In this document: piece after piece, positions 1 to 27,163 of the stretch
Numbering within the stretch: position 1 is the first letter of the stretch
Layout of the letters: the number at the start of each line of letters is the position of its first letter
IMG/VR virus record: IMGVR_UViG_2531839527_000008
DNA: 27,163 bases
Strand: one strand, 5' to 3'
Origin: a virus
Lineage: Duplodnaviria; Heunggongvirae; Uroviricota; Caudoviricetes
The notes under the pieces: model-generated
Told to the model about the DNA's origin: nothing
Seen by the model: the letters and a program-made list of their open reading frames with translations, nothing else
Database searches by the model: none
Translations under genes and position numbers: made by a program

Positions 1-7848: not shown

Positions 7849-10071
7849 TTGGCTGTTCAATTCGCTTATCCGTGGAACGTCCCACGGTCGGCAATCTCCA
7901 GCCCATACCTTACTTATGAGCAACAGCATCGCCGCGACCGTATGTTCGCGGCTTTGCTGCATGCAAAAAAGGTGCTTTCTCTCCAGCCCGACTGCGTGCG
8001 GTTAGATGTTTATCGCACTGCTGCGGTGCTGGAACAAAATCAGGGTAGTCAACGAGCCAATGCATTTTTAATCAGCTTCTGCAAAAAGGCATTGCCGCGT
8101 CTTGAACTGGTCGCAAAAAAATACGAATGCGCTGGTATCAACAGCAAGGTATCAACCGCTGTTTTTGGAAGTCATTTTGATACTCAGCAAATGCAATATC
8201 TGTCGTCACGCATGGTTAATATGGTCGCCCGATATAACCGTCTCCCGGACATGTCGCGCGCTGATGTTGACCTGTTGGCCGCTGATATTGCTAATTTCAT
8301 TCGTGGTGAACTTGCCAACATTAATGACCACGGATTCGGCGAGCTTAAAACGCTGTACACCTGGTATATTCGTGCTGGCTTTATTTCCCTCCAATTCAAC
8401 GTTATCCCACCACATTGGGAGCGGGTTGAAAAAAAATATGTCGGTGCGGATGAAATCGCACCGGCTATCGCCAAAATGTTTAACGATGGGTGGTGGCGCG
8501 GTCGTTTGCGCCGTGTAGCAGCTACGTGGCGCGAACACCTGCAAATTGCAGTCGGCAACGTCAGTAAGAAAAAAAACACTTACGCGAGTAAAAACTGCGT
8601 GACTGACTGGCGTGAACAAAAGCGCCGCACTCGTGAATTTCTCAAAGGTCTGGATCTCGAAGACGAAGACGGCAACCGTATCAGCCTAATTGAAAAATAT
8701 GATGGCTCAGTTGCTAACCCTGCGATTCGCCGCTGTGAGCTCATGACCCGCATTCGTGGGTTTGAAAACATCTGTAATGAGCTCGGTTATGTCGGTGAGT
8801 TTTACACTCTAACCGCGCCGTCAAAATATCACGCCACGACTAAAGCCGGTTACCGTAACAGCAAATGGAGCGGTGCCAGCCCGGCTGACACGCAAAACTA
8901 TCTAACCGGTATCTGGGCGCGTATCCGTGCCAAACTACATCGGGAAGATGTCCGTATTTTCGGTATTCGTGTCGCCGAGCCCCATCACGACGGCACTCCA
9001 CACTGGCACATGCTGATGTTCATGCTGCCGGAAGATGTTGAATATGTTCGCTCCATCGTCCGTAAATACGCATGGAAAGAAGACCGCCACGAACTGAAAA
9101 GCGATAAATCCCAAAAAGCACGTTTCCACGCGGAGTCCATTGACCCGGAGAAAGGCAGCGCAACCGGCTATGTTGCTAAATACATTTCAAAAAATATCGA
9201 CGGTTATGCTCTCGATGGTGAAACCGATGATGAAAGCGGTGAGCTGCTGAAAGAGACAGCCCCCGCCGTTTCAGCATGGGCTGCGCGCTGGCACATCCGT
9301 CAGTTTCAGTTTATTGGTGGTGCGCCGGTGACGGTTTACCGTGAGTTGCGTCGCCTCGCTGATACCGAAACCGCGCACGGTCTGAGCGTTGAGTTTGCCG
9401 CCGTCCATGATGCCGCCGACGCTGGTGACTGGGCTGGTTATGTTAATGCTCAGGGTGGGCCGTTTGTCCGTCGCGATGATTTACAGGTGCGCACACTGTA
9501 TGAACCGCGTACCGAGCTTAATCAGTACGGTGAGGAAACGGTATGTATTAAGGGGGTCTACGATTCCTCCATAGGTGCAGGAAGCCCGATTTTAACCCGG
9601 CTCACTCAGTGGAAGATTGTTCCGAAGCGTGCTGTTGATTTGGCCGTTGACCTTCAGGACGGCAAAGCCGTCCCTCGGAGTTCTGTCAATAACTGTACGG
9701 GAAGCGAAAGCGATCCACCGATACTGGATTTAACAAAACCACTGAGTCGGCGTGAAAGACGAGAATTGACCAACCGACTCAGGAAGCAAAAGCCAGCAGC
9801 ACGGCGAAAATTCATCCACGGAACGGATGAGCAAAACGCAGCTATAGCTAAAACTATCGATGAGATACATCTGACAACCGGCATTAATATCAGCCGGGGC
9901 GAAGCCCTGCACCTGATGGCCGGTGGTAAAAGTTGTTTTGATGGTAAATGGCTACGCGGAACGGCCAAAGGAGAAATATTTTCCGCAGCACCATCGCATG
10001 AGGCTAAAGCTCGGAAAATCCTTAATCGTGTTGCGGCGATGGCTGAAGCATCAAAACCAATACATGAGTAA
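7849..10071 (+). CDS. A: replication initiation endonuclease (P2 gpA / 186 RepA family)
   Basis: 740 aa; TLTAPSKYH, EPHHDGTPHWHMLMF and GYVAKYISKNIDGYALDG motifs; apparent TTG start at 7849 preceded by GGGGGG. Confidence 0.9.
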   Translation: MAVQFAYPWNVPRSAISSPYLTYEQQHRRDRMFAALLHAKKVLSLQPDCVRLDVYRTAAVLEQNQGSQRANAFLISFCKKALPRLELVAKKYECAGINSKVSTAVFGSHFDTQQMQYLSSRMVNMVARYNRLPDMSRADVDLLAADIANFIRGELANINDHGFGELKTLYTWYIRAGFISLQFNVIPPHWERVEKKYVGADEIAPAIAKMFNDGWWRGRLRRVAATWREHLQIAVGNVSKKKNTYASKNCVTDWREQKRRTREFLKGLDLEDEDGNRISLIEKYDGSVANPAIRRCELMTRIRGFENICNELGYVGEFYTLTAPSKYHATTKAGYRNSKWSGASPADTQNYLTGIWARIRAKLHREDVRIFGIRVAEPHHDGTPHWHMLMFMLPEDVEYVRSIVRKYAWKEDRHELKSDKSQKARFHAESIDPEKGSATGYVAKYISKNIDGYALDGETDDESGELLKETAPAVSAWAARWHIRQFQFIGGAPVTVYRELRRLADTETAHGLSVEFAAVHDAADAGDWAGYVNAQGGPFVRRDDLQVRTLYEPRTELNQYGEETVCIKGVYDSSIGAGSPILTRLTQWKIVPKRAVDLAVDLQDGKAVPRSSVNNCTGSESDPPILDLTKPLSRRERRELTNRLRKQKPAARRKFIHGTDEQNAAIAKTIDEIHLTTGINISRGEALHLMAGGKSCFDGKWLRGTAKGEIFSAAPSHEAKARKILNRVAAMAEASKPIHE

Positions 10072-10145
10072 TTCATATCCATATCATGCACATACAGCAA
10101 TCGCTCTATTCGTTTTTTTTCTTCCCATCTTTTGCCAATACGTGC

Positions 10146-10165
10146 TACTGTATAAATATACAGTA
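10146..10165. promoter_or_regulatory. LexA operator (SOS box)
   Basis: TACTGTATAAATATACAGTA: CTGT-N8-ACAG palindrome, 19/20 to the remembered consensus TACTGTATATATATACAGTA; 20 nt upstream of ORF 10185. Confidence 0.75.
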
Positions 10166-10184
10166 ACCCTGTGGGAGGGATTTC

Positions 10185-10367
10185 ATGGTTGGCGAACATT
10201 TCAGCCGAACGCAGCAAAAGTGGGCTTGTGTGCAATTTATTGCCGAGGTATCTCTGATTGCAAACTGCAAGCCATCAGACTTAAAGCTCGCGCTCACTCT
10301 CATTGCAGACCTAGCAAACAGCGAGAATAACGAAACCGAAGATGATAATTTTTATAAGGCTGATTAG
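10185..10367 (+). CDS. small SOS-module protein, possibly N-terminal part of a Tum-like antirepressor
   Basis: Strong SD GGAGGG 5 nt upstream; in same frame as following DinI-like ORF, separated by a single TAG. Confidence 0.5.
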   Translation: MVGEHFSRTQQKWACVQFIAEVSLIANCKPSDLKLALTLIADLANSENNETEDDNFYKAD

Positions 10368-10370
10368 ATT

Positions 10371-10604
10371 ATGAGAATCAATATCACGTTGGATAAAGAG
10401 CAAAAAATTAGTCAGGCAACATTGGATGCACTTGAGGCTGAACTGTACCGCAATCTTCAACCTATTTACCCAAAGACTGCTATCCGAATTCGCAAGGGCT
10501 CCGCTAATGGCGTTGAACTAAGCGGTTTGAAACTGGACGAAGATAAAAAACGAGTAATGGAAATCATGCAGCAGGTATGGGAGGACGATAGCTGGCTGCA
10601 TTAA
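10371..10604 (+). CDS. DinI-family protein (Tum/antirepressor-like C-terminal domain)
   Basis: MRINITLDKEQ...AIRIRKGSANGVELSGLKLDEDKKRVMEIMQQVWEDDSWLH resembles remembered DinI. Confidence 0.8.
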   Translation: MRINITLDKEQKISQATLDALEAELYRNLQPIYPKTAIRIRKGSANGVELSGLKLDEDKKRVMEIMQQVWEDDSWLH

Positions 10605-10606
10605 CA

Positions 10607-10675
10607 AACGCCGCCGGTGCTGAAACTTGCTTTCAGTGCTGGCGGGGTTGAACAACTCGCACCGCGAGGCGCTAG
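10607..10675 (+). repeat. 69-bp repeat element copy 1 (3'-UTR stem-loop)
   Basis: Directly after the DinI-like stop; 60/69 identical to copy 2; contains hairpin CCGCCGGTGCTGAAA-CTTGC-TTTCAGTGCTGGCGG. Confidence 0.6.
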
Positions 10676-10799
10676 TTCTTCCTCTCAAAGTTTCTCGATG
10701 TTTTATTGGTTACACACCAGTGATGAATGGGACGTTACCTTAGCGGGTTTTATAGTGGCGCTGTGGCAGCGCTAAATAAAATTCATTGAGGGCGATAAT

Positions 10800-11009
10800 A
10801 TGCATCGACTACCGGGCGAAATTCCGCAGCACAAAACTAAAAGCATCAAACTGATGGCCATCGTTCATCGTCTGCAGCAGATAATGGTCAATGAGAATTT
10901 GACACCCGCCGAGCTGGTCGGGTGTGCCGAAATAGTCAGGGATAATTACGGCAAGCTGGATAGCATCAGCAAGCCGACACATTACTCACCGCCACCACGT
11001 CGACCATAG
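10800..11009 (+). CDS. hypothetical small protein
   Basis: 69-aa ORF with GAGGG SD; flanked by the two repeat copies. Confidence 0.4.
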   Translation: MHRLPGEIPQHKTKSIKLMAIVHRLQQIMVNENLTPAELVGCAEIVRDNYGKLDSISKPTHYSPPPRRP

Positions 11010-11011
11010 AT

Positions 11012-11080
11012 AACGCCGCCGGAGCTGAAACTCGCTTTCAGGTCTGGCGGGGTTGAACAACGAGCTACGCGAGGCGTTAG
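11012..11080 (+). repeat. 69-bp repeat element copy 2
   Basis: Begins 2 nt after stop of ORF 10800..11009; 60/69 identity to copy 1. Confidence 0.6.
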
Positions 11081-11142
11081 CCGGTCATAGCGTCGCAAAT
11101 ACTTCAACCGTCTGCTGGTTAAATAATTCGAGGTTTTTGGAC

Positions 11143-11337
11143 ATGCAAAATCCCCTTTCATCGAAAAATGACCCGTTTGCCGATTGGGCAAAGAATCTGA
11201 CTTTAATGGCTTTAAATAACGACCTGAGCTCTCGCGAGGGGGAAAGCTACACCGCAAAAATGGTCGGGCAGGCCGGTAAAGATGAGCTATCAGTCGTTAT
11301 CAAACACCTGTTAAATCACATCAGAATGCGCAAATAA
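11143..11337 (+). CDS. hypothetical small protein
   Basis: Internal ATG 11143 with GAGG upstream preferred over ORF-track start 11053, which lies inside repeat copy 2. Confidence 0.35.
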   Translation: MQNPLSSKNDPFADWAKNLTLMALNNDLSSREGESYTAKMVGQAGKDELSVVIKHLLNHIRMRK

Positions 11338-11353
11338 GAGGAACTATATAAAT

Positions 11354-11455
11354 ATGTTATCTCTCGTTTATGAAAATCCGTGGACGACGATTTTTCTGAT
11401 GATTGTTGCCAGCATGTGCCTCAACAGTGTTATTGGCGCATTGCGCGGCCATTAA
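11354..11455 (+). CDS. candidate 33-aa hydrophobic peptide (not on ORF track)
   Basis: ATG 11354 preceded by AAGAGGA; encodes MLSLVYENPWTTIFLMIVASMCLNSVIGALRGH with one predicted TM helix; followed by intrinsic terminator. Confidence 0.3.
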   Translation: MLSLVYENPWTTIFLMIVASMCLNSVIGALRGH

Positions 11456-11474
11456 TCGCGACAAAACCAGACTA

Positions 11475-11503
11475 AAACCGGCACCCTGAATGCCGGTTTT
11501 TTT
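11475..11503 (+). terminator. rho-independent terminator ending the early/SOS transcription unit
   Basis: AAACCGGCA-CCCTGAA-TGCCGGTTT stem-loop followed by T-run. Confidence 0.7.
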
Positions 11504-11663
11504 ATGCCATTTTTCCGCGAATTTCCCGTTTTTTAGTCGTGCATGCATCAGGTGCATGGTTTTGCATGCGTCAGTCTTGCCCGTTCTGTCCGTGCGCCGC
11601 CAGAGCTAGCGCGGATCCAGAGTTGTCATGCAACTGCATTAAAACCGCCCCATAAAGCGGGCA

Positions 11664-11682
11664 GGCGTGGCGGGGAAAGCAT
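11664..11682. other. cos cohesive-end site (P2/186-like 19-mer)
   Basis: GGCGTGGCGGGGAAAGCAT, very close to the remembered P2 cos GGCGAGGCGGGGAAAGCAC; lies between early region and Q as expected. Confidence 0.6.
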
Positions 11683-11901
11683 TGCGCGCCAGCAGTGATG
11701 CGTAATAATAAAAATTATCCTCTGAGCGCGTCGTGATGGCGCTGTCGTGGTCGCTGCTGGTTCGTTGGTGGTCGAGTGTGTTCGTGCGCGTGAGACGCAT
11801 CTGATGCGTGATGGTGGTGTGCATGGAAAAGCCACCAGGAGCAGCGGCTTTACAGGAGTGGCAGGATTCAAACTGCTAATTATGTTTCTACTATGATTAA
11901 A

Positions 11902-12906
11902 CTAATTTACATGTATGTAGAGTTCACCGTCGCCAGACCAATCGGGACACTCTAAAACAAGCCCAAACTGCTTGAATATTTCATCAATGATTATTGTTAT
12001 CTCCCGAAAATCACCAAAACCTGTAATGTGCTGGTCATTAAACTTCCCATAAAGATTCTGAAAAGCAATGCCTAATTCTGATAATTGATATCTTATCTTT
12101 GAGTTGGATAGTGTAAGGGATAGCTTTGGATCGTATTCTTTAATATTGATGTTTAGAGAATGGACATAACCCATCGCATAAGCATAAGAGTTGATGATTA
12201 GCCTGATACGTTTTTTTACTTCAAGATACATGTCATTCAGAGAAATATTACCGTACTTATAACCCCAGATGAGTTTTTCAATCTCGTCAGATACTTCATT
12301 TACAACAGTGTCAAGATTCTCTAAAAATAAATCGACAGTTTCTTGAGGGGCAGACCCCGAAGACATGTAATTAGCGAGATATTCAGACCATGCACGCGTG
12401 GCTGAGATAAGAAGCGCGCTACCATACTCGTTGACTGTAAAGTTTTGGGCTAAGCATGTTAGTAAGTTTTTTTCATGTACGTGCACTAATTCATGGTGAA
12501 TGCGATGGATGACTGCGAGGTATCCTTCTTCTTTCAGTTTTAAGAAGCTACCATCATTGAAAAGCTCAACAAAAAAATCAATCGATAGCACAAGGGTATA
12601 TTCTTCATATAGCCCATCATTGCCAATTTTTGTTACTAACTGCCCGACGGCTGCGCCCTGTTTGCTATTGGTAAATGAACTAGGGGATTTGTGTTGGTAA
12701 GAGGATGTTACCTTTTGAAGAGCTTCACTGAAGTTATAGGAAACAATCACGCATTTTAATTTGGAGATATCAAGATTGAGATTCTTTGTTAAAGCTCGGA
12801 TAGCTTCTAGTGTGAAATTACCGATATTATTTGCTTCTTGCTCAGTAGCGAAACCTTCGAGGGTTATTTTAAAATCAGTTTCCAAAATATTAATCTCCGC
12901 GCCCAT
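11902..12906 (-). CDS. AT-rich cargo protein with HExxH motif (putative zinc metallo-hydrolase), candidate defence/exclusion gene
   Basis: 334-aa ORF in visibly AT-rich DNA inserted between cos and portal gene; IHRIHHELVHVHE with HELVH encoded at 12481..12495 (minus). Confidence 0.6.
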   Translation of the reverse strand: MGAEINILETDFKITLEGFATEQEANNIGNFTLEAIRALTKNLNLDISKLKCVIVSYNFSEALQKVTSSYQHKSPSSFTNSKQGAAVGQLVTKIGNDGLYEEYTLVLSIDFFVELFNDGSFLKLKEEGYLAVIHRIHHELVHVHEKNLLTCLAQNFTVNEYGSALLISATRAWSEYLANYMSSGSAPQETVDLFLENLDTVVNEVSDEIEKLIWGYKYGNISLNDMYLEVKKRIRLIINSYAYAMGYVHSLNINIKEYDPKLSLTLSNSKIRYQLSELGIAFQNLYGKFNDQHITGFGDFREITIIIDEIFKQFGLVLECPDWSGDGELYIHVN

Positions 12907-12924
12907 TGTTTTGATATTCGATGC

Positions 12925-12953
12925 ACTATAGCTTTCGCAGATTGCATCTTCAA
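12925..12953 (-). promoter_or_regulatory. candidate sigma-70 promoter for the HExxH cargo gene
   Basis: Minus strand TTGAAG (12948..12953), 17-bp spacer, TATAGT (12925..12930); inside the 77-bp Q-to-cargo intergenic region. Confidence 0.4.
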
Positions 12954-12983
12954 TAATGAGCGCAGAGATTGTGGCGGCCTAAG

Positions 12984-14030
12984 TTATTCTGGGTTGTCGA
13001 GGGTGTACTCTTTGAATCTGATGACCTCCATGCCGAGCCAGTCATTTACCTCCCTGAACCTGTCCTGTAGCGGCGACAGCTCGTTGCGCACAAATACCTT
13101 TGCCACCTTCTCAACATCACCGAGTGAACCGATATTCTCGGGCTTGCCGCCCATGAGCTGGAACGGTACGCGGTGCGCGTCCATCAGATCGGCGGCACTG
13201 GCCTTCTTGATGTTGAAAAAGTCATCCTTTGTGGCGACCTCGCTCAGTGGCACGATTTTGATGCCGTCCGGTTTTCCGCCGGGAGCGTAGAAAAACAGGT
13301 TCTTAAAGTTGCCGAGCCCTTTTGAGTTGCGCATCGCCTCGCGCAGCGATTCGACGTCGGTCGCGCTCTGCGCCGGGTCAGTCACATACATGATGTAGCC
13401 TGCGTGCGCGCCGTTCTGATAATACTTGCGGCGGAACAGCGTCGCGGATTCATTCAGCCAAGCGGAATTAAGCGCGCTGAGATATTCCGGCAGACCGTAA
13501 ATCTCCTGATTAATGTCGGGCTCCAGCAGGTGAAACACGGTATCAGGCGCGAACTCGTGCGGCTGGGTGAAGTTTTCCACAAACCAGAAAATCGAATCGT
13601 CGACTCCGCGTCGGGTGTATTTGGCTGGCGAGGCCAGCAGTTTGATTAACTGGCCGGTGACGCTGTGGCGCTGCTCAAGAAAGGCGTTACCGAACACCAG
13701 ATAATCGAGCGCAAAGCGGCTGAAATCCTGACGGGATAACAACGGGTGCGGAATGTAGGTGCTCGCGAGCACGTTACGCTTAACATAAATTGGCGAGCTG
13801 TGATGCACGGCAGAGCGCAGGCTCTTTGCCAGCCCTGAGAAGCTGACCGGCGGCTCGTACCATTTGCCGTTACTGATGCACTCGACGTAATCCAGAATGT
13901 CGCGCTTATCGAGTACCGGCACCGGCTCGCCGAAGGTGAACGCTGTCGTTTTTGGCGGTGCGCTGGCGGTCAGTTGTTGTGGTTTGCTGGCCTTTTGTGC
14001 GTTGGCTTTACGGGATTTTTGTTTACCCAT
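12984..14030 (-). CDS. Q: portal protein (P2 gpQ family)
   Basis: 348 aa; position next to terminase; overall resemblance to P2 Q. Confidence 0.88.
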   Translation of the reverse strand: MGKQKSRKANAQKASKPQQLTASAPPKTTAFTFGEPVPVLDKRDILDYVECISNGKWYEPPVSFSGLAKSLRSAVHHSSPIYVKRNVLASTYIPHPLLSRQDFSRFALDYLVFGNAFLEQRHSVTGQLIKLLASPAKYTRRGVDDSIFWFVENFTQPHEFAPDTVFHLLEPDINQEIYGLPEYLSALNSAWLNESATLFRRKYYQNGAHAGYIMYVTDPAQSATDVESLREAMRNSKGLGNFKNLFFYAPGGKPDGIKIVPLSEVATKDDFFNIKKASAADLMDAHRVPFQLMGGKPENIGSLGDVEKVAKVFVRNELSPLQDRFREVNDWLGMEVIRFKEYTLDNPE

Positions 14031-14031
14031 T

Positions 14032-15801
14032 TTAGTTGAACTCCAGAATAGATTTAGGCTGCATGCCGCTACCGGCAGAAAGCGGTTCGTTTAACAGGGC
14101 GTGCATGGTCGCCCATGCGATATCGGCGTGGCTGGCTTCCTCGGTGCGGCTGGCCTCATAGGTGGCGCAGCGCCCGCTGCTGGTCATGGTTTTGCGGATG
14201 GACATAAACGACTGCGTGACGTCGGTTGCTCCGGCGTCGTACTCCAGACAGCCACGGCGAATGGTGTCTTTCGCCTTGAGTACCATTGCGGTTTTCATTT
14301 CAGGTGTGTAACGGATGCCGCGTGCCGCCGGGTAAAATGAGCGCACCAGCTGGAACACGCCGAGACCGAGGCCGGTTGCGTCAATGCCGATGTATTCGAC
14401 GTTGTATTTCTCGGTCAGCTTGCGGATGCCCTCTGCCTGTGCTGCAAAATCCATGCCCTTCCACTGGTGGCGCTCCAGCATGCGGAACTTGCCACCAGAG
14501 ACCACCGGCGGCGCGAGCACGACGCACCCGGCACTGTCGCCGGTGTGTGACGGGTCGTAGCCAATCCAGACAGGACGAGAGCCGAACGGATGGTCGGCGA
14601 ACGGGGCAAAGTCCTCCCATTCCTCCATCACATCGACCATGCAGCGCTGCAGCTCCTCGAACGGGAATACCGACGCTTTATCGTCGACAAACTCGCACAT
14701 AAACAGGTTCTTAAAGTCCTCATCACTGTTTTCGCGTTTGAGCTGGTCGAGGTCGAACAGGGTGCAGCCACCCGCAAGGGCGTCCTCAATGGTGACAATC
14801 TGCCGCCACTGGCCATCGTCGCAGAGCTGGCCACCGGCGAGCGCGCTGTGACTGATGTCGATTTCGATGCGGTCGGCAATCCGGCTGCGCCCCTTGTTGA
14901 ACAGCTCGCCAGACCAGAAGGGGTAAGCGCCGTGCGCCAGCGTGGAAGGTGTCGAAAAATAGGTCGAGCGCAGGTGCTTTTGCGAGGCCATGCCCGAGGC
15001 GACTTTGCGCAGTTTCTGAAAATTCGGGATCCAGAATATTTCATCGACATACAGATCGCCGTTATGGCTCTGCGCGGTGTTGGAATTGGTACCGAGAAAA
15101 ATCAGTTTTGCGCCGTTGTTACCGATGACAATCGGGTCGCCAGTCAGGTCAACGTCGACCAGTCGCGCAAACTGGATGATGTATTCGCGGAACACGTAAG
15201 CCTGCGTTTTACTGGCTGATAAAAATATCTGGTTATGGCCGGTTTTGAGTGCGCGCAGCAGTGCCTCGCGGGAGAAATAGAATGTCGCGCCAATCTGGCG
15301 GGATTTGAGAATGTCACGAATACGGTGCTCCAGTCCTGCGCGGTACCACTGCAACTGGTACTCGAAAGACTGGTCGAAAAATAATTCCTCTAGTTTATCG
15401 ATAGCCTCGTCGCTGAAAAAATTCTTTTTCGGCTTTTTGCGCTCCCCTTTGTTGCGGTTGGCGACGTTGGGGTTAAGGTCGGCTTCGTTGCCGGTCTGGC
15501 TGTAGCGGTTGACTCGCGCCAACCGTTCAATCTGCCGTCCGAGCAGGTCAATCTCTTTGAAATCACCCCCTGTCTTTTGCGGCTTGGCGATGAGCTGAAT
15601 CAGCCTGGCCTCAAGGCTGCTTTCAACGCGGGAAATCGGCGCGATGCCGTCCCAGCCGTCGCGCTGCTTCCAGCTCTGCACGGTCGGGCGCTTGACCTGC
15701 AGCATTTCGGCAATCTGTGGCACGGAAAAACCCTGCCAGTAAAGCAGCGATGCCTGCCGTCGCGGGTCATGCAACAAGGTTGTATCGGTGGAAATGGTCA
15801 T
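14032..15801 (-). CDS. P: terminase large (ATPase) subunit (P2 gpP family)
   Basis: 589 aa; divergent from O as in P2. Confidence 0.9.
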   Translation of the reverse strand: MTISTDTTLLHDPRRQASLLYWQGFSVPQIAEMLQVKRPTVQSWKQRDGWDGIAPISRVESSLEARLIQLIAKPQKTGGDFKEIDLLGRQIERLARVNRYSQTGNEADLNPNVANRNKGERKKPKKNFFSDEAIDKLEELFFDQSFEYQLQWYRAGLEHRIRDILKSRQIGATFYFSREALLRALKTGHNQIFLSASKTQAYVFREYIIQFARLVDVDLTGDPIVIGNNGAKLIFLGTNSNTAQSHNGDLYVDEIFWIPNFQKLRKVASGMASQKHLRSTYFSTPSTLAHGAYPFWSGELFNKGRSRIADRIEIDISHSALAGGQLCDDGQWRQIVTIEDALAGGCTLFDLDQLKRENSDEDFKNLFMCEFVDDKASVFPFEELQRCMVDVMEEWEDFAPFADHPFGSRPVWIGYDPSHTGDSAGCVVLAPPVVSGGKFRMLERHQWKGMDFAAQAEGIRKLTEKYNVEYIGIDATGLGLGVFQLVRSFYPAARGIRYTPEMKTAMVLKAKDTIRRGCLEYDAGATDVTQSFMSIRKTMTSSGRCATYEASRTEEASHADIAWATMHALLNEPLSAGSGMQPKSILEFN

Positions 15802-15966
15802 TGATGCCTCGCCGTAGTGGATTCAGGGCAAGGCTACTTAATGGCCGTCAGTGATTCGCTAAGGTGCTGTTGTGTGGACGGTTGTCCAGTCGTCATTGGT
15901 GGTCTGGCGTGTCCTGAGTCTGGAAACTGGCGGTGACCAGTAACCTCAACCTCAGGACTCCTGACA
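15802..15966. promoter_or_regulatory. divergent late promoter region (P- and O-operon promoters); includes dyad TGGACGGTTGTCCA
   Basis: Intergenic region between divergent P and O; dyad at about 15872..15885 could be a late-activator site; not matched to a consensus. Confidence 0.3.
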
Positions 15967-16821
15967 ATGGCAAAAAAAGTCTCAAAATTCTTTCGCATCG
16001 GCGTCGAGGGTGACACCTGCGACGGCCGCATTATCAGCGGCAACGATATTCAGGAAATGGCCGAATCGTTTGACCCTCGCGTCTACGGTTGCCGCATTAA
16101 CCTTGAGCATATTCGCGGTCTCTTTCCTGATGGCGACTTCAAACGCTTAGGCGATGTGGTTGAACTGAAAGCTGAAATAATTGACGACGATTCTGCGCTT
16201 AACGGCAAATGGGCGTTGTTCGCCAGAATCACCCCAACCGACGACCTGATTGCGATGAATAAAAAATTGCAGAAGGTCTACACCTCAATGGAAATTCAGC
16301 CGAATTTTGCCAATACCGGCAAATGCTACCTCGTCGGCCTTGCTGTCACCGATGACCCGGCGAGCCTCGGCACTGAATACCTCGAATTCTGCCGCAACGC
16401 GAAGCACAACCCGCTGCAGCGCTTTAAGACCAACCCTGAAAACGTCTTTTCCGCTGCCACTCTGGCCGAGCTGGAGTTTGAAGACGTTCCCGACACGGTG
16501 CTCAACAGCCTGGCCGATAAGGTGAAAGCCATTTTCAGCCGTAAGCAGGTCAGCGACGATGCGCGCCTGAATGATGTGCATGAAGCGGTGACCACCGTCA
16601 GCGAACATGTGCAAACCAACCTGACAAAACAGGACGAGCGCCTTTCCGCTATGGAAACCGCGTTTGCCACTTTCAAACAGGAACTGACCGGCAAGGTTGA
16701 AGAAACCAGCCAGGCATTTTCCGACCTGAAAACCACCCTCGATAAAACCGAAAGTTTCAGCCAGCCGCGACGCACGAAAGCCAGCGGCGGTGGTGGCGAT
16801 GAGCTGCTGACCGACTGCTGA
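15967..16821 (+). CDS. O: capsid scaffolding protein (P2 gpO family)
   Basis: 284 aa; MAKKVSKFFRIGVEGDTCDGR start typical of gpO. Confidence 0.9.
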   Translation: MAKKVSKFFRIGVEGDTCDGRIISGNDIQEMAESFDPRVYGCRINLEHIRGLFPDGDFKRLGDVVELKAEIIDDDSALNGKWALFARITPTDDLIAMNKKLQKVYTSMEIQPNFANTGKCYLVGLAVTDDPASLGTEYLEFCRNAKHNPLQRFKTNPENVFSAATLAELEFEDVPDTVLNSLADKVKAIFSRKQVSDDARLNDVHEAVTTVSEHVQTNLTKQDERLSAMETAFATFKQELTGKVEETSQAFSDLKTTLDKTESFSQPRRTKASGGGGDELLTDC

Positions 16822-16897
16822 TAAACCGCAGACCAGAAACCGGGCGGCATCCCCGCCCGATGCAGTGACTAACCGATAAATTCAAACAGGAAATACT

Positions 16898-17965
16898 ATG
16901 CGCCCGGATACCCGTTTTAAGTTCAATGCCTATCTGACCCGCGTCGCTGAGCTAAACGGCATCAGCACTGATGACGTCAGTAAAAAATTCACCGTCGAGC
17001 CGTCCGTCACGCAAACACTGATGAACAAAGTGCAGGAGTCATCCGCGTTTCTGCAGACGATTAATATTCTGCCGGTCGCAGAAATGAAGGGGGAGAAAAT
17101 CGGCGTCGGTGTGACCGGTACTATCGCCAGCACGACCGACACCTCGGGCGATGATGAGCGTAAGACCGCCGACTTCACCGCGCTTGAGTCCAACAAGTAC
17201 GAGTGCGACCAAATTAATTTTGACTTCCATCTGAAATATAAAACCCTCGACCTGTGGGCGCGTTTTCAGGACTTCCAGCGCCGCATCCGCGACGCCATTG
17301 TCAAACGTCAGGCACTGGATTTCATCATGGCCGGTTTTAACGGTACCACCCGCGCCGCCACCTCTGACCGCACCAAAAATCCGATGCTGCAGGATGTGGC
17401 CGTCGGCTGGCTGCAGAAATACCGCAATGAAGCCCCGACGCGCGTGATGAGCAACATCACCGACGCTGACGGTAAGGTCGTTTCAGCAGTGATTCGTGTA
17501 GGTCGAAACGGCGACTATGAGAACCTCGACGCGCTGGTGATGGACGCCACCAACAACCTGATTGACGAGGTTTATCAGGATGACCCGAAACTCGTTGCCA
17601 TCGTTGGCCGTAAGCTGCTGGCCGACAAATATTTCCCGCTGGTGAACAAGCCGCAGGAAAACAGCGAGGCGCTTGCGGCAGATATCATCATCAGCCAGAA
17701 GCGAATCGGCAACCTGCCTGCTGTGCGTGTGCCGTACTTCCCGGCGAATGCCGTGTTAGTGACCACGCTGGAAAACCTATCTATCTATTTCATGGATGAG
17801 AGTCACCGCCGCAGCATTGATGAAAACCCGAAAAAAGACCGCGTTGAAAACTACGAGTCGATGAATATCGACTATGTGGTCGAGGCGTATGCCGCCGGGT
17901 GCCTGCTGGAAAACATCACCCTGGGCGATTTCACCGCACCTGCAGCACCGGAAAGCGGAGCCTAA
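16898..17965 (+). CDS. N: major capsid protein (P2 gpN family)
   Basis: 355 aa; strong resemblance to remembered P2 N (FKFNAYL..., YECDQINFDF...). Confidence 0.92.
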   Translation: MRPDTRFKFNAYLTRVAELNGISTDDVSKKFTVEPSVTQTLMNKVQESSAFLQTINILPVAEMKGEKIGVGVTGTIASTTDTSGDDERKTADFTALESNKYECDQINFDFHLKYKTLDLWARFQDFQRRIRDAIVKRQALDFIMAGFNGTTRAATSDRTKNPMLQDVAVGWLQKYRNEAPTRVMSNITDADGKVVSAVIRVGRNGDYENLDALVMDATNNLIDEVYQDDPKLVAIVGRKLLADKYFPLVNKPQENSEALAADIIISQKRIGNLPAVRVPYFPANAVLVTTLENLSIYFMDESHRRSIDENPKKDRVENYESMNIDYVVEAYAAGCLLENITLGDFTAPAAPESGA

Positions 17966-17968
17966 ACC

Positions 17969-18718
17969 ATGACGAGCCCCGCACAGCGTCACATGATGCG
18001 GGTCTCGGCCTCTCAAGCCGCGCAGCGGGAGCAAGCCCCGCTGCGCCATGCAACCGCCTATGAGCAGATGCTGGTTAAGCTGGCCGATGACCGCCGCACG
18101 TTAAAAAACATCCGTTCAAACGAACGTAAAGCCGAGAAAAAGCGCGAGCTGCTGCCGTTCTATGCGCCGTGGGTCGCCGGTGTGCTGGCTGATGGCCGTG
18201 GTGCGCAGGATGACATTGTCATGACCGTCATGCTGTGGCGTCTCGATGCCGGTGATATCGCTGGCGCGCTGGAAATTGCCCCGTACGCGCTGAAATACGG
18301 CCTCACCTCTGACCACCGCCGCACAACACCTTACATGCTGGTTGAGGAAGTGGCGCTTGCTGCGCAGCGCCTGCGCGATGCCGGTGAGTCTGTCGACCTT
18401 TCCTGGCTGCAGACCACTATCGACCTGACCGACGGCGCTGACGTTCCCGATATGGTGCGCGCCCGTCTGCATAAGGTGACAGGCCTGACCCTGCGTGATG
18501 CCGGTATGAATGCAGAGGCGCTGGCGCAGTTTCAGCGCGCGATGCAGCTCGACCGCAATGCCGGTGTGCGCAAGGAGATTGAGCGACTGGAACGGGCATT
18601 GAAGCCAAAGCCAGAGGCCGCGCCCCGTAAAACGACTAAACCGCGCACGCGCAAACCTGCCAACAAACCGGCGGCAAAGCGCGGGCGTCCACCAAAGGCG
18701 GTAAAAACCGCCGGTTAA
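17969..18718 (+). CDS. M: terminase small (endonuclease) subunit (P2 gpM family)
   Basis: 249 aa; basic C-terminal tail KPRTRKPANKPAAKRGRPPKAVKTAG. Confidence 0.85.
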   Translation: MTSPAQRHMMRVSASQAAQREQAPLRHATAYEQMLVKLADDRRTLKNIRSNERKAEKKRELLPFYAPWVAGVLADGRGAQDDIVMTVMLWRLDAGDIAGALEIAPYALKYGLTSDHRRTTPYMLVEEVALAAQRLRDAGESVDLSWLQTTIDLTDGADVPDMVRARLHKVTGLTLRDAGMNAEALAQFQRAMQLDRNAGVRKEIERLERALKPKPEAAPRKTTKPRTRKPANKPAAKRGRPPKAVKTAG

Positions 18719-18811
18719 CTGAACGCTCCCCGAGCCGGGCGGCACGCCGGTCAAAGCAGGTTTTAACCCTGACGGCGACCGGCGTCCACCGCCCAACCTA
18801 ATGAGGTTGTC

Positions 18812-19321
18812 ATGACGACAGTAATACTGAATCAGCCCGACGAACCGCAGGACGTACCGGGCGTGGTGATTCCCGCACCGGAGACGGGCGACGCAGTGAT
18901 TAAAAACACGTTCTTTTTCCCTGATGTGGATCCGAAGCGGGTGCGCGAACTGATGCGCCTTGAGCAGACGGTTTCCGATGCGCGCCTGCGCAACGCCATC
19001 AAGACCGGCATGGCGGAAACCAATGCGGAGCTTTACGACTACCGGCTGCGCCAGATTGCCGCAGGGTTTAAGACACTGGCCGACGTGCCTGACGCCGAGG
19101 AAATCGACGGCGAGAATGTGCGCGTTTTCCACTACCTCAGCGCCGTGACGGCGATGGCGACCGCCACCCTGTATGAGCGTTATCGCGGGGTTGAGGCCAC
19201 GGGCAAGGGTGACAAAAAAGCCGACAGCGTCGAAACCACCATTGATGACCTGTGGCGGGATATGCGCTGGTCGGTCTCGCGTCTGCAGGACAAGCCGCGC
19301 TGCATCGTGGGTCAGCTCTGA
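18812..19321 (+). CDS. L: head completion/stabilisation protein (P2 gpL family)
   Basis: 169 aa; VIKNTFFFPDVDPKRVRE segment as in gpL. Confidence 0.85.
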   Translation: MTTVILNQPDEPQDVPGVVIPAPETGDAVIKNTFFFPDVDPKRVRELMRLEQTVSDARLRNAIKTGMAETNAELYDYRLRQIAAGFKTLADVPDAEEIDGENVRVFHYLSAVTAMATATLYERYRGVEATGKGDKKADSVETTIDDLWRDMRWSVSRLQDKPRCIVGQL

Positions 19322-19524
19322 TGAAAGTCTACGCGATGCAGGGCGACACCCTCGACGCGCTTTGCGCCCGGTATTACGGGCGCACTGAGGGCGTGGTCGA
19401 GACGGTGCTGCAGGCTAATCCCGGTCTGTCTGAGCTGGGCGTCATTCTGCCGCATGGCACGGCGATTGACCTGCCCGACGTGGCATCGTCACCCGTAACA
19501 GAAACTATCAACCTTTGGGAGTAA
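19321..19524 (+). CDS. X: tail protein X (LysM-like; P2 gpX family)
   Basis: Internal start MKVYAMQGDTLDALCARYYGRTEGVVETVL..., close to remembered P2 X; ORF-track N-terminal extension rejected. Confidence 0.8.
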   Translation: MKVYAMQGDTLDALCARYYGRTEGVVETVLQANPGLSELGVILPHGTAIDLPDVASSPVTETINLWE

Positions 19525-19527
19525 ACC

Positions 19528-19824
19528 ATGACAGAAGGGGAAAAAGGCGTCCTGTCACTGTTTGTGATTGGCGTGATGATTGTTGTCGGAAAAGTGCTGG
19601 CGGGTGGTGAGCCCATTACCCCGCGCCTGTTTATCGGCCGCATGCTGCTCGGCGGTTTTGTTTCAATGGTCGCCGGTGTTGTTCTGGTGCAGTTTCCAGA
19701 TATGTCACTGCCTGCCGTTTGTGGGATTGGATCCATGCTCGGCATTGCAGGTTATCAGGTGGTGGAAATCGCCATTCAGCGCCGCTTTAAGTCACAACAG
19801 GGGGATAGCGATGCCGATCATTAA
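19528..19824 (+). CDS. Y: holin (P2 gpY family)
   Basis: 98 aa with hydrophobic TM segments and charged C-terminus, immediately upstream of the endolysin. Confidence 0.8.
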   Translation: MTEGEKGVLSLFVIGVMIVVGKVLAGGEPITPRLFIGRMLLGGFVSMVAGVVLVQFPDMSLPAVCGIGSMLGIAGYQVVEIAIQRRFKSQQGDSDADH

Positions 19825-20308
19825 TACTCACCAGAATATCGCCGCATTTCTGGACATGCTGGCCTATTCCGAAGGGACGGCGACGCATCCGCTGACGAAA
19901 AATCGTGGTTACGACGTCATTGTCACTGGCCTTGATGGCAAGCCGGAAATTTTCACCGACTACACCGACCACCCTTTCGCACATGGCAGACCAGCGAAAG
20001 TGTTTAATCGACGCGGCGAAAAATCCACGGCATCAGGGCGTTACCAGCAGCTTTATCTCTACTGGCCGCACTATCAGAAACAACTCGCATTGCCTGATTT
20101 CAGCCCGTTGTCGCAGGACAAACTTGCGATTCAGTTAATCCGCGAACGCGGTGCCATTGAGGATATTAAGGCGGGGCGTATTGAGCGGGCAATTTCACGG
20201 TGCCGCAATATCTGGGCGTCGTTACCGGGTGCCGGTTACGGCCAACGTGAGCACAGCCTCGACAAACTGGTCACCGTATGGCGCACCGCTGGCGGGGTAA
20301 TGGAATGA
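19811..20308 (+). CDS. K: endolysin / lysozyme (P2 gpK family)
   Basis: Internal start MPIINTHQNIAAFLDMLAYSEGTA..., near-identical in pattern to remembered P2 K; 165 aa. Confidence 0.88.
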   Translation: MPIINTHQNIAAFLDMLAYSEGTATHPLTKNRGYDVIVTGLDGKPEIFTDYTDHPFAHGRPAKVFNRRGEKSTASGRYQQLYLYWPHYQKQLALPDFSPLSQDKLAIQLIRERGAIEDIKAGRIERAISRCRNIWASLPGAGYGQREHSLDKLVTVWRTAGGVME

Positions 20309-20718
20309 AAATCCTGATTACACTTCTGGTGCTGACTGTGCTCGGGATGTTGTGGTTGCGCCATGAGAACGGCAATTTATCCCGCTCCTTTGAGACAGCA
20401 AACCGCGTCGCGAGCGAACAAAAGACGACGATTGGCATGCTGAAAAATCAGCTCAGTGTTGCCGGTCAGCTTGCCAGACGTAATGAATCTGCGCAGGTGG
20501 CACTGCGTGAACAGCTCGCAAAGGCCAGCGAGGAAGCCAGCCGCCGCGAGCAATCAATAACGAGGTTACTTAATGAAAATGAAGCCTTTCGCCGCTGGTA
20601 TAACGCTGCTTTACCTGATGTTGTGCGTCGGTTGCACACCCGACCCGCCTGCGCCAGCGCCGGTGATTGTGGTCAGCGGATGCCCGAGGGTGAGCCTTTG
20701 CCCGATGCCGGGCAGTGA
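20305..20718 (+). CDS. lysB: LysB (Rz-like inner-membrane spanin)
   Basis: N-terminal TM helix MKILITLLVLTVLGMLWL then coiled-coil-like region; start overlaps K stop. Confidence 0.7.
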   Translation: MKILITLLVLTVLGMLWLRHENGNLSRSFETANRVASEQKTTIGMLKNQLSVAGQLARRNESAQVALREQLAKASEEASRREQSITRLLNENEAFRRWYNAALPDVVRRLHTRPACASAGDCGQRMPEGEPLPDAGQ

Positions 20719-20863
20719 CCCGAAAACCAATGGTGACCTGAGCGCGGATATCCGCCGTCTTGAGGGCGCGCTGACTGCCTGCGCGCTGCAGGTCAAAACC
20801 GTCAAACACTGTCAGGATGAACTCGATGCAGAAGCACAAAAGCCTGCGCAAGGCGCTGATTAA
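20573..20863 (+). CDS. lysC: LysC (Rz1-like outer-membrane lipoprotein spanin), embedded out of frame in lysB
   Basis: Lipoprotein-type signal with LCVGC, proline-rich; alternate-frame overlap with the lysB 3' end. Confidence 0.6.
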   Translation: MKMKPFAAGITLLYLMLCVGCTPDPPAPAPVIVVSGCPRVSLCPMPGSDPKTNGDLSADIRRLEGALTACALQVKTVKHCQDELDAEAQKPAQGAD

Positions 20864-21293
20864 CGCTGTACCCCAGCTCAGAAACAACCCCGATATGCTG
20901 CGTCTTTTCGCCGACAACGGGCATATCGATTCCCGACTGGCGAGCTCGCTGTCGTTTGAAAAGGTGTACGTGCTTAACATGGTGGTGACCGACTTTACCG
21001 GCGACCTCGATTTGATATTCGTGCCAGTGCAGGCGTGGCTGCGTGAACATCAGCCGGACATTATGACCACCGACGACGGGCGGGAAAAAGGATTCACCTG
21101 GATTATTGATATCAATAACGACGATTCGCTCGATATCAGTATCAGCCTGAGGCTCACCGAGCGCACGCTCGTCAAAGAGGTCGACGGCGCGCTGCATGTC
21201 AGCTATGCCCCAGAGCCGCCGCTGCCTGAGCCGGTGACGCGCCCGGTCGAGCTGTACGTTAATGGCGAACTGGTGAGTAAGTGGGATGAGTGA
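20826..21293 (+). CDS. R: tail completion protein (P2 gpR family)
   Basis: LRLFADNGHIDS..., FEKVYVLNMVVTDFTGDLDLIFVPVQAWLREHQPDIMTTDD..., ELYVNGELVSKWDE, matching remembered gpR. Confidence 0.82.
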   Translation: MQKHKSLRKALINAVPQLRNNPDMLRLFADNGHIDSRLASSLSFEKVYVLNMVVTDFTGDLDLIFVPVQAWLREHQPDIMTTDDGREKGFTWIIDINNDDSLDISISLRLTERTLVKEVDGALHVSYAPEPPLPEPVTRPVELYVNGELVSKWDE

Positions 21294-21741
21294 GTTAACC
21301 GCGCTACAGGAACGTCTTGCCGGTCTGATTGCCAGCCTGTCACCGGCGGCGCGTCGGCAAATGGCGGCTGACATTGCAAAAAAACTGCGCGCCAGTCAGC
21401 AACAGCGCATTAAGCGCCAGCAGGCACCTGACGGCACCCCGTATGCCGCCAGAAAGCGCCAGCCGGTGCGGAGCAAGAGAGGCCGTATCAGGCGCGAAAT
21501 GTTCGCCAAACTGCGCAGCACTAACCGCTTTATGAAAGCCAAAGGCAGCGACAGTGCGGCAGTGGTGGAGTTTACCGACAAGGTACAGCGCATGGCGCGG
21601 GGGCATCAGTACGGCCTCAAAGACCGGCCAAACCGCAACAGCCGGGATGTGCAGTACGAGGCACGCCCGTTGTTCGGTTTCACCCGGGACGATGAACTGC
21701 TTGTTGAGAAGCTAATAATCGGAGCTATTAGAAATGGTTAA
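21286..21741 (+). CDS. S: tail completion protein (P2 gpS family)
   Basis: 151 aa; LSPAARRQMAADIAKKLRASQQQRIKRQQAPDGTPYA pattern as in gpS. Confidence 0.8.
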   Translation: MSELTALQERLAGLIASLSPAARRQMAADIAKKLRASQQQRIKRQQAPDGTPYAARKRQPVRSKRGRIRREMFAKLRSTNRFMKAKGSDSAAVVEFTDKVQRMARGHQYGLKDRPNRNSRDVQYEARPLFGFTRDDELLVEKLIIGAIRNG

Positions 21742-21792
21742 TTAACAAAAGCATGCTAACTCTTGACAATTTGACAACTAGAGTGCACCCTA

Positions 21793-21845
21793 ACGCCAGT
21801 CAATAGAGTGCGACTGGCGTCAAGGAAGATTTTAATCTTTCTTTA
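21793..21845. terminator. tandem hairpins between convergent S and cargo gene (putative bidirectional terminator)
   Basis: 9-bp stem ACGCCAGTC/GACTGGCGT (21793..21801, 21812..21820) and AAGATT/AATCTT palindrome followed by TCTTT. Confidence 0.35.
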
Positions 21846-21858
21846 GTGGTTCGATTCC

Positions 21859-22734
21859 CTAGCCTCGTAAATATCGTTTAGTAAATTTCGTGTTTGGTCT
21901 GGATGATAGGATTTGTCTTTCTATTTCACTATCACAGTCTATATAGTCTAGTGTATTAGCTTCTATAAGTTTGTTCACGTCAATATTTTTTGCATCGATT
22001 ATGTTGGCATTTCTAAGGTTTGCATTGGTGTATTCCACTTTATCCAAATCACACTCTCTGAGTACGCAACTTTTCATTTCCGCATTGGAAAAATCCCCAC
22101 CATATAAATAGCAGCCTTCAAAAATAACACCGTTTAACTTTGAATCCTGAGCTTTAATATTTTTTATTTTACACTTTATAAATTTTACGTTTTTCATTTT
22201 GCTCTTGCTAATATTTAATGCCTGGATTGTACATCCAGTGAAAGAACAGTCTCTTATGTTAGATTTTTCCATATTTAACCCAGATAGTTCTGAGGTTTTA
22301 AAGTGTAAGTATTTAATGGTAAAAAGGTCACCCAACTCCATTCTGGGTATGTCTATATTGAAGACACCTTTATTGTTGAGCTGTCTTATTATTTTTATTT
22401 TTTGTATTTTCAAATCAACATTAACGTGCTTAGCTAAGTTTCCCAAATCCTCAAGAAGTTCATTAATCGTTTCTTTGTTTTGTCTTCTGTATTCAAAGTA
22501 ATAAAGGATGACACCTAATACAAAAAAATCCAAAATGGATGAATTTGCATTTATTAGGAACCCAGACAGGAATGAATCATTGTAATTACCATAGTGTATA
22601 GAGGCAAGTGTTACGCCAAATGCATATAAAATAAAAATAATAAACACGTGCTTCATTTTGCATAAGGATTGTATTATTGGTTTTATGGCATCAATTTTGT
22701 TCATTGCTGCAGCAGCGAAAGATTTAAAAGTCAT
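21859..22734 (-). CDS. AT-rich cargo membrane protein with C-terminal pentapeptide-repeat domain
   Basis: 291 aa; two hydrophobic helices near N-terminus (HVFIIFILYAFGVTLASI, FLSGFLINANSSILDFFVLGVILYYF); tandem A(N/D)LxN-like pentapeptides (…TNANLRNANIIDAKNIDVNKL…); occupies the S-V junction on the opposite strand. Confidence 0.6.
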   Translation of the reverse strand: MTFKSFAAAAMNKIDAIKPIIQSLCKMKHVFIIFILYAFGVTLASIHYGNYNDSFLSGFLINANSSILDFFVLGVILYYFEYRRQNKETINELLEDLGNLAKHVNVDLKIQKIKIIRQLNNKGVFNIDIPRMELGDLFTIKYLHFKTSELSGLNMEKSNIRDCSFTGCTIQALNISKSKMKNVKFIKCKIKNIKAQDSKLNGVIFEGCYLYGGDFSNAEMKSCVLRECDLDKVEYTNANLRNANIIDAKNIDVNKLIEANTLDYIDCDSEIERQILSSRPNTKFTKRYLRG

Positions 22735-22887
22735 TCTATTTTTAATGCATTCAGATTAAATGGGATTGATGATTTTTACGTGCCCAATGATGCGTGTCAA
22801 TCAGATCTTTGAAAGTGTCTTGCTGTGTGAGCCCCTTTCCAATCCCGAAGTTTTGTCTGCAATGAAAAGAAGCGGCATGCTTACATA

Positions 22888-23523
22888 ATGAATACATCAA
22901 ATATCATTCAAGAGCTTGCCCGTGCAATACGCAACCTCATTCGCACAGGGGTGGTGACTGAGGTCGATACCGTGCAGGGGCTGTGCCGTGTACAAAGCGG
23001 CGGGATCCAGACTACATGGCTGAACTGGCTGACCACCCGAGCCGGTCGTTCGCGGACGTGGTGGGCTCCCTCGGTCGGTGAGCAGGTTCTGCTGCTGGCA
23101 ATCGGTGGCGAGCTTGATACCGCTTTCGTGCTGCCGGGTATTTTCTCCGACGATAACCCCGCCCCGTCTGCCTCGGCGGATGCGTGGCATGTGGCTTTCC
23201 CTGATGGTGCGGTCATTGAGTACGAGCCCGAGGCCGGCGCGCTGACGGCCAGCGGTATCAAAACTGCCGACGTGACGGCATCGGAGTCCATCACTGCAAC
23301 CGTACCGCTGGTACTGGTGAAAGCCTCGACCAGTATCACCCTCGACACCCCGGAGGTGATTTGCACCAATAAGCTGACGACAGCGACGCTTGAGGTACAA
23401 AAAGGCGGCAAGATGAGCGGCAATATCGAACATACCGGCGGGTCACTGTCGTCTAATGGCAAGGTACTCCACACCCATAAACACCCAGGCGACAGCGGCG
23501 GGCAAACGGGGGCACCGTTATGA
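22888..23523 (+). CDS. V: baseplate spike / assembly protein V (P2 gpV family)
   Basis: 211 aa; position and composition as in gpV. Confidence 0.85.
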   Translation: MNTSNIIQELARAIRNLIRTGVVTEVDTVQGLCRVQSGGIQTTWLNWLTTRAGRSRTWWAPSVGEQVLLLAIGGELDTAFVLPGIFSDDNPAPSASADAWHVAFPDGAVIEYEPEAGALTASGIKTADVTASESITATVPLVLVKASTSITLDTPEVICTNKLTTATLEVQKGGKMSGNIEHTGGSLSSNGKVLHTHKHPGDSGGQTGAPL

Positions 23524-23867
23524 CGGCGCGCTATCAGGGTATGAACCGAAATACCGGCCTCGGCATCAGCGACACTGAGCACATCAGCCAGAGCATGCGC
23601 GACATACTGCTGACGCCGGTCGGCTCGCGGGTGATGCGCCGTGAATATGGCTCGCTTCTGTCGGCGCTGATTGATATGCCGCAAAACCCGGCGCTCAGGC
23701 TGCAAATTATGGTGGCGTGCTATTCGGCTATCCAGAAGTGGGAGCCGCGCATCAGGCTTACCTCCATCAACTTTGAGACCGGCGACGCTGGCGAAATGTA
23801 TGTCGATATTACCGGGATGCGTACCGATACCGGTGCGTCAGTTTCAACCACTGTTTCACTGAGTTAA
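23520..23867 (+). CDS. W: baseplate protein W (gp25-like; P2 gpW family)
   Basis: 115 aa; start overlaps V stop. Confidence 0.85.
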   Translation: MTARYQGMNRNTGLGISDTEHISQSMRDILLTPVGSRVMRREYGSLLSALIDMPQNPALRLQIMVACYSAIQKWEPRIRLTSINFETGDAGEMYVDITGMRTDTGASVSTTVSLS

Positions 23868-23873
23868 ATCACT

Positions 23874-24782
23874 ATGGCAACCGTTGACCTGAGTCAGTTA
23901 CCCGTTCCCGATGTGGTTGAGGAACTGGACTATGAAACTATCCTTGCGGAACGCATTGCGACGCTGATTTCGCTCTATCCCGAAGACCAGCAGGAGGCCA
24001 TTGCCCGGACGCTCACACTTGAGTCAGAGCCGATTGTTAAGCTGCTGCAGGAAAACGCCTACCGTGAAGTTATCTGGCGTCAGCGGGTGAACGAAGCCGC
24101 GCAGGCGGTGACGCTGGCCTACTCCGCCGGTAACGACCTCGACGTCGTAGCCGGGAACAATAATACCGAACGCCTGACCATCACCCCGGCGGATGATACC
24201 ACCATCCCGCCGACACCTGCCGTTATGGAATCTGATACCGACCTGCGACTGCGCACGCAACAGGCGTTTGAGGGATTGAGCGTGGCGGGTCCGGTCGGTG
24301 CATATGAGTATCACGGCCGCAGCGCCGACGGGCGGGTCGCTGACGTTTCGGTCGCCAGCCCGTCGCCAGCCTGCGTGACGATTACCGTGCTATCGCGTGA
24401 GGGGGACGGCACTGCCAGCCCTGAGCTACTGGCGATTGTTGATAAAGCGCTGAACGCCGAAGATGTGCGCCCGGTAGCTGACCGGGTGACCGTCCAGTCA
24501 GCCGAGATTGTGCCGTACCAGATTGACGCGACGATCTACGTTTACCCCGGCCCCGAATCTGAACCCATCAGGCAGGCGTCAGAGCAGAAGTTGCAGAGCT
24601 ACATCAGCGCGCAGCACCGCCTCGGGCGTGATATCCGTCTGTCAGCCATTTATGCGGCGCTGCATGTTGAGGGGGTGCAGCGTGTCGAGCTGACATCACC
24701 GCAGGCCGACATAGTGCTGAGTAAGTCGCAGGCGTCGAACTGTACCGAGTACCAGATAACTATCGGGGGCTCGGATGAATGA
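23874..24782 (+). CDS. J: baseplate assembly protein J (P2 gpJ family)
   Basis: 302 aa. Confidence 0.88.
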   Translation: MATVDLSQLPVPDVVEELDYETILAERIATLISLYPEDQQEAIARTLTLESEPIVKLLQENAYREVIWRQRVNEAAQAVTLAYSAGNDLDVVAGNNNTERLTITPADDTTIPPTPAVMESDTDLRLRTQQAFEGLSVAGPVGAYEYHGRSADGRVADVSVASPSPACVTITVLSREGDGTASPELLAIVDKALNAEDVRPVADRVTVQSAEIVPYQIDATIYVYPGPESEPIRQASEQKLQSYISAQHRLGRDIRLSAIYAALHVEGVQRVELTSPQADIVLSKSQASNCTEYQITIGGSDE

Positions 24783-25383
24783 CCGGCTATTACCCGTTGG
24801 CTCGTCGCCGCTGGAGGTTGCCGCCGCTGCCGCGCTCTCTGAGATTCAGCGTGTGCCGGTACCGCTGCGCACTCTGTGGAACTGGCGCACCTGCCCGGTA
24901 AAACTGCTGCCGTATCTGGCGTGGGCGCTGTCGGTCGACAGGTGGGATGAGAAATGGCCGGAGGCGACAAAGCGTAGCGTCTGCGCGTCCTCGTTTTTCG
25001 TCCATCAGCACAAAGGCACCATTAGCGCATTGCGTCGGGTGGTTGAGCCGCTCGGCTTTCTGATTGAAGTGCGCGAGTGGTGGCAGCTCAACGAGGAGCC
25101 AGGCACATTCCGCCTCGTTGTCGGCGTGCTCGATAGCGGCATTACTGACGAAATGTATCAGGAGCTTGAGCGCCTGATTGAAGACGCCAAACCGGCAAGT
25201 CGCCACCTGACCGGGCTGGCTATCAGTCTGAGCTCGACCGGCGAACTGTATGTCGGCGCGGGATGCTATCACGGCGACGCGCTGACTGTTTACCCCTACA
25301 CCCCCGAGGAGATTGTCGTCGGCGGTGAATATTACCCGGCCTCGGCCATCCATTTGATTGATAACCTGAGAGTGAACGCATGA
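24775..25383 (+). CDS. I: baseplate/tail protein I (P2 gpI family)
   Basis: 202 aa; overlaps J stop and H start. Confidence 0.82.
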   Translation: MNDRLLPVGSSPLEVAAAAALSEIQRVPVPLRTLWNWRTCPVKLLPYLAWALSVDRWDEKWPEATKRSVCASSFFVHQHKGTISALRRVVEPLGFLIEVREWWQLNEEPGTFRLVVGVLDSGITDEMYQELERLIEDAKPASRHLTGLAISLSSTGELYVGAGCYHGDALTVYPYTPEEIVVGGEYYPASAIHLIDNLRVNA

Positions 25384-26336
25384 CCGCAAAATATTTTGCC
25401 ATTCTGACCAATCAGGGCGCGGCGCGGCTGGCGAACGCGGCGGCACTCGGTACCAAACTCAACCTGACGCAGATGGCCGTCGGTGATGCGAATGGTACGT
25501 TGCCGACCCCTGACCCGGCGCAGACGAAGCTCATTAACCAGAAACGCATCGCGCCGCTGAACCTGCTGACCGTTGACCCGGCCAATACCAGTCAGATTAT
25601 CGCGGAACAGATTATTCCCGAGAATGAAGGTGGTTTCTGGATCCGCGAGATTGGTCTCTATGACGATGATGGTATTCTGATTGCCGTGGCGAACTGTCCG
25701 GAGACCTACAAGCCACAACTGCAGGAGGGAAGCGGTCGCACGCAGACCATTCGCATGATTCTGATTGTGTCGAGCACATCGGCAATCACCCTGAAAATCG
25801 ACCCGGCAGTCGTGCTGGCAACGCGCCAGTATGTCGACGACAAGATTATCGAGGTGAAAGGATATGCTGATGACCTGATGAAAAAACATGTTGAGGCCGC
25901 CAATCCACACAAGCAGTACCCGTTAATCGCTAATGCTCTGAAAGAAATGGTTGACGCGGGACTGGCCGGCGACGTTCTTAAAAACCTTGGTTTGGGGGAA
26001 TTGGCTCTGGCTGGCGCAACAACCGGCGCTATGTTGGTGAATGGGTATGTAGCAATTCCATTAATTATTTCTGGCGTTCGGAGACCACTTATTATCCAGT
26101 GGGGAGTGGGGCAGTTTGGGGGAAGTCTGGGGGATGATGCGGGATATTTAAACAATTTCCCTTTCGCTTTTCCGTCGGCGTGCTACGTGATGGTTGCCAG
26201 CCACGTGGGGCATACACCTTCGGGTGCCGGAATACTATCTGCTTCCGCAATCACAAAAAGCGGCTTTCGTGGTTTTTCCAGCGTAGCGACTGCCGCAAAT
26301 CCTGTATCGGGCTGTTATGTTGCTATAGGAGGGTGA
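25380..26336 (+). CDS. H: tail fibre protein (P2 gpH-like conserved N-terminal domain plus short variable C-terminal domain)
   Basis: 318 aa; N-terminal MTAKYFAILTNQGAARLANAAALGTKLNLTQMAVGDANG typical of P2-type H; C-terminal part begins at the crossover site. Confidence 0.8.
   Translation: MTAKYFAILTNQGAARLANAAALGTKLNLTQMAVGDANGTLPTPDPAQTKLINQKRIAPLNLLTVDPANTSQIIAEQIIPENEGGFWIREIGLYDDDGILIAVANCPETYKPQLQEGSGRTQTIRMILIVSSTSAITLKIDPAVVLATRQYVDDKIIEVKGYADDLMKKHVEAANPHKQYPLIANALKEMVDAGLAGDVLKNLGLGELALAGATTGAMLVNGYVAIPLIISGVRRPLIIQWGVGQFGGSLGDDAGYLNNFPFAFPSACYVMVASHVGHTPSGAGILSASAITKSGFRGFSSVATAANPVSGCYVAIGG
25975..26000. promoter_or_regulatory. Hin/Gin/Cin/Pin-type DNA-invertase crossover site within the tail-fibre gene
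   Basis: TTCTTAAAAACC-TT-GGTTTGGGGGAA: 26-bp site with 12-bp imperfect inverted half-sites, close to remembered hixL TTCTTGAAAACCAAGGTTTTTGATAA. Confidence 0.55.
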
Positions 26337-26337
26337 T

Positions 26338-26772
26338 GTGTTTTTTAGTCCATCTTTAAATATTTTTGTGAATCCTGCGCTTAAGGATGACTACATCAAT
26401 GTAAATTCATGGCCAGATGATGCTGTTGAAGTTGATGAGCAGGTGTATATTGAGTTTTCCGGATTACCGCCGAAAGGAAAAATCCGTATCGCTGGGGAAA
26501 ATGGTTTTCCTGCATGGTCTGAAATTCCACCACCAACGCATGAGGAACAGATTGCCGCAGCCGAATTGAAAAAACAGCAATTGATTAATCAGTCCAACGA
26601 ATATATGAATACCAAGCAATGGCCTGGTAAAGCGGCTATTGGTCGTCTGAAAGGTGAGGAACTGGCGCAATATAATTTGTGGCTGGATTATCTGGACGCA
26701 CTGGAACTGGTTGATACCTCCAGTGCTCCAGATATTGAATGGCCTACGCCTCCGGCAGTTCAGGCCAGATGA
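26338..26772 (+). CDS. tail fibre assembly (chaperone) protein
   Basis: GTG start 5 nt after AGGAGGG; C-terminal LWLDYLDALELVD...APDIEWPTPP motif typical of Tfa/gpG/U proteins. Confidence 0.72.
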   Translation: MFFSPSLNIFVNPALKDDYINVNSWPDDAVEVDEQVYIEFSGLPPKGKIRIAGENGFPAWSEIPPPTHEEQIAAAELKKQQLINQSNEYMNTKQWPGKAAIGRLKGEELAQYNLWLDYLDALELVDTSSAPDIEWPTPPAVQAR

Positions 26773-27163
26773 TATCCGGCGCGGTGCTCGTAACTGTTGC
26801 CGTCACCGCGTCAATGTAATCAAGCACGGCGTTAAGCCGGGTGGTTTCTGCCTGCGTCAGCTTCCGCCCGGCCTGTAATTTCAGCTGAATCAGACTGATG
26901 GAAGCCATTGCAGCATCAATCAGTGACTGGCGCTGTGCTTCTGCCGCTTCTACTGCGGCACCGTGTTGTGCCTCAGTATCTGTCACCCATTTCTCACCAT
27001 CCCATTTATCATATGGCGTTAACGGTGAAAGCGTGACATAACCGTTTTTGATGGCACCGATATAATCCACTGTAACAGCAGCACCATTTTCGATTGAGTA
27101 AACAGTCTCATTGCGATGGTCTTCTTCATGGCTCCATCCCTTACCTGTAAATACTGCCACTCT
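26744..27163 (-). CDS. second tail fibre assembly protein on the opposite strand (alternative Tfa of an invertible segment), 5' end beyond window
   Basis: C-terminus LNAVLDYIDAVTATVTSTAPDIIWPELPEA parallels the + strand Tfa; convergent and overlapping with it at 26744..26772. Confidence 0.6.
   Translation of the reverse strand, partial: RVAVFTGKGWSHEEDHRNETVYSIENGAAVTVDYIGAIKNGYVTLSPLTPYDKWDGEKWVTDTEAQHGAAVEAAEAQRQSLIDAAMASISLIQLKLQAGRKLTQAETTRLNAVLDYIDAVTATVTSTAPDIIWPELPEA

Follow-up and report, generated by a model that had tools for sequence, protein, structure and literature searches.

Phage 186 encodes Tum (NP_052290), a LexA-controlled antirepressor of 146 aa that belongs to the p95 SOS operon and whose second half is DinI-like (PMC3121763), as an earlier note on the DNA studied here correctly stated. 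The 186 record also lists a second product that comprises the DinI-like part alone and starts at an internal GTG. The biochemistry of Tum and CI in 186 (Shearwin et al. 1998, as relayed in PMC3121763) is the basis for regarding the CI repressor as the target of such proteins. In the Salmonella phage PSP3 and in Fels-2, tum is split by a stop codon, and the antirepressor activity is ascribed to the upstream gene (Lemire et al. 2011, PMC3121763); for TumA of PSP3, the sole statement to this effect is a personal communication relayed via two papers. The PSP3 record (AY135486; AAN08399, AAN08400) describes tumA as 'similar to 5' end 186 tum; UV induction of prophage' and tumB as 'similar to dinI and 3' end of 186 tum'.

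Related arrangements are found in two further systems. First, in the prophage DuoHS of E. coli HS, tum (ECHS_RS04495) is a 62-aa gene and the DinI-like gene (ECHS_RS04500) is separate, following the TGA of tum after 10 nt, out of frame and with a Shine-Dalgarno sequence of its own; in-frame deletion of tum abolishes mitomycin C lysis, and lexA(Ind-) also blocks induction (PMC12055606). Second, the dinI-gfoA, dinI-gftA and dinI-gfhA operons of Gifsy-1, -2 and -3 are repressed by LexA and combine a DinI homologue with a small antirepressor directed against a non-cleavable repressor (PMC3121763), and deletions of the dinI homologues had no induction phenotype in Gifsy prophages (Lemire et al. 2011, PMC3121763).

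Here we analyse a viral DNA stretch of 27,163 nt (Caudoviricetes; IMG/VR record IMGVR_UViG_2531839527_000008), referred to as the window, in which a LexA box precedes a 60-aa ORF and, in the same frame, a DinI-like ORF. This locus is very probably an intact SOS-induction operon of a PSP3-type prophage (Eganvirus, phage 186-like) in its normal two-gene tumA-tumB form. The two-gene version of tum has already been described.

Results

Prophage context of the operon

The domains detected in the window, namely, CI, CII, Int and DUF5347, fit a P2-family prophage that is 186-like (CI/CII-type) and has a CI of the PSP3 type. This CI, of 286 aa, is 98% identical to that of PSP3, but only 31% identical to the 192-aa CI of 186 and 35% identical to the 189-aa CI of DuoHS; by analogy with 186, it is the presumed target of TumA. 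An A-like replicase ORF (7849-10071) precedes the tum module, which is the placement seen in 186 and PSP3 as well. The features of the operon and of cI are collected in Table 1. No Rfam match was obtained across the window.

The region shares 95-96% DNA identity with PSP3, SEN1, SW9, Midge and RCIP0057, and tumA and tumB genes occur also in SEN1, SW9, SI22, Midge, RCIP0057 and vB_EcoM-613R3; in the RCIP0057 record the name 'tum' is placed on the DinI-like gene. A region with 100% identity is present in E. coli JKHS016. PSP3 has the same LexA box, 60-aa tumA, TAG-ATT-ATG junction and 77-aa tumB, and the two operons differ by point substitutions only, whereas the cargo genes downstream are different. 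Among the latter, a minus-strand ORF of 334 aa (11902-12906) is shared with vB_EcoM-613R3 and absent from PSP3, and a PADLOC search of the neighbouring cargo ORFs returned nothing.

Table 1. Positions of the tum operon features and of cI in the window.
Feature	Coordinates	Strand	Basis and details
cI immunity repressor	4926..5786	-	Pfam Phage_CI_repr and Phage_CI_C domains
p95-like SOS promoter (predicted)	10122..10151	+	Homology with phage 186; -35 TTCCCA 10122-10127, 18-nt spacer, -10 TACTGT 10146-10151
LexA operator (SOS box, predicted) TACTGTATAAATATACAGTA, over the -10 hexamer	10146..10165	+	19/20 against the consensus TACTGTATATATATACAGTA
tumA Shine-Dalgarno GGGAGGG, 5 nt 5' of the ATG	10173..10179	+	Anti-SD duplex -10.7 kcal/mol
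tumA, gene of a 60-aa putative antirepressor; homologue of the 186 Tum N-terminal half	10185..10367	+	TAG stop 10365-10367
Junction TAG-ATT-ATG: tumA stop, one codon (10368-10370), tumB start, one frame	10365..10373	+	Direct sequence reading
tumB, 77-aa DinI-like protein	10371..10604	+	Pfam DinI PF06183, 84.3 bits, E 7e-24
Stable RNA hairpin just 3' of the tumB stop, no U-tract	10607..10649	+	RNA folding

A single LexA box and a p95-like promoter

The near-perfect SOS box pointed out in the earlier note was confirmed (Table 1), and it is the sole match to the LexA consensus at up to three mismatches in the 27-kb window; 100 shuffled sequences gave no such match. Likewise, the stricter core CTGT-N8-ACAG occurs once in the window, at this box. 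The gap between the predicted LexA box and the ATG of tumA is 19 nt, and the same box is present in PSP3, SEN1 and SW9. More broadly, all 29 species-level loci that we compared have a CTG-N10-CAG box 5' of their tumA homologue, at a distance of 35-41 nt (70 nt at three loci).

In a DNA alignment, the stretch TTTTTTTCTTC(C/A)CA(T/C)CTTTTGCCAATACGTGCTACTGTAT is near-identical to the annotated p95 of 186, covering its -35, -10 and LexA site, which suggests a promoter of the p95 type to which LexA is predicted to bind. A generic scan for sigma-70 promoters and terminators over positions 10000-11100 made no calls. The p95-like promoter was missed because both of its hexamers are far from consensus, and the promoter assignment is therefore based entirely on homology with 186.

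TumA is a conserved protein related to the N-terminal half of 186 Tum

The 60-aa product of the first ORF aligns over 60/60 residues with PSP3 TumA, at 98.3% identity. That the locus is a homologue of 186 tum, as had been proposed, is borne out by the alignment of a conceptual TumA-TumB fusion with 186 Tum, which is colinear (37% identity, E 4e-32), with the antirepressor module first and the DinI-like module second in both cases. For TumA by itself the relationship is more distant, the N-terminal halves being about 34% identical over 41 residues only. BLASTP of the 60-aa ORF against the 70-residue N-terminal half of 186 Tum alone gave no alignment, and a tblastn search of phage records with TumA failed to pick up 186. 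Since simple BLAST was blank, the homology had to be established by other means, namely, the colinear alignment together with shuffled controls, profile comparison and PHROG profiles. First, the Smith-Waterman score of TumA against the N-terminal half of 186 Tum was 60, compared with 21.9 +/- 4.1 for shuffled sequences, none of which (0/2000) reached it (z ~9). Second, hhalign gave a probability of 86% and an E of 5e-6 over 32 columns. Third, phrog_1993 was matched by both TumA (1e-31) and 186 Tum (1.5e-23). The similarity to DuoHS Tum, which falls in phrog_698 rather than in phrog_1993, is only remote: 57 of 2000 shuffles reached the pairwise score, which is not convincing, and the link between these two proteins comes from shared PHROG hits.

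Homologues of TumA form 208 clusters at 90% identity. Among the 120 clusters listed, the proteins end at about 60-61 aa, after the motif FYKAE/D, a few being up to six residues longer; the only shorter ones are two calls, of 51 aa and 56 aa, that are truncated. The core from W13 to A44 is near-invariant, and the dN/dS of tumA is 0.05-0.13 at dS values of 0.8-1.8, which means that this gene is under strong purifying selection. AlphaFold2 predicted a two-helix hairpin (residues 8-25 and 30-50; pLDDT 72), and when PDB sequences were searched with a profile of TumA, only noise was obtained (E >= 0.6). No Pfam or NCBIfam model exists for TumA, which is a 'hypothetical protein' in RefSeq and of 'unknown function' in PHROGs. 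An antirepressor function is suggested by the statement on PSP3 (PMC3121763) and, by analogy, by the effect of the tum deletion in DuoHS (PMC12055606).

These data bear on the possibility that the 60-aa ORF is a leader that brings ribosomes to tumB, its peptide being functionless and the antirepressor encoded elsewhere. Such a role would suit a tumB that lies 3 nt past the tumA stop and has no good ribosome-binding site. However, it is the amino-acid sequence that is conserved, and not the frame alone, as the near-invariant core and the dN/dS of at most 0.13 make clear. Moreover, the ORF is retained without a downstream DinI gene, both at 21 of the 29 species-level loci and in FORC 064, an E. 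coli strain in which tumA stands alone. Its product is a homologue of the first half of 186 Tum and has PHROG families in common with DuoHS Tum, the deletion of which prevents induction. We consider a mere leader very unlikely, and favour TumA as a protein with a function of its own.

The stop codon of tumA among homologues

The 60-aa ORF and the DinI-like ORF are indeed in one frame with TAG and a single codon between them, all coordinates being as originally described. From this arrangement it had been proposed that the tum homologue is interrupted by a nonsense codon, with a natural two-protein arrangement as the alternative. In its strong form, the first proposal would be that a once-fused gene of the 186 type was hit by a nonsense mutation, with SOS inducibility lost or weakened. 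The geometry lends itself to this reading, as one base change would fuse the two ORFs, and in the colinear alignment with 186 Tum the TAG faces the codon for Gly69 (GGC). In 186, the two modules are joined in a single reading frame, with a linker 12 codons longer, whereas here they are separated by the stop.

The survey of homologues speaks against such a lesion. First, all homologues examined have a stop, in a set that spans about 20 enterobacterial genera and extends beyond the saturation of synonymous sites, and none has a sense codon at the position of 10365-10367, which the earlier note had suggested checking. In the 29 species-level loci, where this stop is TAG, TAA or TGA, 25 of the tumA ORFs end at 59-62 residues, the remaining four being shorter calls (51, 51, 51 and 37). 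Second, no fusion to DinI was found among about 150 TumA protein clusters and representatives, and of the 35 representatives at 50% identity, 34 stand alone or lack a link to DinI. The 35th, a repetitive protein of 931 aa, was set aside as spurious, and a 137-aa protein considered as a possible TumA-DinI fusion (P0265) was rejected, its tail not being DinI-like. Third, loci with TumA only are common: a DinI-like gene follows tumA in 8 of the 29 species-level loci and is absent from the other 21. Fourth, tumA is under strong purifying selection, as noted above. Fifth, the identical junction occurs in the free-living phages PSP3, Midge, SW9 and RCIP0057, and also in SEN1, which derives from the inducible Salmonella strain Sen1, where mitomycin C raises phage production (PMC5261728 Table 2).

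With viable phages carrying the same junction, the suspicion that the split might compromise SOS induction falls, and a tum decayed by mutation is extremely unlikely. The natural two-protein alternative proves to be the right one, in agreement with the tumA/tumB annotation of PSP3 and with PMC3121763: the homology with tum stands, and the interruption does not. The note had named, as what would speak against it, two separate genes as the conserved state together with a lack of similarity between the 60-aa ORF and the Tum N-terminus; two separate genes are what we found, but the similarity is there. Based on these comparisons, the stop that ends tumA is best read as ancestral and selected, and the TAG between tumA and tumB as a conserved gene boundary, with no prophage-disabling mutation.

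The fused form was also looked at from the side of 186. A search with the 186-type N-domain gave, among the 120 clusters listed, 15 proteins that continue into DinI and 105 short forms, a count that is qualitative only, and possibly biased, because full-length 146-aa proteins are missing from the clusters listed. Judging from the survey as a whole, it is the fused Tum of 186 that seems exceptional.

Conservation of the junction and readthrough

The in-frame arrangement could alternatively serve programmed or leaky readthrough of the amber codon, in which case a 139-aa TumA-X-Ile-TumB protein would be the real 186-like antirepressor or have a distinct activity. What may be cited for this is that the PSP3 clade retains the in-frame TAG-NTT-ATG without exception, as all 61 genuine junctions found in IMG/VR have TAG; four further matches to the junction pattern, with codons other than TAG, were inspected and belong to unrelated loci. 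A TumA-TumB fusion would also be produced in laboratory hosts that suppress amber codons (supE, supF). However, the conservation of the junction extends only over loci with about 95% DNA identity, and it is thus explicable by common descent. In homologues further away the stop is TAA or TGA, 21 of the 29 species-level loci have no DinI gene, and, while the PSP3 clade and one other locus (L016) have in-frame junctions, the DinI genes elsewhere are out of frame, after gaps of 2 nt (L024), 17 nt (L028), 13 nt (L029) and 10 nt (DuoHS). No conserved structure that would promote readthrough was found in the RNA around the junction, and there was no Rfam match; the predicted fold is a weak, non-significant hairpin over the AUG of tumB (z -1.8), equalled in stability by 11 of 200 shuffles.

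Readthrough as the principal route to the antirepressor is therefore extremely improbable. A milder version, in which slight natural readthrough of UAG-AUU-AUG in the PSP3 clade yields some 139-aa fusion, similar to 186 Tum, that tunes the induction threshold, is hardly to be expected either; if true, it would mean three products from two genes, and a large amount of the fusion in supE and supF hosts.

TumB and the 3' end of the operon

The description of the 77-aa ORF as DinI-like was corroborated by its Pfam match (Table 1), which spans residues 15-76 and lies well above the gathering cut-off of 24.2 bits, and by the match to E. coli DinI (PDB 1GHH; E 2.6e-9), which runs end-to-end over residues 1-75 and includes the acidic C-terminal helix. 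With the NCBIfam equivalog for chromosomal DinI (NF007893), TumB scores 52.3 bits, below the cut-off of 111 bits, which marks it as a phage DinI-like paralogue rather than an orthologue of the host DinI. Its identity is 48% to the C-terminal half of 186 Tum and 79% to the DinI-like protein of DuoHS. The partner of a given TumA may differ, since Escherichia sp. E1V33 has a TumA with 98% identity and a TumB with 47%.

The start of tumB aligns exactly with the annotated internal GTG of 186 from which 'truncated Tum' begins. In 186 this GTG has a strong Shine-Dalgarno sequence (-12.1 kcal/mol), whereas the best anti-SD duplex in the 20 nt upstream of tumB reaches -3.8 kcal/mol, with AAGG 11 nt before the ATG, which is too distant; the ribosome-binding site was thus rightly called poor. 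This weakness, alongside the 3-nt distance from stop to start, makes it probable that translation of tumB is coupled to termination at tumA.

Just downstream of tumB, a 73-nt stretch, which holds the hairpin listed in Table 1 and a second small hairpin, folds with -35.9 kcal/mol (z -4.7), and none of 200 shuffles folds as well. The terminator scan made no call at the hairpin of 10607-10649. Its position is that of the partial terminator t95a in 186, and it may therefore be a partial terminator or a stabiliser of the mRNA 3' end.

Discussion

The following course of events would be consistent with these observations. In a lysogen, LexA sitting on the operator that overlaps the -10 of the p95-like promoter would hold the operon silent. 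After DNA damage, active RecA would bring about the self-cleavage of LexA, and the operon would be transcribed. TumA, translated from a strong ribosome-binding site, would bind the prophage CI non-covalently and block the binding of CI to its operators, leading to lytic growth. Ribosomes that end at the tumA TAG would probably restart 3 nt on, at the ATG of tumB, and the amount of TumB would then be tied to that of TumA. As a separate DinI-like protein, TumB would likely modulate RecA filaments and the SOS response, an accessory component outside the antirepressor proper.

The operon resembles that of DuoHS: in both, the replicase gene is followed by a LexA box, an antirepressor gene of its own with a product of about 60 aa, and a distinct DinI-like gene. 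The resemblance to the Gifsy operons, drawn from their published description, concerns the pairing of functions under LexA; there, dinI precedes the antirepressor gene, opposite to the order seen here, and the phages are lambdoid, with repressors of the DicA/RacR type.

For genome annotation, these results mean that the SOS-induction module of this prophage is complete and that its TAG should be treated as a gene boundary and not as the lesion of a pseudogene. As TumA has no named family model, LexA-controlled antirepressors of 186-like prophages are systematically missed. Our survey adds modest detail to the known picture of tum modularity, in which, judging from the loci compared, the module always includes the antirepressor, of about 60 aa, and the DinI-like gene is an optional part that is exchanged independently.

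Organization of the LexA-controlled tumA-tumB operon

In the window, early genes of a P2/186-family prophage encode an integrase, a CI repressor (Phage_CI_repr and Phage_CI_C), a CII protein (CP76) and a DUF5347 protein, with portal and terminase genes downstream. For its tum operon, all that the earlier note had stated as fact was confirmed. The near-perfect SOS box that had been claimed upstream of the 60-aa ORF is the sole such site in the window, and shuffled sequences gave none; by sequence, this LexA operator overlaps the -10 element of a promoter homologous to p95, the SOS promoter of coliphage 186. The product of the downstream ORF clearly belongs to the DinI family (Pfam, 84 bits), with E. 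coli DinI (1GHH) aligned over its full length, and its ribosome-binding site is weak (-3.8 kcal/mol) and poorly spaced. The 73-nt stretch holding the hairpin that follows tumB folds at -35.9 kcal/mol (z -4.7). Beyond it, two small ORFs on the same strand match PHROGs of unknown function and, by analogy with orf97 of 186, may be read-through members of the operon.

Features of the tum operon and of neighbouring regions (window coordinates)
Feature	Position	Strand	Remarks
Integration-site region	413-2137, 3516-4556	+, -	prophage integrated next to dgcN (GGDEF/CHASE8) and yfiB
DUF2511 ORF	4579-4989	-	between int and cI; equivalent of PSP3 gp28; small, cargo-like, on the strand of the lysogenic operon
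CI repressor	4926-5786	-	286 aa; same 286-aa form in PSP3
123-aa ORF	5908-6279	+	Apl/Cox position, divergent from cI; corresponds to PSP3 gp30
P2 A-type replicase ORF	7849-10071		740 aa; tum operon follows directly
LexA box	10146-10165		TACTGTATAAATATACAGTA; 19/20 consensus positions
tumA Shine-Dalgarno	10173-10179		GGGAGGG; strong, -10.7 kcal/mol
tumA	10185-10367	+	60 codons; ATG at 10185, TAG stop at 10365-10367
Junction	10365-10373	+	TAG, ATT, then tumB ATG at 10371, 3 nt past the tumA stop
tumB	10371-10604	+	77 codons; same frame as tumA
Hairpin	10607-10649		stable, lacks a U-tract; position of the 186 partial terminator t95a
Small ORF	10800-11009	+	phrog_11386; matches PSP3 gp37
Small ORF	11053-11337	+	phrog_2454
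334-aa ORF	11902-12906	-	between tum operon and portal gene; cargo position of P2 old/tin and 186 orf97

The arrangement is that of PSP3

Over this 600-bp region, the window shares 100% identity with a prophage of E. coli JKHS016, and 95-96% with Salmonella phage PSP3 and with SEN1, SW9, SI22, Midge and RCIP0057. The GenBank record of PSP3 describes tumA as 'similar to 5' end 186 tum; UV induction of prophage' and tumB as 'similar to dinI and 3' end of 186 tum'. Lemire, Figueroa-Bossi and Bossi noted that 186 Tum resembles an antirepressor fused to DinI (PMC3121763), and a passage of that article places the antirepressor activity of split tum in the upstream gene, citing a personal communication of G. 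E. Christie in Bunny et al. 2002. GenBank annotation and published work have thus covered the two-gene arrangement from the early 2000s onward.

The tumA stop codon as a conserved gene end

The earlier note had left two options, namely, a tum gene interrupted by an amber codon or a natural two-protein arrangement, and had proposed looking for a sense codon at 10365-10367 in homologues. Several surveys bear on this choice. First, a protein-cluster search of 5.8 billion proteins returned 208 TumA clusters. Escherichia, Salmonella, Klebsiella, Citrobacter, Enterobacter, Cronobacter, Yokenella, Kosakonia, Pluralibacter, Atlantibacter and Buttiauxella are among the sources of the 120 clusters listed. 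Except for two calls cut short at 51 and 56 aa, and a few whose C-terminus runs on by as many as 6 residues, these share the same C-terminal end (...FYKAE/D, 60-61 aa). The longer calls are N-terminal over-extensions reaching back through the LexA box. Among 1.84 billion representatives searched exhaustively with an HMM, 35 matched TumA, none of them fused to DinI. Second, among 29 loci from species-level genomes, all with an upstream LexA box, the tumA ORF has 59-62 codons in 25 and is called shorter in four (51, 51, 51 and 37); it ends in TAG, TAA or TGA, and a DinI-like gene follows in only eight. Third, TAG is present in 61/61 genuine PSP3-type junctions in IMG/VR; four further matches to the junction pattern were unrelated DNA.

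Moreover, tumA has a dN/dS of 0.05-0.13 at dS of 0.8-1.8, and the TumA core, from W13 to A44, is nearly invariant. Since the stop is conserved across clusters, loci and viral junctions, with selection acting on tumA, sequence comparison shows it to be an old, selected gene end. The interrupted-gene option, a pseudogene arising by nonsense mutation in tum, is thereby excluded, and the two-protein option holds. That the 60-aa ORF might be a leader lacking a functional peptide is contradicted by its conservation at the amino-acid level and by the existence of TumA-only loci. Functional readthrough of the amber codon is not supported either: in-frame junctions take the form TAG-ATT/TTT-ATG in close relatives only, and TAA-GCG-ATG in an Atlantibacter MAG (L016), whereas others are out of frame (TAG-AT-ATG, TAA plus 13 nt, TAA plus 17 nt), so that, outside the closely related clade, neither the frame nor the kind of stop is conserved, and the downstream gene itself is not always present.

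Comparison with 186 Tum

The module also proved tum-like, as had been proposed: promoter and operator DNA are nearly identical to those of 186, and the conceptual TumA-TumB fusion is colinear with 186 Tum (37% identity, E 4e-32). In the 186 record, p95 and its LexA site precede tum (146 aa), for which three nested shorter products are also given; the shortest has a GTG start and is entered as 'truncated Tum - modulates SOS induction'. At the junction, GAT-TAG-ATT-ATG-AGA of the window lies opposite GAG-GGC-AAA-GTG-AAA of 186, such that the TAG falls at the Gly69 codon and the tumB ATG coincides precisely with the internal GTG start. Hence, following the 186 annotation, the DinI-like module would be a product of its own in both phages, but 186 additionally joins it to the antirepressor module.

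The N-terminal halves are divergent, and BLASTP of these halves alone gave no match. Despite this divergence they are judged homologous, from a Smith-Waterman score of 60 (shuffles, 21.9 +/- 4.1; 0/2000 as high), from hhalign of the two family alignments (86% probability, E 5e-6, over the conserved core), and from phrog_1993, which is matched by TumA (E 1e-31) and by the 186 half (1.5e-23).

Exchange of the DinI-like gene

In E. coli, tumA is followed by the same tumB in some cases, by a different DinI allele in others, and elsewhere by no DinI gene. Several E. coli genomes are 99% identical to the window until about 40 nt into tumB, where a different allele begins; Escherichia sp. E1V33 has TumA at 98% and TumB at 47% identity; and in E. 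coli FORC 064 the match ends at the tumA stop, the DinI gene being absent. TumA is therefore a self-sufficient module, and the DinI-like gene an exchangeable accessory.

Recombination break points fall on the tumA/tumB boundary or slightly inside it (near window position 10411; loci L036, L005 and L037). In the Atlantibacter MAG, the DinI-like gene (1687-1916) matches TumB as two pieces in different frames, possibly a frameshifted tumB or an assembly error. Enterobacterial-type tumA loci (84-90% identity) on contigs labelled 'Bacillota bacterium MAG' and 'Chryseobacterium sp.' (L009 and L012) probably reflect contamination or mis-binning.

Proposed mechanism and evidence from relatives

Drawing on the 186 biochemistry summarised in PMC3121763 and on relatives, LexA cleavage would derepress the operon; TumA, predicted to fold as a two-helix hairpin (pLDDT 72), would bind CI and block its operator binding; and TumB, made by termination-reinitiation, would act on RecA filaments as DinI does. 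In DuoHS, a prophage of E. coli HS, in-frame deletion of tum abolished mitomycin C-induced lysis, as did lexA(Ind-) (PMC12055606). This tum (ECHS_RS04495) encodes 62 aa and is preceded by a LexA box, with a separate DinI-like gene 10 nt downstream in another frame; its product belongs to a PHROG other than that of TumA, but that PHROG cross-hits with the 186 N-half and, weakly, with phrog_1993. Mitomycin C also increases the phage output of Salmonella strain Sen1, from which SEN1 comes (PMC5261728, Table 2); the SEN1 junction is identical to that of the window. The same junction occurs in Midge, SW9 and RCIP0057, phages from water, a beach sample and sewage.

FORC 064 combines a TumA 80% identical to that of the window with a 205-aa CI that is 49% identical overall to the window CI (193 aligned positions). 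Its HTH domain is about 80% identical, as estimated by eye, to the second HTH copy of the window CI, whereas the C-terminal domain has diverged. It is thus tempting to speculate that TumA recognises the DNA-binding domain of CI, as this pairing hints.

Other features of the prophage

The window CI is longer than that of 186 (192 aa) because its N-terminal HTH domain is doubled in tandem: residues about 14-83 share 50% identity with residues 100-173, and Phage_CI_repr matches two stretches (putative start at the first ATG). This does not fit the 'longer C-terminal domain' reported for PsP3 CI by Nilsson et al. (PMC3448106). The 123-aa ORF has no Pfam match and a weak PHROG match to a Cox-like excisionase (8e-5); Nilsson et al. 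described PSP3 gp30 as a singleton with no detectable relation to other Cox/Apl proteins (PMC3448106). The 334-aa ORF, shared with phage vB_EcoM-613R3 but absent from PSP3, matched nothing in Pfam or PADLOC, its one match being phrog_11743 (unknown function); a cargo gene for lysogenic conversion or for defence is one possibility. At the same dgcN/yfiB site, FORC 064 (L043) carries a prophage of a different immunity type (the 205-aa CI), whose replicase gene, containing an internal stop, is annotated as a pseudogene.

An annotation gap for SOS antirepressors

The TumA family has neither a Pfam nor an NCBIfam model, its E. coli members are labelled 'hypothetical protein' in RefSeq, and phrog_1993 is labelled 'unknown function'; in some phage records, such as that of RCIP0057, the name tum is given instead to the DinI-like gene. 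This labelling amounts to an annotation gap for SOS antirepressors. The by-products of our analysis are modest, namely, a TumA family that is as yet unmodelled, and a survey showing that its DinI partner is optional.

Follow-up and report, generated by a model that had tools for sequence, protein, structure and literature searches.

The closest described counterparts of the element analyzed here are hairpins that follow open reading frames (ORFs) in mRNA, such as the intercistronic RNase III sites of the T7 early mRNA and the REP 3′ stabilizer hairpins of Escherichia coli operons, and the conserved linkers (boundary sequences) that the modular theory of phage evolution (Susskind and Botstein) places between gene modules and that have been discussed for lambdoid phages. 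In P2-like coliphages, the TO region has reportedly been analyzed by Nilsson et al. in 2004 and by Odegrip et al. in 2006. The sequence of the element was not found in print in the literature searched, and these two studies may have noticed it. The region from gpA to cos is the “P2 hotspot” of defense genes, for which Rousset et al. (2022, PMC9122126) proposed that exchange makes use of cos on one side and of another, homologous event on the other. The element lies in this very locus and is a candidate for the second homology proposed in that work, which describes no repeat or hairpin at the gpA-side border. In the 186-like prophage BTP5, no sRNA was reported by the D23580 transcriptome study. 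The element is unannotated and has no Rfam match, and it combines two known kinds of sequence, post-ORF mRNA hairpins and the linkers of mosaic phages. With somewhat more confidence than doubt, we read it as a cis-acting mRNA hairpin module that doubles as a homology patch for cargo exchange.

Two copies of the element are found in the window, i.e., the whole 27,163-nt stretch of viral DNA that was analyzed, which is a 186/PSP3-like (Peduoviridae) prophage. The features of the region, by position and with the strand where one is assigned, are as follows.

3′ end at 10071: gpA replication gene
9670-9689, the strand of the repeats: homologue of the P2 gpA nick site (GTCCCTCGGAGTTCTGTCAA), inside gpA
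10146-10165, + strand: LexA (SOS) box TACTGTATAAATATACAGTA, near-consensus with 1 mismatch; 0 expected by chance
10185-10367, + strand: tumA-like ORF of 60 aa (phrog_1993), matching tumA of PSP3
10371-10604, + strand: DinI-like/TumB ORF of 77 aa (Pfam PF06183, DinI, E value 7e-24; phrog_189)
10607-10675, + strand: element copy 1, 92.5 bits with covariance model R1
10607-10649, + strand: hairpin 1 of copy 1, 19 positions, loop at 10626-10630
10650-10656, + strand: linker GAACAAC of copy 1
10651-10673, + strand: hairpin 2 of copy 1, upper stem CTCGC/GCGAG with the triloop ACC, then AG
10800-11009, + strand: orf69 (phrog_11386, function unknown), C terminus PPPRRP-stop
11012-11080, + strand: element copy 2, 92.2 bits with covariance model R1
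11012-11054, + strand: hairpin 1 of copy 2, with one internal G.G; the linker comes next
3′ part of copy 2, + strand: hairpin 2 of copy 2, tandem G.A form CGAGC/GCGAG with the triloop TAC, then AG
11143-11337, + strand: orf64 (phrog_2454), cargo 3′ of copy 2
11474-11500: G+C-rich canonical hairpin with T-runs on both sides, from the terminator scan
11664-11682, + strand: cos cohesive-end sequence of the 186 type, GGCGTGGCGGGGAAAGCAT, 2 mismatches against P2 cos; 0 expected by chance
11902-12906, − strand: ORF of 334 aa between cos and the portal gene gpQ (phrog_11743, function unknown)

The gene order is tumA-dinI, copy 1, orf69, copy 2, orf64, orf33, the terminator-type hairpin, and cos. The LexA box lies 20 nt 5′ of the tumA-like ORF, and the record of phage 186 annotates the promoter p95 and a LexA site at the equivalent relative position. 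The LexA box and the gene layout place both repeats inside an SOS-controlled rightward operon, and the entire tumA-dinI-orf69-orf64-orf33 block, both repeats included, looks like an SOS-induced operon resembling that of 186 p95. The hairpin at 11474-11500 is likely the true end of this operon and the counterpart of the 186 terminator t95b. It has the shape of a bidirectional terminator, and in “minimal” relatives, the same hairpin is found directly 3′ of the element. The weak, subthreshold Rfam matches to Thr_leader, STnc240, and C0465 all fall on it and look like chance. The 334-aa ORF, separated from the repeats by cos, has a G+C content of 33 to 41%, against 50 to 57% for the backbone; Pfam and PADLOC searches gave no match for it, and it is likely a cargo or defense candidate acquired horizontally. 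The cargo proteins that neighbor the element had no PADLOC match either.

Repeat finding in the window returned exactly the pair singled out by the sequence-only reading, 10607-10675 and 11012-11080, with 60 of 69 positions identical (87%) at a spacing of 405 nt; by our own estimate, the probability that such a 69-nt pair arises by chance in 27 kb is negligible. As that reading had pointed out, both copies begin 2 nt past a stop codon (10602-10604 for the dinI-like gene and 11007-11009 for the 69-aa ORF), and both fold in a strand-specific manner. The predicted folding energies of copies 1 and 2 are −39.4 and −37.8 kcal/mol for the + strand RNA (z scores of −4.7 and −4.3) and −33.2 and −30.4 kcal/mol for the − strand RNA (z scores of about −3). 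With DNA parameters, the z scores are −4.2 and −4.5 for the + strand and only −1.2 and −1.6 for the − strand. The 15-bp stem attributed to both copies needs a correction: in copy 2, it consists of 14 bp and one G.G mismatch, next to the compensatory position. That position is real, with U-G in copy 1 and A-U in copy 2. The helix of hairpin 1 is in fact longer, as AAC/GTT pairing across the conserved G.G extends it to 19 positions, and the 3′ third of each repeat forms or contains a small second hairpin.

The element recurs across P2/186-like phages of Enterobacterales. A BLAST search with an 86-nt query finds it in 66 phage records, including 186, PSP3, SEN1, Wphi, P2-EC58, and phages of Yersinia, Klebsiella, and Erwinia. 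Of 5,426 complete E. coli genomes, 479 carry it, at one place in the median and never at more than two; in IMG/VR, a pattern scan and a subsequent BLAST search yield 116 copies (84 of them distinct) at 102 loci. In GTDB, scanned with one genome per species and a pattern built on the 3′ half of the element, 33 species are positive; all belong to Enterobacterales, with Citrobacter, Enterobacter, Kluyvera, Pantoea, Erwinia, Mixta, and Serratia among the genera. True copies are all in the orientation of gpA, 539 to 2,509 nt after gpA and 408 to 3,693 nt before gpQ, and precede cos; at the IMG/VR loci with gpA or gpQ, all copies lie between the two. Reverse-strand matches represent only the self-match of the palindromic hairpin. 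A search of the P2 reference genome found no copy, indicating that the function of the element is dispensable. None of the records annotates the element, not even the densely annotated record of phage 186, where it is located between the orf97 stop codon and t95b. The Rfam check suggested by the sequence-only reading found no family for the repeats: a search of the whole window against Rfam 15 gave nothing at the gathering thresholds, and the sole match overlapping the element in a permissive search of 10100-11700 was a chance-level hit to mir-998 (19.5 bits against a threshold of 52).

Partial BLAST matches initially suggested truncated elements, most of which proved to be complete but divergent copies. 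Decayed first copies are seen at the IMG/VR loci L020 (1038-1107), L026 (2636-2705), L050 (1832-1901), and L090 (8561-8624). In these copies, hairpin 1 is eroded and the linker and hairpin 2 are recognizable, which suggests that the two halves of the element are under unlike constraints.

Hairpin 1 is strongly supported by covariation. RNAalifold recovered only a fragmentary consensus from a MAFFT alignment, so the structure was set by hand and tested by pair counts. In 74 distinct copies, pairing holds in 92.5% of the hairpin 1 cells, and double changes are seen at 6 pairs; the compensatory series include GU 38, AU 22, GC 11; UG 52, CG 16, AU 3, UA 2; and GC 65, AU 4, GU 4. In 53 diverse copies, 94.8% of the cells are paired and two-sided (compensatory) changes are found in 14 of the 18 pairs, in an alignment that was fitted with a covariance model built here and is thus biased toward pairing; sliding the 3′ partners by 1 to 3 columns leaves 22 to 44% paired. 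In the raw sequences from Serratia, Pantoea, and Mixta, the stem sequence is wholly different and the pairing is intact. The hairpin is more stable on the + strand in 99 of 108 distinct copies (means of −25.5 and −18.0 kcal/mol for the two strands), and G-U pairs number 234 in the + strand fold versus 34 in the − strand fold. The view that compensatory evolution maintains a strand-specific hairpin is thus borne out by pair counts across homologous copies. A stem that covaries so freely speaks against an operator bound as double-stranded DNA by a dimeric protein. Judged by its sequence, the hairpin would fit + strand RNA and + strand single-stranded DNA (ssDNA) alike, the fold predicted with DNA parameters being significant as well.

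Three other interpretations of the conserved positions were tried and rejected. Coding in another frame, which the sequence-only reading had named as a counterargument, does not agree with copies that differ by 1-nt indels and with variation that tracks base pairing rather than codons. A closing stem AACGCC/GGCGTT around the element was discarded, as position 4 covaries with its hairpin 1 partner (CG 8, GC 4, GU 4, AU 1) and not with the 3′ end. The potential LexA box in hairpin 1, CTG-N11-CAG, is one base too long and is not conserved in distant copies.

The 3′ part of the element evolves differently. Its 3′ third, GGTTGAACAAC-(GA or TC)GC-NNN-GCGAGGCGTTAG, is conserved in sequence, the linker GAACAAC follows hairpin 1 in all copies, and GTTGAAC is nearly invariant; the mean column identity of the element is 88%. 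Strong conservation of the linker and the 3′ part points to a specific partner, such as a protein, an RNase, or the ribosome. A pairing target for the linker was sought in the window as the reverse complement of GGGGTTGAACAAC, which is present nowhere outside the two copies. Hairpin 2 shows no true covariation, and its conservation in the distant GTDB copies is partly imposed by the search pattern. Its 5′ dinucleotide is GA in 96 copies, TC in 13, and TG in a single intermediate, opposite a constant GA, which suggests that the hairpin switches between two states, one with a tandem G.A and one with Watson-Crick pairs. Hypervariability in the element is confined to the hairpin 2 loop of 2 to 4 nt. 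The idea that the 3′ half is a relative of the gpA nick site was dropped, the ori homologue at 9670-9689 being unrelated to the element.

The element coincides with sharp mosaic junctions. With a 1.5-kb megablast query, homology starts or stops at 10604/10607, 10675, and 11080/11081, and in phage 186 and 14 Yersinia phages, the element alone matches the query. The flanks of 106 copies fall into 14 upstream and 29 downstream classes, and 47 pairings of these classes are seen; the terminator-type downstream flank occurs behind 8 upstream classes. Between phages with unrelated flanking genes, the element itself is ~85 to 95% identical, and this conservation between unrelated flanks suggests that it is a homology patch for swaps of gpA-side cargo. 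The sequence-only reading had proposed, as one of several options, that the two repeats bound a small mobile cassette carrying ORF 10800-11009. The border survives, as a border of module exchange with breakpoints on its edges, and the cassette does not: the pair is not specific to this ORF, the element being family-wide in P2/186-like phages and usually present in a single copy.

Variation within the element tells where exchange may have occurred. When two copies share the upstream flank and are followed by unrelated DNA, most of their differences fall in the 3′ half; when they share the downstream flank and are preceded by unrelated DNA, the differences are confined to the 5′ half and the hairpin 2 loop. 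Overall, the 3′ half varies with the downstream flank, and the 5′ half shows a weak link to the upstream one, indicating crossovers inside the element. The comparison of flank linkage reveals a gradient and no sharp single crossover point, which fits scattered crossovers in a homologous patch better than a fixed site-specific crossover. The same data bear on the possibility that the element is a dedicated DNA recombination site, an attC-like border whose hairpin, formed in + strand DNA or as a cruciform, is bound by a site-specific recombinase. We consider this unlikely. The sharp junctions, the attC-like position directly after ORFs, the one-strand fold, and the fit of GTTGAAC to the attC core GTTRRRY would all be accounted for, and the title of the 2004 study by Nilsson et al. 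is said to propose site-specific recombination for the region. However, a phage carries two copies at most, and the majority of cargo genes lack one at the 3′ end; the high mean identity is unlike that of attC sites, which have an inverse core RYYYAAC on the 5′ side that the element lacks; flank linkage follows a gradient rather than pointing to a fixed crossover; and no cognate recombinase is evident.

The 5′ edge of the element is tied to stop codons. In 89 of 99 distinct contexts, the element is preceded at 0 to 24 nt by the end of a frame that is at least 45 codons long, and in 56 of these 99 the distance is exactly 2 nt. The upstream genes belong to unrelated families, such as DinI/TumB, 186 orf97, and the orf69 family with its PPPRRP-stop ending. 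Genes of the orf69 family usually have a copy of the element immediately behind them and, at two-copy loci, almost always lie between the copies, which are spaced by about 390 to 425 nt. The pair in the window thus represents dinI plus an element followed by orf69 plus an element, and its two copies are old paralogues and not a recent duplication. Members of the orf69 family (10800-11009 in the window, 1700-1909 in L003, and 119-379 in L002) end in PPPRRP-stop or PPPRRR-stop. Polyproline and a C-terminal proline before the stop codon, with a hairpin 2 nt later, might constitute a deliberate translational pause.

Such an arrangement could serve to down-regulate the upstream gene, if a hairpin less than 15 nt from the stop codon stalls the terminating ribosome and leads to mRNA cleavage and tmRNA tagging; this stalling effect has reportedly been described for REP elements near stop codons by Liang, Rudd, and Deutscher in 2015. 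The exact 2-nt spacing after unrelated genes, the high stability of the hairpin, and the stall-prone ending of the orf69 family speak for it. We nevertheless regard it as quite unlikely to be the explanation, as it does not account for the conserved linker and hairpin 2, and the stop codon is 14 nt away in the orf97 group and up to 24 nt away in others. It is also compatible with the mRNA hairpin module that we favor and does not exclude it.

At its 3′ edge, the element can be continuous with the next gene. An ORF of at least 40 codons starts 6 to 9 nt after the GAGG of the element in 9 of 119 contexts; eight of the nine, from three gene families (one of them UmuD′-like), start with ATG 7 to 9 nt away, and the ninth starts with TTG. 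These genes have no room for a promoter or a ribosome-binding site of their own, so transcription must run across the element, whose GAGG can serve as the Shine-Dalgarno sequence. No promoter was called within the element, nor between copy 1 and orf69. At L141 (7205 onward) and L147, a pre-truncated UmuD′-like gene, MGFPSPAQDYVE, is fused to the 3′ end of the element and has the GAGG as its ribosome-binding site, a case of SOS mutagenesis cargo in a P2-like prophage. At L007 (~7960-8000), L013, and L088, a consensus SOS box, CTGTATGCATATACAG, is found ~25 nt 3′ of the element; with this box opening one of the downstream flank classes, some cargo has its own LexA-controlled promoter.

It is very unlikely that the element, acting as a noncanonical terminator or attenuator, stops transcription of the early/SOS operon ahead of the cargo. 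It does have a G+C-rich 19-bp hairpin at the place where the conserved rightward genes end, but neither copy in the window has a T-run on its 3′ side, as the sequence-only reading had observed, a U-run follows the element in none of the flank classes, and the terminator scan does not call it. Moreover, the downstream genes that use its GAGG leave no space for a promoter, and canonical terminators lie further downstream, at 11474-11500 in the window and as the annotated t95b in phage 186. The missing U-run and the downstream t95b agree with the read-through seen in the gene fusions. Antitermination, another of the roles suggested earlier, is unlikely too, since t95b, the terminator of the 186 p95 operon, is annotated 24 nt 3′ of the element.

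A role as an ssDNA signal for rolling-circle replication, with lagging-strand priming or helicase loading on the strand displaced from the gpA nick, appears highly improbable. The strand of the annotated P2 nick matches that of both repeats, so that the strand displaced early would carry them; they lie ~0.9 to 1.4 kb downstream of the nick site homologue, in an orientation that is fixed relative to gpA, and their fold is strand specific with DNA parameters. Nonetheless, the P2 reference replicates normally without a copy, some phages have decayed copies, the distance from ori varies with the inserted cargo, G-T wobbles are abundant, and neither the adjacency to stop codons nor the use of GAGG as a ribosome-binding site is explained. 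The absence from P2, the decayed copies, and the gene fusions weigh most heavily against the replication and terminator readings. We give as little credence to the idea that the element is the recombination site of an integron-like phage cargo platform, to its premise that the hairpin folds on + strand ssDNA displaced by gpA in rolling-circle replication, and to its corollary that a recombinase or gpA itself uses that hairpin to capture or swap defense and other cargo cassettes.

Under the explanation that we favor, an mRNA module of two hairpins, intercistronic or in the 3′ untranslated region, that is also a homology patch, the rightward mRNA, here that of the LexA-controlled tumA-dinI operon, would include the ~70-nt element. 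On the + strand transcript, the long hairpin would fold 2 nt past the stop codon, followed by the GAACAAC linker and the small GAGG-containing second hairpin, and transcription continues through the element. Through hairpin 1, the 3′ end of the upstream message might be protected or processed, either by a barrier to exonucleases or at an RNase III/E-type site, and the next gene might obtain both its ribosome-binding site and a structured 5′ end from the 3′ part. The outcome would be conserved phage genes that are insulated from the variable cargo behind them. The 3′-end stabilizer and processing roles named in the sequence-only reading are plausible in this light. The candidate biochemical roles, then, include an exonuclease barrier, RNase III/E processing, a structured ribosome-binding site, and stalling of the terminating ribosome. 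At the DNA level, the element would be the patch of homology where the gpA-side cargo modules of the gpA-cos hotspot are swapped, and stacking of the orf69-plus-element module could have led to the two copies in the window. The data establish the family, its orientation, the structure of hairpin 1 and its strand specificity, the mosaic junctions, and the read-through, and we infer a role in mRNA stability or processing and homologous recombination as the mechanism of exchange.

The gpA-cos region of P2-like phages is a major reservoir of antiphage defense genes and other cargo, and the element is a concrete candidate for the second anchor of cargo exchange, opposite cos. It is kept even between 186-like and P2-like phages that have different neighboring genes, and it represents an uncatalogued structured RNA with unusually clean covariation. 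Being part of an SOS-controlled antirepressor operon, it could affect prophage induction. Run as part of prophage annotation, the covariance model built here could flag the left border of the hotspot automatically. As such, the finding is modest, as hairpins behind genes and conserved linkers of mosaic phages are already known kinds.

Like the T7 RNase III sites and REP sequences, the element is a stable intergenic hairpin of a polycistronic transcript that has no U-run and is read through. With those hairpins, the upstream message can be left with a protective stem at its 3′ end, and the likeness of the element in this respect is a predicted one. RNase III sites comprise about two turns of double-stranded RNA, with which the length of the hairpin 1 helix, 19 positions with one conserved G.G, is compatible. 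In contrast to both, the element adds a second, sequence-conserved half with GAGG. REP sequences are also found in hundreds of copies per genome, as dispersed, imperfect palindromes of ~35 nt in the REP/BIME definition, whereas the element is specific to a phage family, with 1 or 2 copies and a maximum of 2 per E. coli genome. With intrinsic terminators, it shares the G+C-rich hairpin (19 positions, mean of −25 kcal/mol) but not the U-run. The family-wide need expected of ssDNA initiation signals is not seen, given P2 without a copy and decayed copies elsewhere.

The integron attC sites are similar in their location directly 3′ of ORFs, the one-strand fold, the GTTRRRY-like motif, and the association with cassette borders. 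The element differs from them in its high sequence conservation, in having no more than two copies, and in the lack of a fixed crossover point; instead of the inverse core RYYYAAC, it has the 7-mers AACAAAC and AGATAAC, of which only AAC pairs with GTT. As in the linkers of the modular theory, it forms a short, conserved noncoding border with unrelated flanks in many combinations. Unlike these linkers, however, it is a covarying structure with strand polarity, indicating that its conservation has a functional cause beyond recombination.

Follow-up and report, generated by a model that had tools for sequence, protein, structure and literature searches.

An AT-rich gene between the portal gene and cos

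The DNA analysed here is a stretch of 27,163 nucleotides (hereafter the window) that corresponds to a 186/PSP3-type prophage (Peduoviridae, Eganvirus-like) of E. coli. An identical prophage is present in the chromosome of E. coli JKHS016, where it adjoins the yfiB-pheA region, and the phage vB_EcoM-613R3 shows 98.8% identity over the locus of the cargo gene described below. The genes and sites that define this locus are the following:

7849-10071: gpA (replication gene A), positioned relative to cos and the portal gene from the ORF list, the RefSeq annotation and the alignment
11664..11682, plus strand: cos 19-mer GGCGTGGCGGGGAAAGCAT, with the same letters as the cohesive ends of 186 and PSP3
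~11829..11852, minus strand: homologue of the intrinsic terminator tW, aligned with tW of 186 (annotated at 164-187); terminator-like match at 11845-11831
11858..12983: AT-rich insert with respect to 186 and PSP3, characterised by alignment, composition and a repeat search
11902..12906, minus strand: mechanical ORF of 334 residues, with an in-frame ATG at 12906
11902..12885, minus strand: likely true form of the cargo CDS, 327 residues from a TTG codon, approx. 37 kDa, pI 5.0
12895..12898, minus strand: Shine-Dalgarno sequence GGAG, 9 nt upstream of the TTG start codon (12883-12885)
12953-12925, minus strand: sigma-70-like candidate TTGAAG-17-TATAGT (9/12 matches), within the 77 bp that separate the ORF from the portal stop codon
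12984..14030, minus strand: portal gene (homologue of P2 Q and 186 W), from its ORF, translation and RefSeq annotation; 94% identity to the portals of 186 and PSP3
15967-16821: GPO protease/scaffold gene

In phages 186 and PSP3 the portal stop codon lies approx. 175 bp from cos, and tW is found within about 10 bp of this stop codon. The alignment revealed approx. 1126 extra bp between these two elements in the window, and the tW homologue is now located 3' of the cargo gene and not directly after the portal gene. The initial annotation had described an AT-rich ORF of 334 residues inserted between cos and the portal gene, and the comparison bears this out: the block is absent from the same junction in 186 and PSP3, and its GC content is 37.7%, as against 55.5% (portal gene), 57.1% (terminase gene) and 50.7% (gpA). 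The cargo ORF itself has a GC content of 37–39% and a GC3 of 0.36, as compared with 0.71 for the portal gene, which lies directly upstream on the same strand. A repeat search detected neither direct or inverted repeats flanking the insert nor an IS-like signature. The gene is best explained as horizontally acquired accessory cargo, placed between the portal stop codon and tW. RefSeq also annotates a hypothetical protein of 61 residues (11639-11824, minus strand) that overlaps cos and the segment between cos and tW; this ORF is probably spurious, since the same DNA is a conserved non-coding segment in 186. No Rfam match was found anywhere in the window.

The ORF and its 334 residues stand as originally listed, but the start had to be corrected. 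TTG 12885 is the likely true start codon, since the spacing of the GGAG sequence, the RefSeq call and the starts of the homologues agree: the RefSeq CDS of the identical prophage (WP_247209034.1) maps to 11902-12885, homologues with 42–63% identity start at the residue encoded by this TTG, and the GGAG-spacer-TTG layout is kept in homologues that are 51–58% identical (L019, L021 and L059). Comparison of the E. coli, Citrobacter and Salmonella-type copies gave dN/dS values of 0.17–0.31, and on this measure the cargo gene is a real gene under purifying selection. In E. coli TW10598 the gene appears as two ORFs (L064, 1553-2556), apparently as the result of a frameshift.

The cos-proximal interval between gpA and gpQ of P2 has been described as a defence hotspot (Rousset et al. 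2022, PMC9122126), and a 2026 preprint reported that many genes without known function in this interval score as antiviral (10.64898/2026.02.27.708500). As had been proposed from the start, the cargo gene lies within the interval so described (PMC9122126), i.e., adjacent to cos and flanked by gene A and by Q, the portal gene; given that this is a recognised hotspot, an uncharacterised cargo gene at this place is expected rather than surprising. The two traits of hotspot cargo, variable presence and atypical composition, are both seen here (38% GC against 51–57% in the flanks), and the placement of this zincin cargo gene within the known A-Q hotspot of P2 is well supported. Its position on the portal side of cos, within the late transcription unit, is new; the P2 hotspot is thus seen to reach the portal side of cos, inside the late operon, and this bears on the timing of cargo expression. 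In P2, the genes old and tin are located on the A side of cos. The cargo gene, unlike these two, is on the side of Q, where it forms part of the late P-Q transcription unit and precedes tW. In other respects it resembles old, tin and the rest of the cargo reported for the gpA-gpQ interval (PMC9122126), since it occupies the same cos-proximal A-Q interval, is AT-rich and is variably present; the proteins, however, are unrelated. Sister prophages that carry the same putative protease gene have, on the gpA side of cos, an extra gene for a hypothetical protein that is absent from the window:

L062 (E. coli strain 222), 1136-2077, minus strand: 313-aa hypothetical gene
L002 (vB_EcoM-613R3), 4947-5888, minus strand: 313-aa hypothetical gene

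Both sides of cos are therefore variable.

The sigma-70 promoter preceding the ORF had been qualified as good in the initial annotation. The hexamers are indeed present, but matches of 9/12 occur five times in the 1.9-kb region, versus 4.2 ± 2.1 in shuffled sequences, and taken alone this promoter-like match does not exceed chance. Homologues that are 88–99% identical keep the hexamers unchanged, with the exception of TATAGA in L017; this conservation is uninformative because the copies are too close. A scan between the portal stop codon and the cargo gene detected no terminator-like site, and the only downstream terminator is the ancestral tW, common to the cargo gene and the late operon. Since no terminator intervenes and tW follows the gene, read-through from the late P-Q operon into the cargo gene is likely. 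As for the two elements by which a moron is defined, i.e., its own promoter and its own terminator, the candidate promoter occurs at chance frequency and the terminator is shared with the late operon. In the P2-like phages of the Yersinia type the homologue follows P-Q-ogr after a gap of 55 nt, in which neither a promoter-like nor a terminator-like site was found, an arrangement that points to late lytic rather than lysogen expression. The gene may be expressed independently in the lysogen, but late read-through is no less likely than this.

The encoded protein and its predicted fold

The translation of the 334-aa ORF contains the context IHRIHHELVHVHE, in which a zincin-like HELVH signature had been recognised in the initial annotation. 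This assignment has gained from the comparison of the family, in which HExxH is invariant, from a predicted third Glu ligand, and from a model whose fold is gluzincin-like. The two elements of the putative active site are:

12481..12495, minus strand: HELVH (H138-E139-x-x-H142), predicted to contribute two zinc ligands and the catalytic Glu, on helix 126-148 of the model
12379..12390, minus strand: WSEY (W173-Y176), in which E175, 32 residues past H142 on helix 160-185, would be the third zinc ligand

Across an alignment of 85 sequences, approx. 20% identical to the query, H138, E139, H142 and E175 alone are invariant, and at least 90% conservation was found for W173, Y176, A178, G246 and G315. 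The family signature can be written as HHELxHVH[DE] ... WSEYxAN ... AYxxGY. Loss of the motif in close homologues, which had been named beforehand as evidence against the initial reading, was not seen.

The AlphaFold2 model obtained with the family alignment (pLDDT 90.6, pTM 0.90) comprises an N-terminal α/β subdomain (residues 13–115), the active-site helix (126–148), a 'glutamate helix' (160–185), a helical bundle (188–313) and a C-terminal hairpin; the helical C-terminal domain that follows the catalytic part has about 125 residues. HExxH is located on an α-helix (predicted helix 126–148), E175, a ligand by prediction, is on the helix that follows the active-site helix, and the modelled catalytic domain shows a thermolysin-like fold. 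Two His ligands, a catalytic Glu and a Glu on the next helix conform to the pattern of the gluzincins, MA(E). By this pattern, H138, H142 and E175 would bind zinc and E139 would act as the general base, and the conserved residues Tyr176, Tyr243 and Tyr247 are candidates for transition-state residues. The hydropathy profile, with a maximum of 1.19, revealed no signal peptide, transmembrane or hydrophobic segment, and this feature, together with the acidic pI of 5.0, indicates a cytoplasmic protein. From the conserved residues and the model, the best explanation is that the product is a soluble cytoplasmic metallopeptidase of the gluzincin type, with predicted zinc binding and proteolytic activity.

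The known gluzincins, such as the M1 aminopeptidases, thermolysin (M4), the collagenases (M9) and lugdulysin/hyicolysin (M30), show only 8–13% identity to the window protein, which has, in contrast to them, no signal peptide, propeptide or accessory domain. In M1 and M4 enzymes approx. 18–19 residues separate HExxH from the Glu ligand, versus 32 in the window protein. ImmA/IrrE (M78) and SprT/Wss1, which are likewise small HExxH zincins of the cytoplasm and common on mobile elements, had been suggested as possible families at the outset; profile searches gave no match to either. For ImmA/IrrE, which is characterised by a Peptidase_M78 domain and an HTH repressor substrate encoded alongside, no Peptidase_M78 match was found in Pfam at E ≤ 10, there is no conserved neighbour, and the gene is flanked in the window by the portal gene and cos; for the SprT-like/Wss1 proteins, the SprT/WLM domain that defines them was not found.

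Scans of the protein against Pfam (no match at E ≤ 10) and NCBIfam gave nothing meaningful, profile searches of the PDB by sequence returned only spurious coiled-coil matches, and Foldseek comparison of the model with BFVD and PDB gave nothing significant. The PHROGs scan gave only families without a known function: PHROG 11743 covers the protein end to end, and PHROGs 28537 and 30021 match only its N-terminal and C-terminal parts. A literature search on phrog_11743 found nothing. Homology to a virion or packaging component, which had been put forward as the other finding that would count against the initial reading, was looked for in the Pfam, PHROGs and PDB profile searches and none was detected. 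The suggested comparison with defence models was likewise negative, as PADLOC-DB v2.0.0 gave no family at E ≤ 10 for the protein; its accession numbers are absent from the supplements of Rousset et al. 2022 (PMC9122126), and the titles and abstracts of the literature on HExxH metalloprotease defence systems describe no matching characterised system.

Distribution of the family and fusions to DUF2971

Every source labels the protein as a hypothetical protein. An indexed search recovered 78 homologues with at least 42% identity in Enterobacterales, Shewanella and Psychromonas, and an exhaustive profile search (E ≤ 1e-3) extended the family to at least 349 clusters at 50% identity, mostly of 305–340 residues. 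The family itself is new, as a widespread branch of putative gluzincins for which there is no existing model. In E. coli the gene was found in 26 of 5426 complete genomes, beside the portal gene every time; it is present in 26 of the 68 genomes that have a portal at least 90% identical, and in none of the approx. 1100 with a P2-type portal. In 186-like prophages of Salmonella, Citrobacter and Klebsiella the gene likewise lies between the portal gene and cos, and the homologue has the same post-portal position in P2-like phages of Yersinia and of metagenomes (L019, L021, L059 and L061), whose portal is only 33–35% identical and terminase 38–40% identical, and where the order is P-Q-ogr/delta-gene-(gap)-gpA. 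Carriage by P2-like phages therefore comprises at least two lineages, always after the portal gene. In two phages of the Yersinia type, a gene for a 108-aa protein of the Ogr/Delta family lies between the portal gene and the homologue (L059, 6619-6945; L061, 6627-6953); this is a family of late-gene activators, and a post-portal position is unusual for ogr.

Other members of the family are found on elements of different kinds. Relatives from Bacillota, with 21–25% identity, are located directly upstream of HNH-TerS-TerL in cos-type siphophages or prophages, and in an inovirus-like prophage one homologue comes after zot. Three islands of the integrative type, in Enterobacter, Serratia and Buttiauxella, have the homologue next to a divergent resolvase/invertase gene; the enzyme has 189–205 residues and its gene is directly upstream (L008, 7042-7614; L056, 6116-6685; L066, 5099-5716), and the pair may constitute a small mobile module. 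The Psychromonas homologue is part of a type I restriction-modification island, that of Shewanella is beside a NERD-domain gene, and the Kosakonia homologue, which has a YafO toxin gene as its neighbour, is at one edge of a P2-like remnant. On plasmids only five distant matches were found, all of them on large (223–972 kb) non-mobilizable replicons. Among the four neighbours on each side at 31 loci no conserved partner gene was detected, local synteny aside, and from this it follows that the gene works alone, in agreement with the single-gene nature first attributed to it. The pooled neighbours included integrases, resolvases, a CBASS cyclase with a 2TM effector, AbiGi/AbiGii, AriA-like ATPases and type I restriction-modification genes; the neighbourhoods of the distant relatives also hold many housekeeping genes.

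Two members of the family, P0142 and P0204, have an N-terminal DUF2971 domain fused to a full-length copy. DUF2971 is the ADP-ribosyltransferase-like domain of Aristaios, a validated single-gene abortive-infection system (PMC11381338; PMC12522546), and the fusions link the family to effectors of the abortive-infection type. The window protein differs from Aristaios (PMC11381338) in that it has no DUF2971 domain, and the connection consists only of these domain fusions in distant relatives. P0204 retains the ligands, and P0142 lacks H138 and E175; this loss suggests that the zincin module can act as a recognition domain. Also new are these fusions to DUF2971, together with the finding that mobile elements of several kinds carry the family.

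Possible roles of the putative protease

To our knowledge, Lit has been almost alone since the 1990s as a case of single-gene metalloprotease immunity. Lit is latent until the Gol peptide of T4 presents EF-Tu for cleavage, and infection is then aborted. The window protein resembles Lit of prophage e14 (PF10463, Peptidase_U49) in several aspects, i.e., it is prophage-borne, encoded by a single gene, of approx. 300 residues, and a predicted cytoplasmic HExxH zinc protease; it differs in the type of prophage and in the locus. Lit is the best functional analogy for the window protein. Homology between them was considered and rejected: the window protein has no match to PF10463, which K-12 Lit matches at 1.7e-112, and hhalign against K-12 Lit gave a probability of 17%, over 18 columns around HExxH only. 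As the similarity is confined to the HExxH helix, the comparison is one of analogy only.

An anti-phage (or phage-versus-phage) role is plausible, and the gene is a credible candidate for it; the case is made up of its location, the carriage by mobile elements and the two domain fusions. We tentatively favour, at somewhat less than even confidence, the possibility that the cargo protein is a one-gene protease of inter-phage conflict that works in the manner of Lit, and phage-triggered cleavage is proposed because Lit is the best-understood precedent. An endopeptidase of this kind, alone in the cytoplasm with no partner to inhibit it, has to be controlled by its substrate or a trigger. In the lysogen a weak promoter of its own would drive the gene, and read-through of the P-Q operon would express it a second time at the late stage; the protein would be harmless until an infecting phage brings a cleavable protein or a trigger complex, and a specific phage or host protein would then be cut, so that the infection is aborted or blocked.

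The main rival to this proposal, which we regard as unlikely, is that the protease serves the lytic cycle of the phage itself as a counter-defence or host-takeover function, produced by late P-Q read-through and cutting a host immune or regulatory protein, or a satellite protein, during particle production. The gene lies 77 bp downstream of the portal gene on the same strand, no terminator separates them and tW is kept after it; the Yersinia-type order P-Q-ogr-gene, with its 55-nt gap and no promoter-like site, speaks for the same reading, as does the post-portal position held across P2-like lineages whose portals are 33–35% identical. Nevertheless, many members of the family reside in chromosomal islands or non-phage elements that have no lytic programme, late expression would come too late for most counter-defence roles, and the fusions to DUF2971, an effector-type domain, better fit immune proteins.

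A role outside phage conflict seems rather improbable. In this case the protein would be a protease of lysogenic conversion or stress physiology that alters host fitness, for example by cleaving a host regulator or an antitoxin. Host-regulatory prophage proteases are known, and LfgB is described as a protease of a cryptic prophage with the antitoxin MqsA as its substrate (PMC10846083); moreover, distant relatives of the window protein are found among transporters, GNAT acetyltransferases and universal stress proteins. However, a patchy, lineage-specific gene present in the cargo slots of four unrelated kinds of mobile elements is more typical of conflict genes, and no regulator partner accompanies it.

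The repeated placement next to cos and packaging genes in unrelated phages, i.e., post-portal in P2-like phages of two or more divergent lineages and directly ahead of HNH-TerS-TerL in siphophages of Bacillota, could itself be functional, a speculative idea to which we give little credence. The protein would then be a late weapon against competitors or parasites that share the packaging machinery, such as P4-like satellites or superinfecting relatives, with a capsid, portal, terminase or satellite-remodelling protein as the target and the zincin cleft as a sensor; a cleft of this kind would also explain the dead copy as the sensor of a DUF2971 ADP-ribosyltransferase effector.

It is very improbable that the window protein is a catalytically dead zincin-like scaffold or the product of a decaying pseudogene. 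The DUF2971 fusion without H138 and E175, the frameshifted copies of some strains and the partial coverage of the protein by PHROGs 28537 and 30021 would be compatible with decay; the copy in the window, however, is intact, the family shows no variation at the ligands and dN/dS lies well under 1. P2-type phages rely on the GPO protease/scaffold for capsid maturation. A role in the virion, in head maturation or in DNA packaging, for which only the position beside the portal gene, the terminase gene and cos can be adduced, is effectively excluded, because the gene is absent from 186, PSP3 and approx. 98% of the E. coli genomes with P2-like prophages, the protein shows no homology to structural or packaging families, the family occurs outside phages, and the GPO gene is already present in the window.

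If the proposed phage exclusion is true, the cargo protein would represent a second mechanistic class of single-gene metalloprotease immunity after Lit, and a function would be assigned to a family of at least 349 clusters from Proteobacteria, Campylobacterota, Bacillota and other phyla, for which Pfam, NCBIfam and PADLOC contain no model. If the protease serves the phage instead, it would rank as a rare case of a counter-defence or anti-satellite protease expressed late. Whichever holds, the predicted catalytic triad and the compact single gene make the question easily tested.

The window contains other islands that look like cargo. In a second AT-rich island (21859-22734, minus strand; 32–38% GC), the opposite strand carries a further cargo gene of the late region, for a pentapeptide-repeat protein of 291 residues, flanked by the tail/virion-morphogenesis genes and the baseplate gene V; its position is presumably that of orf30 in P2. 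A third AT-rich island (2554-3399, plus strand; 32% GC) contains an ORF of 281 residues, a hypothetical protein in RefSeq with no Pfam match, located between the host yfiB side and the prophage integrase, and this ORF may be cargo at the attachment-site end of the prophage. A gene for a DUF2511 protein (4579-4989, minus strand) lies between the integrase and CI repressor genes, as an accessory gene in the immunity region.

Follow-up and report, generated by a model that had tools for sequence, protein, structure and literature searches.

What occupies the junction between the tail genes S and V of a P2-like prophage, and what might it do there? The stretch of DNA analysed here (the window; 27,163 nucleotides in all) comes from a P2-like (P2/186-like) prophage of E. 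coli in which this junction carries an ORF for a 291-aa pentapeptide-repeat protein (PRP), oriented against the tail genes, together with a tRNA-like element (TLE) that converges on it. The ORF had been recognized in a preliminary description as AT-rich and oppositely oriented, and the composition agrees, with a GC content of 0.31–0.33 over positions 21800–22800 against 0.55–0.62 on either side. Low GC content and a sigma-70-like promoter of its own are typical of a moron. The same description had placed the gene between S and V; these are indeed its flanking genes, but the limits of the inserted DNA are not those of the intergenic space. When the window was compared with an empty S–V junction in a related prophage (L002; 68 bp intergenic), homology ended at about position 21695, within the final ~15 codons of S, and restarted at about 22871, 17 bp ahead of V. 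Among related prophages the site is either empty or occupied by other genes, and the PRP gene is therefore accessory cargo. As the S–V junction is one of three named moron regions of P2-like phages (PMC6823313), the earlier assignment of the gene to the position of P2 orf30 stands: the PRP cassette is accessory cargo at the P2-type orf30 moron site. The coordinates of its parts are collected in Table 1.

Table 1. Features of the S–V junction and its flanks in the window
Feature	Position	Strand	Basis and remarks
gpR	20817–21293		Flanking gene
gpS, tail completion gene	21286–21741	+	Pfam Phage_tail_S, E 6.5e-31; left flank, end of late operon
Variable S–V cassette, AT-rich cargo	21696–22870	.	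Takes in last ~15 codons of gpS
Tandem TTGACAA(T/C) motif	21763–21777	+	Copies at 21763–21769 and 21771–21777
Hairpin, TLE leader with 5' acceptor/D-arm region	21788–21825	+	Inverted repeat I2
TLE, 66-nt cloverleaf	21804–21869	+	Covariance-model matches, folding, covariation; convergent with PRP gene, 11-nt overlap
PRP gene, 291 aa, ATG start	21859–22734	-	ORF; stop codon 21859–21861
Helical C-terminal tail, residues 256–291	21862–21969	-	Conserved in alignments A2 and A3
Pentapeptide-repeat right-handed beta-helix, ~23 repeats, residues ~136–255	21970–22329	-	Strict 5-residue register; AF2
Cytoplasmic helical linker (predicted), residues ~83–135	22330–22488	-	AF2 helices 90–100 and 106–121, pLDDT 82–92
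TM2, residues ~56–80	22495–22569	-	Kyte–Doolittle; alignments A1/A2
TM1, residues ~29–49	22588–22650	-	Kyte–Doolittle 19-residue windows up to 2.02; AF2 helix 28–47, low pLDDT
Candidate sigma-70 promoter of PRP gene	22772–22800	-	TTGACA-17-AAAAAT, 10/12 matches in promoter scan; ~38 nt 5' of ATG
gpV, baseplate spike gene	22888–23523	+	Pfam Phage_base_V, Phage_spike, Apex; right flank, start of next late operon

An identical gene is present in RefSeq (WP_001394648.1, ‘pentapeptide repeat-containing protein’), and its product matches PHROG 12514 (E 1e-159). E. coli strains with an identical cassette include JKHS016, N21, E1535 and E1739. The protein has an N-terminal amphipathic helix, two transmembrane helices and a domain of ~210 aa, which is predicted to be cytoplasmic because basic residues precede TM1 and follow TM2. 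Both structural features read from the sequence at the outset were borne out. The two N-terminal transmembrane helices appear as Kyte–Doolittle stretches and in the AF2 model, where confidence over this region is low (pLDDT 43–65). The C-terminal pentapeptide-repeat beta-helix is attested by its five-residue register, by Pfam matches above cut-off (PF13599 Pentapeptide_4, 68.9 bits against 38; PF00805 Pentapeptide, 47.9 against 20.2; residues ~144–250), by AF2, in which short strands at a regular period build a quadrilateral beta-helix (pLDDT 92–97), and by Foldseek, all 34 PDB matches with E ≤ 0.001 containing a pentapeptide-repeat domain. Conservation extends beyond the repeats: the TM2 motif N61-A-N63-S64-S65-I-x-D68-F...L-G..L-Y-Y-F-E, which makes a polar stripe, does not vary among 27 enterobacterial cluster representatives; the linker consensus LLEDL.NLAKH...L.I.KIKIIRQLN is kept in alignment A2 and, in form, also in A3; and the tail follows the consensus ...LDYI.CD.EI......KF...RG in the enterobacterial alignment, its final L-R-G-stop codons overlapping the TLE. 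At other enterobacterial loci the promoter-like motif that is conserved (TACACA-18-TAT(C/A/G)AT) differs from the candidate promoter of the window.

The repeat domain is basic (pI 8.9, net charge +5), with a belt of +8 at residues 176–195 (SKSKMKNVKFIKCKIKNIKA) that could equally face anionic lipids, and most of the 14 relatives for which a pI was computed are likewise basic (7.7–9.6; one is near neutral at 6.8). This bears directly on the initial suggestion, made of pentapeptide-repeat proteins in general, that they often mimic DNA or bind nucleic-acid enzymes; the window protein would then be a membrane-tethered DNA mimic inhibiting, for instance, gyrase or DNA-processing enzymes of phages. 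Among PRPs that mimic DNA, MfpA and Qnr have a strongly acidic character, and MfpA, Qnr, AlbG and McbG are soluble, acidic dimers that bind gyrase. The window protein has the right-handed quadrilateral beta-helix of all four, and proteins of this fold class, MfpA, Qnr and AlbG among them, are among its top Foldseek matches. However, it is membrane-anchored and basic, it falls far below the NCBIfam family cut-offs (Qnr, 38.3 bits against 240; MfpA, 28.5 against 360; McbG-type models also), and its helix has only about six coils, with no evident counterpart of the dimer-forming C-terminal repeat extension. The suggestion is not supported, and we regard a DNA mimic as extremely improbable.

To what kind of mobile unit does the gene belong? 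Loci of the family were retrieved with a 6-sequence alignment. Members occupy the S–V junction in E. coli, Klebsiella, Yersinia, Edwardsiella and Enterobacter, and are found also at the end of a lambdoid prophage, in a chromosomal islet, beside ogr, and between metH and ccdAB. The family has no conserved protein partner and moves as a unit among unrelated contexts; loci L006 and L021, for example, have in common only 1.5 kb, comprising the upstream region, the gene, the TLE and the TLE promoter. One homologue, P0092, contains a bona fide Ion_trans_2 pore (residues 79–152) with a TTLGYGD filter, fused to the linker, repeats and tail of the family, and is also accompanied by a TLE. Comparison of alignment A2 with P0092 by hhalign gave a probability of 99.7%, window residues 61–291 corresponding to P0092 residues 130–369, so that TM2 of the window protein aligns with the inner helix of the K+ channel pore. 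As the alignment begins only within TM2, we treat the P0092 pore as a swapped membrane module and not as proof that the two-TM proteins are channels. Neither the window protein nor its two-TM relatives gave an Ion_trans_2 or IRK match, even at E ≤ 1. A TTLGYGD-like segment between TM1 and TM2 of many two-TM relatives (FPNT(T/S)(L/I)G(L/I)Y(N/D)K.FW) was considered as a degenerate K+ filter and set aside, there being no Ion_trans_2 or IRK match. None of the PADLOC-DB 2.0 models was matched by the window protein, P0014, P0069 or P0092, and literature searches on pentapeptide-repeat proteins in connection with defence, with P2 or with tRNA-like elements returned no account of the family in the library covered.

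The second part of the cassette came to light through the non-coding DNA. Flanking hairpins and a tandem TTGACAA motif had been noted beforehand, and both are present, but they are not loose features: they belong to the TLE, as its body, its leader and its −35 region. In the window the acceptor stem of this element is short, its D-like arm reads GAC-UGGC-GUC, its central hairpin has a loop of 4 nt and thus no anticodon loop, and its T-arm loop is UUCGAUU. Its minimum free energy (MFE) fold is the cloverleaf. Covariance model R1, built without the window copy, matches it at 38.9 bits (E 3.3e-8) and nowhere else in the window, and model R2 matches it at 64.8 bits. It is also the most divergent copy, with only 3 clean acceptor pairs and a folding z-score of only −0.87. 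The first TTGACA (21763–21768) lies exactly 41 nt 5' of the TLE start, the same distance as the −35 box of L003; the −10 (CACCCT, 21786–21791) is weak, and the promoter scan gives an alternative, TTAACA-17-GACAAT, at 21742–21770. The strand was called from the promoter and a modest G–U excess (8 versus 3). The leader can pair with the 5' acceptor/D-arm region through arms of 14 nt (21788–21801 and 21812–21825; 86% complementary; CGCCAGTC...GACTGGCG). This hairpin is an alternative to the D arm of the cloverleaf and may in addition serve as a terminator for the S-operon and PRP transcripts, which converge here; equivalent leader pairings, in differing registers, are found in L006, L012 and L044.

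A TLE is present at every full-architecture family locus examined, across four gammaproteobacterial orders and metagenomes, three of these loci having been assigned by manual reading only, and covariance-model searches found none at the empty S–V site or at a site with other cargo. At most of 16 loci the unconstrained MFE structure is the cloverleaf, and RNAalifold returns the same structure. Across copies the acceptor stem has 4–7 bp, and the central hairpin loop has 3–4 nt in the 16 folded copies. In the alignment, 91.7% of cells are paired, compared with 66.1% in shuffles and 43–49% in slid controls, changes on both sides of a pair number 66 cells against 16.6, and compensatory changes occur in all four helices. 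When the promoters of the 16 loci are aligned, with the T-loop as anchor, the −35 box TTGAC(T/A) lies at a matching position. Out-of-sample covariance-model matches (L043, L047, L048 and L049–51) are all convergent with the PRP gene, from a 19-nt overlap to 47 nt past the stop codon. A subtype in Vibrio, Shewanella and Marinomonas (L040–L042) was recognized by eye and by MFE folding; the covariance models score 13.5–15 bits on the L040 and L041 elements, both of which encode a 3' CCA, and leave that of L042 unmatched. For the Vibrio and Shewanella copies an integron attC site was also considered, and rejected on reading the sequences, which do not keep the core-site consensus. When viral contigs were scanned with a DNA pattern, 16 matches resulted, seven of them TLEs adjoining family genes and the remainder genuine tRNAs or unrelated sequence. 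Judged by its alignment and folding, the TLE is a new RNA family with good covariation support and strict genomic association.

Could the element nevertheless be a recombination scar, an attachment site derived from a captured tRNA fragment, or a mere terminator, with the protein acting alone? tRNA genes are classic integration targets and the cassette lies in many contexts, and ARAGORN called no tRNA in the window or at any locus checked, Rfam adding only noise-level matches (TCV_H4, tRNA-Sec, mascRNA, SNORD112). A captured fragment, however, would not be expected to look like the TLE, which is a full cloverleaf including the 5' acceptor strand rather than a 3' remnant, has compensatory changes in its four helices and a −35/−10 promoter at a fixed distance, ends in CCA in L040 and L041, and is the best-conserved DNA of the cassette; nor did a covariance-model search of the window reveal a second copy or a direct repeat at the other cassette end. 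We consider this explanation very unlikely.

Our proposal, which we put forward tentatively, is that the cassette encodes a prophage-borne membrane-permeabilizing effector restrained by a tRNA-like RNA. It is based on the channel fusion in P0092, the basic repeat domain, the linkage to the TLE, the cargo status of the cassette and the precedent of the Hailong system discussed below. Together the findings suggest that phages carry a defence or toxin module of two parts whose type is so far undescribed. The first part would be an inner-membrane protein composed of amphipathic helix, two transmembrane segments, linker, basic repeats and helical tail; the second would be a cloverleaf RNA of ~66 nt, expressed from its own promoter and transcribed towards the 3' end of the PRP gene. 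The protein would oligomerize, TM2 forming an ion-conducting or membrane-disrupting pore, a role we infer from its polar N-x-N-S-S-x-x-D stripe and its alignment with the inner helix of the K+ channel, and the cytoplasmic repeat domain would act as a gate or sensor. In an uninfected lysogen the constitutive tRNA-like RNA would bind the basic repeat domain and, acting as antitoxin or guard, keep the effector off. Were a superinfecting phage to halt host transcription, or to degrade or modify the tRNA-like RNA, this RNA might be lost, upon which the pore would open, the membrane would be depolarized and the infection would be aborted. With the TLE placed, in P2-like phages, on the late-operon strand directly after S, lytic read-through from S would supply more TLE and antisense RNA, and the resident phage could thereby be spared. 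Counted against a guard role are the lack of a PADLOC match, the low pLDDT of the transmembrane region, the lack of a channel domain in the window protein and the divergence of the window TLE.

The geometry of the two genes has to be weighed separately, as a convergent overlap is seen more typically in antisense (type I) control than with RNAs that bind a protein, and counts against the guard role. The cassette might accordingly be a type I-like toxin–antitoxin or addiction module that stabilizes the prophage or the cassette itself: the protein would be a membrane toxin, and the RNA would act in cis, as antisense or by transcriptional interference, its tRNA shape serving processing or stability (RNase P/Z) rather than protein binding, with no sensing of phage. 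Convergence is kept at every family locus with a TLE, coding overlap amounts to 11–33 nt in the enterobacterial copies, the gene travels with the RNA and both promoters, and one homologue adjoins ccdAB. The overlap itself, however, is not conserved, the TLE of L040, L041 and L047 ending 3–5 nt, and that of L048 47 nt, past the stop codon, and an antisense RNA has no need of a conserved cloverleaf with a GG in the D-loop and UUCGAUU in the T-loop. Type I toxins, moreover, are small hydrophobic peptides of under about 60 aa, whereas the protein here has 291 aa and a large cytoplasmic domain. On balance we think a type I-like module unlikely.

The preliminary description had also named the protein a candidate exclusion or defence factor, and this remains plausible. 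As a superinfection-exclusion protein of the Sie/Imm kind it would block entry of an incoming genome at the inner membrane without killing the cell, the TLE being regulatory or insulating and having no direct role. Such a function would suit a prophage moron that has its own promoter, is predicted to lie in the inner membrane and adjoins tail genes. It leaves unexplained, though, why a structured RNA is so strictly co-inherited over orders and contexts and why a homologue has a K+ channel pore, and no similarity to an annotated exclusion protein was found, the PHROG being one of function unknown. A superinfection-exclusion protein of this kind is in our judgement distinctly unlikely.

Returning to the RNA-restrained effector, it is possible, if doubtful, that the module represents a novel class of immune or toxin system with two components, in which a tRNA-shaped RNA ligand gates a membrane pore via a basic repeat domain. 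If so, the cell would be monitoring whether a tRNA mimic is intact or in sufficient supply, and depolarization would be provoked by phages that halt host transcription or whose action is to cut, modify or sequester tRNAs; the system would be an RNA-ligand counterpart of the DNA-gated Hailong guard, contained in a cassette of 1.2–1.5 kb that is spread across gammaproteobacterial islands and prophages, P2-like ones and others, and one variant would use a true K+ channel pore. If the RNA does control the protein, the nucleic-acid-guard principle would no longer be confined to enzymatically made DNA but would take in a tRNA mimic encoded in the genome, and a compact system of one gene and one RNA would be available for gated membrane permeabilization. 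If our reading of the locus holds, the orf30 site, the third and least studied cargo site of P2-like phages, also gains a concrete occupant; systematic hotspot surveys of these phages have centred on the cos-proximal old/tin locus. On the same reading, proteins annotated everywhere only as ‘pentapeptide repeat-containing protein’ would be paired with a structured RNA missing from Rfam, and odd features would be accounted for, among them their conserved C-terminal RG/GIEP peptides, which arise by reverse reading of the acceptor and T arm of that RNA. Should a defence role fail, the TLE would still be a new RNA family.

How does this cassette compare with systems already known? As folded and aligned, the TLE resembles tRNA in its predicted four-way cloverleaf, the GG of its D-loop, its UUCGAUU T-loop and its acceptor, with CCA encoded in two copies; ARAGORN, however, calls no tRNA, and the Rfam tRNA models stay at noise level. 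It may also be likened to the tRNA-like domain of tmRNA and to mascRNA. It differs from tRNA in that the loop of the central arm has 3–4 nt, not the 7 nt of an anticodon loop, and holds no anticodon. The TLE model gives real phage tRNAs 14–26 bits, and a single TLE weakly matches the tRNA-Sec and mascRNA models. In type III toxin–antitoxin systems of the ToxIN class, the effector is neutralized by a structured, constitutive RNA and is freed when that RNA is lost on infection. The proposed module would share this logic of an RNA-neutralized effector. The parts nevertheless differ, as ToxI consists of tandem repeats that lie upstream of an endoribonuclease toxin, share its transcript and are processed by it, whereas here a single convergent cloverleaf RNA is paired with a membrane protein that has no nuclease domain.

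By position the cassette belongs with P2 orf30 and the other S–V morons, being likewise non-essential, AT-rich and variable among relatives. The P2 orf30 is an ORF of 261 bp, and phage R18C has a hypothetical ORF of 741 bp at the S–V site (PMC6823313); for neither has a pentapeptide-repeat product been reported, and the site is not known to have an RNA partner.

By architecture the nearest known system is Hailong. Two secondary sources describe its effector HalA as a combination of pentapeptide repeats with a K+-channel domain, kept inactive by a nucleic-acid ligand (PMC13276650; bioRxiv 10.64898/2026.02.27.708500; PDB 9nyi), the channel domain being of the IRK type and acting to depolarize the membrane (PMC13276650; bioRxiv 10.64898/2026.02.27.708500). 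On that account HalA, like the window protein, joins a membrane module to a cytoplasmic pentapeptide-repeat domain, and, like HalA, one homologue of the window protein (P0092) has a real K+ channel pore. HalA is also the best NCBIfam match of the window protein (NF051894). Membership of the HalA family was nevertheless rejected, as the match scores 42 bits against a cut-off of 250 (E 6.7e-11), covers only profile positions 18–128 of 338, and is accompanied by a Foldseek match to 9nyi with an E value of only 0.01. Judged by match coordinates, the order of domains is reversed, the membrane part being N-terminal in the window protein and the repeats lying near the N-terminus in HalA. No HalB-like nucleotidyltransferase was found beside the PRP gene, in the cargo regions of the window or beside any homologue examined, and the cos-proximal cargo ORFs of the window gave no Pfam or PADLOC match. 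Hailong is described as carried on P2/P4-type mobile elements (bioRxiv 10.64898/2026.02.27.708500), as the PRP family is. The two would differ in the ligand, which in Hailong is described as an enzymatically made oligo-dA and for which the candidate here is an encoded tRNA-like RNA.

The window comprises the left two-thirds of a P2/186-like E. coli prophage integrated between yfiB and rplS; four complete E. coli genomes share this exact sequence. Genes R, S and V were recognized by Pfam (E-values 1e-19 to 1e-42), and between S and V lies, as a preliminary description had proposed, an AT-rich, oppositely oriented ORF (31–33 % GC in its region against 55–62 % in the flanks), here termed the PRP gene for its pentapeptide-repeat product. 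That description had also placed it at the site of P2 orf30, and indeed the S–V junction is one of three moron regions of P2-like genomes, occupied in P2 by orf30 (261 bp) and in phage R18C by an ORF of 741 bp (PMC6823313). Among E. coli prophages whose S and V genes are close relatives of those in the window, L002 has an empty junction with a 68-bp spacer, L003 (like phage vB_EcoM-613R3) has a relative of the PRP protein there (52 % identity), and L004 has an unrelated hypothetical protein of 347 aa. Relative to the empty site, homology is lost at ~21696, within the last ~15 codons of S, and regained at ~22871, 17 bp before V, so that the exchangeable unit slightly exceeds the intergenic region. 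These last gpS codons (21696–21741) vary between prophages with the cargo downstream, the 3' end reading DELLVEKLIIGAIRNG in the window, DEQMIEDVIIRHLGK where the site is empty, and differently again in L003 and L004, which places the recombination boundary of the cassette within S. Few complete E. coli genomes carry a member of the family: 18 of 5,426, the window allele accounting for four of these. The PRP gene is an accessory gene in prophages. The systematic study of P2 hotspots covered the cos-proximal old/tin locus only. In the window, the corresponding position, with a DinI-like gene on one side and the portal gene on the other, contains one ORF of 334 aa along with several small ORFs, none of which matched Pfam or PADLOC; this uncharacterised hotspot may itself be a defence locus.

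Features of the window and predicted arms of the tRNA-like element (TLE)
Feature	Coordinates	Strand	Remarks
Small ORFs (several), cos-proximal hotspot	10800–11871		
ORF, 334 aa, cos-proximal hotspot	11902–12906	-	
Gene R	20817–21293		Pfam
Gene S (gpS)	21286–21741		Pfam
TLE	21804–21869	+	Overlaps PRP gene by 11 nt
PRP ORF, 291 aa	21859–22734	-	Opposite strand to S and V; stop codon 21859–21861
Gene V	22888–23523		Pfam
TLE acceptor stem			4–7 bp (MFE folds)
TLE D-like arm			Small, loop often UGGU (MFE folds)
TLE central hairpin			5–9 bp, 3–4 nt loop, no anticodon (MFE folds)
TLE T arm			Loop UUCGAUU (MFE folds)

The PRP protein belongs to the pentapeptide-repeat superfamily. Residues ~144–250 match the Pfam models Pentapeptide_4 at 68.9 bits and Pentapeptide at 47.9 bits (cut-offs 38 and 20.2, respectively), and a five-residue register of about 23 repeats is readable from ~136 to ~255. 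Two hydrophobic segments (~29–49 and ~56–80) are joined by a short, uncharged loop, with lysine or arginine before the first and after the second, an arrangement which predicts an N-in/C-in topology and a cytoplasmic repeat domain. When the protein was modelled with AlphaFold2 from 27 family sequences (mean pLDDT 79.7), the linker and beta-helix were confident (82–97) and the membrane part was poor (43–65); all Foldseek matches in the PDB with E ≤ 0.001 include a pentapeptide-repeat domain. The earlier reading of two transmembrane helices and a C-terminal beta-helix is therefore upheld. The product is a membrane protein whose repeat domain, predicted to be cytoplasmic, is basic (pI 8.9, net charge +5); the coil SKSKMKNVKFIKCKIKNIKA, the best-conserved stretch among the repeats, has a charge of +8. 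It had been suggested that the repeats might mimic DNA, but this basic charge, together with scores below the cut-offs of the DNA-mimic families, makes such a role highly improbable.

A word-indexed search recovered 27 clusters, all from Enterobacterales and with 47–96 % identity, in whose alignment the strongest conservation lies not in the repeats but in TM2. The TM2 motif N61-A-N63-S64-S65-I-x-D68-F..L-G..L-Y-Y-F-E is invariant in all 27, its polar residues share one face (positions i, i+3/4, i+7), and it is followed by a conserved linker, LLEDL.NLAKH....L.I.KIKIIRQLN. A profile search run exhaustively against 1.84 billion representatives added ~40 clusters (250–345 aa) whose end-to-end matches indicate the same architecture at <50 % identity. 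Among them is P0092 (371 aa), in which a true K+ channel pore (Ion_trans_2, 46.3 bits, Pfam cut-off 22.5; filter TTLGYGD) replaces the two-TM module and precedes linker, repeats and tail as in the PRP family. When the family profile was compared with P0092 using hhalign, window residues 61–291 were aligned with 99.7 % probability, the family TM2 being matched to the inner helix of the channel. A degenerate selectivity filter in the two-TM relatives was considered and rejected, as the profile comparisons lent it no support. The window protein also matches PHROG 12514 (E 1e-159), to which no function is assigned, and PADLOC models matched neither it nor the relatives tested.

Relatives are found at the S–V junction of Edwardsiella, Enterobacter, Klebsiella, Yersinia and E. 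coli prophages, always opposite to the late genes. Others lie at the end of a lambdoid prophage (flanked by yedK-like and umuDC-like genes), within a chromosomal islet of small unknown genes, beside ogr at a P2-like prophage terminus and, for the P0092 gene, between metH and ccdAB; no protein-coding partner common to these contexts was found. The otherwise unrelated contexts of Citrobacter L006 and Yersinia L021 have in common one 1.5-kb unit, consisting of ~380 bp of upstream sequence, the gene, the TLE and the TLE promoter. A promoter-like motif (TACACA-18-TATnAT; CTACACAA-N-CATGTAT(C/A/G)AT) ~70–120 nt upstream of the PRP start is common to the otherwise diverged enterobacterial cassettes L003, L006, L010, L011, L012 and L021; the window allele differs in this upstream region, where it has TTGACA-17-AAAAAT. 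In the P2-like prophage L047 (462–5772; GCA_026672695.1) the S–V junction holds an island encoding a 262-aa protein (faint HEPN match, PF05168), a PRP protein accompanied by its TLE, an unknown protein of 236 aa and a DUF2645 protein, indicating that several cargo genes can accumulate at this site.

The best-conserved DNA at the 3' ends of the family is not the gene but the TLE, an element of ~65 nt which overlaps the last PRP codons or follows the stop; when Citrobacter and E. cloacae loci with ~50 % protein identity are compared, blastn aligns only this element. On the strand opposite the gene it contains GGTTCGATTCC, the tRNA T-loop signature, and it is the reverse reading of this sequence that accounts for the conserved C-terminal peptides ‘RG-stop’, ‘GIEP’ and ‘RESNP’. 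Unconstrained MFE folding of 16 copies gave a cloverleaf in most. The element is tRNA-shaped but is not a tRNA, since it has no anticodon loop; ARAGORN called no tRNA at these loci, and Rfam models gave noise-level matches only, the TLE being absent from Rfam 15. A covariance model of the cloverleaf, built on seven enterobacterial copies, had a single match in the window (38.9 bits, E 3e-8) and none in empty-site or other-cargo loci, and genuine phage tRNAs scored 14–26 bits on it. A second model found untrained copies in L043 (Marinomonas; 24 bits), L047 (30.8), L048 (28.2) and L049–51 (29.4), all opposite the gene strand and placed from 19 nt of overlap to 47 nt past the stop. In the alignment of 16 distinct copies, which was fitted to the model and so biased toward the structure, 91.7 % of cells were paired (shuffles, 66.1 %; slid partners, 43–49 %), 16 of 19 pairs changed on both sides (66 such cells against 16.6 expected) and none of 500 shuffles reached the observed value by any measure. 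RNAalifold independently predicted the identical four helices, and acceptor stems are wholly different by lineage (GAGGU/ACCUC, GCCAU/AUGGC, GACGG/CCGUC, AUAUCAG/CUGAUAU, GGCG/CGCC). In nearly all loci a -35 box, TTGAC(T/A), precedes the element by a matching distance and is followed by a plausible -10 at a spacing of 16–18 nt, and the excess of G-U over A-C pairs on the TLE strand (8 to 3) modestly supports the strand assignment. Judged from these comparisons, the TLE is a structured element, strictly linked to the PRP gene and with a predicted promoter; that it is instead a scar of recombination seems very improbable.

The copy in the window diverges more than any other enterobacterial copy, with three clean acceptor pairs, a weak T stem and an unremarkable folding energy (z = -0.87), and it is identified by family homology, not by its own thermodynamics. 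The first TTGACA (21763–21768) lies 41 nt upstream, exactly the -35 distance of L003 when counted by reading, and in the corresponding -10, CACCCT, only the A and T positions are kept; a promoter scan gave a second candidate, TTAACA-17-GACAAT. An 8-nt duplication, TTGACAA(T/C), and a direct repeat of TAGAGTGC at 21779 and 21804 suggest local rearrangement of the leader. The tandem TTGACAA (21763–21777) and hairpin (21788–21825) previously remarked on are both present, the latter formed by the leader and the D-arm region; equivalent pairings, in differing registers, occur at other TLE loci.

Among more distant copies, those just 3' of the PRP genes in L040 (Aliivibrio) and L041 (Shewanella) have an encoded end ...GCC-N-CCA, with T-loop UUCAAUU and D-loop UGUUGG, while Marinomonas L042 has UUAAAUU and no D-loop GG, a difference that may reflect tertiary D-loop/T-loop covariation. 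The covariance models recovered L040 and L041 weakly and missed L042. No TLE was found in L045 and L046, distant relatives without the conserved C-terminal tail; the former carries an extra domain and the latter (Alteromonadaceae MAG, ~3800–4068) directly adjoins a CRISPR array with repeats GTGTTCCCCACGCCCGTGGGGATGAACCG. In the E. cloacae-type cassettes L011 (~6000–6060) and L039, the TLE 3' end has three tandem copies of a 14-nt unit, GATTCCCTAACCTC, covering T-stem and acceptor strand and overlapping the PRP gene end. A tRNA-like sequence at the extreme edge of a 2.7-kb viral contig (L038, 22–86, minus strand), with the enterobacterial D arm GAC-UGGU-GUC and a 7-nt central loop, may be intermediate between tRNA and TLE.

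We classify the S–V cargo as a putative membrane effector that is carried by prophages and has a nucleic-acid partner. Our working hypothesis, held tentatively, is that the PRP protein is a membrane-permeabilising effector restrained by the tRNA-like RNA: the protein would permeabilise or depolarise the membrane, and the RNA would keep it in check. The TLE of P2-like phages immediately follows S on the strand of the late operon, so that late transcription of the resident phage would raise both the RNA and antisense transcripts, possibly serving as a self-sparing device. Purely antisense control, of the type I kind, acting on a toxin or addiction module is favoured by the convergent layout, yet we consider it unlikely, and a non-lethal superinfection-exclusion protein, with the RNA in a side role, is decidedly unlikely. 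The RNA-restrained effector could conceivably, though doubtfully, be a hitherto undescribed type of RNA-gated pore.

A literature search covering few subscription journals found no description of the PRP family, of any RNA located at the S–V junction or of a tRNA-like RNA acting as partner to a pentapeptide-repeat protein. The best NCBIfam match of the window protein is Hailong HalA (42 bits against a cut-off of 250), and the structure of HalA with oligodeoxyadenylate (PDB 9nyi) is weakly matched (sequence E 0.004, fold E 0.01). HalA is reported to combine pentapeptide repeats with a K+-channel domain, to be inhibited by oligodeoxyadenylate that HalB makes, and to be freed once phage nucleases consume this DNA (PMC13276650; bioRxiv 10.64898/2026.02.27.708500). 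No HalB-like nucleotidyltransferase was found beside the PRP gene or in the cargo regions of the window, and membership of the HalA, Qnr or MfpA families was rejected on the defining scores, partner gene, channel domain and charge. Hailong is the nearest precedent, and in the PRP system an encoded RNA would substitute for the HalA-type ligand, a feature resembling type III toxin–antitoxin systems.

Follow-up and report, generated by a model that had tools for sequence, protein, structure and literature searches.

Invertible tail-fibre segments have been described in several phages. In the C segment of P1 (invertase Cin, cix sites) and the G segment of Mu (Gin, gix sites), a 26-bp crossover site with half-sites of the form TTxTCxxAAACC lies within a tail-fibre gene at the junction between its constant and variable parts, and two alternative C-termini are each accompanied by their own assembly gene. 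We took the cix sites and the enhancer from the annotated P1 record. It gives cixL as TTCTCTTAAACC-AA-GGTTTAGGATTG and cixR as TTCTCTTAAACC-AA-GGTATTGGATAA, marks the crossover at the central dinucleotide, and places cixR in gene S at the Sc/Sv junction and the enhancer within the 5' end of the invertase gene. Fels-2 of Salmonella (Peduoviridae; invertase Fin) is a P2-like temperate myovirus with the gene order I-H-tfa-tfa'(-)-H'(-)-invertase-sheath (FI). In E. coli, inversion has been shown to occur in culture at P2-like prophage loci of strain E2348/69 and at the P segment of the K-12 element e14 (pinE); these prophage tail-fibre inversions are driven by the Pin family, and populations contain the two orientations side by side (Goldberg et al. 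2014, PMC4272514).

Here, we analysed a stretch of viral DNA of 27,163 nucleotides (the window). It covers a P2/186-like prophage from its left end to two-thirds of its length; the insertion point lies just downstream of yfiB. Over its final 7784 bases, the window agrees with E. coli E1739 (NZ_CM180506.1) at all but one base; thus, we used E1739 to read on past the window end, where a window coordinate equals the E1739 locus coordinate plus 19379. We consider it very likely that a 26-bp sequence in the tail-fibre gene H is the left crossover site of an invertible tail-fibre segment of about 1.8 kb in this E. coli prophage. The system is of a known kind, in which an invertase of the Din family flips a tail-fibre segment, as in Fels-2, P1 and Mu.

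When comparing the locus to the described systems, we find that the left site has the same half-site and core architecture as cixL and cixR, although several half-site positions differ. The gene order is that of Fels-2 and also that of two relatives with intact invertases, TW10598 and ECJXMCRH7. The invertase of these relatives shares 79% identity with P1 Cin and 86% with the Fels-2 invertase, and close homologues are found in many P2-like phage records. Sequence homologous to the P1 enhancer is present in the 5' part of the invertase gene. In contrast to our prophage, P1 has a C segment of about 4.2 kb, is a different type of phage, and carries a functional Cin gene on the opposite side, beside the site distal to Sc. 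The invertase of Fels-2 is intact, whereas only a remnant is present here, and the Fels-2 sites are surrounded by 204-nt inverted repeats of 92% identity, whereas here little is repeated beyond the 26-bp sites; furthermore, H is much shorter here (318 aa). A loose regular expression for crossover sites gave no match in Fels-2, whose sites are embedded in the 204-nt repeats. The E2348/69 and e14 loci likewise have an intact adjacent invertase, which is lacking here, and the orientation variation that we describe is documented between genomes.

The prophage and its surroundings

The prophage genes in the window comprise those for an integrase, a CI repressor, CII, Fil, a replication endonuclease, portal, terminase, capsid, lysis and baseplate proteins, as well as I and H (Table 1). 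A DUF2511 gene is also found at the left end of the prophage (2590-5786), and homologues of CII and Fil follow the CI-type repressor. The immunity region is thus of the 186 type and not of the P2 type. In the late operon, the pentapeptide-repeat gene looks like a moron or cargo gene; TW10598 has a shorter pentapeptide-repeat variant at the same position. Upstream of the prophage, an IS1 element has inserted at yfiR. The diguanylate cyclase DgcN is repressed by YfiR, a periplasmic protein, and thus the insertion may deregulate c-di-GMP synthesis in the strain from which the window stems.

Table 1. Coordinates of features in the window and in the E1739 sequence that continues it (window numbering)
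Feature	Position	Strand	Remarks
IS1 transposase gene	about 1-265		E1739 annotation; cut by window start
yfiR fragment	about 322-423		E1739 annotation, 'missing N-terminus'; directly upstream of dgcN/yfiN
dgcN/yfiN	413-1639		E1739 annotation
yfiB	1655-2137		E1739 annotation
Hypothetical gene, prophage left end	2590-3399		E1739 annotation
Integrase	3516-4556	-	E1739 annotation
CI-type repressor	4926-5786	-	E1739 annotation
Pentapeptide-repeat protein gene	21859-22734	-	291 aa; between virion morphogenesis gene and baseplate gene V
Tail-fibre gene H	25380-26336	+	ORF, 318 aa
Constant N-terminal part of H	25380-25974	+	Codons 1-198, outside the segment; Pfam Phage_tail_fib
Left crossover site (probable)	25975-26000	+	TTCTTAAAAACC-TT-GGTTTGGGGGAA; two imperfect 12-bp half-sites, 2-bp core at 25987-25988
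Expressed variable C-terminus of H	26001-26336	+	Within the segment; Pfam Gp53-like_C
Assembly gene paired with expressed C-terminus	26338-26772	+	144 aa; Pfam Caudo_TAP, E 3e-35
Second assembly gene, silent in present orientation	26744-27337	-	197 aa; window holds 26744-27163; Pfam Caudo_TAP, E 2e-25
Silent alternative C-terminus of H	about 27337-27795	-	Past window end (E1739); annotated as partial tail-fibre, 'missing N-terminus'
Right crossover site (probable)	27781-27806	inverted	E1739 locus 8402-8427; reverse complement TTTTCTAAAAGG-TT-GGTTTGGGAGAA
Invertase remnant	27861-28060	+	E1739, 200 bp; annotated 'recombinase family protein, frameshifted, incomplete'
Tail sheath gene	from 28201		Past window end; E1739 annotation

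Crossover sites and contents of the segment

An earlier, sequence-only reading of the window had proposed a 26-bp site of the Hin/Gin type at 25975-26000, at about codon 199 of H, where the conserved N-terminal part of the protein meets a variable C-terminal part. We found the 26-mer TTCTTAAAAACCTTGGTTTGGGGGAA exactly once in the window, at this position and on the plus strand; its first base is the second base of codon 199, and the encoded H peptide is VLKNLGLGE. Shuffled sequence contained no match to the 26-mer in 100 shuffles, and the family core AAACCNNGGTTT occurs once in the window (25982-25993), where 0.07 occurrences are expected. The site shows the half-site and core layout of the Hin/Gin/Cin/Pin sites (a pattern of about TTxTCxxAAACC) and would be the counterpart of gix, cix, pix and hix in this family of serine invertases. 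No further copy with up to 3 mismatches was found in the window, and no inverted repeats were found in 24500-27163, because the partner site lies past the window end.

In E1739, the strongest inverted repeat of the region pairs the left site with locus 8390-8429. The second, inverted site with the same TT core is located there, about 620 bp beyond the window end and 1806 bp from the left site (core to core); it was read from E1739 and not from the window. Its inner half-site differs from that of the left site by one base (A for G), and its outer half TTTTCTAAAAGG is degenerate and matches the half-site consensus poorly. Inward from the right site, an open frame runs on the minus strand (GAPAIGVPFFWPS...), with an in-frame stop at the outer half-site. 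This frame is a silent cassette that has neither promoter nor start codon. Flipping the 1806 bp in silico joins codons 1-207 of H in frame to the silent cassette, which results in an uninterrupted protein of 354 aa. The inverted copy that the sequence-only reading had suggested searching for downstream thus exists, 1.8 kb away in E1739. The same reading had placed both the second site and an invertase past the window; these positions hold in E1739, but the adjacent invertase is only a remnant. Furthermore, the segment does not lie wholly past the window, as the window already contains the C-terminus that is expressed, the assembly gene that goes with it and, on the minus strand, the greater part of the second assembly gene.

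The genes of the segment form two cassettes. Residues 1-150 of H match the Pfam family Phage_tail_fib ('Phage tail-collar fibre protein, N-terminal'; E 9e-63), whereas residues 237-317 match Gp53-like_C (E 8e-12). The 144-aa gene that follows is annotated as tail fiber assembly protein WP_000466305.1. For the 197-aa gene, the Caudo_TAP match was taken from E1739 locus 7365-7958 on the minus strand. Both orientations place an alternative 3' part in frame behind the constant 5' part, with one assembly gene per cassette; one orientation yields the 318-aa H with a gp53-like C-terminus and the other a 354-aa H with a collar-like C-terminus. An inversion switch explains why H is short and why it is followed by pseudogenes annotated as 'partial' tail-fibre and 'frameshifted recombinase': these are the silent cassette and the decayed invertase and not assembly errors.

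We next consider where homology between prophages begins and ends. Among about 35 prophages that bear the invertase remnant, homology stops exactly at both sites. In the anchored comparison, 0-1 mismatch per 25 nt is counted outside the segment, the 26-mers included, compared to 14-22 per 25 nt between the sites; immediately behind the left site, the count is 15-22 per 25 nt. For most of the best 25 of 629 matching records, the upstream part is common to 1-3 bases past the left site and then diverges. Conversely, the segment of the window is found at 99.4% identity behind different constant parts in other E. coli genomes, where homology starts at base 1 or 7 of the site (query 596/602). Homology thus breaks at the site in both kinds of comparison, in agreement with the conserved/variable junction that had been proposed for H.

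Two prophages of TW10598 (NZ_CP035846.1) show alterations at the left site. In the remnant-bearing prophage, all genes from the capsid scaffold gene through the constant H part are missing (locus 2540-2600), so that the terminase gene abuts a tail-fibre C-terminus of 156 aa. The deletion junction (...GACGGC followed by TTTGGGAGAA...) falls within the left crossover site at a distance of 2 nt from the core, and the deletion may be an aberrant invertase-mediated event at a pseudo-site. In the second prophage, which has an intact invertase (locus 4596-4620), the left site reads GGGG and not GGGGG, so that the reading frame of H shifts inside the site. Either a true mutation or a sequencing error in the homopolymer could account for this.

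Invertase remnant and both orientations

Directly beyond the right site, there is a serine-invertase gene, as had been anticipated from the window; however, it is a non-functional 5' remnant of 200 bp. The recombinase fragment matches the Resolvase N-terminal domain (Pfam). Compared to intact genes, a 1-bp deletion near codon 41 shifts the frame, and an internal deletion of about 370 bp extends from after '...WKLDRLG' (about codon 67) to the last approximately 10 codons, which takes away most of the catalytic domain and the entire DNA-binding domain. Where our prophage has the remnant, the relatives TW10598 and ECJXMCRH7 encode intact invertases (188 and 197 aa) with both a Resolvase and an HTH_7 domain; no functional gene with these two domains adjoins the segment here. 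Due to the frameshift and the large deletion, the switch cannot be driven by its own adjacent invertase in this prophage lineage. The remnant keeps the first 198 nt of the invertase gene. Systems of the Hin/Gin/Cin/Pin (Din) family use a Fis-dependent recombinational enhancer in cis, located in the 5' part of the invertase gene. The counterpart of the P1 enhancer (nt 19-90 of cin) is retained in the remnant as an ungapped stretch, in which 59 of 72 bases are identical; since this stretch is also coding, its conservation is no proof of enhancer function.

To look for the other orientation, we used a 700-bp query across the predicted flipped junction and obtained one perfect match, in E. coli E1535. 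The prophage of this genome encodes the same proteins and contains the same remnant, with the cassettes swapped and reversed. The expressed C-terminus of the window is there a separate 'gp53-like' ORF on the minus strand, beside the right site. When E1739 is flipped in silico at the cores, it differs from E1535 by 4 mismatches in 12,700 bases. The G/A difference between the inner half-sites is exchanged between the two genomes, which places the exchange between site positions 12 and 23; the crossover thus lies within TTGGTTTGGG (site positions 13-22), that is, 10 bp including the core. A second pair with a different segment consists of EC1 (Australia) and KE40 (USA), in which the same two assembly proteins occupy swapped positions. 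Flipped in silico, EC1 shows 0 mismatches to KE40 in 9,233 bases. The invertase remnant is present in all four genomes.

Both orientations therefore occur in near-identical prophages, with the exchange at the core, in a comparison between genome assemblies and not within one culture. In this sense, the orientation heterogeneity that the sequence-only reading had asked for is found in both E1739/E1535 and EC1/KE40. We rejected an assembly artefact as the source of the flips, because precise flips are seen in two independent pairs from different laboratories and continents. The segment has evidently flipped recently, at least twice, in the remnant-bearing lineage.

The same deletion junction is found in about 35 complete genomes (21 at at least 99% identity and 14 at 95-99%), and the remnant region is 97.5-100% identical among the remnant-bearing genomes compared. 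Among these genomes, the segment occurs with at least four different contents or orientations. Since a common remnant is combined with differing segments, the decay of the invertase appears to be older than the flips, whose divergence is near zero. The remnants of EC15 and TW10598 (locus 4581-4781 in each) have the internal deletion without the 1-bp frameshift; they are 201 bp long and annotated as 'incomplete' only. This suggests that the large deletion came first and that the frameshift arose later within the lineage.

Source of the enzyme and alternative explanations

The mechanism that we propose takes the action of the enzyme from the Hin/Gin/Cin/Pin family by analogy. The promoter, the start codon and the first 198 codons of H stay outside the invertible segment, and the segment holds two facing cassettes, each with an alternative H C-terminus and the matching assembly gene. 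A serine invertase dimer would bind each 26-bp site, the sites would be brought together, and both would be cut at the central TT and their strands exchanged, such that the segment flips. Through the flip, the constant H part would become joined in frame to the alternative C-terminus (318-aa gp53-like or 354-aa collar-like form), which would change the receptor-binding tip of the virion; an effect on host range is expected by the same analogy. The invertase may be supplied in trans, for instance by another resident prophage, and would act on a locus with both sites and the enhancer-homologous stretch intact. The sequence-only reading had suggested a host-range switch driven by a serine invertase, as in Mu G, P1 C and e14 P, and the partner site, the adjacent invertase gene and the presence of both orientations lend support to it. 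In our assessment, the locus is probably a working or recently active invertible host-range switch that is now flipped in trans by an invertase from elsewhere.

With the cis invertase dead and the flips younger than its decay, the flips would have used an enzyme made elsewhere. Comparative genomics thus suggests that flipping must depend on a related invertase from elsewhere in the cell, for example from another prophage. Hin, Gin, Cin, Pin and Fin are known to complement one another. There, the invertase of one element flips the segment of another, which is what the dead cis gene requires here; however, it has been shown with mutants or by complementation in those systems, whereas we deduce trans action from the comparison of genomes. 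For instance, Kutsukake and colleagues reportedly described in 2006 that Fin of Fels-2 inverts the H segment of Salmonella.

Possible sources of such an enzyme are found in several genomes. The chromosomes of E1739, E1535, EC1 and TW10598 contain 5, 4, 2 and 5 places, respectively, that are homologous to the 5' end of the invertase gene; these are counts of homology and not of intact genes. EC18 encodes an intact invertase of 197 aa; its gene is carried by a second P2-like element that is truncated by IS26, and the sites of this element share the inner half-site GGTTTGGGAGAA. In TW10598, a P2-like prophage with an intact invertase is located about 27 kb from the remnant-bearing prophage. The 3' part of the invertase gene is matched in 3167 of 5426 complete genomes. 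On the KE40 chromosome, the one place homologous to the 5' end is the remnant itself; thus, the flip in this pair must be ascribed to a plasmid-borne enzyme, to an enzyme that has since been lost or to a flip in an ancestor.

An alternative explanation is that the switch stopped when the invertase decayed and that each prophage has been locked since then, with the two orientations either predating the decay or spreading by homologous recombination. The absence of a further invertase-like place on the KE40 chromosome would fit such a relic, as would the finding that all examined members of the lineage have no more than a remnant of the adjacent invertase. Furthermore, segment contents vary among remnant-bearing prophages, so that module replacement by recombination does occur. 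However, a single deletion junction is shared by about 35 genomes with differing segments, and yet the flipped pairs differ at only 4 of 12,700 and 0 of 9,233 bases, which argues that the flips are much younger. In addition, imported DNA would have needed ends exactly at both 26-bp sites and a perfect inversion, twice. We thus regard a switch frozen since the decay as unlikely.

It is highly improbable that RecA-dependent homologous recombination between short inverted repeats made the inversions without any site-specific enzyme: although no functional invertase is encoded beside the segment, the sites of E1739 share an identity run of only 10 bp (TTGGTTTGGG), far below the roughly 25 bp or more that efficient RecA recombination needs, and the crossover falls within this interval, which contains the 2-bp core where serine invertases cut. 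Just as little speaks for the 26-mer being merely a conserved motif of the coding sequence (VLKNLGLGE) at the border between tail-fibre domains, where C-terminal modules are shuffled by homologous recombination, as the sequence is coding and conserved across tail-fibre genes with different flanks, but its inverted copy has the same core, adjoins an invertase gene and has a non-coding outer half with a stop codon, two precise inversions end inside the sites, and the layout is that of the annotated, experimentally defined P1 cix sites.

Returning to a switch that is flipped in trans, we see an even chance that it is an 'orphan' switch, that is, that a P2/186-like lineage, found in 35 or more complete genomes of E. 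coli, lost its invertase while retaining the two crossover sites and the enhancer-homologous stretch, and that it keeps flipping and swapping entire cassettes at the sites via the invertases of unrelated co-resident prophages or plasmids. If this is true, the host-range variation of one prophage depends on other mobile elements in the cell. In itself, the locus adds one more case to the host-range bet-hedging of phages, which is a well-understood phenomenon. The switch of this prophage appears, however, to outlive its own enzyme, which would be a natural case of cross-talk between prophages and a warning that a pseudogene recombinase next door is insufficient to call an inverton 'dead'.

Follow-up and report, generated by a model that had tools for sequence, protein, structure and literature searches.

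The right-hand end of the DNA stretch analysed here (the window, 27,163 nt) appears to be the left two-thirds of a Din-type (Gin/Cin/Pin/Hin) invertible tail-fibre cassette, with at least one past inversion in this prophage lineage, a reading that is given a probability of about 0.85. Two crossover sites bound the segment, the fibre gene is fused in frame across them, and both orientations are found in clonal sister prophages, with the half-sites swapped at the centre. Its descent and architecture place the locus in this family, and it is best called orphaned, that is, a segment without its own enzyme. An earlier note on this DNA had suggested an invertible segment with alternative fibre-chaperone pairs; the second tip, right site and invertase gene found in Escherichia coli E1739, together with a flipped copy in E. 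coli E1535, bear this out.

The window and its near-identical relatives

The window matches the chromosome of E. coli E1739 without gaps over all 27,163 nt, with 3 mismatches (99.989% identity). These lie at 11240, 17092 and 21602, all far from the cassette, and the E1739-private bases at 26773 and 26793 are also present in the window. Thus, the contig can be extended from E1739, and that genome (3 nt different) supplies what lies outside the window, namely the invertase, the right site and the right half of the cassette. Four near-identical prophages were compared (E1739, N21, JKHS016 and E1535), with differences among the sister prophages of at most 3 nt in 5.6 kb.

In E1739, the element is a P2-like prophage inserted after, or next to, yfiB. 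The baseplate genes V-W-J-I precede the tail-fibre gene H, and the cassette is placed between gene I/H and the sheath gene FI. Past the window end, E1739 carries, in order, the rest of tfa', a fibre C-terminal segment on the minus strand, a short spacer, a pseudogene annotated as 'recombinase family protein', and FI. The order H, tfa, convergent tfa', fibre C-terminus lacking an N-terminus, and recombinase gene is common to E1739, N21 and JKHS016. More widely, parts of an H-tfa-tfa' query are matched in 2661 of 5426 complete E. coli genomes, and a convergent tfa pair beside a DNA invertase is seen in many phage records, for example 500465-2 and vB_EcoM-613R3. An assembly artefact was considered and rejected, as several complete genomes, and isolated phages too, have the same arrangement. 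The features of the locus are collected in Table 1.

Table 1. Features of the fibre locus. Window-equivalent positions lie beyond the window and are from E1739.
Feature	Position	Strand	Description
Tail-fibre gene H, present form	25380..26336	+	ORF, 318 aa; PF12571 and PF21882; RefSeq 'phage tail protein' WP_000125659.1 in E1739
Left 26-bp crossover site (pix/gix type)	25975-26000	+	TTCTTAAAAACC TT GGTTTGGGGGAA; 12-2-12; centre 25987-25988; inside H codons ~199-207 (LKNLGLGE)
Invertible segment, part in the window	25988..27163		1176 of 1806 bp
Variable fibre tip A (Hv)	25988..26336	+	~115 aa; PF21882; PHROGs 2557, 1396 and 4209 (fibre C-termini); G+C 0.519; first gene part inside the invertible segment
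tfa, chaperone cognate to tip A	26338..26772	+	144 aa; GTG start 2 nt past the H stop; PF02413, E 2.8e-35; phrog_188, E 1.5e-61
Tail-to-tail overlap of tfa and tfa', cassette centre	26744..26772	both	29 bp
tfa', chaperone cognate to silent tip B	26744..27163 (window end cuts the gene)	-	PF02413, E 2e-25; phrog_105, E 1.8e-83
Silent tip B (Hv')	window-equivalent 27337-27793	-	no start codon
Right 26-bp crossover site, inverted	window-equivalent 27781-27806 (10402-10427 of E1739 locus L003)		TTCTCCCAAACC AA CCTTTTAGAAAA; 12-2-12
Invertase pseudogene	window-equivalent 27861-28060

The fibre gene and its two tips

H has the features of a P2-type tail fibre gene: an N-terminal tail-collar fibre domain (PF12571, residues 1-150, E 9e-63 in Pfam) and a position after V-W-J-I. 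Codons 1 to ~203 make up the constant part, which is outside the invertible segment, and the remainder is variable tip A, in which Pfam places a gp53-like C-terminal domain (PF21882) at residues 237-317. The alternative, tip B, is a 459-nt segment on the minus strand of E1739 that is annotated as missing its N-terminus and overlaps the start of tfa' by one base (TAATG). Tip B has no Pfam match at E < 0.01, and is placed among tail-collar fibre tips by PHROGs.

The fibre had previously been described as short, with a compositionally distinct C-terminus. Its length and a drop in G+C stand, from 0.594 in the baseplate genes through 0.543 in the constant part of H to 0.519 in the variable part and 0.41-0.47 in the tfa genes. 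As a correction to that description, the shift is gradual and begins ahead of the crossover site.

Two convergent chaperone genes

The two open reading frames that meet tail to tail downstream of H are as the earlier note had them, and both encode tail-fibre assembly proteins. Against a PF02413 (Caudo_TAP) cutoff of 22.1 bits, Tfa scores 121.8 bits and Tfa' 89.9 bits, far beyond chance. The minus-strand gene is intact in E1739, where it encodes 197 aa from an ATG at window-equivalent 27337 (9365-9958 of L003), with the alternative fibre segment upstream; it is thus not the truncated remnant that had been envisaged as a possible refutation. The 138-aa minus-strand ORF that starts with GTG at 27160 arises only from the cut at the window end. 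The same 29-bp overlap of the two genes is seen in e14 (tfaP/tfaE, 4518-4546 of locus L008), phage 500465-2 and vB_EcoM-613R3.

As had been noticed from the translations, Tfa and Tfa' share a C-terminal motif and differ elsewhere. Their likeness is confined to the C-terminal ~72 residues (36% identity, E 1e-10, including ...APDIxWP...), and the N-terminal parts are unrelated. The two proteins fall in different full-length PHROGs (188 and 105), with only the C-terminal module phrog_3792 in common. The C-terminal half of Tfa is close to e14 TfaP, and that of Tfa' is nearly identical to e14 TfaE. This pattern fits the published domain model, in which Tfa proteins combine a variable fibre-binding N-domain with a conserved C-terminal helical domain (PMC9608196).

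Two intact tfa reading frames might also mean that there is no switch, and that both genes are expressed, for one fibre or for two co-expressed fibres. Some phages do have more than one fibre chaperone. Yet what precedes tfa' is a fibre C-terminus that has neither a start codon nor an N-terminal attachment domain, canonical crossover sites bound the segment, and both of its orientations exist. A simple consensus scan, which is a weak test, found no sigma-70-like promoter on the minus strand of the cassette; the same type of scan, equally weak, found no terminator at the point where tfa and tfa' converge. Simultaneous use of both chaperones is therefore extremely improbable, and an invertible cassette is preferred.

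Crossover sites

A consensus, TTCTCNNAAACCNNGGTTTNNGAGAA, was built from the Gin/Cin/Pin/Hin site family, and up to 3 mismatches to it were allowed. The window holds a single match, at the left site, and none of 100 shuffled sequences gave any. The identical scan recovered only gixL and gixR in Mu, at the annotated boundaries of the G segment, and in e14 of K-12 only the two sites flanking the P segment. In the E1739 locus, the left and right sites together form the top-ranked inverted repeat, with centres 1806 bp apart. This 40-nt repeat is matched at 73% of its positions, and its arms are identical without interruption over 10 bp only. The central dinucleotides agree, as AA at the right site is TT on the opposite strand, and the published e14 inverted repeat (PMC12529663) has exactly the sequence of the right site's inner arm, CCTTCTCCCAAACCAA. 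A point against the assignment is that, beside the central dinucleotide, the right site has CC, the Mu gix sites GG and e14 CG.

The left site is also a boundary of homology with other elements. In vB_EcoM-613R3, homology in the constant part stops at 26000 and is followed by divergence, and homology with E1535 likewise ends at 26000. In many genomes that carry the cassette behind a different constant part, homology begins at ~25975. The breakpoints in vB_EcoM-613R3 and in these many genomes are consistent with cassettes being exchanged at the left site.

The inverted state in E1535

Inversion was simulated on the E1739 sequence between the two central dinucleotides, in the 12-2-12 register. 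In the product, H codons 1 to ~203 are fused in frame to tip B, and tfa' comes next, translationally coupled by TAATG. An in-frame fibre is thus obtained in both orientations, of 318 aa at present and 354 aa when flipped. A 770-nt query for the flip junction found one complete genome, that of E. coli E1535, with a 100% full-length match. E1535 aligns with the simulated flip as one collinear block (99.966% over 8770 nt), and with the native order as three blocks, with breakpoints inside the two sites. Its annotation agrees, with a 1065-nt fibre gene followed by tfa' on the plus strand, and tfa and the gp53-like tip on the minus strand. The half-sites are swapped exactly around the centre, as TTCTTAAAAACC TT GGTTTGGGAGAA and TTCCCCCAAACC AA CCTTTTAGAAAA. 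The exchange point can be narrowed only to the identical 10-bp block TTGGTTTGGG, which holds the central dinucleotide of both sites.

The prophages of E1535 and E1739 have many identical protein accessions, and both genomes carry the IS1::yfiR lesion and the same integration site. Thus, the hosts are clonal relatives. The orientation is alike in three of the four sister genomes and opposite in E1535, which is compatible with a rare or single flip event.

It is improbable that this difference arose by RecA-dependent or microhomology recombination between the repeats, or by import of a flipped cassette. An intact invertase was not located in these genomes, and the 10-bp block could be used by any homology-guided event, which would favour a route of this kind. 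However, that block is the only stretch of uninterrupted identity between the arms and is far below the requirement of RecA recombination, and it coincides with the centre of two canonical 26-bp sites. A diverged imported cassette was also rejected as the source: when the E1535 segment is flipped back, it is identical to N21 and JKHS016 over all 1806 bp, with 1 nt difference from each in 5600. Site-specific inversion remains the better account of E1535.

Invertase remnant and possible enzyme in trans

The pseudogene beside the right site retains ~200 nt of the 5' end of an invertase gene; it carries a 1-nt frameshift close to codon 44, and no similarity remains beyond codon ~67. E1739, N21, JKHS016 and E1535 all have this one remnant, and no intact adjacent serine invertase, with a resolvase catalytic domain carrying the Ser nucleophile and a C-terminal HTH, was found in these four prophages. 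In a relative, TW10598, the gene beside the right site is intact (188 aa, PF00239 and PF02796 (HTH_7)), and its product matches the Gin structure 3UJ3 with an E value of 1e-92. As the lesion is common to all four near-identical prophages, the E1535 flip must have come later than the loss of the invertase.

The simplest source of enzyme for this flip is an invertase acting in trans, which is considered likely. Cross-reactivity of this kind has been described: the e14 P segment is inverted by PinQ, PinR and PinE alike, while PinE also acts on the Mu G segment and Fin on the Salmonella H segment (PMC12529663). In E1739, e14 is absent at icd and Rac is absent at ttcA. At potB/potC, a lambdoid prophage carries a Mu-like fibre cassette of its own, with only a 64-aa stub of the recombinase, and in Qin, pinQ is cut by IS1 and only a stub is left. 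A composite query matched three places in each of E1739, E1535 and JKHS016 and two in N21, and its unique part alone matched one. Comparison of these counts indicates 1-2 further invertase-like places per chromosome, with similarity to the 3' part of such a gene, one of which is probably the pinQ stub. No intact invertase was located in E1739 at the four chromosomal loci looked at (e14, Rac, the potB/potC prophage and Qin), with one invertase-like place lacking coordinates.

The Fis-dependent enhancer of such systems is ~65 bp long and ~100 bp from the site, in the 5' region of the invertase gene (PMC3798978). Here, it would be expected at about +110 to +175, counted from the centre of the site, and this interval is kept in the invertase remnant. 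Fis-like 15-mers at +119 and +167 (48 bp apart) are positioned as in gin, but are only suggestive, as the stretch is also coding; a crude Fis-pattern search gave no pair exactly 48 bp apart.

Whether the cassette is still flipping in the genome from which the window comes is judged an even chance. It is somewhat less probable, though quite conceivable, that the cassette is a relic that no longer switches and is locked in the tip A state, with E1535 recording one event in the past; this alternative bears only on whether the cassette is active today. Such a relic would be in keeping with the invertase pseudogene in 4/4 prophages, the truncation of two other Din invertase loci in E1739, and the common orientation of 3/4 genomes. 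Decay of the module is also common elsewhere, as the 52F4 invertase is frameshifted and the left site and H of TW10598 are hit by a 1-nt deletion. On the other hand, a flip later than the loss of the invertase means that an enzyme in trans could still use the sites at that time, the two sites and the two reading frames have survived undamaged in E1739 and E1535, and each chromosome has the further invertase-like places described above. Inversion at least once in the lineage is the preferred reading whichever of these applies today.

Relationship to known invertible cassettes

The closest match is the e14 P segment with PinE of E. coli K-12, which has the same order: stfP, tfaP, convergent tfaE with the stfE C-terminus, and pin. 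The two share the 29-bp tfa overlap and are similar in length (1797 bp in e14, 1806 bp here), and both fibre tips are from the same two families. The e14 sites are nearly identical to those found here (CTCTCGAAAACC TT GGTTTGGGAGAA and TTCTCCCAAACC AA CGTTTATGAAAA), and the DNA is 87.5% identical over the central 432 nt, which cover the C-terminal halves of both chaperones. However, no DNA-level alignment is possible for the tips or for the N-terminal half of either chaperone. The carrier also differs, being a lambdoid remnant in the case of e14 and a complete-looking P2-like prophage here, where the fibre has a P2 H-type N-terminus (PF12571) as its constant part. Finally, pinE is intact in K-12, whereas the resident invertase here is a pseudogene.

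Mu G/Gin, and likewise P1 C/Cin, have a constant fibre part (Sc) and a crossover site inside the fibre gene. As here, Mu has two tip-plus-chaperone cassettes in opposite orientation (Sv-U and S'v-U'), 12-2-12 sites, and an invertase gene just outside the right-hand site. The Mu segment is longer, however, at 3 kb, and its chaperone genes are separated by a 28-nt gap. No cassette DNA similarity to Mu is detectable; only the 5' part of the invertase is similar (72% over 198 nt).

Fibre loci of other P2-like prophages, for example in EPEC E2348/69 and in Salmonella (Fels-2, Fin), have the same type of carrier and the same position, from I/H to FI. Such loci have been found by sequencing and PCR to flip within EPEC cultures (PMC4272514). 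The present cassette has two sites, in contrast to one EPEC locus with its three repeats and four variants. Compared with these loci, it is also distinguished by its particular tip pair and by the loss of its own invertase.

Proposed mechanism and implications

Late transcription is expected to read V-W-J-I-H-tfa, with the H reading frame passing through the left site from the baseplate-proximal constant part into the cassette. In the present orientation, H would end in the gp53-like receptor-binding tip, followed by its chaperone Tfa, while the other half of the cassette, the start-less tail-collar-type tip with its chaperone Tfa', would be silent on the opposite strand. As in the homologous Gin, Hin and Pin systems, the two inverted sites would each be bound by a dimer of a serine invertase, which would cut at the TT/AA centre, rotate the strands by 180 degrees and religate them. 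The flip would fuse the constant part of H to tip B (354 aa) and put tfa' behind it. One prophage could in this way give rise to virions of two receptor specificities, a host-range consequence that is predicted from the precedents of Mu, P1 and P2-like phages.

Din-type invertible fibre cassettes are a well-known, textbook-type system, and the locus is of little significance as a discovery in that respect. For annotation, it means that the short fibre gene represents just one of two possible versions, that the downstream 'partial' fibre gene is a silent alternative tip and not junk, and that assemblies of this prophage differ in orientation for biological reasons. The one feature out of the ordinary is that the cassette inverted after its cognate invertase had been lost, which adds a natural example to reports of Pin-type invertases acting across prophages. 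As the E1535 flip is later than the invertase deletion, within one clonal ETEC lineage, it is tempting, although speculative and on balance doubtful, to suggest that an orphan cassette may stay switchable through the invertases of other prophages after losing its own. StfE2 of e14 is reportedly beneficial to the host against phage T2. If the suggestion is true, the choice of fibre would depend on a cross-prophage recombinase network, as possibly would a host-beneficial product of the flipped form.

Other invertase genes and fibre modules

A lambdoid prophage that separates potC from potB in the chromosome of the near-identical genome E1739 carries another fibre cassette, a Mu G-type one. Its gene order is fibre, tail-fibre assembly gene (tfa), convergent tfa and fibre C-terminus, followed by a recombinase stub of only 64 aa. 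An IS1 insertion has cut short the pinQ-like recombinase gene in the Qin remnant; therefore, at least three Din-type invertase (Gin/Cin/Pin/Hin family) genes have decayed in this single chromosome. The relative TW10598 retains an intact invertase, yet its module is damaged in another way: a 1-nt deletion in a G-run of the left crossover site (about 6596-6621 of L004, a stretch of TW10598) frameshifts the tail-fibre gene H and changes the site itself.

Features of the window and of E1739 chromosome stretches L012 and L014
Feature	Coordinates	Strand	Setting
IS1 copy	window 1-265	minus	interrupts yfiR
yfiR 3' stub, 102 nt	window 322-423		all that remains of yfiR after IS1
dgcN/yfiN	window 413-1639		yfiR stub directly upstream; yfiB also in this neighbourhood
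269-aa hypothetical protein gene	window 2590-3399	plus	between yfiB and prophage integrase
334-aa protein gene	window 11902-12906	minus	between replication region and portal gene of P2-like prophage
Pentapeptide-repeat protein gene, 291 aa	window 21859-22734	minus	between tail-completion genes and baseplate gene V
Second fibre cassette, Mu G type	L012 27952-33356 (E1739 chromosome 1242952-1248356)		lambdoid prophage
pinQ-like recombinase gene	L014 35630-35980 (E1739 chromosome 1675630-1675980)		Qin remnant; truncated by IS1

Accessory genes and the yfiR lesion

The window differs from E1739 only at positions 11240, 17092 and 21602, with G in the window versus T in E1739 in all three cases. Within the prophage, the pentapeptide-repeat gene is oriented opposite to the genes on either side, and is a moron-like insertion that is also found in related prophages. 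The 334-aa protein, which has no match in Pfam or PADLOC, is encoded in the interval from the replication region to the portal gene, a frequent cargo position in P2-like phages. The 269-aa protein has no Pfam match, and its sole PADLOC match is a weak one to RTasHEPN (E 1.2e-4), a HEPN-like domain found in a DRT system.

At the left edge of the window, the IS1 lesion in yfiR is shared with E1535, the clonal sister strain with the fibre cassette flipped. YfiR is the periplasmic repressor of the diguanylate cyclase DgcN/YfiN and, because its gene is cut by IS1, c-di-GMP signalling in the strain may be deregulated.
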